From NCBI GenBank assembly GCA_963693555.1, contig CAVOAA010000003.1:1-40394 (forward strand): a DNA stretch of 40,394 nucleotides. The letters are read 5' to 3'. Position 1 is the first letter of the stretch. Every line of letters starts with the position of its first letter. The notes below the pieces were generated by a model. The model saw only the letters and a list, made by a program, of their open reading frames with translations. It made no database searches and was not told the DNA's origin. Positions 1 to 40,394 of the stretch are shown one piece after another. The position numbers and the translations under genes were made by a program. This stretch comes from Dehalococcoidia bacterium (GTDB taxonomy: Bacteria > Chloroflexota > Dehalococcoidia > Lucifugimonadales > UBA3495).

Positions 1-3000
1 GGCCAGGCTTCTATACATGGGCCCGCCCAAAGAGCATCCGTTCTGGGGTTCCCAGCTTACCGACCTTCTCCCGGCCGCCCAAGAAGATATCCGGCGCAAC
101 CTGCCGGTCTACAAGTCGGCTTTAGAGACCCTCACAGAGCGGGCCAACAACCTGGCACAGACCATGAGATTGGCTCCTCCCACTGACCTGGCGGAGGTAC
201 GTCAGGTGGTTGCGGCAGCCCGGCGGGCGATCGCAGCCCCCGAGATGGATGGCTTCGACCTGGTGAATGAGCAGTGGGGGATACGCCCGGACGACGTCCG
301 AAGCCTGGTGGATACCGGGTCGGCGATGGCTTCGTTGCAGGCCGAATTTGGATCGTCATTGCGATTGCATGCCTGGGACCAAGACGTTTCCGCCGAGCGA
401 CGGGTACTCGAGACCGAGGGCGTTAAGCCGTGGCGGTTGATCATAGCCGATTACCGCCGCACCAGAGCGCGTCTGGGCGGTCTAACTTCAGGGGGAGTTC
501 CGGGTGCAAAGCGGCTTTTGGCGTTGGTCATCGCGATCGAGGAATACCAGCGCAACGAGTCGGTCTACCGTGAGCATGAGTCACTCGGCCCCGAACTGTT
601 CCGGGCCATCTGGCAAGGCGTTGACTCAAACTGGCAACGGATCACCAGGGTCACCCATTGGCTGTTGGAGTTGAACCAGGAAATAACCGACGGCCTGACG
701 CCGCGGGCTTTGCTGGTCTACCTGTCCCGCGACCCGGACCCGGAACTTCTCATCGAGCTGGTCGAACCGATAGACCAAGCTCTGGTGGAATTCGACAACG
801 CCGCTGGGCAGGTGGCCCGTAGCCTGGACCTGGACGTTCAACGCCGTTTTCAACAGCCTGGAGAATTATCAGACCAGTCGCTGTCACAACAACTCCGGAT
901 GGCCACCGGGTGTCTCGAGAACACTGAGGGCGTTCACGATATCGTCCGCCTGAACGTCCAGGGCACCGACTGCCAGGCCGAAGGACTCCAAGGCGTCCTG
1001 GAAGCCGCATACCAGTGGTCAGAAGGGGAAGATGCGCTGATCGACGCCTACGACCGCGCTTGGTTCCAGGGCCTCTGGGAGCGCGCCCTGACGGAGCGCC
1101 CGGAACTGCGTTCCTTTGACGGGGCAGCCCACGACCAGGTGCGAGAGAGCTTCCAAGAATTGGACCTCAAGATTCTGGCCCACAACCGCGCCCGTTTGGC
1201 CCAGGCCCATTGGGAGCGGCTGCCCAGGAACCAGGGCGGCGGCCAACTGGCGGTGCTGCGACGGCAGTTCGAGATGCGCCGACGTCATCTTCCCATCCGA
1301 CAACTGCTGGAACGGGCCGGTAATCCCATTCAGGCGATCAAGCCGGTCTTCATGATGAGCCCGCTGTCCATCGCCGCCTACCTCAGCCCCGGTGGCATCG
1401 AGTTCGATCTGGTGGTCTTCGACGAGGCCAGCCAGGTGAAGCCGGTGGACGCCTTGGGCGCCGTGATGCGGGGCAGCCAGGTGGTGGTCGTTGGCGACAG
1501 CCAGCAACTCCCACCGACACCTTTCTTTGAGTCCGCTGGCCAGGTCGAGGAGTACAGCGAGGAGGAGACGACCAGCGATATCGAAAGCATCCTGGGGTTG
1601 TTCGCGGCCCAGAATGCGCCCAGCCGGATGCTGCGTTGGCACTACCGCAGCCGACACGACTCGCTGATCGCCGTGTCCAACCAGGAGTTCTACGGCGGGG
1701 GCCTGGTTCTGTTCCCCAGCCCCGACGCCGGAAGAGAGAGCACCGGCCTGTTCTTTCATCATCTGCCCGACACCGTCTACGGCCGGGGGACGACCGGCAC
1801 CAATCCGTTGGAGGCCGAAGCAGTGGCGCAGGCGGTGATGGAACACGCCAGGACCAGTCCTGAACTTTCGCTGGGCGTTGCGGCGTTCAGCATGGCCCAA
1901 ACAAGAGAGGTATTGGACAAGCTGGATGACCTGAGAAAGGACGACCATTCCGGAGAGCGGTTCTTTGCCGCCCATCCAGATGAGCCATTCTTCGTCAAGA
2001 ACTTGGAAACGGTGCAGGGCGATGAACGGGATGTGGTCATGGTCAGCATCGGTTACGGCCGGGCGGCGGACGGCCGGGTGGACCTGAATTTCGGGCCTCT
2101 CAACCGGGAGGGCGGGGAGCGTCGGCTCAACGTTTTGATCACCAGGGCCAGAAGGCGCTGTGAGGTCTTCACCAACATGACTGAAGACGACATCGACCTG
2201 GAGCGCACCAACTCCCAGGGCGTCAGGGCATTGCGCACCTTCTTGGCTTTCGCGCACCGGGGTATCTTGGATGCGGCGCCCGAGGATATCATGTCAGCCG
2301 ACGAGTCAGGCCCGGTCACCCGGTTCCAACAATCAGTGGCGGAGTTCGTTAAAGAGAACGGGTATCTGGTGGCGGAATCTCCAGGTTGGGGCACCGGCAC
2401 GGTAGACCTGGCGGTGTCGGACCCCGAGCACCCGGGACGCTACATATTGGGCATAGAATGCGACGGCCCGTCCTACAACAGCGCCAGATCAGCCCGTGAC
2501 CGCGACCGCCTACGGCCCCAGGTGCTGGAAGGCCTGGGCTGGCGTCTGCATCGGGCGTGGAGTCCGGAATGGGCCAGCAACCCGCAACGGGAACTGGAAC
2601 GGGTCCTGGCAGCCATAGATATCCCTGAACCGGAGCCGGAACCTGAACCCGAACCTGAGATCCCGGAGCTCGAGGTCAATATCGATGTCGAGGAACCCGA
2701 AGTCATTGAACCGGAACCGGTCATCGTCCGTGACGAAGTTCCTGAACCAACAGCAGAACCTCAGGTCGCCAAATACCAGACCGCAAAGCCAGGTATCAAT
2801 GCCGATGACCAAGGACTGGCCGCAGCATCTCCGCTGTCCATGGCGCTGTGGGTGGCTGAGGTCGTCAAGGTAGAGAGTCCGGTGCACGTGTCTGAGGCTG
2901 CGCGCCGGATATTCGCGGAAGCTGGCATCAGACGGCAGGGCAAGGGTGTCCAGGCGGCTCTGGAAGAAGCATTTGACCATGTGGTCGAATCCGGTGGCGT

Positions 3001-3319
3001 CTCCCGGCGCGGCGATTTCCTCTGGAGTACGGATATGACTCAACCACCGGTGCGCAACCGGCAGGGCCTGTCTCCTTCAACCCGCAAGCTGGAGATGGTG
3101 TCGGACGAAGAACTGGCCGAGGCGGTTTGCGTAGTGGTGGGCCAGTCCTACGGCATCGCCAGGGAGCAGACAACGGCCCCGGCAGCCAAGCTCCTGGGCT
3201 ACGGACGGACCACCGAAGTCATCTGGGAGCGGTTCGATAAAGTGATTAGCGGTCTGCTGTCAGAGGGCCGCTTGGAAGATGACGGCGGTCATCTGGTGTT
3301 GGCCAGCCCTTCCGAGTAA
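1..3319 (+). CDS. 5'-truncated SF1 (UPF1-like AAA_11/AAA_12) helicase fused to a Vsr-like/very-short-patch nuclease and a DUF3320-like C-terminus; DUF4011-helicase (Hhe-like) family
   Basis: The frame is open from base 2, so the start lies upstream of the window. Helicase motifs: KPVFMMSPLS, FDLVVFDEASQ, VVVGDSQQLPP, LRWHYRSR, VQGDERD, RRLNVLITRAR. Nuclease-like segment LGIECDG...ARDRDRLR..LEGLGWRLHRAWS. C-terminal VESPVH segment. Confidence 0.85.
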   Translation, partial: ARLLYMGPPKEHPFWGSQLTDLLPAAQEDIRRNLPVYKSALETLTERANNLAQTMRLAPPTDLAEVRQVVAAARRAIAAPEMDGFDLVNEQWGIRPDDVRSLVDTGSAMASLQAEFGSSLRLHAWDQDVSAERRVLETEGVKPWRLIIADYRRTRARLGGLTSGGVPGAKRLLALVIAIEEYQRNESVYREHESLGPELFRAIWQGVDSNWQRITRVTHWLLELNQEITDGLTPRALLVYLSRDPDPELLIELVEPIDQALVEFDNAAGQVARSLDLDVQRRFQQPGELSDQSLSQQLRMATGCLENTEGVHDIVRLNVQGTDCQAEGLQGVLEAAYQWSEGEDALIDAYDRAWFQGLWERALTERPELRSFDGAAHDQVRESFQELDLKILAHNRARLAQAHWERLPRNQGGGQLAVLRRQFEMRRRHLPIRQLLERAGNPIQAIKPVFMMSPLSIAAYLSPGGIEFDLVVFDEASQVKPVDALGAVMRGSQVVVVGDSQQLPPTPFFESAGQVEEYSEEETTSDIESILGLFAAQNAPSRMLRWHYRSRHDSLIAVSNQEFYGGGLVLFPSPDAGRESTGLFFHHLPDTVYGRGTTGTNPLEAEAVAQAVMEHARTSPELSLGVAAFSMAQTREVLDKLDDLRKDDHSGERFFAAHPDEPFFVKNLETVQGDERDVVMVSIGYGRAADGRVDLNFGPLNREGGERRLNVLITRARRRCEVFTNMTEDDIDLERTNSQGVRALRTFLAFAHRGILDAAPEDIMSADESGPVTRFQQSVAEFVKENGYLVAESPGWGTGTVDLAVSDPEHPGRYILGIECDGPSYNSARSARDRDRLRPQVLEGLGWRLHRAWSPEWASNPQRELERVLAAIDIPEPEPEPEPEPEIPELEVNIDVEEPEVIEPEPVIVRDEVPEPTAEPQVAKYQTAKPGINADDQGLAAASPLSMALWVAEVVKVESPVHVSEAARRIFAEAGIRRQGKGVQAALEEAFDHVVESGGVSRRGDFLWSTDMTQPPVRNRQGLSPSTRKLEMVSDEELAEAVCVVVGQSYGIAREQTTAPAAKLLGYGRTTEVIWERFDKVISGLLSEGRLEDDGGHLVLASPSE
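2624..2659 (+). repeat. (Pro-Glu)6 low-complexity linker within the helicase ORF
   Basis: cct gaa ccg gag ccg gaa cct gaa ccc gaa cct gag; lies between the nuclease and C-terminal domains. Confidence 0.9.
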
Positions 3320-3346
3320 CCCGTCTGCGTCCTAGGCGCCCCAGCG

Positions 3347-3955
3347 TCACTGTGGGAGCGGCGAATCTCCGGCGCTGCCCATATTCTTTGCCGCGCCGGG
3401 ATTCAGTATGCGAGTGGTAAAGAAATGGCTCAGGCCCACCGCGATCGGGATCGCCACGGCATAGACCGCCAAGACAGGCGAGTAACCCACCGGCCAGGCC
3501 AATACGGGAATGGCGACCAGGAACACCGCCAAGGGATAGATGGCCTTGTGGGTGAAGTAGAGCAGCACCAAACATCCGGCCCCTATGGGCAGCCCGATTA
3601 TCGGCACCGAGGCAATCAGGACTCCCACTGCGGTTGCCGCGCCACGCCCGCCCCTAAACTTCAGATGAGCTGGAAAGTTATGCCCGGCCAGCGCTGCTGC
3701 ACCGGCCATCATCTCCATACCCGTGTCATCAACCAGCAGCTTAGCCAGCACTATTACCAGAGCGCCTTTGACGATATCGATCGCCCCTACGGCGACACCG
3801 GCCTTGGCGCCTACGTTACGAAAGACGTTGGCCGCACCACTGTTGAAATCACCTATCTGCCGGATATCCTGGCCCAGGATATAGCGGGTGAATAGATAAG
3901 CAGTCGGCAGGCTGCCGATGGCATAGCAGAGTATCCCCAGACCAACCCAGATCAA
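3347..3955 (-). CDS. plsY: Glycerol-3-phosphate acyltransferase PlsY
   Basis: Motifs YAIGSLP, DIRQIGDFNSGAANVFR, DIVKG, GHNFP..F.GGRGAAT; hydrophobic; TTG start preceded by AGGAG. Confidence 0.85.
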   Translation of the reverse strand: MIWVGLGILCYAIGSLPTAYLFTRYILGQDIRQIGDFNSGAANVFRNVGAKAGVAVGAIDIVKGALVIVLAKLLVDDTGMEMMAGAAALAGHNFPAHLKFRGGRGAATAVGVLIASVPIIGLPIGAGCLVLLYFTHKAIYPLAVFLVAIPVLAWPVGYSPVLAVYAVAIPIAVGLSHFFTTRILNPGAAKNMGSAGDSPLPQ

Positions 3956-4009
3956 ATCACGTTACTCCTACTGGTAAAAATACGGGCTGCAAAAATACGG
4001 GGCAAACAA

Positions 4010-4039
4010 AACGGACGCCCGTTGATTGGGGCGTCCGTT
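4010..4039 (-). terminator. Intrinsic terminator after ilvE
   Basis: AACGGACGCCC/GGGCGTCCGTT 11-bp stem followed by TTTTGTTT on the minus strand. Confidence 0.75.
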
Positions 4040-4072
4040 GGTTCTGCTGGTCAAGTGCACCGGCCGCGAAGA

Positions 4073-5041
4073 CTAGGCCGGCACCATCTGGGGTGTGACC
4101 GCCGTGCACCAGTGAAGGTACTTGGGGTTCCGCCCCACCACGATATCGAAATACAGCTTCTGAAGCTGCATCGAAACTGGTCCGGGTTCTCCGGTGCCGA
4201 TGTCGCGGCAGTCCAAAGACACCACCGGGGTCAGGTGAGCGGCCGTTCCGCTGAGGAAAACCTCGTCGCTGAGGTAGAGTTCGCTCCGGTCGATGCTGCG
4301 CTCAACCACCTCGATACCCAGCTCGGCCTGGGCCAGTTGGATAATGGTCGCTCTGGTGATGCCGGGCAGGACGTTGTCTTCAATCCTGGGCGTATGCAGT
4401 TTCCCGCCGGCCACCATGAAGACGTTCTCGCCGGAGCCCTCGGAGACATGGCCGTCCTGGTTCAGGATGATGGCCTCGTCGAAACCGGCCAGAGTGGCTT
4501 CGGTCTTGGCCAGCATGCTATTTACGTAGATGCCCGCGCTCTTGATCTGGGTCGGGATCATGTTGTCGTCCACCCGTCGCCAGGATGATGTGCAGCAACG
4601 CAGGATATCTGTCCCCAGGTAATTGCCAAACGGCACAGTGATCAACGTGAAATCACTTTCCAGTTCCTGAAGCTTCAGGTTCGCAACAACTTCGGCGCTC
4701 TTGTAGGCAAGGGGCCGAATATAGATGTCCGATTGGTGCGAATTCTGCTCGATCAAGTCCACGGTGATATCACAGAGTTGGTCGGCGGTGTATGGGATAT
4801 CCAGCAATAGGATCTTGCAACCCCGAATCAACCTCTCGTAATGCTCGCGCATACGGAAGACGAAGATCTTGCCTTCTTCCTCGTTCCAGTTACCGCGGAT
4901 GCCCTCGAATACGGCGGTGCCGTAGTGCAGCGCATGGGTTGTTACACTCACCTTAGCCTCATCCATCGGTACCACAGCGCCCTTGAAAAAGGCGTGTAGT
5001 TTTTGATTGCCGTTGACGGACGTTGCTTTGTTAGTGCCCAC
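4073..5041 (-). CDS. ilvE: Branched-chain amino acid aminotransferase (PLP fold IV)
   Basis: HALHYGTAVFEGIR, YIRP, K..GIYVNS, GFDEAI, EGSGEN, LPGITR, DEVFLSGTAA. Confidence 0.92.
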   Translation of the reverse strand: MGTNKATSVNGNQKLHAFFKGAVVPMDEAKVSVTTHALHYGTAVFEGIRGNWNEEEGKIFVFRMREHYERLIRGCKILLLDIPYTADQLCDITVDLIEQNSHQSDIYIRPLAYKSAEVVANLKLQELESDFTLITVPFGNYLGTDILRCCTSSWRRVDDNMIPTQIKSAGIYVNSMLAKTEATLAGFDEAIILNQDGHVSEGSGENVFMVAGGKLHTPRIEDNVLPGITRATIIQLAQAELGIEVVERSIDRSELYLSDEVFLSGTAAHLTPVVSLDCRDIGTGEPGPVSMQLQKLYFDIVVGRNPKYLHWCTAVTPQMVPA

Positions 5042-5172
5042 GGTATTACCCCTTTTAATAAGAATGTGCGCTCGATTATAATCTGACAGCCTTGGCTAGT
5101 ACAACCTGGGCACACGACCAGACCCGTTGCTCATCAGATTCAAAGACACTTAAAGACATACGGGGGCAGGGA

Positions 5173-5565
5173 ATGCCGGAGCTAACCGCCCGGAACATGG
5201 CTTTCACGGTGTTGATCATAGCCACCATCGCCGCAGTATTGGCCGCCACGGTCCTACTGGCAAGACAGAATGACAACGCCGTGATCCAGATCATCCCCCC
5301 GCTGGACGCCCCTGCTCTGGCAACCGCCTCAAGCTCATCTGCCGGTCAGACCTCGACCGGGACCCTGATAGACCTTAACTCGGCTCCAGCCGGGCTATTG
5401 GACACCCTGCCCGGAATCGGGCCGGTACTGGCCCAAGCCATCGTCGACTACCGGGAGAACGTCCGCTTGTTCCAGTCTGTAGAGGAGGTCCAAGAAGTCG
5501 CAAAAATCGGACCGGTCACCTACGAAAACATCCGTGAACTAGTTACCGTGTCCGGGGAAAAGTGA
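5173..5565 (+). CDS. comEA: ComEA family DNA-binding protein (N-terminal TM plus helix-hairpin-helix)
   Basis: IDLNSA...LDTLPGIGPVLAQAIVDYRE...F.SVEE...V.KIG HhH pair; N-terminal hydrophobic anchor; directly upstream of comEC. ATG 5173 is preferred over the TTG at 5092. Confidence 0.85.
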   Translation: MPELTARNMAFTVLIIATIAAVLAATVLLARQNDNAVIQIIPPLDAPALATASSSSAGQTSTGTLIDLNSAPAGLLDTLPGIGPVLAQAIVDYRENVRLFQSVEEVQEVAKIGPVTYENIRELVTVSGEK

Positions 5566-5605
5566 TCTTGGTCCGGGCGTCGCTTTCAACGGCAGCTTTA
5601 CTCCC

Positions 5606-8033
5606 ATGAGATTGGCTTTCATGGTCGTCGCCTGGTTTCTAGGAGTCCTGATTGGCCTAGAAACCGATGCGCCGTTGGCTGCGTTGTTATTTCTCTCGGG
5701 AGCAGCGGTCACATCGGGGCTGGCGATGCGCCTGCGTCGGCTGCCGGTGTTCCCTGCGGTGCTGGTTTTGTTCTTGCTCCTGGGGTGATTCCGTTGTCAG
5801 CCCACCTTCGCCCTTTGAGTCCCTGCCACTAGCCGGTCAGACCGGGGCCGAGGTCACGCTTGAGGGTCAGATCAGCGGCTACCCTGAGTTCTCCGGCAGC
5901 CGTATCCGGTTTCAACTCGACCTGAAAGAGGTCATCGCCGACTCCGGCGCGATTTCCTTAGAGGGCCGAATCCTGGTCTACGCAAGGCCGTCTACCGACC
6001 TGGTGAGCCGCCGTTCACCGCCCTACTTCGATCACGGCGACCGAGTCACTGTCACCGGCAAACTGAGCCGTCCCGAGCCGTTTGGCGGGTTCGACTATCC
6101 AGCATACCTGGCAGGCCAAGGGATCACCGGAATCATGAACGCCGGATCCACTATCGTGACCGGAACAGCCAGTGGGTGGCGGGAGTGGCCCTACTCGCTG
6201 CGAAGCCGCCTATCGGAGAGCATCCAAGACACGGTCCCTTACCCGCAATCGGCCCTGGGGCAAGCGTTGCTTCTCGGATTAAAGAGCGACCTGCCGCCGG
6301 AGATGGTGCAGGACTTCCGGAGCACTGGAACCTCCCACCTGCTGGCCATATCCGGTCTGCACGTGGGCGTTTTGGTGGTGATGTTCCTGGCCGGGGCGTC
6401 GTGGTTATTGGGACGACGCGGTTGGTACTTCTTGGCCGTCCCGCTGATCGCAGTCTGGGCCTATGCCCTGGTCACTGGACTCCCGCCATCGGTTGTGCGG
6501 GCGGCGGTGATGGGCAGCGTGTATCTGGTTGCGATGGGGCTTGGCAGACCCGGAAGCATCCTGCCGGCATTGGCGTTTAGTGCGGGAGTCATGACCGCGG
6601 TATCTCCGGAGATAATCCAGAGAGTGTCTTTTCAGCTCAGCTTCGCCGCCATGGCCGGAATAGCGTTCACCCAGCCGTTCATTCCCCGGTGGGCGCCTGC
6701 AACAACAGGGCCGGGCCATGCCTGGTGGGAGCCTTGGGCTTACTCGTTGGTCCGCGCGCCCTTGATCGCACTGATAATCTCCTGGTCCGCCATGCTGGCT
6801 ACCTGGCCGCTATTGGCCTTTAACTTTAGGGAGGTGGCGCTGCCCGGCATCATCGTCACGGTCCTGGCGCTTCCAGCCATGCCATTCATCATGGCGGGAA
6901 CTCTGCTGGCGGCGGTGGTGGGTCTCGCCAGTACAACTCTTGGGCAGATCGTCGGCTGGCTGGTGTGGGTGCCGTCCAGTTATCTGATAGGGCTGGTTGA
7001 GCTAGCTCCGAAGTGGACGGTGCAGACCGACTGGGCCAACAACTGGTTGGTGGTGGCCTGGTACTCGGCTCTGGGCGCGCTTTTGCTACTGCTCAAGCCG
7101 GGTCGGTTGGGACGGGCGTGGTCGCGAGTCAAAGAGGGGATAAGAGCGCTGGCAGGCATACGGATGGAGCCGGTCAAGACTGTTCCGGTCGTGCTGGGCG
7201 CAGTGATGATGGCGGCGGCCGCCATTACGCTCTGGTGGCAGGTCGGGTCCGCAGGCAACGGCGACCTACACGTCTATTTCTTTAACGTGGGACAGGGCGA
7301 CAGTGCGCTGATCGTAACTCCGGGCGGGCGGCAGGTATTGGTAGACGGCGGCCCCAAGTCGGACAGCGCCATTCGGGCCCTTGACGGCGCAATGCCCAAC
7401 GGCGACCGCAGCCTCGACCTGGTGGTGGTGACCCATCTGGACTCGGACCATAGCCGGGGCCTGTTGGACGTCTTGGACAGCTACCAGGTGGGCGCGGTAC
7501 TCTCGGGGGCCAGTTCCACTGAATCCGCGATGTTTGCCCAGTGGCAGGCCAGCGTAGCACGGAACCGCGTTGATGTGATCTCCGTGCATCAGGGATACCG
7601 GCTGGACCTTGGCTCCGGGGTGATGGCGGAGGTGCTGAACCCAGTGTCCGCAACGTCCGGTCAGACGGCCAACAACGGTGCGTTGGTGCTGCGGGTGACC
7701 TACGGTGACATCAGTTTCTTACTGACGGCTGACGTCGAAGCCGCGACGGAGTCATTATTGGCGGCCAGCCAGGCGGGGATTCAGAGCACTGTTTTGAAAG
7801 TGGCCCATCACGGCAGCAAAACATCTTCTACCGCCGGTTTTCTGGACGCAGTGGACCCGGCGGTGGCGTTGATATCCGTGGGTGGAATCAACTCGTTCGG
7901 ACATCCCAGCCCCGAGGTGGTCGGGAGGTTGTTGCTACAGACAGTGCGCGAGAACCTGTACCGGACCGACGAGGACGGCGAGGTCGAGTTCATCACTGAC
8001 GGCCGAGATCTATGGGTTAACACGGAGCGGTGA
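5606..8033 (+). pseudogene. comEC: ComEC/Rec2 competence protein, split by a frameshift near 5782-5790
   Basis: The 60-aa hydrophobic N-terminus (5606-5788) stops at TGA. The remainder is in the +1 frame with HLLAISGLH, SFQLSF, NVGQGDS, THLDSDH, LKVAHHGS, FGHP and YRTDEDG motifs. Confidence 0.8.
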
Positions 8034-8137
8034 TCTCTCGCAACAGGCGTAATGTATACTGGTTTTTGATGCCTGGGCTGACTCTAATACGCCCTTGCGC
8101 GCATCTGAATCAATAACCAAGACTAAGGAAAAAACAA

Positions 8138-8872
8138 TTGGCTGATTATTCCAGACCGGACGGACGAGCTTGGGACGAAAACCGCCCTACGATCATCACA
8201 CCCGGTTATCAGAAATACGCCGAGGGTTCGGCATTGATCGAGATGGGCACCACCAAGGTGTTGTGCGCCGCCTCACTTGAAGAAAAGGTGCCCGGTTTCA
8301 TGCGAGGCCAGGGCAAAGGCTGGGTCACCGCCGAATACTCCATGTTGCCCCGTGCGACCAACACCCGGTCGACCCGGGAGCGGGATTCAGGCAAGCCCAG
8401 CGGACGCTCTCAGGAGATTCAACGCCTGATTGGCCGCTCCTTAAGGGCGGTGACCGACCTGGATGCCCTGGGCGAGCGCACGGTCCAGATAGACTGCGAC
8501 GTGATCCAGGCCGACGGAGGCACCCGGACCGCCGCCATCACCGGGGCCTACGTTGCATTGCATCAGGCTTTGCAGATGCTGGTTAAGAATGGGATTTTGG
8601 CCGAGCTTCCGCTGCTCTGTCCGGTGGCAGCGGTCAGTGTTGGCATACTGAATGGTCAACTCCTGCTCGACCTCTGCTACGAAGAAGACTTTGCCGCCGA
8701 TGTTGATTTCAATGTGGTACTAACGTCCGAAGGCGGCCTGGTGGAGATTCAGGGCGCAACGGAAGCCCAACCATTTCCCCGCCAACAGGTGGAAGAGGTC
8801 TTATCATTGGCATCCCGGGGTATGGAGTCCCTCTTCAGGATCCAACGTGAGGCTGCAAAGGGGTTCGCGTAA
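8138..8872 (+). CDS. rph: Ribonuclease PH
   Basis: [64 protein letters not shown]; TTG start after TAAGGA. Confidence 0.95.
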
Positions 8873-8874
8873 CC

Positions 8875-10032
8875 ATGACCTTCTTATTCGGCCGGTCGAT
8901 GGCCCGTCCGTCCAAGTCGGGTCTCAGGGTCTTTCTGGCCGTGACGATGCTGGCGCTGCTGGCTGCTGTTGCCTGCTCCAGTGACCCGACGGCCACTGGG
9001 GAGTCCATACCTACTCCGCAGCCAACGATCGAGAACGAGGGCAGCGCTCCGAGCATGCTGCAACTACCCAACATTGCCGACACGGTGGAAGATGTGCGCC
9101 CGGCTGTGGTGTCCATCGTCGCCAGAATCATCACCCAGGACCGGTTCGGCCGCCAGTCGACTGGTTTTGGCAGCGGCACCGGGGTCATCTTTGATGAATC
9201 GGGCCTGGTGCTCACCAACAACCATGTGATCGAAGGTGGAGTGGAGATCACTGTAACCAAGGACGACGGGACTCAGGTCGTTGCCGAAATCGTCGGCGCG
9301 GACCGGCTCTCGGACCTGGCCGTACTGCGGCTACCGGGTGACGGGTACCCATCATTGCCATTGCGAGAGAGCGGAAATCTCCGGGCAGGAGATTGGGTGA
9401 TCGCCATCGGCAATGCCCTGGCGCTGCCTGGTGGGCCCACGGTAACGGTCGGCGTTGTGTCGGCGCTGGGACGTTCCATCGAGGCATCACCCGGAATCAC
9501 CCTGTATGACCTGATCCAGACCGACACCTCCATCAACCCCGGCAACAGCGGTGGCCCTCTGATCGACCTGAACGGAAGCTTGGTTGGGATAAACACAGCG
9601 GTGCTCCGGGGTTCCAGCCAGGGCGGTGGGGTCTCTGTGGAGGGAATCGGATTCGCCATCGACATCGAGACCGCGAAACAGGTGGCGGACCAACTCGTGG
9701 AACTCGGGCACGTCCGCTGGGCCTGGATGGGCGTCTTCCTGGCCGACCTGATACCCGAAGTAGCGGCACAGGTTGGACTGCCGATCCGCGAAGGTGTGAT
9801 TATCCAGAACACGGTGGTCGATGGGCCATCGGACCGCGCCGGAATGGAACCTGGCGACATTGTGGTGAACATCGGTGGCCACGACATCGCTACAATCTCC
9901 GATTTGACCCGTCTGCTGAAACAGGAATTCAGCGCCGGCCAAGAGTTGGAGGTTGAGATATTCCGGATCGTTGACGGCGAAGGGTTCCGGAGGAAGCTCA
10001 CTCTGGAATTGGGCGAGCGTCCGCAACAGTGA
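8875..10032 (+). CDS. HtrA/DegP-family trypsin-like serine protease with PDZ domain, predicted lipoprotein
   Basis: Lipobox-like LAAVAC; triad motifs LTNNHV, DLAVL, INPGNSGGPL; C-terminal PDZ (GPSDRAGMEPGDIV). Confidence 0.92.
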   Translation: MTFLFGRSMARPSKSGLRVFLAVTMLALLAAVACSSDPTATGESIPTPQPTIENEGSAPSMLQLPNIADTVEDVRPAVVSIVARIITQDRFGRQSTGFGSGTGVIFDESGLVLTNNHVIEGGVEITVTKDDGTQVVAEIVGADRLSDLAVLRLPGDGYPSLPLRESGNLRAGDWVIAIGNALALPGGPTVTVGVVSALGRSIEASPGITLYDLIQTDTSINPGNSGGPLIDLNGSLVGINTAVLRGSSQGGGVSVEGIGFAIDIETAKQVADQLVELGHVRWAWMGVFLADLIPEVAAQVGLPIREGVIIQNTVVDGPSDRAGMEPGDIVVNIGGHDIATISDLTRLLKQEFSAGQELEVEIFRIVDGEGFRRKLTLELGERPQQ

Positions 10033-10053
10033 TCCCCAAGTCTTATTAGATAA

Positions 10054-10097
10054 CAAACAAAAAGAGTCCCGATGTGAATCGGGACTCTTTTTGTTTG
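10054..10097. terminator. Bidirectional intrinsic terminator between the convergent htrA and M16 peptidase genes
   Basis: Perfect 20-bp inverted repeat CAAACAAAAAGAGTCCCGAT-gtga-ATCGGGACTCTTTTTGTTTG. Confidence 0.9.
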
Positions 10098-10112
10098 CAT
10101 CAGCGATAGAGA

Positions 10113-12767
10113 TTAAGTGGTCTCGACGCCGTCCAGATCGAGAATCACGGTGGGGAGGTCTAATTCCCGGAGACCCTTTTCGATCTGCTCCCGGTCCCCG
10201 ACCACCAGTATCTTCAGTTGGTCAGGGCGCACCAGTTCCTGGGTGATGCGGTGGACATCTGCCAGGGTTACGGCCTCGACGCTTGACCGAACGGTCTGGA
10301 GGTAGTCGTCGGGCAGGCCGAACTGGACCATCTGCAAAACCTGTCCCATGACCGCGCCGGGCCGCTCGAAGTTGGCCGGGAAGCTCCGCAGGACGCTCTG
10401 CTTGGCGTTTTCCAGTTCTTCCTCGCTGATGGGTCGATCGCCGCGGACCTCGTTGAATTCTTTCAGTGTCTCGAATACTGATTCCTTGGTGACTTCGGTC
10501 TGGACCGAGCCCCCGGCCAGCATCAGCGACGGGCCACGGAACCACTGGACGTGGGACTGATAGCCGTAGCTGTAGCCCTTGTCCTGGCGCAGGTTCTGGT
10601 TCAGTCTGGCCGAGAACTGACCGCCAAAGGAGTAATTCATCAGCGTTAGCCCCAGGTAGTCCGCGTGGAGTCTGGGGATGGTTGTATGCATTGCGCGGAT
10701 GACCGACTGCGACGCTCCGGGGCGGTCCACCAGATAGATAGTGGCCGTTCCGTTGGATGGCAGTACCTCGGCTTTGCCGTTGACCGAAGGGCTTCCGCCC
10801 TTCCAGGAACCGAAGACTTCTTCGGCTCTCTTCGCAACTTCATCGATACTGACATCGCCGACCACGATGAGGTTAGCGTTGGCCGGCCCGTAATCCCGGC
10901 TGAACTGGCGCACCAGGTCGTCGCGGGTCAGCGCTCCAATGGAATCCTCGGTGCCGGATAGGGGATGCCCGTATCCCGAACTGCCCTGGAACACGAGCCC
11001 GGCCATCAGCTGTTCGGCCACGGCGTTGGGTTCGTCTTTGCCCCGGCGCAGCTCCGTCAGATGCTCTCTGCGGACTCGCTCCACCTCATGGTCAGGGAAG
11101 CTGGGGTTCAATACCAGGTCGGCGGTGAGTTCCAGCGCGGTGGGCCAATGCTTGGTCAGGGTCTCCGCTGAAAGCAGGGTGTATTCACGGCGTCCGTCGG
11201 CTGATATGCGGGAGCCGATGAACTCGAAGGCCTGAGCTATCTCTTGACTGGTCTTGGAATCGGTCCCCTCGGGCAGCATCTGGGCGGTGAACCCGGCCAG
11301 GCCGGGGAGTTGCTCCGGGTCGCGGGAGGCGCCGGCATCCATGAGCACGCCGAATGCCACTATCGGCATTCCCCGTTGTTCGATGACTGATATGCCCATG
11401 CCGTTGGATAGTTTGGTACGGGTCGGAGACGGCGGGGAGAAGACCGGCTCGCTCTTGGCCGGCGGCATGATGGTCCGGTCGACCGTGATCGTGGCCGGCG
11501 ATAGGGAAGGCTCTGGCAGCACTCGCAGCCGTACTTGGTTCTCACCAAGGACCGACTCGGCCACCCGCATGATGTCCTCACGGGTCACCGCCATGTACTT
11601 GTCCAGGCTGGTGTTGATCAGTTCCGGGTTGGAGGAGAAGACGCTGAAATGGTTCAGTTGGTCCGCACGTCCGCCGAACCCGCCGATGCGGGCCAGCTGA
11701 CGGTAATGGCTGGCTTCGATCCGGTTCTTGACCCTGGTGATTTCCTCGTCAGTTGGCGGCTCACGGAGAAAGCGTGCCATTTCGGCATCGGCGGCGGCTT
11801 CCACTTCGGCCAGCTCATGGCCTTCGGCAGCGGTGACCGAGAGCACGCATTGTCCGGCGATCTCAGACGAGTGATAGCGCATGTTGGCGCTCTGGGCGAT
11901 CTGCTTCTCGTAGACCAAAGACTTGTGCAGCCGGGAGGTCAACCCATCGGACATGATGGCCTGGTACATCTCCAGCGGTGCGTCGTCGATGTCGCCTTCA
12001 GGCGGTGTGGGCCAGGCAATATAGGTCCGGGGCAGGGTCACCTTGTCGCGCATCTCCAATTCTATGCGCCCCTTCAACCCAGAATCATGGCGTCCCTTGC
12101 GGGGGACCGACTCGCCCGGTGGCAGGTCGCCGAAGTATTTGTTGACCATCTCCAGCGCATCGCCCATGTTGATGTCGCCGGCGATGGCCAGGCTGGCATT
12201 GGTGGGGGAGTAGAAGCGCTTGAAGAAGTCTTTGATGTCGTCCAGCTCGGCGGCATCCAGGTCTTCTTGGGAGCCGATCGTCATCCAGTGGTACGGATGC
12301 GGCATGGGATACAGAGCCTCTTGGATATGCCAACTGGCCATGCCGTAAGGCCGGTTCTCATAAGACTGGCGGCGCTCGTTTTTGACCACGTCCCTTTGGA
12401 TGTCAAAGCGTTGCTGGTCCAGTGCGTCCAGCAGGAAACCCATGCGGTCCGCTTCCAGCCAGAGGGCCAAGTCCAGGTAGTTGGTGGGGACGTCTTCCCA
12501 GTAGTTGGTGCGGTCGGGGGTGGTGGAGCCGTTGAGGTTGGCCCCGGCCTTTTGCAGCGGCTCAAAATGGCTGCTGTTGTGGTGCTTGGAGCCTTCGAAC
12601 ATCACATGCTCGAACAAGTGGGCAAACCCGGTGCGCCCTATTTCTTCGTCTTTGGAACCCACGTGGTACCAGACATTTACGGCTACTACGGGGATGTTGT
12701 GGTCTTCATGAAGTATCACGTCCAAGCCGTTGGACAGTGTGTGTTTTTCGAAGGCGATGGTTACCAT
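10113..12767 (-). CDS. M16B family zinc peptidase (pitrilysin-like, fused two-half form)
   Basis: Inverted zinc motif HLFEH, NGSTT.DRTNY, VKNERRQ; second half with RLNQNLRQDKGYSYG. ATG 12767 follows a GAGGT RBS. Confidence 0.92.
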   Translation of the reverse strand: MVTIAFEKHTLSNGLDVILHEDHNIPVVAVNVWYHVGSKDEEIGRTGFAHLFEHVMFEGSKHHNSSHFEPLQKAGANLNGSTTPDRTNYWEDVPTNYLDLALWLEADRMGFLLDALDQQRFDIQRDVVKNERRQSYENRPYGMASWHIQEALYPMPHPYHWMTIGSQEDLDAAELDDIKDFFKRFYSPTNASLAIAGDINMGDALEMVNKYFGDLPPGESVPRKGRHDSGLKGRIELEMRDKVTLPRTYIAWPTPPEGDIDDAPLEMYQAIMSDGLTSRLHKSLVYEKQIAQSANMRYHSSEIAGQCVLSVTAAEGHELAEVEAAADAEMARFLREPPTDEEITRVKNRIEASHYRQLARIGGFGGRADQLNHFSVFSSNPELINTSLDKYMAVTREDIMRVAESVLGENQVRLRVLPEPSLSPATITVDRTIMPPAKSEPVFSPPSPTRTKLSNGMGISVIEQRGMPIVAFGVLMDAGASRDPEQLPGLAGFTAQMLPEGTDSKTSQEIAQAFEFIGSRISADGRREYTLLSAETLTKHWPTALELTADLVLNPSFPDHEVERVRREHLTELRRGKDEPNAVAEQLMAGLVFQGSSGYGHPLSGTEDSIGALTRDDLVRQFSRDYGPANANLIVVGDVSIDEVAKRAEEVFGSWKGGSPSVNGKAEVLPSNGTATIYLVDRPGASQSVIRAMHTTIPRLHADYLGLTLMNYSFGGQFSARLNQNLRQDKGYSYGYQSHVQWFRGPSLMLAGGSVQTEVTKESVFETLKEFNEVRGDRPISEEELENAKQSVLRSFPANFERPGAVMGQVLQMVQFGLPDDYLQTVRSSVEAVTLADVHRITQELVRPDQLKILVVGDREQIEKGLRELDLPTVILDLDGVETT

Positions 12768-12879
12768 TTGGAGAAAACCTCGGGTGCTTTGGGTAGGGTT
12801 ATTCAACCCATCTTACGGTGACCCACCGCTGTTGTAAACCAAAATTGACGCTTGGATTTAGCCTTGAATTCGGAATTTA

Positions 12880-12914
12880 AAAACAGGCCCTGGACTCGGT
12901 CCGGGGCCTGTTTT
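12880..12914 (-). terminator. Intrinsic terminator after the PPOX-family gene
   Basis: AAAACAGGCCCTGGAC-tcg-GTCCGGGGCCTGTTTT hairpin with flanking A/T tracts. Confidence 0.8.
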
Positions 12915-12956
12915 ACATCGCCAATAAATGGGCTTTAAGGGCTGAAGATTATCTGA

Positions 12957-13571
12957 TTAACTGCCTTCTTTGTGCTGGTGGTAATTCTCGTCCGTTCGCT
13001 CCGGGATGGGAGAATTGGCCTTGTTTTTCTCGATCTCATCGGCCTCCCAAAGGTGAGAGAATTTCAAGGCCCGGGGGCAGTGGCCATAGGCCTCTTCAAC
13101 CTCAACCAACATCCCCTGCAGGTGTTTGGAATTATCGTCGATCTCATACAGAGACAGTTCGATATTCTGGGCTTCCAGTTCCTCTTTGGTGACTATTGTG
13201 ACCTTGCCGTTGACCCGGACGGTGTCATTGATGCCGGGTATGAAGAAGATCAAACCGATGAAGGGGTTGGTCTCGATATTCTGGTAGGACTGGAACAGGC
13301 GGTTGCCGGCCACATCCGGGAAAAGCAGGTGCTTCTCATCAAGCACTTTCACGAAACCTGGTTTGCCGCCCTTGGGGGAGGCGTCACAGCGGCCATCATC
13401 TGCGGTGGTCGCCATCACGGCGAAGGGCGCGGCTTTGATGAATTCTTGAACGTAGGGAGTCAGGTGGGTCTTGAGCTTGGCCACTGCGCGGTCGGATGGA
13501 GCGCCGAAGGCCGAGTTAAACGTACTATCGCCTACGATTGCGCCGGTGGTGGTCTGTCTAGTGGTCGTCAT
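12957..13571 (-). CDS. Pyridoxamine 5'-phosphate oxidase-like FMN-binding protein (MSMEG_1061-like)
   Basis: FI..APF...AT...G.CDASPKGG.PGFV.V, PD..GN....S..NI..NP..GLIF..PG..TVRVNG, EEAY.HCPRA..S.LW. Confidence 0.85.
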   Translation of the reverse strand: MTTTRQTTTGAIVGDSTFNSAFGAPSDRAVAKLKTHLTPYVQEFIKAAPFAVMATTADDGRCDASPKGGKPGFVKVLDEKHLLFPDVAGNRLFQSYQNIETNPFIGLIFFIPGINDTVRVNGKVTIVTKEELEAQNIELSLYEIDDNSKHLQGMLVEVEEAYGHCPRALKFSHLWEADEIEKNKANSPIPERTDENYHQHKEGS

Positions 13572-13643
13572 GGCAATAAACTCCAGTCGTTGTATGGGAA
13601 CGCCCCAACGGGCCGGGTTGCTCTGATTCTAAAGGCCGGGCCG

Positions 13644-14783
13644 TCAATCAGCAAGGGCAGCTTGCGCCACCTCAGTCATGGCCGCGACCAACCGCCGGCA
13701 GTCCGCTAAGGTCCGAATGCCGAGCCGGATATATTCCGGCAGTCCGAATGATGCGCAGTCCCGGACCACCATGCCCTTGGGCATTAACAGCGAACGCCAT
13801 CTGGCGGCATCGCCGACTTTTACCAAGATAAAGTTGGCCTCGGAGGGCGGAACTTCCAGCCCGAGTGCGCCAAGTTCTTGAGTCAGATACTGCTTGGCTT
13901 CAAACACTGCTTTTCTGGCCTTGGGTAGATAACCGGCATCGTTCAACGCTGAGACCCCGGCCTTTTGGGCCAGGCTGTTGACGCTCCAGTCGGGTTGGTA
14001 TTCCCGCAGCCGGGTGATCACGTCTTCAGAAGCCAGCGCATAACCCAGTCTAAGCGCCGTCTGGGCGTAGTCCTTGGTCATTGACCGCACCAGCATGACT
14101 TCTGGCCGGTCCAGCAATTCCAATGCGTCCCAAGGATGCTCCACAAATGCCAGGTAGGCTTCGTCCACCACCAGCAGGCCGCTGGCATCTTTGGCGGCGT
14201 CGGCTAACCACTCTATCTCGCCACGGTCCAGGTAGACCCCGGTGGGGTTGTTGGGGTTACAAACAAAAATCAGCTCCGGTTGTTTTTCGGCGATGATCTG
14301 GGAAGCTGCTTCGAGGTCCCAACTGAAATCTCCCGATAGGTCCGCCTTGAGATTGATTATCTCCGCCCTGGCCAGCCGGCAAGCGCCGTCGTATTCGCCG
14401 TAGGTCGGGGTTAGCAGCAATGCACTCCCATTATCGGCGAGCCAGACCCGTGTCAGCAGGTGGAATATCTCGGTGGAACCGTTGCCTACTATCACCTGTT
14501 CCATGGCAATCTTCCGCTCAGACGTGGAAAGATGGCTGCAAATGGTCTCGCGTAGCTCCAAACATTCCGGGTCGGGGTAGGCAGCCAGATCGACGCCGCG
14601 CATGGCGTCCCACACGCCTTCCGGGGGGCCGATGGGGCTGATGCTGGCGCTGAAGTCCAAGAGGTCTTCGGCCTTCAAGCCAAGCGCTCTCAACTCGCTA
14701 GGCCCAATGCTCCCATGCACCGGGCGGCGGCTGCGGCGGCGGCTGCGGCTCGCCGCGTTTTCATGTTGTTGCTTTGAAGTCAC
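13644..14783 (-). CDS. cobD: L-threonine-O-3-phosphate decarboxylase (CobD)/HisC-like class I-II PLP enzyme
   Basis: HG, DFSASI.P.G, YPD, GNGSTE, CNPNNPTG, VDEAY, RSMTK, LRLGY; located downstream of cbiB. Confidence 0.75.
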   Translation of the reverse strand: MTSKQQHENAASRSRRRSRRPVHGSIGPSELRALGLKAEDLLDFSASISPIGPPEGVWDAMRGVDLAAYPDPECLELRETICSHLSTSERKIAMEQVIVGNGSTEIFHLLTRVWLADNGSALLLTPTYGEYDGACRLARAEIINLKADLSGDFSWDLEAASQIIAEKQPELIFVCNPNNPTGVYLDRGEIEWLADAAKDASGLLVVDEAYLAFVEHPWDALELLDRPEVMLVRSMTKDYAQTALRLGYALASEDVITRLREYQPDWSVNSLAQKAGVSALNDAGYLPKARKAVFEAKQYLTQELGALGLEVPPSEANFILVKVGDAARWRSLLMPKGMVVRDCASFGLPEYIRLGIRTLADCRRLVAAMTEVAQAALAD

Positions 14784-14796
14784 GATTGGTTGGCCA

Positions 14797-15750
14797 TTAG
14801 AAAATGCTGCCTCGAAGATATGTCAGAGCTAGCGCGATTGCTAGGCCGAAAAAAGCTACTGAGTACATCGAATGGACGGCTTTGCTGATGTCTGACGGTT
14901 CTATGGGCCGTTCGGGTTCGCCCAGGGTATAGCCGACGTCCGGGTCTATTTTTTGGAGTTGTATTCCCAGCGCCCCGGCCATGCCGCTCATGGTCCAGCC
15001 AGCATTGGGGCTTTGGGTCCGGCCGTGGTGTTGCCACATGGTGCGCCAGGCCCTGGATATCTGCTGGCCCGGTAGAAAGCCGCTGGAGACCACCAAGAGC
15101 AGTCCGGCTAGCCGCGCCGGGATCAGGTTCACCAGGTCGTCGAGCCGCGCTGAAGCCTTGCCCACGTACTCGTAGACTCCCCGGTAGCCTATCATACTGT
15201 CCAGCGTGTTGATCATGCGGTAGGCAAGGGCTCCCGGCAGGCCGAATAGGGCGAAGAATAACCAGGGCGCCAGGAAGCTGTCGTTGATGTTTTCCGAGAC
15301 CGATTCAACGGTAGCGGCGGTGGCCTGCTCCGCGGTCAGATCGGATGGGTCCCGGCTGACCAGGGAAGGCATCCTGGCCCGCACCTGTTCCATGTCGTCC
15401 CGGTCCAGATGGCCGCGGATCAAGGCCGCCTCCTTGTGTAACAGACGCACCGAGAAAGTGGTTTTCAATACGGCCGCTCCGACCAAGATGTAGACCAGCG
15501 AGCCGACGTCTTGCAGCCAGAAACTCAGGAAGTAAGCCTCAGTCCCCCAGATGGCAGGCAAGACCAGCGCTATGGACAGGCCAGCCATGATGCCGATGAA
15601 CCCTTTCTTGGGCGACCACCGGACAACGAAGGATATGTGCCTCCCCATCCAGACCGTTGGGTGAAACCGGGTCGGAGGTTCGCCCAATACCAGGTCAAGC
15701 AGCACAGCCAGGGCCAGGACCGCCAGGTCATCAGTTCCGGAAAATATCAA
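14797..15750 (-). CDS. cbiB: Adenosylcobinamide-phosphate synthase CbiB
   Basis: LD..LGEPP..HP.VWMG, LVSRD, VESVSEN..D, YRMINTLDSMIGY, ARLDD..N.IPARL, SPNAGW. Probable TTG start at 15750 overlaps the cobS stop (TTGA); the longest ORF starts at 15786. Confidence 0.9.
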   Translation of the reverse strand: MIFSGTDDLAVLALAVLLDLVLGEPPTRFHPTVWMGRHISFVVRWSPKKGFIGIMAGLSIALVLPAIWGTEAYFLSFWLQDVGSLVYILVGAAVLKTTFSVRLLHKEAALIRGHLDRDDMEQVRARMPSLVSRDPSDLTAEQATAATVESVSENINDSFLAPWLFFALFGLPGALAYRMINTLDSMIGYRGVYEYVGKASARLDDLVNLIPARLAGLLLVVSSGFLPGQQISRAWRTMWQHHGRTQSPNAGWTMSGMAGALGIQLQKIDPDVGYTLGEPERPIEPSDISKAVHSMYSVAFFGLAIALALTYLRGSIF

Positions 15751-16520
15751 AACCGTTCCAATAAGTCGGGCAGCGGCTCCAGCCATCCATGGGTCGCCAG
15801 AGCCGTCGCGACGATTATCACGGTGGTCTCGATGATCTCGTTAGTCGCTCCGTAGGTGTCGCCCGTAAGACCGCCCAACGACTTGGCCATCGCCCATCCC
15901 ATCAACCAGGCCATAACTATGACCCCGAAGAAGAGCCCCAGTCCGGCAAAGCCACCAAGCAGGATAGCTGCGGCTAGAGCGGAGAGTCCCGCCACCGTGG
16001 TAGCTATTTTGATGCCCGCGCCGTGGAAAGGTGACCCAAGACCCTGGGAGCGTACATAAGGAAAGGCTCCCAACAAGACGACCATCGTCCACCGGGACAG
16101 GGCCGGGAAGAGCAGCAAAGCCCACTCTTTACCGGGGCCGGGGATGGTCAACAGTGAGACCAAAGCCGCGTACTTCAATAGCAGGACCGTGACTCCGCCA
16201 ACCACACCGAATGCGCCCACCCGGGAATCGCGCATGATCTCCAACCGGCGTTCCGGAGTGAAGCCACCGAACACGCCATCGCAAACGTCCATCAGGCCGT
16301 CCAGATGGAGACCTCTGGTGACGATGACCATGACGGCCACCAGAAACGCAGCGGTCAAAGGCTCGGAGAACAACCGGCTGGACCCCTCTTCCACGCCCAC
16401 CAATAGCAGGCCCATGAGCAGGCCGACGGCGGGGTAGAAGGCCCGGGAGTTGCTGATGTTCCGGGGGCCGCGGTCCATGTTGCGCGCGAACGGGAATAGG
16501 GTGAGGAAGGTCACCGCCAA
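15747..16520 (-). CDS. cobS: Adenosylcobinamide-GDP ribazoletransferase (cobalamin synthase) CobS
   Basis: FLT..P, GLHLDGL.D..DG, RLEIMRDSRVGAFG, GGLTGDTYGA..E; the start may extend to CTG 16550. Confidence 0.92.
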   Translation of the reverse strand: MAVTFLTLFPFARNMDRGPRNISNSRAFYPAVGLLMGLLLVGVEEGSSRLFSEPLTAAFLVAVMVIVTRGLHLDGLMDVCDGVFGGFTPERRLEIMRDSRVGAFGVVGGVTVLLLKYAALVSLLTIPGPGKEWALLLFPALSRWTMVVLLGAFPYVRSQGLGSPFHGAGIKIATTVAGLSALAAAILLGGFAGLGLFFGVIVMAWLMGWAMAKSLGGLTGDTYGATNEIIETTVIIVATALATHGWLEPLPDLLERF

Positions 16521-16546
16521 GCGGAGGGGATTGAGCCAGAAAGAGA

Positions 16547-17638
16547 TCAGGAGGCGGCCCCTTGATCGTCGTCATCGATCTTTTCGGAGACGCCCGCTTC
16601 GGCAAAGGTGGTCATGTCAGTGAGGCACTTGGCGGCCGCTTCTATCAGGTGCATCGACAGAGTAGCGCCGGACCCTTCGCCCAGCCGCATACCCAGTTCG
16701 AGCAGCGGCTCGAGGCCCATGTGGGTGAGTTCAAGCCGGTGACCCGGTTCCACGGACTGGTGGGAAGCGATGAAACGGTTCGCTGCTTCCGGGGCAATGG
16801 CATGGGCGATCAGCGCGGCGGCGCCGGAGATGAACCCATCTACTATCACAGGACGGTGTCCGGCTGCTGCTCCTAGGAACACTCCAGCCAAGACCCCAAT
16901 CTCGAACCCGCCTACCTTCATGAGGATGTCCAAACCGTCTTTGGAGTCGGGCTTGTTAACGTCGATCGCCTTTTGAACCACTGCGGCCTTGTGAGCTAAA
17001 CCGGCATCGTCCAACCCGGTGCCACGGCCGGTGGTAACTTCAGTGCTGGCGCCGGTGATGACAGATGTGATGGCGCTGGATGGGGTGGTGTTACCGATGC
17101 CCATGTCTCCGCAGGCGATCAGATCGGCGCCTGCCGCAATCATTTCCTGGCAGACCTGGATGCCCGTCTCCAGGCATTGGATGGCCTGTTCGCGGGTCAT
17201 AGCCGGGCCAACGGCGATGTTATCTGTGCCCCGACCGATCTTCACCGAGCGCAGGGACGGATGTTCCGGCAGGTCGGCTGCGACGCCGGCGTCCAGTACC
17301 ACGATATCGGCCCCGGCGTGGGTGGCCAATACATTGATGGCCGCGCCGCCGCCCAGGAAGTTCATCACCATGGCCGGGGTGACGTCCTGCGGGTAAGCGC
17401 TGACGCCTTCTGCCACAACGCCGTGGTCGCCAGCGGCCAAGATAACGGTCTTGCGCCGGATAGCCGGGTTGGCTTCACCGAAGATTCCGGCGAGCTTTAT
17501 AGAAAGCTCTTCCAGGCGGCCCAAACTGCCCAGCGGTTTCGTCAGTTGGTCCTGCCGGGCCGTGGCGGCAGTCATCGCTGCTTCGTCCAGAGGAACTATG
17601 TCTTTTATCGTGCGGTCGATCAGGTCAGATATGGCCAT
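16547..17638 (-). CDS. cobT: Nicotinate-nucleotide-dimethylbenzimidazole phosphoribosyltransferase CobT
   Basis: LTKPLGSLGRLE, AGDHGV..EGVSAYP..VT, GDMGIGNTT, VGGFEI, DGFI, LGMRLGEGSGA. Confidence 0.95.
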   Translation of the reverse strand: MAISDLIDRTIKDIVPLDEAAMTAATARQDQLTKPLGSLGRLEELSIKLAGIFGEANPAIRRKTVILAAGDHGVVAEGVSAYPQDVTPAMVMNFLGGGAAINVLATHAGADIVVLDAGVAADLPEHPSLRSVKIGRGTDNIAVGPAMTREQAIQCLETGIQVCQEMIAAGADLIACGDMGIGNTTPSSAITSVITGASTEVTTGRGTGLDDAGLAHKAAVVQKAIDVNKPDSKDGLDILMKVGGFEIGVLAGVFLGAAAGHRPVIVDGFISGAAALIAHAIAPEAANRFIASHQSVEPGHRLELTHMGLEPLLELGMRLGEGSGATLSMHLIEAAAKCLTDMTTFAEAGVSEKIDDDDQGAAS

Positions 17639-17699
17639 TTAGCCTCTTTGGTTCAGTCCTGACCAAGGTCGGGACGATAATTCAGTCTACAACTAGCGC

Positions 17700-18290
17700 C
17701 TAGAATTCTATGCCGGGTTGGGCTTTGATGCCCACTTGATAGGGGTGCTTGACGACCTGCATCTCGGTGACCAGGTCGGCGTATTCCACCAGGGCTTCGG
17801 GGGCGTTTCGGCCGGTGATGATGACATGCAGCATCTCTGGCCTAGCCTTCAACACTTCGATGACTTCTTGGGTGTCTATCCAGCCGTAGTGCATGGGATA
17901 GGTGAACTCGTCCAGCACAATCACGTCGTACTTGCCTGAGGCGATGACGCCTTTGACGTCCTCCCAGTGGGTCCGGGCCAGTTCGGCAGATTGGTCCAGG
18001 TCCTTGGACCGCCAGGTGAAACCGTCGCCCATGGCCTTCATCTCAATGCCCATCTTCTGGGCGGCGCGTTGCTCGCCGAAGTTGGCGGTGGAGTGTTTTA
18101 TGAACTGATACATGATCACGTTCATGCCCCGGCCCCAGGCCCGCACCACCACTCCCATGGCGGCGGTGGTCTTGCCTTTGCCCTTGCCGGTATTGACGAT
18201 CACCAGGCCCTTATCGATCCTTGGGCCGGTGACTGACTGGGGGCCCGGTTCTGCTTGCGTGTCTTTGTTCTCAGGGGTATCTGTACTCAT
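17700..18290 (-). CDS. cobO: Cob(I)yrinic acid a,c-diamide adenosyltransferase (CobO/BtuR/CobA-type)
   Basis: [58 protein letters not shown]. Confidence 0.95.
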
Positions 18291-18339
18291 GTTTTATCCT
18301 GACCGACTATGCCGGTTCTATTTAATGGCGCGGTTTTGG

Positions 18340-19701
18340 TTAAGCTTTGGTGCAGGTCTCGACGAACCTTGATGCCAGACCGGGGCGGCTGCCCAGGTGT
18401 ATGTGCACGTAAGAGGCCCAGACGTTGCCGGTGCGGAAACCGTCGGGCCGGTTATCCTGGTCGACTACTTTATAGACTGACTCATCAGCGTCTGGTTGGT
18501 GGGCCAGGGTGGACCAATGGAACTCGTGGCCCCGTACGCGTTGTCCTTTGAGCAGGACTGGGCTATCGGAACATGACTCCACTTCGCGGTACCCCAACGT
18601 CAATCGGCTCTGCGACATGGCCGACTCTGCGGGAATGACACCAATCATGGAGTGGGTCGCGCCTTCCAGGTCGGACAGGCTCTTGCCCAGGTACATCAGG
18701 CCGCCACATTCCGCGTACACCGGCACGCCCTTGGCCACCGCCTGGCGTATGGCATCGTGCATGGGTCTGTTCTCGGAGAGTTGGGAGGCGAACAGTTCAG
18801 GAAAGCCGCCGCCCAGGTAGATGCCGCTGGTTCCGGCCGGCAGTTTCTCGTCTTCCAACGGGCTGAACGGTGCTATCTCTGCACCCCAAGCGGTCAGAAG
18901 GTCGAGGGAGTCCTGGTAATAGAAGTTGAAGGCCATGTCCTGGGCAACGGCGATGGTGGCTCGGGCCGGTAGTGAGTGTCCCGGGTATACACCGGGGGCC
19001 GCCGCGGGTGTCTTGGCCGTCTGGGCCAGTTTCAGGATGGCGTCAACGTCCATGGTCGCTTCAACCTGGTTGATGACGCTGTCGTACCACTTCTGGGCCA
19101 CGGTCCCTTCGACAGTGGGAATCAGTCCCAGATGGCGTTCCGGCTGGATGAACTCTTCTTTTCTGGGTAGATACCCAAGCACCGGAAGGCCGGTTGTTCC
19201 CTCTATCTGAGGTTTGCAGAACTCCAGATGCCGGTCGCTGCCCACGCCGTTCAAGATCACCCCGGCCACGTTCAGGTCAGGGTCGAACTTCTGGAATCCC
19301 AACACCTCAGCGGCCACGCTGCGGGCCACCTTGGCGGCGTCGGCGATCAGGATCACCGGAGCGCCCAATAGCTTGGCCAGCTGGGCGGTAGAGCCCTCTT
19401 CTGTAAGGCTAGAATGGCCGTCGAACACGCCCATGACGCCTTCCACAACGGAGACATCCCGTCCGGCGCTGGCCCGTTGGAACAACTCAAGTACCGTGGG
19501 GTGGTCGCAGAGCCAGGTGTCCAGGTTACGGCTGGGCACGCCGCAAGCCAGTTTGTGGTAGGAAGGGTCGATGTAATCGGGGCCGGCCTTGAAGGGCTGC
19601 ACCTTGAGGCCACGGCGAGTCAGAGCGCCCATGATGCCGGTGGCAATGGTGGTCTTACCCACCCCGGAACGCACTCCAGCTATGACAATGGTTGCGGCCA
19701 T
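18340..19701 (-). CDS. cbiA: Cobyrinate a,c-diamide synthase CbiA/CobB
   Basis: SGVGKTT, FKAGPDYIDP, EGVMG.FDG, ERHLGL, F.FYY, GGGFPE, YAECGGLMYL, GHEFH, SYVHIH. Confidence 0.95.
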   Translation of the reverse strand: MAATIVIAGVRSGVGKTTIATGIMGALTRRGLKVQPFKAGPDYIDPSYHKLACGVPSRNLDTWLCDHPTVLELFQRASAGRDVSVVEGVMGVFDGHSSLTEEGSTAQLAKLLGAPVILIADAAKVARSVAAEVLGFQKFDPDLNVAGVILNGVGSDRHLEFCKPQIEGTTGLPVLGYLPRKEEFIQPERHLGLIPTVEGTVAQKWYDSVINQVEATMDVDAILKLAQTAKTPAAAPGVYPGHSLPARATIAVAQDMAFNFYYQDSLDLLTAWGAEIAPFSPLEDEKLPAGTSGIYLGGGFPELFASQLSENRPMHDAIRQAVAKGVPVYAECGGLMYLGKSLSDLEGATHSMIGVIPAESAMSQSRLTLGYREVESCSDSPVLLKGQRVRGHEFHWSTLAHQPDADESVYKVVDQDNRPDGFRTGNVWASYVHIHLGSRPGLASRFVETCTKA

Positions 19702-19749
19702 TCAGTATTCCTCTGGTCTGGGGTATCTGGTCTGAGGCATCTTGGGCTC

Positions 19750-19755
19750 ATTATA
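19750..19755 (-). promoter_or_regulatory. Putative -10 box for the cob operon
   Basis: TATAAT on the minus strand about 50 nt upstream of the cbiA ATG; no clear -35. Confidence 0.4.
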
Positions 19756-19893
19756 ACTGGCGTCCCGCGAAAACGCAGACAGGTTGATCGGGGAGCAGGT
19801 CAGTCAGCTTGACAGCCCTTGGCCGTTTGGGTCAACCTATCCGGTAATCCCAGTACAATCAGACTACAACGTAAATCAACTGTTGGAGATGTC

Positions 19894-21087
19894 ATGCCAA
19901 AGCTAGAGGTCCTGAGCGAGATTCAACGCAAGAGCATGTTGATGTGGCCATGCCTGGAACACGACGACACGCCGTGGACCCCGATGGCCAAACCTTTGTC
20001 CGAAAGCAAAGTGGCCCTGGTCACCACTGCTGGCCTGCACGTGCGGGGCGACAAGCCTTTCATCGCCACGCAAGAAGGCGGAGACACTTCGTTCCGGGTG
20101 ATACCCCGCAGCGCCGGCGTCAATGACATCATCCAGAGCCACACCAGTATCGGTTTCGACCATACGGGCATCTACCGGGACCTGAACGTCACATTCCCCA
20201 TCGACCGACTACAGGAGTTGGTCGACCGGGGAAAGATCGGTTCTCTGTCAGACAACTATTATTCGTGGATGGGGGCTCTTAGAGACGTGTCGGGAATCGT
20301 GGAAGATTCCGGCCCCGAAGTCGCCCGGCGGCTCAAGGCCGAAGGCGTGGAGGTGGTGTTACTCACACCCACTTGACCCGCCTGCTCCCACGCTGTAAGC
20401 GTGATTGCGCGCATCATTGAAGAGGCCGGGATGACCACAACCGGCATCGTCCTGATCGAAGAGCATGCCCAGCGGGTGAAGCCGCCCCGGATGCTGGCCG
20501 TACCCTTCTTCTTCGGTAACGCCCTGGGCGAGCCCGACGACGCCGAATACCAGCACAAGGTATTGCAGGCCACGTTCGACCTGCTGGACCGGAACGAAGG
20601 CCCCGTGCTGGAGCGACTTCCGGAGAATATGGTCCCTGACGTTCTGAAGCAGGGCTCCGAGTTGGAAGCCACCGAGCCGGAGACACTGGACGCCGCCGAT
20701 GAACTGACGGCACTCCGGGCCTACTATGAACAATGGGTCAATGGGCATAACGGCCGGACGGCGGTGGGACTGAGCGGCGTTGCCCAGCGCAGGTTCCGTG
20801 GCGTGGTCCGGTTCCTTGAGAGCTATCTCGCCGGAGAGGACGCCGACCTGAAAGAGCGGCCCGAAGATACGTCAGTCCACCAGTACGTCCGCTATTGCGT
20901 CGACGACCTGAAGGCCTTCTACTACGAGGCCCGGATGGCGCAACGGCCCGACGGCGCCGACCGGGATATCCACGACTGGTTCTGGTCGAAGACGTCCATG
21001 GGAGCCTTGGTGATGTCCCTGGCCCAAAAGATGCGGGATGACAGCGACGATGACGCCAAAGCCGTCGCCTACGGGATCGCCAGGTAA
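19894..21087 (+). CDS. Selenoprotein of the glycine/sarcosine/betaine/D-proline reductase B (PrdB/GrdB-like) family with a C-terminal extension; Sec at UGA 20374-20376
   Basis: ORFs 19819-20376 and 20401-21087 are in the same frame and separated only by one TGA. Readthrough gives VVLLTPT-U-PAC-SHAVSVIARIIEEAG (UxxC). PrdB-like motifs PWTP..KPLSESKVALVTTAG and D.NV.FPIDRL.EL...G.IG. ATG 19894 follows GGAG. Confidence 0.88.
20389..20403 (+). promoter_or_regulatory. Putative bacterial SECIS apical hairpin
   Basis: CACGCT-GTA-AGCGTG stem-loop; the loop begins with G at 20395, 19 nt after the UGA. Confidence 0.65.
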
Positions 21088-21470
21088 TGGTTACCTATAG
21101 CTACGACCATATACACATACGCAGCCGTGAGCCATTGGAGACGGCGCGTTACTTCAACAAGATGTTCGGCGCCAAGATCATGGAGAGCGTCCAGTCTGAC
21201 GGCCAGTCCAGGGTCGACATCGACATCAACGGCCTGATCGTCTTCCTGGCACAGGCTGAGTCAGTCACTCCCGACGGGCCGGTTGACCCCTACGTGGGGC
21301 TAGACCACTTCGGTCTGCGGGTGGACAACCTGGAGACGGCCGTTGCCGACCTCAAGTCCAAGGGCGCCGAGTTTTCCATGGAGCCCAAAGACCTGCGGCC
21401 GGGTCTGCGCATCGCCTTCGTCCGCGCCCCCGGAGACGTCAGGATAGAGTTGCTGGAACGCGGCGACTAG
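21087..21470 (+). CDS. VOC (glyoxalase/bleomycin resistance/dioxygenase) family protein
   Basis: DHIHI, LDHFGLRV.NLE, IAFV.APG.VRIELLE metal-ligand pattern; TAATG overlap with the upstream stop. Confidence 0.88.
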   Translation: MVTYSYDHIHIRSREPLETARYFNKMFGAKIMESVQSDGQSRVDIDINGLIVFLAQAESVTPDGPVDPYVGLDHFGLRVDNLETAVADLKSKGAEFSMEPKDLRPGLRIAFVRAPGDVRIELLERGD

Positions 21471-21491
21471 CTTCACTGGGACCTGATATCA

Positions 21492-21522
21492 AAAAAGGCC
21501 GGCGCTATGCGCCGGCCTTTTT
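21492..21522. terminator. Bidirectional intrinsic terminator
   Basis: AAAAAGGCCGGCGC-tat-GCGCCGGCCTTTTT between convergent genes. Confidence 0.9.
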
Positions 21523-21540
21523 GCTTTCCCAGTAAGCCAA

Positions 21541-21765
21541 TTAGACGAAGCCGTCTTTACCACCGCGAGATCCTTTCATCCAGAAGTAGATGCCAGTGCC
21601 GATGGCAAACACGCCAGCCAAGATGAGTATCCAGCCGATACCCTTGATCAGCCACTCACCGACCGGAGATACCAGGACCAAGCCCAAGACGGCCACGACG
21701 CCGCCACAACCGATCCCGGCGCTCGGTCCGGCGCTTGGGCCAGATTTGCCCATTCTGAACTGCAT
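21541..21765 (-). CDS. Small hypothetical membrane protein (two TM segments)
   Basis: 74 aa with two hydrophobic stretches; starts 5 nt after the MBL gene stop and ends before a terminator. Confidence 0.65.
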   Translation of the reverse strand: MQFRMGKSGPSAGPSAGIGCGGVVAVLGLVLVSPVGEWLIKGIGWILILAGVFAIGTGIYFWMKGSRGGKDGFV

Positions 21766-21770
21766 GGGGG

Positions 21771-22604
21771 TTAGCCCTTTGCCACTGTGTAGGTGGCTTC
21801 AGATTCCTTGACCCGTCCTTCTTCGGTCAGCTTGGCCAGATGGGTGCGGACGTTCCTGGCGGCGGCATTACGAAGGTTCCGGCGCAGGTTCCGGGGGTAG
21901 ACCGCGCTCACGATATCGTCCACCGAGTCCACTCCGGAAGCCAGGGCCGCCAGCACCTGGTCCTCGCGCTCGGTGCGGTGCCGGATGTAACCGTTCACGC
22001 GGGCAGTCCCATTGTTGATGATCTGACCATGCCCGGGGCAGAGTATCTTGGGCTTGAGTCCGGCCAGCGTTTCCAGCGAAGTCATGTATTGCTTCAGGTT
22101 GCGCACGCTGGAAGATGAGTTGCCCAGGATCGTGTCCCCGCTGAACACCACCTTCCCGGCGGCCATGTAGTAGGAGACGTGGTCGTCTTCATGACCAGGG
22201 GTGAAGTAGGCGCGGAGGTTGACCCCGCCCCCGGTCTGAACAGCCTCGCGGGACCGGAGCTTCTCGACGTTGCCTTCACCCAGCCTATGGGTCAATGCCG
22301 GTTCCAACTTGGGGTGGCAACGCACGACACAGCCGAACGCTTCTTGCAGCCGGTCCAGGCCGCCGATGTGGTCGCCGTGGCCATGGGTGATCAGTATGGC
22401 GGATATGCGGGGCTTTCCCAGCTCTGAGTGAAAGTCAGCGATCTGCTTGGTCCAGGCGCGGTATGGTTCGCCCGAATCCACCATCACCATGTGGTCATTG
22501 GGGTCACCTACGAAGTAGATGTGGGTGCCGCCTGGGTGCATGGCCCCGAAACTACTGGGGTCTTCTTCGATGTGGGTGGCGTAGATATGGTCGGTGATCT
22601 GCAT
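21771..22604 (-). CDS. MBL-fold metallo-hydrolase with C-terminal winged helix (LACTB2-like)
   Basis: THGHGDHIGG, TPGH..DH, FSGD.ILG, PGHG, HR..RE.Q.L, VY.....AA..NV..HL.KL..EGRV. Confidence 0.88.
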   Translation of the reverse strand: MQITDHIYATHIEEDPSSFGAMHPGGTHIYFVGDPNDHMVMVDSGEPYRAWTKQIADFHSELGKPRISAILITHGHGDHIGGLDRLQEAFGCVVRCHPKLEPALTHRLGEGNVEKLRSREAVQTGGGVNLRAYFTPGHEDDHVSYYMAAGKVVFSGDTILGNSSSSVRNLKQYMTSLETLAGLKPKILCPGHGQIINNGTARVNGYIRHRTEREDQVLAALASGVDSVDDIVSAVYPRNLRRNLRNAAARNVRTHLAKLTEEGRVKESEATYTVAKG

Positions 22605-22739
22605 CGGCGAGTAGTCGCTCCGTCAAAATTCTGGGTTGCTCGGATGTTAGCCAACCGCCTCTGCGGCGTCAATCCCCAGGCTGTGGCTATGGTAATATCC
22701 TCTAGAATTCCCAAGGCATTCTCAAGCTAGAAGGCAACC

Positions 22740-25067
22740 ATGATCTCTGAAATGATTACCGGGCAAGACCTGAAATCGGCCATCCCCAACCTGACTGGCA
22801 CGATCAACCTCAAAGGGTTGGAGGGTACGGTCAAAGTCTTCAGGGATAAGTATGGGATACCCCGAATCAAGGCTGAATCGGAGATGGACGCCTTCTTCGC
22901 CCAGGGTTTCGTCACGGCCCAAGACCGGCTGTGGCACATGGAATATGACCGGCGGCGGGGTACCGGCCGCTGGGCTGAGGCGGTTGGCGAGCAGGGCGTG
23001 GCCGAGGACACCCTGATGCGCCGATTCAGACTGGAGGCCAGCGCCAAAGCCGATTACGCAGTGATGGACTCTCATACAAAGTCGGTGTTTGATGCCTACG
23101 CCGCCGGGGTTAACGCGTTTATCAACAGCCGCGATGCCCTGCCGGTGGAATACCGAATCACCGGACTGGAGCCCGAGCCGTGGCAACCCTGGGACGGCCT
23201 GACCGCCTACAAGGTGCGCCACATCTTCATGGGTGTTTTCGAGTCCAAGGTCTGGCGGGCTCGTTTGGTCCGCGAAATGGGCGCCGAGGCTGCGGGCAAG
23301 CTCTTCCCGGGAGTGGAACCCGGTTTTCTGATGATCCTGCCCCCTGGCTCCAAGTCTCCTGGCCCGCTGGACGAGGGACTGAAGGAATTGGCTGAAGGCG
23401 TCGCCGGTCTTAATCACCTGAGCGAGATGGACTCGGGCAGCAACAGTTGGGTCCTCCGCGGCGCTGAGACGGCCACTGGCAAGCCCATCTTGGCCGGGGA
23501 CTCACATAGGGCGTTGGACACACCAAGCTCCTACTATCAGAACCAGGTGGCCTGCCCGGAGTTCGACGTTGTTGGTCTGTCATTCCCCGGTGTGCCCGGA
23601 TTCCCACACTTCGGCCATAACGGACGCGTGTCGTGGAGCGTCACCCACACCGCCGCCGATTACCAGGACCTGTACATCGAGCGGTTCGAGAACGGCAAGT
23701 ACTTATTCAAAGACCAGTGGCTAGACGTCAAAACGCACGAGGAGACCATCAAGGTCCGTGACGGCAGCGACGTCCATAGCACGGTGACTGTCACTCAACA
23801 TGGACCGGTGATATCCGGCGACCCTGCCAAAGGCTCAGGGTTGGCTTTCAAGTACACCGCCACCGAGCAAGCGTCAACCTGGCCCAAGATCCTCTGGCAG
23901 ATGCTGCGGGCCGATAGCAGCAAGGAATTGGTAGACGGCATGGAAGGCTGGGTGGACCCGTGCAATAACCTACTGTTTGCCGACGTCCACGGAGACATGG
24001 GTTATTTCTGCCGTGGGCGCATCCCGATTCGGTCCCGGGTCAACGGTTGGCTGCCGGTGCCGGGTTGGACTGGCGAGCACGAGTGGGAGGGCGACATACC
24101 CTTCAAAGAACTCCCGGTGTCGATCAACCCACCCGAGGGTTACATCGCCACCGCCAACAACCGTCCGGTGGGCGACGATTATCCCTATTACATCGCCATC
24201 GACTACACACCCGAGTTCAGGGTCAAGCGGGTGACCCACGGCCTGAAGTCATTGGTCCGCCCCACGGCCGAGGACATGGCTCAGGTGCACGCCCAGCGGG
24301 TCTCGATCCCGGCTTTGGCTTATCAGAGCGTGCTCAAGAACGTCGAGCCTCTGAACGAAGCTAGCGGGGCCGCCAGAGCTTTGCTTTTAGACTGGAACGC
24401 GGAGATGGATGCAGGCTTGGTCCAGCCCACCATCTACAGCGCCATGCGCGATGCCTTGTTGAAAGAGGTGTTGGAGACAAACCTGACAGAGGGCCTGGCC
24501 TACGACGCCTGGCATCCGGCGGACCGGGGCTTGGGTTCGTTTACCAATAAACTCAAGGCCCGGTTGGTGGCCATGATCGACCAGGATGACACGTCTCTGC
24601 TGCCGGAGGGCGACACCTGGCCCATGGCAGTGGCGCGGGCGCTCTCCAAGGGTGTTGCCACTCTGTCAGAAAGGCTGGGAGATGATATGGGCCAGTGGCA
24701 GTGGGAGAGGGTGCATGTGGCGCGCCCCAAGCATAACCTCTCGGCAGCGTTCCCCGAGTTGGCGGAGCTGCTTGACCCGCCGGCCATCGCCACCAGCGGT
24801 GACGGCGACACCCCGCTCCAGGGCGGGTATTCTTCGGCGAACCCTGCGACCGTAACCAGCCTTTCGGTGGCACGCTACGCCTACGACCCTTCCAATTGGG
24901 ACGACTCATTGTGGGTGGTGCCGTTGGGCAGTTCCGGGCACCCCGGCAGCCACCACTACGCCGACCAGTCCGAGACTTGGCGGCAGGTCAAGATGATTCC
25001 CATGGGGTATGGCTGGGACCGGATAGAGGCTTCCTGCGAGACCGAACAGACTCTAAGCCCTGAATAG
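22740..25067 (+). CDS. Penicillin acylase family (Ntn-hydrolase, peptidase S45) protein
   Basis: RD.YGIP.I, AQGFVTAQDRLWHME, GSNSW beta-chain nucleophile, GKPILAGDSH, TANN, G.SGHP.S.HY.DQ; no signal peptide evident. Confidence 0.92.
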   Translation: MISEMITGQDLKSAIPNLTGTINLKGLEGTVKVFRDKYGIPRIKAESEMDAFFAQGFVTAQDRLWHMEYDRRRGTGRWAEAVGEQGVAEDTLMRRFRLEASAKADYAVMDSHTKSVFDAYAAGVNAFINSRDALPVEYRITGLEPEPWQPWDGLTAYKVRHIFMGVFESKVWRARLVREMGAEAAGKLFPGVEPGFLMILPPGSKSPGPLDEGLKELAEGVAGLNHLSEMDSGSNSWVLRGAETATGKPILAGDSHRALDTPSSYYQNQVACPEFDVVGLSFPGVPGFPHFGHNGRVSWSVTHTAADYQDLYIERFENGKYLFKDQWLDVKTHEETIKVRDGSDVHSTVTVTQHGPVISGDPAKGSGLAFKYTATEQASTWPKILWQMLRADSSKELVDGMEGWVDPCNNLLFADVHGDMGYFCRGRIPIRSRVNGWLPVPGWTGEHEWEGDIPFKELPVSINPPEGYIATANNRPVGDDYPYYIAIDYTPEFRVKRVTHGLKSLVRPTAEDMAQVHAQRVSIPALAYQSVLKNVEPLNEASGAARALLLDWNAEMDAGLVQPTIYSAMRDALLKEVLETNLTEGLAYDAWHPADRGLGSFTNKLKARLVAMIDQDDTSLLPEGDTWPMAVARALSKGVATLSERLGDDMGQWQWERVHVARPKHNLSAAFPELAELLDPPAIATSGDGDTPLQGGYSSANPATVTSLSVARYAYDPSNWDDSLWVVPLGSSGHPGSHHYADQSETWRQVKMIPMGYGWDRIEASCETEQTLSPE

Positions 25068-25074
25068 GGCTGGG

Positions 25075-25545
25075 TTAGGACCCAATCTCTTTGCCCAGCA
25101 GGTCCAGCGCAGCTTGGGCCGCGCCCCGCTTGCAGGCGTCGCGGTCGCCGTCTAGGTGTACCTCGATGGCGGTGTCTTCGCCGTCTTTGACCGAGAGTCC
25201 GATCCAGAAGGTACCAATGGGCAGTCCGGCCCTTCCGGCAGCAGGGCCGGTGACGCCAGTGGTAGATACGGCATAGTCAGTCCCGCAGAGTTCCCGCACC
25301 CCTCTCGCCATTCCCTTGGCCATCTCGCTGCTCACGGTGCCGTGGGTGGGAGCAACGTCTTCAGCCACACCCAGGACCTTCTCTTTCAGGCCACCGGTGT
25401 AGGCGATAACGCCACCGGGGAAATACTTGGAACTACCGGGGATGGCCCCCAGCATGTAGCCGATCAGTCCGGCGGTGTCGGCCTCGGCCACCGAGACGGT
25501 CTTTCCGCTGGCGGTGAGTATCTCTGCGATTTGTTGTGCGTCCAT
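25075..25545 (-). CDS. CinA C-terminal domain/PncC family protein with a degenerate active-site motif
   Basis: PGSSKYF.GGVIAY, K..VLGV, G.VS.E.A..MA.G, STTGVTGP, PIGT; AEADTAG in place of AESCTGG. Confidence 0.85.
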   Translation of the reverse strand: MDAQQIAEILTASGKTVSVAEADTAGLIGYMLGAIPGSSKYFPGGVIAYTGGLKEKVLGVAEDVAPTHGTVSSEMAKGMARGVRELCGTDYAVSTTGVTGPAAGRAGLPIGTFWIGLSVKDGEDTAIEVHLDGDRDACKRGAAQAALDLLGKEIGS

Positions 25546-25585
25546 CGAAATTACTCCTAATGATTTCTAGTTGTTGGTTTTGTGT

Positions 25586-26329
25586 CTAGTTTCGCGGTTT
25601 TTGCAGTAGGATGAAAAATTCGCGGTTGCCGGCGTCGCCCTGGATTGGCGACCGGCAAATGTCTCTAACCCTTAGTCCTTGTCCTACGGCCCAGTTGACT
25701 GTCTTTCCCAGCACGCTGGCGTGGACCTTGGGGTCTTTGATGACCCCGCCGCGGCCCACCTGGTTCTTTTCTGCCTCGAACTGGGGTTTGACCAGCGCAA
25801 CGATGTAATTGCCCGGTTTCAGGCGCTTGGCAGCTTCTGGGATCACCATGCTGATGGATATGAACGACACGTCCATGGTCATCACGTCAACCTGTTCGGC
25901 AATCTCGAAGGGATGACGAGCGTTGAGCTTTTCCATGACTATCACCCGGTCATCTTGGCGTAGGCGGAAGTCCATCTGGCCGTGGCCCACGTCTATCGCG
26001 TAGACCCGCTTGGCACCGCGCTGCAGCAGACAGTCGGTGAAGCCGCCGGTGGATGCGCCAACGTCCAGGGCGGTCATGCCGGTAACGTCGAGTTGGAACT
26101 GGTCGAGGGCATGCGAGAGTTTGACACCGCCACGGCTGACAAACGGCAGGCGGCCTTTGACCTCAAGTTCGACGTCCTCGGGGAGCGTGGAGCCGGCCTT
26201 CAGGACGCGGCCGGACGGAGTGTAGACCACTCCCTCCATGATCAGCGCCTGGGCCTGCTCCCGAGAGTCGGCCAAACCTCTGTCAAACAGCAGGCGGTCG
26301 GCCCTAACTTTCGCTATACGTGCTGTCAA
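25586..26329 (-). CDS. tlyA: TlyA family rRNA 2'-O-methyltransferase (S4 plus FtsJ-like)
   Basis: R.D.LL..RGL..SRE.A, FVSRGG.KL, LDVGASTGGFTDCLLQRGA, DVSFIS, LVKPQFE, SPI.G..GNREF. Confidence 0.95.
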   Translation of the reverse strand: MTARIAKVRADRLLFDRGLADSREQAQALIMEGVVYTPSGRVLKAGSTLPEDVELEVKGRLPFVSRGGVKLSHALDQFQLDVTGMTALDVGASTGGFTDCLLQRGAKRVYAIDVGHGQMDFRLRQDDRVIVMEKLNARHPFEIAEQVDVMTMDVSFISISMVIPEAAKRLKPGNYIVALVKPQFEAEKNQVGRGGVIKDPKVHASVLGKTVNWAVGQGLRVRDICRSPIQGDAGNREFFILLQKPRN

Positions 26330-26390
26330 ACGGCACCTTTAAAAATAACAGGGCTGCGGGTCAAAATGACGGAGTTACCAGTCCGGGAGA

Positions 26391-27179
26391 TCACTCGCCG
26401 ATAAACTGGGGACGCCGCTTCTCCAAGAAGGCCTTATAGCCCTCCTGGTAATCTTTGGTGTCGAACTGGGTCAAGGGCAGGTCAGCCTCTTTCTCGGTGA
26501 GGTTTTCCAGCGACGGCTTGTTCTGCACCTGGAGCATCGTTAGCTTGTTCACAGAATGGGAGAGGGGCGCCACGGACGCGATGTCCGCGGCCAGTTTGTA
26601 GGTGTACTCGCTGAGTTTATCCGCCTTGACCACCTGATTGACCAGCCCGACGCGCAGGGATTCTTGAGCGTCCAGCAGCCGTGCGGAGAGCAGGATGTAG
26701 AGTGCGTTGCCCTTGCCCACCAAATTTACCAGGCCGCGCATCTCCCGGTGGCCGATGCTGATTCCCAGCTTGGCCACGGGAATGCCCATCCGACTATCAT
26801 CGCTGGCTATGCGCAGGTCTGTGGCGATCGCCAACTCGCAACCACCACCAACCGCGAAACCCCGGATCATGGAGATCGTGGGAGTGGCCATGTCGGACAG
26901 GGTCTTAAGGGCCCCGTTCACGGCGTCGTTGTAGCCCCGGCCCTTGGTGGAATCAGAACGGTGCTTGTCGAAGTCCTGGATATCGGCCCCGGCAGAGAAA
27001 GCCTCACCTCCGGCGCCGGTGATGACCACTGCCCGGATTTCACGGTCGGCGTCCAGTTTCTGTAGCATGTCGGAAAACTGATGCCACATATCGAAGCTGA
27101 TGGCGTTACGTTGGCTGGGACGATTGAATGTGACGGTGGCAACAGGGGCTGTGGAGTCGAGAAGTATGTGGTCGTTCAA
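26391..27179 (-). CDS. Enoyl-CoA hydratase/isomerase (crotonase) family protein
   Basis: FNRP..RNAI, AFSAGADI, GFAVGGGCELAIATDLRIA, DYQEGYKAFLEKRRPQF.G. Confidence 0.92.
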   Translation of the reverse strand: MNDHILLDSTAPVATVTFNRPSQRNAISFDMWHQFSDMLQKLDADREIRAVVITGAGGEAFSAGADIQDFDKHRSDSTKGRGYNDAVNGALKTLSDMATPTISMIRGFAVGGGCELAIATDLRIASDDSRMGIPVAKLGISIGHREMRGLVNLVGKGNALYILLSARLLDAQESLRVGLVNQVVKADKLSEYTYKLAADIASVAPLSHSVNKLTMLQVQNKPSLENLTEKEADLPLTQFDTKDYQEGYKAFLEKRRPQFIGE

Positions 27180-27309
27180 GGTGTCGGTGTCCAGTAGTTT
27201 AGTTCCAATTTATAGTCGCCTGCGGGTGCTTCAGGCAGGCAAGGCCAGTATAGCCCGTAGCCCCCTGGGTGTCATTACCGGCTGTCATTACCGGGTCGGC
27301 GGGTGGCAA

Positions 27310-27346
27310 AAGAATAACGGCGGACATGATGCCCGCCGTTATTCTT
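27310..27346 (-). terminator. Intrinsic terminator after the ABC permease genes
   Basis: AAGAATAACGGCGG/CCGCCGTTATTCTT 14-bp stem followed by a T-run on the minus strand. Confidence 0.8.
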
Positions 27347-27374
27347 AACTGACTATAGTTGCTGCTGGCTTAGG

Positions 27375-28304
27375 TTAGCGGCCCCGCAGCTTGGGGTCTA
27401 GGACGTCCCGGAGTCCGTCGCCCAAGAAGTTCACGGAGAACACTACCAAGGCGATAGCGATGCCGGGGAACACTGCCAACCAAGACGTCACGTCGATGTA
27501 CTTCCGTCCCAGTTGCAGCATGCCGCCCCATGTTGCCACGTCGGGGGGAACGCCGACGCCCAAGAAGCTGAGCGCGGCCTCCACCACGATGGCGAAACCT
27601 AGTGTGATGGTGATCAGTACGATGTACGTGGCCATCACGTTGGGCAGGATGTGCTTCCAGACCACTCTACCGGCCGTTGCTCCGATAGCTCTGGCGGCCA
27701 GGGTGTAGTCCAATTCCTTGATGCTTAGTGCTTGAGACCGGATGACGCGGGTTGCTCCCGGCGTCAGGATAGCTATCAGTGCGATGATCACATTTCTGTC
27801 GGACGCGCCCAGGGCTGCCATGAGACCAAGAGCCAAAATGATGGGCGGGAACGCCATCATGGCGTCAACTAGCCGCTGGACGACAAGATCAAAGAGCCCG
27901 CCGATGTAGGCGCTGAAAATGCCGATCATCGTGCCTGCGCTGATTCCGATGAAGGTGCTTAGCAGACCCACTTTCAGAGATACCCACGTCCCGTACATCA
28001 GTCTGCTCAAAACGTCCCGGCCAAGTTGGTCGGTCCCCAATATGAGGTCCCCACCGGGGGAACCAAACTTGGTCGCCACGCCGATCTCTTCCGGGTTGTA
28101 TGGCGCCAGTCCGGCATATCGAGTCAGGAATGCGATCAGAATCATGATGGACAGAACCACACCACCAGTAAATGGTAGCGGCTTGGTCTTGGCGAAACGC
28201 AGCACGTTTCGGAACGTGGCAATATGGAACGGCGGTTTCGGCCGTATCCTTAAATTCGCCTCTAGAATGTCTACATCACTGCTTTGCGTTTGGTCCACAA
28301 ACAT
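27375..28304 (-). CDS. Peptide/nickel ABC transporter permease (DppC/OppC-like)
   Basis: LGTDQLGRDVLSRL.YG, EAA loop DY.LAARAIGA, HILPNV, EAALSFLG.G, NFLGDGLRD.LDP. Confidence 0.92.
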   Translation of the reverse strand: MFVDQTQSSDVDILEANLRIRPKPPFHIATFRNVLRFAKTKPLPFTGGVVLSIMILIAFLTRYAGLAPYNPEEIGVATKFGSPGGDLILGTDQLGRDVLSRLMYGTWVSLKVGLLSTFIGISAGTMIGIFSAYIGGLFDLVVQRLVDAMMAFPPIILALGLMAALGASDRNVIIALIAILTPGATRVIRSQALSIKELDYTLAARAIGATAGRVVWKHILPNVMATYIVLITITLGFAIVVEAALSFLGVGVPPDVATWGGMLQLGRKYIDVTSWLAVFPGIAIALVVFSVNFLGDGLRDVLDPKLRGR

Positions 28305-28354
28305 CTCTAAATCCTATTCAATACCAATCAAATGCGCCCTGGTCATCAGCTGGG

Positions 28355-29311
28355 TTAGGCGTACCTGATCCTGGGGTCGAGCCATCCGTACAGCAGGTCC
28401 ACCAGCAGGTTGATCGATACGATCGCCATGCCGATGATCACGATAGCAGCCTGTAGCAGCGGGAAGTCGCGGTGCTGAACTGCCTCGATGAGAATCCGTC
28501 CCATGCCGGGGATCAAGAAGATGGTTTCGATAACCACGGTCCCACCGAAGAGGCGGCCGAACTGCCAGCCTGAGATCGTTAGGATCGGCAGAATCGCATT
28601 CTTGAGTCCGTGCCGGAAAAGGACCACGCGCTCGGCCAAGCCCTTGGACCGGGCTGTGCGCATATAGTCTTCGCGGATGATCTCCATCATTGAAGAACGC
28701 GTTACCCTGGCGATAAAGGCCATTTCATACAGCGCCAAGGCCAAGGCTGGGAAGATCATTTGGGTGAGGTTCTTACCTGGGTCTTCCCAAATGTCCACGT
28801 AGCCCAGCGATGGTAACCAGTTGAATGCATTGAGCAGCAGCAGAATCATCAGGACCGCCACCAAGAAGTTTGGAATGGCGATACCGATAAGCGTGAATAT
28901 CCTTGCACCATAGTCCAAGGGGCTGTCTGGTCTGATGGCCGATAGAATCCCCAACGGGACGGCAATCACCACCGACATCACGATGGCCAGGAGGGCTAAC
29001 TCGACTGTGACGGGTATCCGGTCTCCCAGTTCCGTCATCACCGAAGACTTGAACCAAAGGGAGTCTCCGAAGTCGCCCTTGAGGACCCCGCCGATCCAAT
29101 CCACATACTGGATTGCTATGGGGCGGTCGGTGCCCAGCTCTGCACGAAGATTGGCCAGGTCTTGGAGACTATATTGCCCACCGCCGTCGCCCTCCAATAT
29201 GGCGAGGGCAGGGTCGCCCGGAATGACACGCATCACGATGAAGGCGATCAGGGTGACCAAAAGCACCGTGGGGATGAACAGAGCTATTCTTTTTATGGCG
29301 TATTGTCGCAT
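28355..29311 (-). CDS. Peptide/nickel ABC transporter permease (DppB/OppB-like)
   Basis: PGDPA, GDFG.S, DYMRTARSKGL, H.LKNA..P, ETIF..PGMG, LDPRIRY. Confidence 0.92.
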   Translation of the reverse strand: MRQYAIKRIALFIPTVLLVTLIAFIVMRVIPGDPALAILEGDGGGQYSLQDLANLRAELGTDRPIAIQYVDWIGGVLKGDFGDSLWFKSSVMTELGDRIPVTVELALLAIVMSVVIAVPLGILSAIRPDSPLDYGARIFTLIGIAIPNFLVAVLMILLLLNAFNWLPSLGYVDIWEDPGKNLTQMIFPALALALYEMAFIARVTRSSMMEIIREDYMRTARSKGLAERVVLFRHGLKNAILPILTISGWQFGRLFGGTVVIETIFLIPGMGRILIEAVQHRDFPLLQAAIVIIGMAIVSINLLVDLLYGWLDPRIRYA

Positions 29312-29541
29312 TGTCAGCCTGCCAGGTTTCTGAGATCACTGTCGCTTATGTTCCGGCTGATCTTCGTGACTATCCAAGACTGCCGGAACGCGCTTTTATA
29401 AGATTACGTAAATAATAACACATCGGATCACCGTCCACGCCTGGAGGTGTTCCAAACGCCTTTTGATCCGAGGTCAAAATTCCTCTTTTTGAAGGCCCGA
29501 GTGATTCTATCCTAAATCCCGATGAATCCTATCCCAAATAT

Positions 29542-29577
29542 TGATGGCCTGCTCCCAATAAAGGGAGCAGGCCATCA
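29542..29577 (-). terminator. Strong stem-loop after the SBP gene (terminator or mRNA stabiliser)
   Basis: TGATGGCCTGCTCCC-aataaa-GGGAGCAGGCCATCA 15-bp perfect stem; poor U-tail on the minus strand. Confidence 0.65.
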
Positions 29578-29615
29578 GTTTTTCCTACCCTAGTCCTTGA
29601 GCCGGTGCTAGTTGC

Positions 29616-31469
29616 CTAGCGGTCCAGCCAAAGGTCTTCGTGCTTGAAGCTGTACTGCACGGTTGCAGGTGGGTTGAAGCCCTGGATGTCTTCGTGGACT
29701 ACCCAGAAGAACTTGCCCCAATAGAGGGTCACCCAGTGACCATCGGAGAAGCCTTGCGAGATGTCGTCAGGGTTGGTCGGAATCAGGAAGTCTTCCAGAT
29801 CCTTCAACTGCTGGCGGCGTACTGCGGCGTCTTGCTCAACCTTCTGTTCTTCGAAGGCGTCGCGGACCACAGCGGGCTCCCAGTCGGTGTAGTTACGGGT
29901 GGCGCCCTTCAGGTATACGCCGCCCAATAGCGCGTCGGGGTCAAGGACGGTCATGCCCTCACCCTGACAAGCCAGTTCCCAATCGCCTACAGCCCCTTCT
30001 GGCCGAGAGGTGCCAAAGAGGGAATAACCAGCCGCGCTTTCATGGGTCGCAATGTCGCCTTCGATACCAAGAGCGTTGCTGAGCTGCTGTTTGATGACCG
30101 AGCAGACGTCAGGGTAGTTACCGACCTGGCGGGCGTCGTACTTGGTCTCGAAACCTTCGGGGAATCCGGCATCAGCCATGAGCTGCTTGGCGAAAGCGAT
30201 GTCAGCCTCTCCGCCTGCGCTGTCCTTGTCTCGGATGCCGGGGAACGTGGAGCATTCCTCGAGGGTGTAGCCCATGCCCCAGAGGGCGCAAGGAATGTCA
30301 CCGGTGCCGTCTTCCAAGATGTCGTTGATCTGGACCCGGTCAACGGCCAGGTAGATGGCTTTGCGGATCCTTGGGTCAGTGAAAGGCTCGGCCTTCCGGT
30401 TGATCATCAGACCCCAGTTACGGGAACCAGGCATCTCGTTGGCAATGACATGGCCATTGGGGGAACCGACGGTGTCGGCGTCCAATTCCAGGTATTCGGT
30501 GGGGGACAGGTTGGAGAACCCACCGTTCATCATGTCGACCTGGCCAGCTTTGAACTGCGCGATCAGCGTACCAGTGTCAGTGATGATGAAGTGATCAATG
30601 CTGTCAAAGAAGGGGAGTCCCTCTTTGAAGTAATTCTCGTTCTTCACGACCGAGTACAGGTTACCGCGCTGGTACTCTATCAGCCGGAATGGTCCAGAAC
30701 CGGAACCGGAATCGATGATTCCCTCTGCCTGGTTCAGGTCAACGCCTGCTTCCAAGATGTGCTTGGGCAGGATCTTGGCGTAATCCAAAGCGAGGAAGTT
30801 GATGAACGCACCAGATGCGAAGGAAAGGTTCATCTCGACGGTATTGTCGTCTATCTTCTTGATTCCGCCATCGGCCGTGGGAAGGGTGTAGTTACGGAAG
30901 AGACCGGAACGACCCATGGAGTTCTCAGGGTCCATATAACGGGAGAGTGCGAAGACCACGTCATCTGCGGTCACGTCCACACCATCATTCCATACAGCGT
31001 CTTCATTTACATGGAAGGTGAATGTTGAACCGCCGTTGGAGACGTCCCAGCTATCGGCCAAGTCGCCAACGAGTTCAGTGGTGTTGGCGCCGGTGGAGAA
31101 CTGCACCAACTGGTTATACAGTTGGGAGTACGCCTGAATGCTGGAGAGGGATGCGGAACCCAGTGGGTCCCAGTCCCGGGTATCTGCATACGCGGACATA
31201 CGGATGTTTCCGCCGTAATTCGCGTCGCCGCCGGTCATTGCCGGAATTGCAGTGGCGTCCATCACCGCGGGCACCGGCGTGCTCGAAGAGCCACCGCCAG
31301 AGGAACCGCCGCTGGAAGAACCACCACCTGATGGCACTGCCGTCGGTGACGGCGCCGACCCTGATGGCGTCGCGGTAGCCGACGATCCGCACGCAACTGC
31401 GACGATCAATAACATCGCTGCCACGATTGGAAGTAGGGTTTTGACGTTGAGTAACCTATGCCTCGACAT
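29616..31469 (-). CDS. ABC transporter substrate-binding lipoprotein, family 5 (paralog 1)
   Basis: Lipobox-like VAVAC plus Ser/Gly/Pro linker; GDLA.SW, F.....W.DG...TADDV.F, GSGPF, D.RIRKAI..A.DR. ATG 31469 follows GAGGAGG. Confidence 0.92.
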   Translation of the reverse strand: MSRHRLLNVKTLLPIVAAMLLIVAVACGSSATATPSGSAPSPTAVPSGGGSSSGGSSGGGSSSTPVPAVMDATAIPAMTGGDANYGGNIRMSAYADTRDWDPLGSASLSSIQAYSQLYNQLVQFSTGANTTELVGDLADSWDVSNGGSTFTFHVNEDAVWNDGVDVTADDVVFALSRYMDPENSMGRSGLFRNYTLPTADGGIKKIDDNTVEMNLSFASGAFINFLALDYAKILPKHILEAGVDLNQAEGIIDSGSGSGPFRLIEYQRGNLYSVVKNENYFKEGLPFFDSIDHFIITDTGTLIAQFKAGQVDMMNGGFSNLSPTEYLELDADTVGSPNGHVIANEMPGSRNWGLMINRKAEPFTDPRIRKAIYLAVDRVQINDILEDGTGDIPCALWGMGYTLEECSTFPGIRDKDSAGGEADIAFAKQLMADAGFPEGFETKYDARQVGNYPDVCSVIKQQLSNALGIEGDIATHESAAGYSLFGTSRPEGAVGDWELACQGEGMTVLDPDALLGGVYLKGATRNYTDWEPAVVRDAFEEQKVEQDAAVRRQQLKDLEDFLIPTNPDDISQGFSDGHWVTLYWGKFFWVVHEDIQGFNPPATVQYSFKHEDLWLDR

Positions 31470-31601
31470 GTAGCCTCCTCGTTTGTGCAACTGGGTTTGT
31501 TTCCTCTATGGTCGAGCCTCACAAGAAATAACGCCGTCAGTCCTCCTCGGGGACTTGGGCGTATTTCCCGCTAGGGTTGTGAATATTAGACACAACTTCC
31601 G

Positions 31602-31610
31602 ATTATAACA
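31602..31610 (-). promoter_or_regulatory. Extended -10 promoter for SBP paralog 1
   Basis: Minus strand reads TGTTATAAT (TGnTATAAT) about 135 nt upstream of the ATG. Confidence 0.6.
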
Positions 31611-31751
31611 CGGAATACTATGTATCCGTCAGCCAGAGTTCGACAAGTTTATAGCACAAATTAGCTGCAAGTCAAGAAGTTATTAATAGGAAACGGCATA
31701 AGGATATCGTAGGTAATTTGGCGGCCTTTGGCCGATCTGGCCGCCTAGATA

Positions 31752-31788
31752 AAAAGGACCGGCCCTGATATTCAGGGCCGGTCCTTTT
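31752..31788 (-). terminator. Intrinsic terminator after SBP paralog 2
   Basis: AAAAGGACCGGCCCTGA-tat-TCAGGGCCGGTCCTTTT 17-bp stem. Confidence 0.88.
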
Positions 31789-31819
31789 CGTATCCAAATC
31801 AGATCTGGAGATTGATCGG

Positions 31820-33634
31820 TTAACGATCCAACCAGAGATCCTCATGCTTAAAGCTGTATTGAATGGTAGCCGGTGCGTTGAAGCCCCGGATGTCCTCGTG
31901 GACCAGCCAGAAGAACTGCCCCCAGTACAAAGTCACCCAGTGGTTGTCTTCGAATCCCTGGGAGATGTCGTCCGGGTTGGTGGGAATCAGCCAGTCTTCG
32001 TAGGTCTTGAGCAGTTCCCGTCGCTTGGCCGGGTCCGACTCAACCTTTTGCTCTTCGAAGGAATCCCTGGCGATCTGGGGTTCCCAGTCTGTGTAGTTCC
32101 TGGAGGCGCCCTTGATGTAGACGCTGCCTAGTAGAGCGTCTGGGTCGATCACGGTCATGCCTTCACCCTGGCAGGCCAGCTCCCAGTCGCCGTCACCCGC
32201 GCGGGCGGTTGCGTACAGCGCGTATCCAGCGGCGCTCTCGTGGGTGGATATGTTGCCTTCGATACCGAGGGTCTTGGAAAGCTGCTGTTTGACTATGCTG
32301 CATACGTCTGGGTAGTTACCTACCTGACGGGCGTCATATTTCACGTCAAAGCCCTCGGGGAACCCGGCATCGGCCATCAGCTGTTTGGCGGCGGCTATAT
32401 CAGCCTCTCCGCCGGCGCTATTCTTGTCGCGAATTCCTGGAAATTGGGCGCACTCCTCAAAGGAGTAACCCATGCCCATGAATGCACAGGGAACATCGGC
32501 GGTATCGTCTTCAAGGATGCTGTTGAGTTGCGCACGGTCCAGAGCCAGGTAGATGGCTTTCCGAACTCTGGGGTCCTGTAGAGGACCCACTTTCCGGTTC
32601 ATCATCAGGCCCCAGTTTCTGCTGCCGCCCAACGGGTTGGCGATGATGTGACCATTCGAAGAACCAACGGTGTCGGCGTCCAATTCTTTGTATTCGGTGG
32701 GCGAAAGGTTCGAGAACGCGCCGTTCATCATGTCGATCTGGCCGGCTTTGAACTGAGCGATCAACGTGCCTGTGTCGGTGATGATGAAGTGGTCGATGCT
32801 ATCAAAGTAGGGTCGCCCCTCTTTGAAATATTGGTCGTTCTTTGCGACCGAGTAGGTGTTTCCACGTTGGTACTCGGTCAATTTGAACGGACCGGAGCCT
32901 GAAAGGTTTTCGATTACCCCCTCAGCCTGGTTCAGGTCTACGCCTGCTTCCAGGATGTGCTTGGGCAAGACCTTGGCGTAGTCCAAAGACAGGAAGTTCA
33001 GGAATGCTCCGGAAGCAAAGGACAGGTTCATTTCGACGGTGTTCGCGTCGATCTCCTTGATCCCTCCATCCGCCACCGGCAGGGTGTAGTTGCGGAAGAG
33101 TCCGGAACGGCCGATGGAGTTCTCGGGGTCCATATAGCGGGCCAGTGAGAAGACCACATCGTCGGCTCCCAGGTCTTCGCCGTCATGCCACTTTGCGTTT
33201 TCGTCCAAGTGGAAAGTAACGGTTAGTCCGTCGTCTGAAACGTCCCAGCTGGTGGCTAGGTCACCAACGATCTTCGAGGTTTCGACGGTGTCGAACTGGA
33301 CCAGCTGGTTGTACAGCTGGGAGTAAGCCTGAATGCTCGAAAGGGATGCGGAACCCAGGGGGTCCCAGTCACGGGTGTCTGCGTACGCGGACATGCGGAT
33401 GTTTCCGCCGTATTTCGCGTCACCGCCGGTCATTGCCGGCACTTCAGTAGAGTCCATTGCCGCAGGGACTGGCGTGCTGTCAGAAGAACCACTGCCGCTA
33501 CCTGATGGCACTGCCGTCGGTGAAGGTGCCGATCCCGATGGCGTCGCCGTGGCCGACGATCCGCACGCAACTGCGACGATCAATAACATCGCCGTTACGA
33601 TTGGAAGAAGAGTTTTGAACTTGAGCCTGGGCAT
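31820..33634 (-). CDS. ABC transporter substrate-binding lipoprotein, family 5 (paralog 2)
   Basis: Same architecture as 29616-31469 with long identical stretches (e.g. YGGNIRMSAYADTRDWDPLGSASLSSIQAYSQLYNQLVQF, QYSFKHEDLWLDR). Confidence 0.92.
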   Translation of the reverse strand: MPRLKFKTLLPIVTAMLLIVAVACGSSATATPSGSAPSPTAVPSGSGSGSSDSTPVPAAMDSTEVPAMTGGDAKYGGNIRMSAYADTRDWDPLGSASLSSIQAYSQLYNQLVQFDTVETSKIVGDLATSWDVSDDGLTVTFHLDENAKWHDGEDLGADDVVFSLARYMDPENSIGRSGLFRNYTLPVADGGIKEIDANTVEMNLSFASGAFLNFLSLDYAKVLPKHILEAGVDLNQAEGVIENLSGSGPFKLTEYQRGNTYSVAKNDQYFKEGRPYFDSIDHFIITDTGTLIAQFKAGQIDMMNGAFSNLSPTEYKELDADTVGSSNGHIIANPLGGSRNWGLMMNRKVGPLQDPRVRKAIYLALDRAQLNSILEDDTADVPCAFMGMGYSFEECAQFPGIRDKNSAGGEADIAAAKQLMADAGFPEGFDVKYDARQVGNYPDVCSIVKQQLSKTLGIEGNISTHESAAGYALYATARAGDGDWELACQGEGMTVIDPDALLGSVYIKGASRNYTDWEPQIARDSFEEQKVESDPAKRRELLKTYEDWLIPTNPDDISQGFEDNHWVTLYWGQFFWLVHEDIRGFNAPATIQYSFKHEDLWLDR

Positions 33635-33863
33635 ATAACATTCTCCGATAATCTTTATGGTACAGAATCAAATTAACGACATCGAATAATCGGCCTGGAA
33701 ACTCAGGCGTGACTTAGGCGTCTTTCTTACCGAATTTACTTGTTCGAACTGCTTGAATCCAGCCGTACAAGTGATATCACGAATTATAATATTGCCTATT
33801 CGGTAGTATTAGAGGCTATTCGGTGTCAAGCAGTTACGGCAAAATTGTTCGATGGGAAACCAG

Positions 33864-33910
33864 GCCCAAGGCCGTGCCCAAAACTAGCCTAAAGCCGTGG
33901 CCAGGAACTA
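33864..33910. repeat. Imperfect 23/24-bp tandem duplication
   Basis: GCCCAAGGCCGTGCCCAAAACTA / GCCTAAAGCCGTGGCCAGGAACTA. Confidence 0.7.
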
Positions 33911-33954
33911 TAGGGGAGGTGGGCCTAGTCAGACGATCGCCCCAAGTGGCCATC

Positions 33955-34009
33955 CTCGTGCCCAGGTTGCTCATGTCCAGGTTGCTCGTGTTCAGGTTGC
34001 TCGTGTCCA
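33955..34009. repeat. 15-bp tandem repeat, three full copies plus partial copies
   Basis: CCAGGTTGCTCATGT, CCAGGTTGCTCGTGT, TCAGGTTGCTCGTGT with flanking partial units. Confidence 0.92.
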
Positions 34010-34066
34010 CTGTCGGCGGGTCTACCGGGTTTACGGGTTTACCGGGCCAGCATCAAACCCAAACGC

Positions 34067-34891
34067 CTACACGGGCGTCTTACGATATGGCTCCAGTAAT
34101 ATCCGGACGTCGGTGTCCAGATCAGCGTCTACGAAGAAGGGTTCAAAGTCGGCAGACCGAGTCCAGATCCTGGCCGTCTGCACCAACGCCGCCCGTTCCA
34201 CCGAAGCCGGCCAGCGCAGGATGCTGATGTCAGAGTTATCAGCGTGCGCAGCGGCCGTGGACCCGTTCAAGGCGCGAGTCATTGTCAAGTCGTTGCTGGA
34301 GATCGCAATGACCAGCATCTGTTCCGTCCCGATGAGAGCCGTCTGACCGATCTGAAACTGAGTGCCGTCATCCACTGCCACGGTGGTTTTTGTGGTGTCC
34401 ATGGAGGCATCGTTCAGGTCCGTGCCGCTGTCCTCGGGGAATCTGGCGTAGCCCCAGACCCCTGTGATCTGGAAATTCTGTTCCCCGGTTGTGAACCCGT
34501 CCGCATTATTTCCTTTAGACCGTGACTTTAATGCGGTGTATGGGCTCCCCCAGTGCTGGGTGGGAGCGGCGTTGTACGGCTGCAGCAAATAGTCGCTGCT
34601 GGCCCACGTTTTGTCGAAGGTAAGATCGCCGCTACCGTCTTCTTTCAGTGATGTGACTGAGATCAGGTCCGGCACTATCAATTGCGCTGTTCCCCGGCCA
34701 TCGAACACCAAGGTCTCGGTCTTGGGATAGAAATGGCGGTTGCAGTATCTATCGACCCAATCAGACACCGACAGCAGCAACTGGAACAACTCGTCGTCGT
34801 CGCCCGTTCCGCTGGCCGGGTCTTTCAGCAGGCTGTCGTCTTTCAGTTTAGTCAGGTCACCGTAGAGTGACCGGTACGCTTCACGGCCCAT
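34067..34891 (-). CDS. Phage head-tail connector (gp6/gp15-like adaptor) with an inserted beta-rich domain
   Basis: DD.L..LL..VS..VDRYCNRHF, DL.SVTSLK, DY.L.P.N, ITGVWGY...WP..V..A.L....RIW, D.DV..LL.PYR pattern; lies downstream of the capsid gene; AAGGAGG RBS. Confidence 0.75.
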   Translation of the reverse strand: MGREAYRSLYGDLTKLKDDSLLKDPASGTGDDDELFQLLLSVSDWVDRYCNRHFYPKTETLVFDGRGTAQLIVPDLISVTSLKEDGSGDLTFDKTWASSDYLLQPYNAAPTQHWGSPYTALKSRSKGNNADGFTTGEQNFQITGVWGYARFPEDSGTDLNDASMDTTKTTVAVDDGTQFQIGQTALIGTEQMLVIAISSNDLTMTRALNGSTAAAHADNSDISILRWPASVERAALVQTARIWTRSADFEPFFVDADLDTDVRILLEPYRKTPV

Positions 34892-34966
34892 GTGCGCCTC
34901 CTTATAGAAATTTGACCCTCTCCCGTAATGCGAACAGGTGAGGCGGTCACCCTAGGCAACATCGCC

Positions 34967-35362
34967 TCACGACTCCTCGGCGTATTCGATGATGATCTTG
35001 TGGGTATTCGAGGGAGCGAATCCCCGCCACCGGCCGCTGAGCACCTCATTCCGCCGGCCCCGAGGGCCCTGCCTGCTCTGAAAAACGCGGGTCGCTGCGG
35101 CGCCTTGGTTGGGCACGGCCAGGACATCGATGCTCTTGTTACGTGCGGTGATCATGTTGGGAGCGTCACCGAAATACAGCTCCCACAGATGCCTTCCGTC
35201 AGCGGCGTCCTGCAAGACCTTGGTACGGATGAAACGGATGCGGCGGCCCGGTCTGGGGGTTAGGATCGTCTGTTGGCTGGTATCGGTGCTTGAGTCAACG
35301 ACCCGGACCAGCAACCGGAATGTACGCTGCCGGGGCCTTACCCGGTGGCGGCGCCTGGCCAA
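34967..35362 (-). CDS. Hypothetical virion-accessory-like protein, paralog of 35366-35758, Arg-rich N-terminus
   Basis: TTG start after GGAG; shares TP..GRRIR, DGRHLWELY.G, QGPRG.R.EVLSGRW and HK.I.EY.EES with its neighbour. Confidence 0.75.
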   Translation of the reverse strand: MARRRHRVRPRQRTFRLLVRVVDSSTDTSQQTILTPRPGRRIRFIRTKVLQDAADGRHLWELYFGDAPNMITARNKSIDVLAVPNQGAAATRVFQSRQGPRGRRNEVLSGRWRGFAPSNTHKIIIEYAEES

Positions 35363-35365
35363 CGG

Positions 35366-35758
35366 CTATGACTCCTCTGTGTATTCAACGATCACCTTGT
35401 GGACCGTCGTTGGCGGCGTACCCAGCCACCGGCCGCTGAGGACTTCGTCCCGCTCTCCCCGTGGTCCCTGGTCCCGAAGAAACGTCCTGGTGGCAGCTTC
35501 TCCGTCGTTGGGTATGTCGAGAATGTCGATGGCCTTCTCGGGGTCGGTGGTGATATCTGTACCGGTGCCAAGATACAGCTCCCATAGGTGTCGTCCGTCC
35601 GTTTGCTCTTGGACCACCCGTACCCGCAGCACCCGTATCCGCCGGCCTTTTGAGGGGGTGACCAGGGTGTTGCGGGTATTGGATGTGTTGGAATCGTGGG
35701 CCCTGACCAACGCCACGTAAGGCCGGCGACGGATACTGGCCGAGCGGCGGGTGGTCAT
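35366..35758 (-). CDS. Hypothetical virion-accessory-like protein, paralog of 34967-35362, Arg-rich N-terminus
   Basis: ATGA overlap with the upstream gene; clear paralogy with the downstream ORF. Confidence 0.75.
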   Translation of the reverse strand: MTTRRSASIRRRPYVALVRAHDSNTSNTRNTLVTPSKGRRIRVLRVRVVQEQTDGRHLWELYLGTGTDITTDPEKAIDILDIPNDGEAATRTFLRDQGPRGERDEVLSGRWLGTPPTTVHKVIVEYTEES

Positions 35759-36012
35759 TTCAAGACCCGCCCGAAGCCGGCGCCGCCCAGGATTCCAATG
35801 GACGTGAGCGCCGCCCGGAGAGCTGTGCCGTCGATACCCAGGCTGAGGGCATATCCCTCCAGCCCGGCGATGGTCAGGATCCCCGCTAAAGTCACCAACG
35901 CCCAGTTCTTGGCGGACCAGTTCTTGGGCTTGGCATTTTCCAATTTGGGCAAACTGGGTTTGTGAGGCTTGGGGGCGTGAGGTATCAGGTTGCGTAGCCT
36001 GAAGATGGTCAA
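35755..36012 (-). CDS. Small two-TM membrane protein, holin-like (85 aa)
   Basis: TTG 36012 follows AGGAG and is in frame with track ORF 35755-36168; basic N-terminus then WALVTLAGILTIAGL and ALTSIGILGGAGFG; the holin label is inference. Confidence 0.6.
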   Translation of the reverse strand: MTIFRLRNLIPHAPKPHKPSLPKLENAKPKNWSAKNWALVTLAGILTIAGLEGYALSLGIDGTALRAALTSIGILGGAGFGRVLK

Positions 36013-36115
36013 CGTGTCTACTCCTATCGTGTTGATCTCCACGTGCAGGTCGTATTCAACTGCGCGGGCAGGTCGTCTTGAACTCCGCGCGCCGGACTTG
36101 ATCAATGGTCGTGGA

Positions 36116-36598
36116 TTATTCCTCCACTCCGAAGACCATGCCCGACACGGTGCTGGTGACCGTGACATCCAATTCCAGCGTATTGTCGGCTGCGGTCAGG
36201 GCAACGCCCTCTCCGATATCCTGGAGGCTGTGCACGCCCGCGGCCGCCAAGAGCGGCGATTGGGAGATTACCGTGCCCGCTGCAGCGCTGTCCTGAAATT
36301 CCAAGGCTGCTCCGGCCGTGCTGGACAGGCTCCAACCGAGGAGCCGGACGGTTTTGTCGCTGGCCGGCGTCCAGACCGTGACCGGCGTACCGGCGGTGAT
36401 GGCCACCGCGTCGATCACCTTGAAGGTCACAGCGCGGTATTGATCTCTGGTGATCAGCCGCCCCGCCGTGTCGACCAGCAAGTAGACGTTGTCGCCATCG
36501 GCCACTCCCGGAGGAGTGGCCTGGTACTTGGAGCCGATCCGTGTCAGCCGTTCTTTGGTGTCTGCGGGGCTGTCATGAGGCCCGTCTGCGTATCCCAT
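36116..36598 (-). CDS. Hypothetical virion-accessory-like protein (beta-rich C-terminal domain)
   Basis: 160 aa, co-oriented in the capsid operon; VWTPASDKTVRLLG resembles the TP..GRRIR motif of the two downstream paralogs. Confidence 0.7.
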   Translation of the reverse strand: MGYADGPHDSPADTKERLTRIGSKYQATPPGVADGDNVYLLVDTAGRLITRDQYRAVTFKVIDAVAITAGTPVTVWTPASDKTVRLLGWSLSSTAGAALEFQDSAAAGTVISQSPLLAAAGVHSLQDIGEGVALTAADNTLELDVTVTSTVSGMVFGVEE

Positions 36599-36698
36599 GT
36601 TGAATCGATTCCCCTTTTGCTGATTTCTTGGTTAAGTCTTTTTGGTTAAGTTTTTAATGGACACCCCGGATGTGCAGCCCGGGGTCTGGCGGGGCCGA

Positions 36699-37040
36699 TT
36701 ACGAAAGGGGTACGTATTCGATGATGACGGTCCCTGCTAGGCTGGCGGCATTCTGGACCAGAATCTTGCCGGTGATGTAGTCATTGGTCCCGCCGTTCTT
36801 TTCCCATTTCAGGGCTTCACCACCGTTGGACCCGGCATCGTCGTGCCGGTCGGCAACTCCTGTCGCATTGAGGTCGAGACCGTCGATGATGCTGTCGCCG
36901 GTGCTCGTGGCATTGGCGTTGCCGGAAGCCATGGCTTCCACTATGTAGCGTTTGGCAACATAGACGATGCCCGACTGGTCGGGCGGGATCATGTTCTTGA
37001 CGGCCTCGGCCACCGGGTCCTTCTGACTAAAGGTTGTCAT
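36699..37040 (-). CDS. Putative capsid decoration/cement protein
   Basis: 113 aa, Gly/Ala/Asp/Thr-rich, directly downstream of the major capsid gene; AAGGAG RBS; function inferred from position. Confidence 0.6.
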   Translation of the reverse strand: MTTFSQKDPVAEAVKNMIPPDQSGIVYVAKRYIVEAMASGNANATSTGDSIIDGLDLNATGVADRHDDAGSNGGEALKWEKNGGTNDYITGKILVQNAASLAGTVIIEYVPLS

Positions 37041-37159
37041 GCGATCTCCTTAATATTGTTAGAAATACGCTCTGTCCGAACTCGCACTGACTGAGCAAAG
37101 TTGAGCCCGGAGCCATGCTCGAATCAATAACACGGCCCCATGAAAACACGGCTGCGCCG

Positions 37160-38491
37160 TTAGACGCCGGTTATGTTGTAGTGGAGGGCGGTGTGGGTGG
37201 CGGTCGACCGGCTGCCGGAGCGTTCCTGCAGCCCGATCCTAAAGCTGACCACCATGATGTTCTGCCGCTTTTGAGCGTCACGGACAGTCTCGATCGTCAG
37301 CTCGCGTTTGAAGCCGACCCGCCACTGGGAGCGGTTCACGATCAGCAGCCGACCGGTGTTGGTTCCGTTGCCAGCGTCAGTCACCTTGCCGTCGGTATCG
37401 GCCGGGGCCATCTGCTCGGAGACGATCACCGGTATGCCTTCGACCGCGCCGAGTTGCCCGGTGAGCAGGGTAGCCTGGGGGCCGAACTTGTCTAATGTGC
37501 GGAAATTGGACACGCTGAGCGCCCTGATGAACGTGTTCACATCGGTGACGTAGACCGTCTCGGAAGGCCGTACCCCAAACTTGCCCAGCTTGGAACGGAC
37601 CTCATTGAACATGTCATCAGAGACAGCAGCATTGTGGTCGGTGCCCTGGCCGGTGTTGTCCACCAACGGCAGGTGCAAGAGGCCGTCGAATCCCAGAAGC
37701 CACTGTCCCTTGCCGGCGTCGGTGCTGGCGATTGTCGCGCCGTCGGCGTTGATGTTGTTGGTAACCGTGGTGTCGCCGTTCAAGATCACGTCGTCGATGA
37801 CCTCCCGGGCGTTCCGCATCAGGCTCCGGCGCAGCTCCTCCATCATGGCGATCACCGAGTCCTCGTCCAGGTCGTAGGACCAGGGGACTTCGGCCACCAA
37901 TTCGTAGGCGGTCAGCGTTTGGCGGGCGGTGGTCAGGCCGGTGGATTTGGTGGCCACGTTTTCGGTGCCGGGGTACCAGTTCACATCGCCCAGTTGCAGA
38001 GGGATCTGGAACGGATTGCTAGGCATCTGGATCGTATTGAAAAGGGGTGCGACCGAAGTCTCCAGATTGACGTCGTCCCAGAGGGCACGGGCCTCCTGAG
38101 TGTCAACCAACTCGTCTCCCGTGCCGGACGTTGTGGAGTCCATGGCCGCTTTCAGGTTGGACTGCCAGTCCTCCAGCATCCGGGGATTCACTCCGGTGGG
38201 CTCGCGCATCTGGGCGGTAAGCAGGCTGCGGACACAGGCCATGTCCAGGTGGTCCAGGCCGGCATATTTTCCGAAGCCGACCCTGGAGCGGTCGTCGCCG
38301 CCGTAACGGGAAAGCAAGGCCCGTTTTTCTCCGGTCCGCCACATCTCCTGTACCTTGCTCAGTTGGCCGGAGATACGGTCCATCTCTTCCTTAAGAGGTG
38401 GGATCTCCGTGTCGATGCGGGCGTCATAGAACTCTCGTATACCGGACAATTCCCGTTTGATCAGTTCCAAGTCTTGTGCCGCGATAGTCAT
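37160..38491 (-). CDS. HK97-fold phage major capsid protein with an N-terminal coiled-coil scaffold (delta-like) domain
   Basis: KAAMDSTTSGTGDELV (typical start of mature HK97 capsid), I.MPSNP..IP, S.DLDEDS, ID..ILNGD, GQLG.VEGIPVIVSE; follows a prohead protease; ATG 38491 after AAGGAG. Confidence 0.9.
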   Translation of the reverse strand: MTIAAQDLELIKRELSGIREFYDARIDTEIPPLKEEMDRISGQLSKVQEMWRTGEKRALLSRYGGDDRSRVGFGKYAGLDHLDMACVRSLLTAQMREPTGVNPRMLEDWQSNLKAAMDSTTSGTGDELVDTQEARALWDDVNLETSVAPLFNTIQMPSNPFQIPLQLGDVNWYPGTENVATKSTGLTTARQTLTAYELVAEVPWSYDLDEDSVIAMMEELRRSLMRNAREVIDDVILNGDTTVTNNINADGATIASTDAGKGQWLLGFDGLLHLPLVDNTGQGTDHNAAVSDDMFNEVRSKLGKFGVRPSETVYVTDVNTFIRALSVSNFRTLDKFGPQATLLTGQLGAVEGIPVIVSEQMAPADTDGKVTDAGNGTNTGRLLIVNRSQWRVGFKRELTIETVRDAQKRQNIMVVSFRIGLQERSGSRSTATHTALHYNITGV

Positions 38492-38595
38492 ATACAACTC
38501 CTTGGTTTTACTAATGGATGCTAGAGACGATGGTCATGAGTGCTGAGTCCTGGGCGGCGAGCCCTGCTGAGAGCTTTCAGGCTTTTTAAGAAAGG

Positions 38596-39390
38596 TCAGA
38601 TCCGGCCCGAACGGAGGACAGATACCAGGTCTGACACCGGGTCCGAAGCTAAGCCGGCAATCTGCTCAGGCCTTGGCAGTTCCTTGGCGTTGTTCTCCAG
38701 CTCGAACACCGTGTCGGAGATCTCGCTGGCCAGTTTTCCCAGCTCGTCTACCTGTGAAGCCAGCACCGGCCACAGGGCAGCCAGGGTGTTCAGGTCCGGC
38801 TGGTCAGAGCGCCGAAGGGCGTTGCGGTTGGCCGGGACAGGGACTGCGCTAACCTCCAGCAATTCTTGCTCCAGGAAGCGGAGACCCAGGAAGGCGCCGG
38901 TCTTTTCGTCGCGGCGCTCTTCATAGCGCAGGGGCTTGAATCCCACCGAGACGCCCCACTGGAAACCCGACCGGTATAGGGAAGCGATCTCCTGGGCGAA
39001 TTCGGTGGGCGCGAACTGCATGTTGGCCAGCAGCCGGTGCGGCTCCGTCCACAGCTTCGCCGCGCGGCCGATGGCGGGTTGGCGGTAGTCGTGGGCCCAG
39101 AGCAAGACCGGGTTCTCCCGGTAGGAGTCCAACACCCAGCCGTCGGCGGAGATGATGTCTCCGTGCCGATCTACGTCGTCAGTGGAGAGGACGAATGTGA
39201 TCGTCTGCTCCTGTTCCTCACCGGAATGCCCTTTGGCATGGAACTCTTTCAATGGACAAGCGGCGTTAGATTCGACAGAGTTGGTCCATTTTGTGACCAC
39301 GGGCGCCTCGCCCGCGCCACGGCTGAAGGCTTGCAGTGATTGCAACAACAGGCGGCGTTCCCGCCCTGTTTCCTGGGTGCTAGTCGGCAT
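38596..39390 (-). CDS. HK97-family prohead maturation protease
   Basis: ST..VDRHGDII...GW....Y..NPVLLWAH....PAIG, GVSVGF.P, QELLEVSAVPVPAN.NAL (His/Ser/Glu catalytic motifs intact); AAGGAG RBS. Confidence 0.92.
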   Translation of the reverse strand: MPTSTQETGRERRLLLQSLQAFSRGAGEAPVVTKWTNSVESNAACPLKEFHAKGHSGEEQEQTITFVLSTDDVDRHGDIISADGWVLDSYRENPVLLWAHDYRQPAIGRAAKLWTEPHRLLANMQFAPTEFAQEIASLYRSGFQWGVSVGFKPLRYEERRDEKTGAFLGLRFLEQELLEVSAVPVPANRNALRRSDQPDLNTLAALWPVLASQVDELGKLASEISDTVFELENNAKELPRPEQIAGLASDPVSDLVSVLRSGRI

Positions 39391-39464
39391 CTTCTCTCCT
39401 TTTTTTGTTTGGCTTTGATCGGTCGTTTTGGTGTTCCGGTGTTTCCATACTTCCGTGACCGGGC

Positions 39465-39500
39465 AAAAAACAAGGGACAGACCACAAAGGGTCTGTCCCT
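39465..39500 (-). terminator. Intrinsic terminator inside the 5' leader of the capsid operon
   Basis: Minus strand: AGGGACAGACC-ctttgt-GGTCTGTCCCT-TGTTTTTT; no minus-strand gene ends here. Confidence 0.75.
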
Positions 39501-39572
39501 ACGAGCAATTCCATATCCGGCCCAACTGCCGGCCTGCCGATTTAACGCAGACGGTTGTTTAAGCTGGAATTG

Positions 39573-39602
39573 AGTGTAGAAACGCGCTTTCCAGGGTGTC
39601 AA
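39573..39602 (-). promoter_or_regulatory. Sigma70-type promoter facing the capsid operon
   Basis: Minus strand TTGACA-N18-TACACT. Confidence 0.6.
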
Positions 39603-39799
39603 CGCGGGCCTGACATCAGAGAAGAACCACCTATCAAAGGTGACTATGAACCGCGCGGAGAATCTCCGGACACAGTGGTCCGACCAGGTGTTCGACGGCG
39701 TTGACTGGGTAATTCTGTCTGTGTTAGCTTTGTTAATACACAACTGGCGGAAAAACCCGCCAGAAATCTTCCCAGATAGTCTCTCAAGGAGAACAGGCA

Positions 39800-40216
39800 A
39801 TGGAAGTTACTACCCTCGCCATCGAGAAGCTCAAGGAAGTCATGCAAGAACAAGGTGAAACTGACGGGTCGCTGCGCGTAGTCGCGATACCTGCCGAGGC
39901 AGGCGGCCTTCAATATATGCTGACCATGGAAAACGAGACCCAGGCCGATGACACTATCATCGCTAAAGAGGGAGTCAAATTCCTCATGGACTCTGATAGC
40001 GCGCCCTTCCTGGAAGAGGCGACTATCGATTACGTCGAGAACCTGGGCGGACAGGTCGGGTTTGTCATTAACAACCCGATGTTCTCCAGCGCCGGCGGCG
40101 GCTGCGGCGGCGGATGCTCCTGCGGAAGCGGAGGCGGCGGCGGATGTGGCGGCGGCGGCGAAGAAAGCAGCGGCGGTGGATGCGGTTGCGGCAGCGGCGG
40201 TTGCGGCAGCCACTAA
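39800..40216 (+). CDS. HesB/IscA family (A-type Fe-S carrier-like) protein with a Gly/Cys-rich C-terminal tail
   Basis: VT..A..KLKE, LRV......GLQY.L, DD......GV....D..S..FL..ATIDY......GF.I.NP; AAGGAG RBS. Confidence 0.85.
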   Translation: MEVTTLAIEKLKEVMQEQGETDGSLRVVAIPAEAGGLQYMLTMENETQADDTIIAKEGVKFLMDSDSAPFLEEATIDYVENLGGQVGFVINNPMFSSAGGGCGGGCSCGSGGGGGCGGGGEESSGGGCGCGSGGCGSH

Positions 40217-40243
40217 GCCAAAATCGACACAAACCAGAAAAAC

Positions 40244-40276
40244 AAATGGGCCCCGATGAATCGGGGCCCATTTTTT
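40244..40276 (+). terminator. Intrinsic terminator after the iscA-like gene
   Basis: AAATGGGCCCCGA-tgaa-TCGGGGCCCATTT followed by a T-run. Confidence 0.88.
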
Positions 40277-40394
40277 ATTGGAGCAATCTAGACTGCCTTT
40301 TTCTGGATTTGTCTTTTGCAACAGGTGCCCCCGTCCCCCGCAAGCGGGAGAGGGGGTTTTTGAATTCCCTTCATAAATCCATCATCTGAGGTAA

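Follow-up and report, generated by a model that had tools for sequence, protein, structure and literature searches.

A chromosomal HK97-type head operon as part of a probably domesticated, dispersed gene transfer agent-like system in SAR202 Dehalococcoidia

Eight co-oriented open reading frames on the minus strand of a SAR202 chromosome (34067-39390), which encode an S78 protease, an HK97-fold major capsid protein (MCP), five small proteins and a head-tail adaptor, probably constitute the head locus of an anciently domesticated gene transfer agent (GTA)-like system that is derived from a tailed phage, inherited within SAR202 and spread over several loci, and of which this genome retains a probably crippled copy. 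SAR202 is an uncultured clade that dominates the deep ocean, and its cells rank among the most abundant in the dark ocean. The source genome (Dehalococcoidia bacterium GCA_963693555.1, here G000) is a MAG of 288 contigs (3.05-Mb assembly, bin 88.9% complete), and the window analysed is the entire 40,394-bp contig CAVOAA010000003.1, which ends 1 kb upstream of the operon. Gene presence was followed in 61 relatives and in a class-wide sample of 301 genomes, and gene integrity was tallied in 20 genomes of the genus, G000 among them. Judged from these genomes, many SAR202 bacteria would keep the system divided between two or three loci under similar control.

The original prediction of eight intact, co-oriented genes, most with a clear ribosome-binding site or coupled start, including a protease, a major capsid protein and a connector, is confirmed in part. 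A Shine-Dalgarno-like box stands before six of the genes (protease, MCP, g113, g160, g131 and adaptor), the stop of g137 and the start of g130 overlap, and the three identities are borne out by profile matches. The prohead maturation serine protease (S78, HK97 gp4-like; 264 aa; 38596..39390, minus strand) matches PF04586 (3.4e-7; 31 bits at a cut-off of 21 bits), phrog_617 (4e-23) and phrog_80 (5.3e-18), and its gene lies directly upstream of the MCP gene, as in HK97-type head modules. The HK97-fold MCP (445 aa; 37160..38497, minus strand), which likely starts at an ATG two codons in, matches PF05065 (7.3e-8; 32.6 bits at a cut-off of 24.2 bits) and phrog_10 (1.4e-14); its first approximately 110 residues lie ahead of the family matches, whose onset is at residue 105-130, and form a putative scaffold-like domain. 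The adaptor (274 aa; 34067..34891, minus strand) matches phrog_442 (5.2e-16) and contains a beta-domain insertion at about residues 150-225, while the best fold matches of its AlphaFold2 model (pLDDT 84.6) are the head-to-tail interface of phage Mycofy1 (E 7.6e-4) and the neck protein 6toa_C of RcGTA, the GTA of Rhodobacter capsulatus (E 0.04, TMt 0.57).

To call the genes intact goes too far for g113 (36699..37040, minus strand), a small, conserved protein of the head module and decoration-protein candidate with no Pfam or PHROG match: it has an in-frame internal deletion of 41 strongly conserved residues, a block carried by all nine other homologues aligned (about 154 aa). The phage-type protein g160 (36116..36598, minus strand) matches no Pfam or PHROG family above cut-off, and its nearest Atlas clusters are unnamed and mostly viral (score 0.97). 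The small membrane protein g137 (35755..36168, minus strand) had been called holin-like, a label which derives solely from one clear hydrophobic segment (residues 89-112); as its conservation is confined to about residues 46-137, the true start is probably internal, and candidate internal starts with RBS-like boxes are present. g130 (35366..35758, minus strand) and g131 (34967..35362, minus strand) are jelly-roll paralogues with 52% identity. The beta-sandwich model of g130 (AlphaFold2, pLDDT 92) finds its best PDB match in the trimeric cement protein of phage KHP40 (E 8.7e-4, TM 0.54-0.56) and also matches many small Caudovirales proteins (TM 0.6-0.7), which makes the protein, by its model, a candidate capsid cement/decoration or receptor-binding module; no gene of the operon varies more than g131, with orthologue identities from 47% to 86% within the genus. 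From the three related beta-rich proteins initially proposed, this pair stands, but neither g160 nor g113 shows a significant profile relation to it.

Host genes flank the head locus on both sides, as had been claimed, and were recognised by profile search of the neighbours. On one side, a divergent gene for an iscA/HesB-like Fe-S assembly protein (39800..40216, plus strand; PF01521 1.5e-10) recurs as neighbour within the genus and in three genera beyond it; on the other side lie SBP_bac_5/permease genes, with the gene for an ABC-transporter solute-binding protein (SBP; 31820..33634, minus strand; PF00496 1.4e-66) directly downstream of the adaptor, a position which is held by tail genes in other genera. 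In G003, G004, G005, G011 and G026, too, the SBP gene comes after the adaptor gene. The junctions recur unchanged in genomes of four genera that were assembled independently. In GC content, the eight-gene block is like the rest of the genome; no tRNA was found in the window and no integrase among the neighbouring genes scanned at the head locus.

The description of the operon as stand-alone and devoid of terminase is true of the window, but an intact large terminase (TerL) free of stops is encoded on another contig of the genome (C84:7579-9027). It is 84% identical to the TerL of G003, itself a match to phrog_2 at 7e-40, and C84 and the window are colinear with one contig of G003, a synteny which places TerL about 20 kb from the protease with host genes between the two loci. 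Besides TerL, this second locus carries a gene for a small zinc-ribbon protein, and in sister species the portal gene follows TerL. In the G000 bin, 88.9% complete, PF04860 was not matched and the G003 portal as query gave a best E-value of 0.056; the stretch syntenic to the portal is missing as a clean gap (junction C84:8928-9024), which appears to be a lineage-specific deletion beside an intact, selected TerL. A portal gene is present in 28 of the 61 relatives, nearly the same genomes as those with an MCP, at distances of 4 kb to 1.6 Mb from the MCP gene. The search for orphan terminase, portal and tail genes, as had been proposed, recovered the first but neither of the latter two in G000.

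With respect to tail genes, other genera encode a tail terminator (phrog_17840) and a tail-tube protein (phrog_10528) after the adaptor, and in two order-level relatives the tail-tube gene occupies a third locus, about 1.8 Mb (G047) and 2.6 Mb (G056) away from the MCP gene. The genus of G000 has the two jelly-roll paralogues instead; their family is found in 13 of the 61 relatives and never in the same genome as a tail-tube gene. Searches of G000 gave no tail-terminator or tail-tube profile match, no approximately 700-aa protein and no PF10145, PF04984 or PF06199 match, and the four sister genomes with full gene sets were equally devoid of tail-terminator, approximately 700-aa protein, tape-measure, sheath and Phage_tail_2 matches except for a sheath-like gene in G005, the sole match in all five genomes. 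No way is known in which a tail-less particle delivers DNA, which counts against the GTA-like reading set out below.

Upstream of the protease, where a host-type promoter had been proposed in place of terminase and portal, lies a promoter-like box (TTGACA-N18-TACACT; 39573..39602, minus strand) with 10 of 12 consensus matches and the extended -35 context GTTGACACCYTGGA. Its single match in the region is below the 2.6 expected by chance, but the box is conserved in the 11 genomes aligned, which represent four genera. Between this box and the protease RBS, a terminator-like leader hairpin (AGGGACAGACCC/GGTCTGTCCCT followed by a T-run; 39473..39500, minus strand) is located, a motif with only two occurrences in the whole 3.05-Mb assembly, one before the protease gene and one before the TerL gene on C84, both preceded by GTTGACACCYTGGA. 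Over 21 leaders, 98.3% of the cells of the stem pair and one pair covaries (AU 9, GC 7, CG 3, GU 2), whereby the G-U pairs point to an RNA structure on the sense strand. In the 61 relatives, the hairpin pattern was matched in 29 genomes, in most element-bearing ones upstream of protease or TerL and in G047 beside the tail-tube gene, with few matches elsewhere or in G043, which is without MCP; a reversed control pattern gave only five matches in total. From their sequences, the head and TerL loci appear to be controlled together through a common leader.

The MCP is encoded by 30 of the 61 relatives, mostly at a single locus, and its identity tracks taxonomic rank (91-98% among members of the genus, 67-84% across the family and 55-70% across the order); in the class-wide sample it occurs in 12 of 301 genomes, confined to the order of G000 and one other family. 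The operon adjoins iscA in four genera, and synonymous divergence of the MCP gene (dS 0.65 to G016, 1.12 to G003) is host-like when set beside that of iscA (0.58 and 0.99). MCP, the best-conserved gene, shows a dN/dS of 0.02-0.11; the other values in the system are those of the adaptor (0.04-0.10), TerL (0.08-0.16), g113 (0.04-0.19), g160 (0.10-0.19), the conserved part of g137 (0.11-0.23, six comparisons), the protease (0.10-0.28) and g131 (0.07-0.40), with the small operon genes at most at 0.40 and iscA (0.04-0.06) and SBP (0.14) for comparison. All eight genes lie well below 1 and are more than chance reading frames, although such pairwise values average long branches and are blind to selection after the portal was lost. 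Synteny and selection, which had been named as checks, hence sustain the original view of a co-opted capsid module that is not a recent or simply decaying prophage: the structural genes, with no replication, lysogeny or integration genes at the loci examined, are fixed in the chromosome, vertically inherited and under purifying selection (dN/dS 0.02-0.40).

A dispersed GTA-like particle, the option favoured beforehand, fits these observations best, with TerL (and the portal in relatives) at a second locus, the tail-tube gene at a third in two relatives, and one regulatory leader in common. The first locus would comprise promoter, terminator-like leader hairpin, small zinc-ribbon protein, TerL and portal, the second promoter, the same hairpin, protease, MCP, accessory head proteins and adaptor, and the third the tail-terminator and tail-tube genes of other genera, which directly follow the adaptor or have a site of their own. 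We infer that transcription from the conserved promoter would halt at the leader hairpin unless a signal permits read-through, an antitermination control by which the loci would be expressed together; the protease would then mature an HK97-type shell, TerL would fill it with DNA via the portal and the adaptor would close it, the product being a GTA-like DNA-packaging particle that might mediate transfer. Because two jelly-roll proteins replace the tail genes, the particle of the genus would be tail-less. The copy of G000, with portal deleted and g113 internally deleted, can probably produce nothing beyond empty shells and, like those of several sister species, is likely heading for loss. More tentative, and in our judgement rather doubtful, is the broader proposition that SAR202 carry an independently evolved packaging system switched by leader read-through, with one clade making tail-less, DNA-filled capsids that bear jelly-roll surface proteins in place of a tail.

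A role of the capsid without portal or DNA, with the shell kept as nanocompartment, storage shell or decoy and TerL and portal as leftovers, is rather unlikely. It would account for the MCP being best conserved and staying intact where packaging genes are lost (portal deleted in G000, TerL fragments and no portal in G011), where the portal is split or stop-containing (G002, G027, G030, G056) or TerL interrupted (G024), as well as for the missing tail genes of the genus. However, most carriers conserve TerL, portal and adaptor along with the MCP, these genes are themselves under purifying selection, TerL and head operon have one leader in common, an adaptor without portal would have no role, a cargo-like gene was not recognised, and several of the 'broken' portals stem from long-read assemblies whose frameshifts may be errors. 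Encapsulins are similar in that an HK97-fold shell protein is encoded in a cellular genome, here in G000 also without portal, but the MCP matches PF05065 and no encapsulin family, and the SAR202 system possesses a maturation protease and an adaptor in the operon, TerL in the genome and a portal in relatives. The nanocompartment alternative of the original prediction, tied to a genome-wide absence of the portal, is thereby not upheld, with a portal loss that appears restricted to one lineage beside intact TerL.

An ancient prophage remnant, never put to use and slowly decaying, is unlikely as well, even though decay is evident in the genus. Intact MCP, portal, TerL and adaptor are retained together in four of the 20 genomes (G003, G005, G015, G016), real defects are present in five (G000, G002, G011, G013, G014), the genes are cut by contig ends in two (G004, G010), only fragments persist in five (G001, G006, G007, G018, G019) and no gene is seen in four (G008, G009, G012, G017). 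The claimed freedom from pseudogene debris is accordingly true of the window except for g113, but broken or vestigial copies are common in the genus, a pattern that would also be expected under relaxed selection, though sequencing errors may account for some of the 'broken' genes where assemblies derive from long reads. An inert remnant would agree with the loss of the portal and the g113 deletion in G000 and with the lack of an identified tail, lysis enzyme or regulator; against it, reading frames of 445, 450 and 274 codons have stayed open over family and order divergence (dN/dS 0.02-0.16 at dS of about 0.6 to more than 2), the regulatory leader is conserved with compensatory change, and the genes survive a reshuffled gene order.

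Capsid-forming phage-inducible islands lack tail genes but encode TerL, portal, protease, MCP and adaptor, as does the variant of the genus, yet a helper-dependent element of this type, making its own DNA-filled heads and borrowing tails from an infecting phage, which would explain an adaptor without tail, is unlikely in view of the absence of integrase genes among the neighbours scanned and of tRNA in the window, the fixed position of the genes at two loci that host genes separate by about 20 kb instead of in one contiguous excisable island, stable synteny, host-like dS and the tail-tube genes which other genera possess themselves.

The preferred GTA-like reading invites comparison with RcGTA, whose tailed-phage-derived genes are vertically inherited and reside at several chromosomal loci controlled together. 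The two have in common that genes for structure and packaging come from tailed phages, that none for replication, lysogeny or integration is seen at the loci examined, that inheritance is vertical and selection purifying, that several loci appear to be jointly controlled and that the adaptor, by its model, is neck-like. The SAR202 system differs in its independent origin, with other phages as nearest cultured relatives of the MCP (21-24% identity; a Microcystis phage and large, approximately 110-120 kb, Aeromonas and Vibrio phages), in the absence of the RcGTA-type tail family PF06199 from G000, in a far smaller gene set with no tail at all in the genus of G000, in the promoter and terminator-like leader at both loci, and in being known from genes alone. 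Temperate siphoviruses with HK97-type head modules resemble it in the S78 protease, PF05065 MCP and phrog_442 adaptor, and in the tail terminator and tail-tube genes after the adaptor in other SAR202 genera; in contrast, TerL and portal of SAR202 reside at another locus and not upstream of the protease, tape-measure and baseplate genes are absent, and the system is fixed in the host chromosome. For putative domesticated Caudovirales-derived loci of Thaumarchaeota, a GTA-like reading has been weighed against provirus remnants, and a morphogenesis module is conserved there without replication genes or att sites, contiguous and, according to a figure legend, inclusive of tail genes (Krupovic et al., 2019; PMC6563490). 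Those loci belong to an unrelated element of another domain of life, whereas the SAR202 loci are dispersed and have a leader motif in common, and they could be followed through an order, with measurements of selection.

The literature on GTAs or capsids of SAR202, Dehalococcoidia and Chloroflexi, mostly at the level of abstracts and supplements aside, describes no such system. If functional, it would be an independent GTA-like element in Chloroflexota with a bearing on deep-ocean gene flow and on the dissolved and 'viral-fraction' DNA measured in the deep ocean, and tail-less DNA-filled capsids, if true, would open a way of exporting or exchanging DNA that has not been recognised before. The common promoter and terminator leader offers a handle for finding signal and regulator, and tail-tube and jelly-roll variants together with natural knock-outs such as the portal-less G000 provide a comparative series. 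A close match to an intact active phage, which would have spoken against co-option, did not emerge among the cultured phages compared, the best MCP being only 24% identical. One metatranscriptome contained two 100%-identical contigs at a depth of about 2, a weak hint of expression in which DNA carry-over is possible. In IMG/VR, 41 matching contigs, all of at most 16 kb, show that these loci are counted as viruses; those at least 74% identical keep the same head-gene order, and many include the iscA or SBP gene. A more ordinary prophage-like cluster, with an MCP of 55% identity, is present in G044.

The data from this genome and its relatives fit a domesticated, dispersed and co-regulated head-and-packaging system of phage origin, with the window containing its head locus in a genome in which the system is probably already disabled. 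The head operon on the minus strand consists of a protease (38596-39390; PF04586, 3.4e-7; phrog_80), the HK97-type major capsid protein MCP (37160-38497; PF05065, 7.3e-8; phrog_10), the genes g113, g160, g137, g130 and g131, which gave neither a Pfam match above cut-off nor a PHROG match, and a head-tail adaptor of 274 aa (34067-34891; phrog_442, 5.2e-16). Most of these genes are preceded by ribosome-binding boxes or stop/start overlaps, the block is flanked by an iscA-like gene and ABC-transporter genes, and its GC content is close to that of the contig and the genome. A survey beyond the operon covered ten larger ORFs, all of them ordinary cellular genes, and the window contains no tRNA. The window is one entire contig of 40,394 bp (C3) from an assembly of 288 contigs and 3.05 Mb, 88.9% complete with 3.8% contamination. 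Metatranscriptome evidence consists of one run (word share 0.07) with three tiny contigs, two identical to the window, which is too little for an expression claim, and the uncovered parts are uninformative.

As the contig stops 1 kb upstream of the protease, the window alone cannot show that terminase and portal are absent. The original prediction of a head operon without a terminase is true of the window but not of the genome, which encodes an intact large terminase (TerL) without stops on contig C84 (7579-9027), 84-90% identical to that of sister species and with a dN/dS of 0.08. Because C84 and C3 are colinear with a single 62-kb contig of the congeneric genome G003, with about 8 kb between them unassembled, TerL is placed at a distance of approximately 20 kb from the protease and is separated from it by host genes. 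It is preceded by a 63-residue CxxC...CxxC protein conserved in G003, G016 and G036. The equally predicted lack of a portal stands for the whole bin, but not for the system, as portals (PF04860) are encoded by 28 of 61 relatives, a set of genomes nearly identical to the 30 of 61 with an MCP. The portal-independent use of the shell, one of three main rival explanations, has the portal-less bin on its side and this nearly identical distribution to account for. The relatives' portal is always located away from the head operon and directly downstream of a TerL (phrog_2, 6e-33 to 7e-40). Portal and MCP are 20-24 kb apart in this genus and in G027 and G033, which with G014, whose genus label is inconsistent, make up two or three other genera; some families have them 4-16 kb apart, others 110 kb to 1.6 Mb. 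The TerL of this clade is recognised by PHROGs only; PF03354 (TerL_ATPase), tried as a terminase detector, gave two weak unrelated matches in 61 genomes and misses it. In G024, TerL is interrupted (locus L025, G024:C1:776000-795999, approximately 4980-7830), with N- and C-terminal parts about 2.8 kb apart and, between them on the opposite strand, a gene whose product joins an N6/N4 DNA methylase to an Mrr-like nuclease.

Compared with G003, C84 misses a 4.1-kb stretch which starts at the last codons of TerL and comprises in G003 the portal, two small ORFs, one with a GAF domain, and a hybrid histidine kinase. The similarity of G016, the closest relative, to C84 likewise stops exactly at the end of TerL. 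We hold a true deletion of the portal to be clearly the likelier explanation, with a misjoin or an unbinned contig as considerably less probable alternatives. A second lesion, inside the window, affects g113, which is without 41 residues that hardly vary among the nine other homologues aligned, all of which have them.

The head and terminase loci share a leader. Upstream of the protease, a promoter-like box (TTGACA-N18-TACACT, 39602-39573) is followed after about 70 nt by an 11-bp hairpin with a T-run (39500-39473) and then the ribosome-binding site, box and hairpin being kept in all 11 aligned genomes from four genera. The region that precedes TerL on C84 has the -35 context GTTGACACCYTGGA, then an 18-nt spacer and TAGCGT, ahead of a hairpin of the same family, also with a T-run, and these are the only two sites of the hairpin motif in the assembly. 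Among the 61 relatives, 29 genomes match the hairpin pattern, most of the listed sites being just upstream of the protease or TerL and the one in G047 just upstream of a tail-tube gene, compared with five matches in total for the reversed control pattern. The hairpin is even retained in G008 and G017, although the genes have been lost. The exceptions comprise six sites in G043, a genome lacking an MCP, and one site each in G020, G025, G028, G035 and G037; the G043 hairpins (on C3, C10, C23, C29, C43 and C62, in a genome whose sole TerL-like sequence is a weak fragment) may belong to a repeated element there or mark loci of another system. In 21 aligned leaders 98.3% of cells are paired, versus 60% or less in all slid controls; one stem pair shows AU, GC and CG, and three alternate between GC and GU, an alternation consistent with the sense strand forming the structure as RNA. 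With a terminator-like hairpin standing after a consensus promoter and ahead of the structural genes, read-through is predicted to be conditional, in a layout that resembles lambdoid late-gene control. An Rfam scan of 33600-40394 gave nothing above threshold, and its two sub-threshold matches, Acido-1 and SAM/SAH, were rejected as RNA identities. The SAM/SAH riboswitch match (20.9 bits versus a gathering score of 40) overlaps a perfect 13-bp palindromic hairpin after the iscA-like gene (40244-40273), bidirectional terminator-like with T-runs on both strands, and is regarded as chance.

That the operon was co-opted, as originally proposed, was assessed next to iscA, where the order iscA, protease to adaptor and solute-binding protein recurs in independent assemblies of the genus, G026 and G027, and in part in G033, which retains just iscA, protease and MCP; the proposal is borne out to that extent. 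Rank-wise identity and dS were used in place of a comparison of gene tree and species tree. MCP identity to the window is 91-98% in the genus, 67-84% in the family and 55-70% in the order, and dS of MCP equals that of iscA (0.65 versus 0.58 to G016, 1.12 versus 0.99 to G003), which indicates that the block's residence in the chromosome is as old as that of the flanking genes. In a class-wide sample, 12 of 301 genomes have an MCP match at E<=1e-20, namely this genome, five spread over two other families of the order and six belonging to a single family in a different order, and 119 loci for a relative came up in a pattern scan restricted to one genome for each species. Plain slow decay, the second main rival, has to be read against the dN/dS values (NG86, window genes versus ten relatives), which are 0.02-0.11 for MCP, 0.04-0.10 for the adaptor, 0.10-0.28 for the protease, 0.04-0.19 for g113, 0.10-0.19 for g160, 0.02-0.17 for g130, 0.07-0.40 for g131 and 0.11-0.23 for the conserved part of g137 (residues 52-137, six comparisons), with 0.04-0.06 for iscA and 0.14 for the solute-binding protein as host genes. 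Values above 2 for full-length g137 are an artefact of its non-conserved N-terminal extension.

No close MCP was found among 807 cultured-phage records, all being below 60% identity and the best at 21-24%. The 41 IMG/VR 'viral' contigs with an MCP relative are all 16 kb or shorter, and those at least 74% identical have the head-gene order of the window, many with an iscA or solute-binding protein gene. In five IMG/VR loci with an MCP 62-67% identical (L064, L066, L067, L068, L072), the portal gene comes immediately after the adaptor in the same orientation, L066 having the order tail-tube gene, ~700-aa gene, adaptor, portal; these more distant versions are reshuffled in order with the gene set kept. 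A more ordinary, partly broken prophage-like cluster in G044 (L024, G044:C1:950000-969999), with an MCP 55% identical to that of the window, encodes a split TerL (phrog_38), portal, SPP1 gp7-like minor head protein, repressor-like gene, protease, MCP, phrog_442 adaptor, transposase and Neck1 tail-completion protein, and may resemble the ancestral phage.

Five relatives outside the genus (G024, G036, G031, G020, G037) encode, after the adaptor, a tail terminator (phrog_17840, 1e-19 to 1e-26), a tail-tube protein (phrog_10528, 1e-8 to 3e-14) and a ~700-aa protein of no known family, without Pfam, PHROG or PDB match and with unnamed viral clusters as nearest Atlas neighbours, followed in three of the five (G024, G031, G036) by a ~114-aa protein. 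With the tail-tube profile, the gene is detected in 10 of the 61 relatives but in no member of the genus (20 genomes); G047 and G056 have it megabases away from MCP. The g130/g131 profile is found in 13 of 61 genomes, which are this genus, G026, G027, a remnant in G021 and a weak match in G049, none of which carries the tail-tube gene. As profile probabilities of g130/g131 against the tail-tube and tail-terminator families are below 2%, the jelly-roll genes are not shifted tail genes; g160 and g113 were likewise rejected as relatives of g130/g131 (below 5%), and the g130/g131 family profile had no match to PDB sequences. The g130 model (pLDDT 92) is an eight-stranded jelly roll with best fold matches to a phage cement protein, small satellite-virus coat proteins, fibre-tip domains and many small Caudovirales proteins, a fold so common that we only infer a decoration or receptor-binding module. 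A complex prediction for three copies of g130 scored 0.23 versus a mark of 0.42, a value that weighs neither for nor against such an assembly. Within the genus, g130/g131 orthologues are 45% to 93% identical, compared with 91-97% for MCP, a spread that typifies parts exposed at the surface. For the adaptor model (pLDDT 84.6), the fold matches include head-to-tail interface proteins, among them the RcGTA neck. This genome and four full-set sisters were searched for tail genes with the tail-terminator profile, the ~700-aa protein and three families (tape-measure, sheath and Phage_tail_2), the latter being positive in control genomes. Nothing was found except sheath-like genes in G005 (G005:C46:104274-107326; PF04984, 1.2e-15), one of the five genus genomes searched; these probably represent a contractile system of its own or a prophage, with no connection to the head module. 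A helper-dependent element is the third main rival for this tail-less set.

MCP, portal, TerL and adaptor were scored in 20 genus genomes and are all intact in four (G003, G005, G015, G016). The portal is absent in G000, the genome of the window, and split in G002; G011 has TerL fragments only, no portal and a split adaptor, as well as, on a different contig, a second adaptor that is intact; stops interrupt MCP and TerL in G013; in G014 MCP is truncated and the adaptor absent; in G004 and G010 the locus is truncated where a contig ends beside TerL; G001, G006, G007, G018 and G019 have fragments only, and no gene was seen in G008, G009, G012 and G017. Beyond the genus, G024, G025, G027, G030, G032 and G056 have a portal or TerL that is split or carries stops; several genomes with broken genes are long-read assemblies whose frameshifts may be errors. 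These defects indicate a system maintained in the long term but lost repeatedly.

No literature on a comparable system in SAR202, Dehalococcoidia or Chloroflexi was found; among the papers found, the nearest parallel is formed by suggested domesticated Caudovirales-derived loci in Thaumarchaeota (PMC6563490). Gene transfer agents (GTAs) follow a similar logic, and the putative SAR202 particle system is of independent origin and, in this genus, tail-less. DNA uptake by GTA recipients runs via competence proteins, and a ComEC/Rec2-type competence channel gene (5667-8033, plus strand; PF03772, 7e-48, with a metallo-beta-lactamase domain) is present on the window contig.

Adjacent to the operon, tandem paralogous SBP_bac_5 solute-binding proteins (29616-31490 and 31820-33634, minus strand) have near-identical lipoprotein-like N-termini and low-complexity Ser/Gly/Pro linkers, with one to two copies at the corresponding place in relatives. 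At the other end of the contig (17-3319, plus strand), an 1100-aa protein with AAA_11/AAA_12 helicase, REase_MTES_1575 nuclease and DUF3320 domains may be a defence-type helicase-nuclease.

Follow-up and report, generated by a model that had tools for sequence, protein, structure and literature searches.

The phage-derived head genes of the genome studied here are preceded by a compact cassette, in which a promoter is followed within the 5' leader by a terminator-type hairpin. The cassette was found conserved across families of SAR202-type Chloroflexota and was detected again upstream of a terminase operon elsewhere in the same genome. It is probably the shared on/off gate of a domesticated virus-like gene set. 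The favoured reading, for which we estimate a probability of about one half, is a two-tier gate, in which the promoter is regulated and the terminator in the leader would be read through with the help of a trans-acting antitermination factor. The principle of such control is known; not met with in the literature searched is the sequence-conserved leader terminator combined with a TGWCA/LexA-like promoter at the head of dispersed, vertically inherited head and packaging operons in several families.

The positions of the features in the window, i.e. the whole 40,394-nt stretch of DNA that was analysed, are presented in Table 1. Downstream of the operon, the end of which is at 34067, are ABC-transporter genes. 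The last two of its small ORFs (35366-35758 and 34967-35362) are paralogous with 55% identity, and four of the five small ORFs were missing from the module in other families. In other families, too, the adaptor-like gene comes after that of the capsid protein, which itself was 70-79% identical across families. The PHROG search revealed no tail genes in the module. The related loci come from Chloroflexota, Dehalococcoidia and SAR202 MAGs, and the window genome, likewise a MAG, is 89% complete and consists of 288 contigs. The operon is recognized as a set of chromosomally fixed, phage-derived head genes which is vertically inherited. The promoter is located in a 409-bp divergent intergenic region, and because the upstream neighbour is divergent, the promoter region is not a terminator of the upstream gene.

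Table 1. Coordinates of the capsid operon, its divergent neighbour and the elements of the cassette in the window.
Feature	Position	Strand	Evidence or remark
Prohead serine protease, 264 aa, first operon gene	38596..39390	minus	Peptidase_S78, E 3.4e-7; PHROG head maturation protease
HK97-type major capsid protein, 445 aa	37160..38497	minus	Pfam Phage_capsid; phrog_10
Five small ORFs	34967..37040	minus	no family match
Head-tail adaptor-like protein, 274 aa, last module gene	34067..34891	minus	phrog_442, E 5e-16
IscA/HesB-like gene (Fe-S_biosyn), divergent upstream neighbour	39800-40216	opposite strand	Pfam
Upstream element TGTCA (TGWCA)	39611..39615	minus	starts 13 nt before the -35 hexamer
-35 hexamer TTGACA	39602-39597	minus	sequence match
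Spacer element GAAAGCGCGTTT, LexA-box-like	39580..39591	minus	abuts the -10 hexamer
-10 hexamer TACACT	39578-39573	minus	family consensus TAnnCT
Variable leader, predicted start (~39566/39565) to hairpin	39501..39566	minus	start predicted from spacing only
Terminator hairpin, 11-bp stem AGGGACAGACC/GGTCTGTCCCT, 6-nt loop CTTTGT	39473..39500	minus	-20.8 kcal/mol
U-tract TGTTTTTTG	39464..39472	minus	directly after the stem
Distal 5' UTR with Shine-Dalgarno GGAG (39399-39396)	39391..39463	minus	varies among relatives

The original prediction had described TTGACA and TACACT with an 18-nt spacer on the minus strand, and an 11-bp hairpin with a U-tract about 75 nt before the protease ATG. Both elements were confirmed, the promoter at 39602-39573 and the hairpin with its U-tract at 39500-39464. 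The ATG at 39390 lies 82 nt past the stem and 73 nt past the U-tract, and no promoter-like sites were found in the stretch between the hairpin and the gene (39391-39463). The energy of the hairpin fold corresponds to z = -5.5, and none of 200 shuffles folded as well. With its stable GC-rich stem and one-sided U-tract, the window hairpin is, by the sequence definition, an intrinsic terminator. Within the window, the excess over chance is modest. The single promoter-like site compares with 0.8 expected, so that this match is not above chance for the region, and 6 terminator-like sites in 38000-40394 compare with 2.4 +/- 1.4 expected. The case for the cassette rests therefore on its conservation.

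The protease was searched with a threshold of E <= 1e-20 in 401 genomes sampled from the order, and a match was obtained in 75 of them, in nearly all at a single locus. The matches followed the clades, with 20 of 24 genomes in family f1, 5 of 5 in f5 and 23 of 24 in f14, and others came from families f36 and f42. In the genus of the window genome the protease was present in 11 of 19 genomes, and the synteny of the module with the IscA-like gene was preserved within the genus. For 61 orthologous protease-capsid loci of SAR202-type Chloroflexota the DNA upstream was compared; these loci are related and not independent, so that the counts given below overstate both the support and the number of events. 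The pattern TTGAC-N17/18-TAnn[CA]T was found in 51 of the 61 loci, the spacer measuring 18 nt in 48 of these and 17 nt in the other 3. A GGGAC-N-GACC hairpin with a T-rich tail was located by script also in 51 of the 61. The promoter and terminator directly upstream of the protease-capsid operon thus form a conserved unit, which supports this part of the original prediction, and the cassette spans families f1, f5 and f14.

The promoter pattern was missing in ten loci, namely L013, L017, L052, L050 and six loci of families f42 and f36. In L013 both the promoter and the 5' hairpin arm have given way to an insertion, and in L017 and L052 the cassette is either outside the scanned stretch or interrupted. 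Two further hairpins, those of L017 and of L058 with a loop insertion of ~110 nt, were recognized by eye. Within f42, the equivalent place is occupied in genus g88 by another GC hairpin, likewise with a T-tract, and genus g104 (L074, L075) has a promoter without a terminator. In L068 and L069 the T-run abuts GGAGGAG, which is followed by the ATG; there is no room for a second promoter, and read-through is therefore required for expression at these two loci.

Of the script-found hairpins, 46 were included in the stem alignment; L019, L056 and L057 with loops of 24-26 nt, L062 with an internal mismatch, and the duplicate L038 were left out. In the 12-pair helix of the aligned hairpins 94.0% of the cells pair, compared with 26-52% when the partner was slid by 1-3 columns. 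Changes on both sides were counted in 28 cells, and neither their number nor the covariation score was reached by any of 500 shuffles. The central stem position is occupied by A:U, U:A or U:G, C:G and G:C, so that each of the four bases occurs there with its complement. The GGGAC of the 5' arm is invariant in all 46 hairpins. Its partners in the three basal pairs drift to U in 21 cells, with the G always in the 5' arm. Nine A.C mismatch cells at pair 15-31 count against a clean helix. The mean stem energy over the 46 loci is -20.2 kcal/mol, and a T-run of at least 4 follows the stem in 43 of them; the T-tract is weak in L005, L047 and the terminase cassette of G002. No upstream A-tract was found in the 46 hairpins, as the 6 nt preceding the stem contain 1.3 A on average. 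Across the families aligned, the stem sequence is conserved well beyond the needs of pairing.

The TGWCA element upstream of the -35 hexamer was outside the pattern used to find the promoters. In 21 representatives, one per genus, its T and G were conserved to 95% each, the third position was A or T, and the C and final A were conserved to 100% and 95%, respectively; the bases flanking it were at background level. For comparison, the lexA promoters of 30 genomes of the family were collected. TG[AT]C was present at the matching -13 position before TTGACA in 28 of the 30, and GAAC-N4-GTT[TC] just downstream of the -10 hexamer in 25 of the 30. The window box, GAAA-GCGC-GTTT, resembles the LexA (SOS) operators GAAC-N4-GTTC of lexA, recA and defective prophages, and differs from the family form GAAC-N4-GTTY by one mismatch in the left half-site. 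Unlike the box of the family lexA promoters, it is located in the spacer. The recA gene of the window genome has CGAACATTTGTAC upstream.

The spacer is conserved within the window genus, where it reads CCCTGGAAAGCGCGTTTC, the arms GAAA and GTTT being kept and the centre varying among same-genus loci. Outside this genus, most genera of the family have lost the right half of the GAAA-N4-GTTT box. A TGGA[AT] spacer motif is common to the head and terminase cassettes of f1 but is missing in family f14. The combined pattern TG[AT]C-N8-10-TTGAC-N17-19-TAnnnT gave 9 matches genome-wide, compared with ~6.5 by chance when equal base frequencies are assumed, and 3 of the 9 belong to the capsid operon, the terminase operon and lexA. 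The original prediction had referred to the constitutive promoter of lambdoid late operons. The promoter of the cassette is of the housekeeping type with a perfect -35 hexamer; as it also carries the TGWCA and LexA-box-like elements, it is likely more than plainly constitutive. The LexA-box-like sequence in the spacer suggests a candidate operator. A covariation of the TGWCA element with the central base of the hairpin was also checked by eye on the aligned loci and was dropped.

A covariance model of the hairpin, R1, had its best match at the protease leader in 48 of 61 genomes of the family. In the window genome the best match was the window hairpin itself (49 bits), and a second site was detected on contig C84 (36 bits). 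The cassette of C84 consists of TGACG-N9-TTGACA-N18-TAGCGT, 9 nt, AGGGACGGACCC-loop-GGGTCCGTTCT and TTTTTTT, and has no box of the GAAA-N4-GTTT type. It is followed by a zinc-ribbon ORF of 63 aa and by the gene of a terminase large subunit of 482 aa (phrog_2, E 2.6e-39), and the same arrangement of zinc-ribbon and terminase is repeated in G448, G002 and G434. In the Protein Atlas only generic zinc-ribbon clusters were matched by the zinc-ribbon ORF. A promoter with a GGGAC-type hairpin was found upstream in 17 of the 30 terminase loci fetched from the order, these 17 being the union of the cassettes of a strict script (12 accepted, one doubtful excluded) and of the sense-strand R1 matches. The terminase cassettes of family f14 carry an 81-88-nt insertion in the hairpin loop. 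In distant families, the terminases of which are 35-41% identical, the spacer has GNAC-N4-GTTC against the -10 hexamer, the hairpin begins 2-14 nt past the predicted start, and the unit consists of terminase and portal genes among host genes.

In relatives a portal gene is located downstream of the terminase; in the window genome none was found with a relative's portal protein as the query or with phrog_12. The Pfam families for portal (PF04860) and terminase (TerL_ATPase PF03354) had no match in the genome either, which is uninformative, since the terminase did surface via the hairpin model and PHROGs. Within the genus, the terminase was present in two genomes with the protease; among the genomes without the protease, two lack the terminase and one has a fragment of it with stops. 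We infer that the cassette co-ordinates at least two dispersed operons, one with the head genes and the other with the zinc-ribbon and terminase genes.

Neither the exact hairpin string nor the exact promoter string occurs a second time in the window genome. In an unbiased scan of this genome 374 terminator-like hairpins were obtained, 3 of them with GGGAC in the 5' arm, two of which are the cassettes and one is another hairpin. In relatives, two lower-scoring R1 matches (L158 and L161) are ordinary 3' terminators of the GGGACGG type, which indicates that the stem type is not exclusive to the cassette. The exact hairpin pattern was present in 15 viral-contig stretches. Six of these belong to the protease-capsid module itself, another is a cassette of related type located behind an adaptor-like gene, and the remaining eight occur in unrelated surroundings. 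Judged by these matches, the hairpin is not a motif widespread among phages.

According to the proposed mechanism, transcription would start near 39566 and yield a short leader, the sequence of which would be unimportant. In the default state most transcripts would end at about 39465 at the leader terminator, and in the on state the head genes would be made only by RNA polymerase that reads through. A trans-acting antitermination factor would bring about the read-through, and might be loaded at the promoter like Q, AlpA or GafZ or, by an alternative route, recognize the conserved 5' arm of the hairpin. The second tier would be repression of the promoter, possibly by LexA within the SOS response. 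Antitermination is favoured because a terminator of -20 kcal/mol before genes whose products are needed in many copies would otherwise be counter-productive, and because the 5' arm is conserved beyond pairing needs. It is favoured also because the conserved spacer sequence sits between the -35 and -10 hexamers, where lambda Q, AlpA and GafZ have their binding sites (PMC11150451). Furthermore, the orthologous loci have anything from 21 to 127 nt between the predicted start and the hairpin, and a leader of only 21 nt is too short to accommodate a cis-acting sensor.

The 63-aa zinc-ribbon protein could be the factor acting on the GGGAC arm. If it is, the cassette would create a positive feedback, resulting in all-or-none expression in few cells. 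The broader proposal, that SAR202-type Chloroflexota possess an as yet unreported capsid/packaging system, vertically inherited and dispersed, GTA-like or other, which is switched by a factor recognizing the GGGAC arm, is speculative and, taken as a whole, unlikely.

The strongest competitor of antitermination is a switch at the promoter only, with LexA or a LexA-like repressor bound to GAAA-N4-GTTT or TGWCA and the terminator as a passive damper of leaky transcripts. The promoter comparison above argues for it, as the window box is one position off the form found in the 25 family lexA promoters, the TG[AT]C at -13 is shared with 28 of the 30, and near-consensus boxes are found against the -10 hexamer in the cassettes of distant families. 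In addition, no antiterminator gene was found by the NusG-family search or among the module neighbours: a single PF02357 match and no second NusG-family gene of the RfaH/LoaP type was detected in the genome, which is 89% complete, and no regulator gene is conserved beside the module, the neighbours of which differ between families. However, the right half of the box has been lost in most other genera of the family, and the terminase cassette of the window genome is devoid of the box. A passive damper leaves unexplained the invariance of GGGAC in 46 of 46 hairpins versus the G.U drift in the 3' arm, as well as the placement of a strong terminator before high-output genes. Control at the promoter only is thus a possible, if doubtful, explanation.

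In another explanation the hairpin is a 5'-proximal stabilizer or mark of the mRNA, for example against 5'-end-dependent RNases, and termination is incidental. The hairpins of the terminase type, which begin close to the predicted start, would suit such a role. The window hairpin, by contrast, is ~66 nt from the predicted start, the distance elsewhere is up to 127 nt, and a stabilizer needs no T-tract, yet the T-tract is conserved together with the hairpin. This explanation is considered improbable.

An independent trans-acting sRNA gene of ~100 nt, suggested in the original prediction, would account for a promoter and terminator of its own and for a predicted length of 55-170 nt, and is very unlikely on other grounds. 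The body has no conserved sequence or length and hence no seed region, the RNA would be only ~45 nt long in the terminase cassettes, no Rfam match was obtained, and the cassette is always directly upstream of the protease or terminase gene on the same strand. The possibility that the palindrome is a DNA operator of a dimeric protein, as a roadblock or repressor site, and not an RNA structure is equally remote. The inverted repeat is perfect and its sequence conserved, and the 9 A.C cells at pair 15-31 correspond to G.T on the other strand, as could be expected of an operator. Against this, the 21 G.U cells with the G always in the 5' arm mean that the half-sites are unequally conserved, the loops of 3 to ~110 nt would be intolerable for a dimer with fixed spacing, and the T-tract is on one side only.

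The leader between the promoter and the hairpin had been predicted to be structured, with a riboswitch-like element among the candidates. The proposed helices CAAC/GTTG, CCGTCTGC/GCAGGCCGG and CAATTCCA/TGGAATTG are all present in the window sequence, but they are unconserved. CAATTCCA occupies about -6 to +2 of the promoter, so that, judging by the spacing, it would be mostly untranscribed, and its partner arm TGGAATTG is not kept in relatives. The leader sequence could not be aligned between genera, and in g2, g4 and g19 the leaders are only 21-24 nt long. The fold of the 176-nt window leader had z = -1.48, with 17 of 200 shuffles as good, which is no better than chance. In several leaders the first hairpin of single-sequence folds was 15-35 nt from the start, with differing stems and inconsistently. 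RNAalifold of 12 same-genus leaders returned the terminator hairpin as the sole consensus helix. A search of the whole window against Rfam at the gathering score gave no match, and with the limit relaxed to E 10 the only hit in 39300-39900 was CC2171 (E 5.8) on the opposite strand. The check by Rfam and covariation proposed with the original prediction thus gave neither an RNA family nor a consensus leader fold, and its covariation part bore out the terminator stem alone. A riboswitch or other cis attenuator, be it a ligand aptamer, a leader peptide or T-box-like, is scarcely credible: the window leader can fold and a 44-codon ORF (39514-39380) crosses the hairpin, but the fold is at chance level and without consensus, no Rfam family matches it, the shortest leaders leave no room, and relatives have not preserved the start codon of the small ORF.

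In the late control of lambdoid phages, a short transcript from the promoter PR' is terminated at tR' unless the antiterminator Q acts, and the structural genes lie behind. The likeness drawn in the original prediction to such late operons is apt, as in the cassette, too, phage structural genes stand behind a strong promoter and an intrinsic terminator close to it. It differs in that no Q gene is located upstream, the neighbour being the divergent IscA-like gene. Unlike in lambdoid phages, the terminator stem has kept its sequence from family to family, and copies of the cassette stand at dispersed mini-operons of a bacterial chromosome, with a promoter of LexA-type features. Conserved sequence lies between -35 and -10, the position of the Q-binding element (PMC11150451).

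The GTA of Caulobacter crescentus is controlled by GafY/IHF activation and GafZ anti-termination (PMC11150451). There, domesticated phage-like genes are kept silent, one regulator set serves several loci, promoter control is combined with read-through of terminators, and the factor-binding element is between -35 and -10 (PMC11150451); the cassette would be alike in these respects. The differences are that the Caulobacter terminator follows the first gene within one cluster of 14 kb, whereas that of the cassette is in the 5' leader of each small operon, and that the Caulobacter -35 is degenerate and activator-dependent, whereas the -35 of the cassette is a perfect consensus (PMC11150451). Caulobacter belongs to Alphaproteobacteria and the host of the cassette to Chloroflexota. 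The cassette logic appears to resemble both PR'-tR' and the two-tier Caulobacter GTA control, a likeness that does not by itself make the cassette a member of either. The structural and packaging genes expected of a GTA were found here at fixed sites and vertically inherited; particles made from them are hypothetical. With ordinary Rho-independent terminators and attenuators the cassette shares the GC-rich stem, the short loop and the one-sided U-tract. Unlike ordinary terminators, its hairpin is between the promoter and the first gene and not after a gene, and unlike attenuators, it has no conserved alternative antiterminator helix.

SAR202-type bacteria are among the most abundant in the dark ocean. 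In the literature searched, no report linking SAR202 or Chloroflexi to such a capsid or GTA-like module was found. As a label of every operon in the system, the cassette would offer a handle for the remaining parts and the regulator. It would also predict when particles are made, possibly after DNA damage, and make testable whether uncultured SAR202-type bacteria exchange DNA via GTA-like particles. The conservation of the stem sequence across families points to a recognition step that is not known from the classical Q or N systems.

Eight seawater metatranscriptome runs contained 7-13% of the words of 37100-40394. Among the assembled contigs of four runs, those identical to the window covered only 39750-40252 with the IscA-like gene; the leader and capsid genes had no cover in these contigs, which is not equal to silence. 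The presence of identical contigs indicates that the organism and its IscA-like gene are represented in the RNA libraries. In three runs the RNA contig ended at 39750/39751.

The second promoter-hairpin cassette of G000, the genome to which the window belongs, is followed by an ORF of 63 aa encoding a zinc ribbon and then by the gene of the terminase large subunit. This terminase operon is flanked by the genes of an MFS transporter and a peptidase of the S9 family. The phage-derived genes of G000 are divided over at least two small operons amid host genes. The coordinates of the features are presented in the table.

Coordinates of the features in the window and in other contigs of G000
Feature	Sequence	Position	Strand
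Second promoter-hairpin cassette and downstream genes	contig C84 (locus L085:2950-4760)	about 7220-9024	
Capsid gene	window	37160-38497	-
Duplicated ORF pair (130 and 131 aa)	window	34967-35758	-
IscA/HesB-like gene, divergent from the capsid operon	window	39800-40216	+
Promoter of the IscA/HesB-like gene	window	TTGACT 39701-39706 / TAGCTT 39725-39730	+
Hairpin at the 5' end of the IscA/HesB-like transcript	window	39744-39763	
lexA locus	contig C20	1827-2598	

In the relatives looked at (genomes G003, G016, G014, G024, G267, G448 and G216), the portal gene was located directly 3' of the terminase gene. The portal gene of G002 was split into two pieces, and none was found in G011. A search of the whole G000 genome, a MAG of 89% completeness, did not reveal a portal gene either, and the 3' neighbour of the G000 terminase was a convergent peptidase gene. 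The absence of the portal from G000 reflects either the loss of the gene or a gap or misassembly of the incomplete MAG.

The terminase gene itself was found in 2-3 pieces or with in-frame stops in several genomes (G024:C1:780459-784825; positions 15511-19754 of locus L081 from G087; several loci of family f5), which may be due to intervening elements or decay. A GIY-YIG endonuclease gene was located near the terminase locus of G087.

The capsid protein of the window shared 70-79% identity between families (compared with loci L079-L082 and L160), while the identity of the protease between the same families was lower, 51-61%. As a yardstick, the identity of LexA was 60-76% over most of the other genera in the window's family. 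Judged from these identities, strong purifying selection seems to act on the capsid gene, as would be in keeping with a domesticated protein that still functions. Two neighbouring small ORFs, which encode 130 and 131 aa, share 55% identity and represent a tandem duplication; the pair is a part of the small-ORF set that is missing from the module in other families.

The protease-capsid module with its cassette was also detected on six IMG/VR contigs filed as viral (L166-L168, L170, L171 and L174), some with proteins 80-97% identical to those of the window. These contigs may be host fragments that were scored viral on account of the module genes. In the genome-wide scan of G000, 41-42 of the 374 terminator-like hairpins carried CGTCC/GTCCC in the 5' arm, in the orientation opposite to that of the cassette stem; these may constitute a repeated terminator or REP-like family.

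Identical RNA contigs over 39750-40252, the region of the IscA/HesB-like gene, were obtained from four seawater metatranscriptome runs, with word depths of about 17-230. The C-terminal tail of the encoded protein is rich in Gly and Cys.

The lexA promoters of the family (loci L128-L157 and that of G000) had a fixed architecture in common: TGAC(A)-N8-TTGACA-N17-TAGCCT, followed by AGAAC-N4-GTTT. This layout defines the predicted LexA box of the clade and reveals a putative upstream TGACA element.

Natural disruptions were observed as well. In L013 (G021), an insertion holding sequence that is repeated at other places in the same genome has taken the place of the cassette promoter and the hairpin's 5' arm. 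In L083 (G413), the place behind the protease where the capsid gene is expected is taken by a DDE transposase gene. In several other cassettes, the conserved hairpin stem was kept although the loop was enlarged by an insert of between 24 and about 110 nt (L091-L093 and L098, which are terminase cassettes of family f14; L058; L019, L056 and L057), and the insertions themselves were conserved within a genus. Tandem repeats of about 114 nt were located upstream of the cassette in L014 (G022) and also in L050 and L074, each unit containing GGAATGACAG and a promoter-like TTGACC-N18-TAGATT; the array sits just upstream of the capsid promoter.
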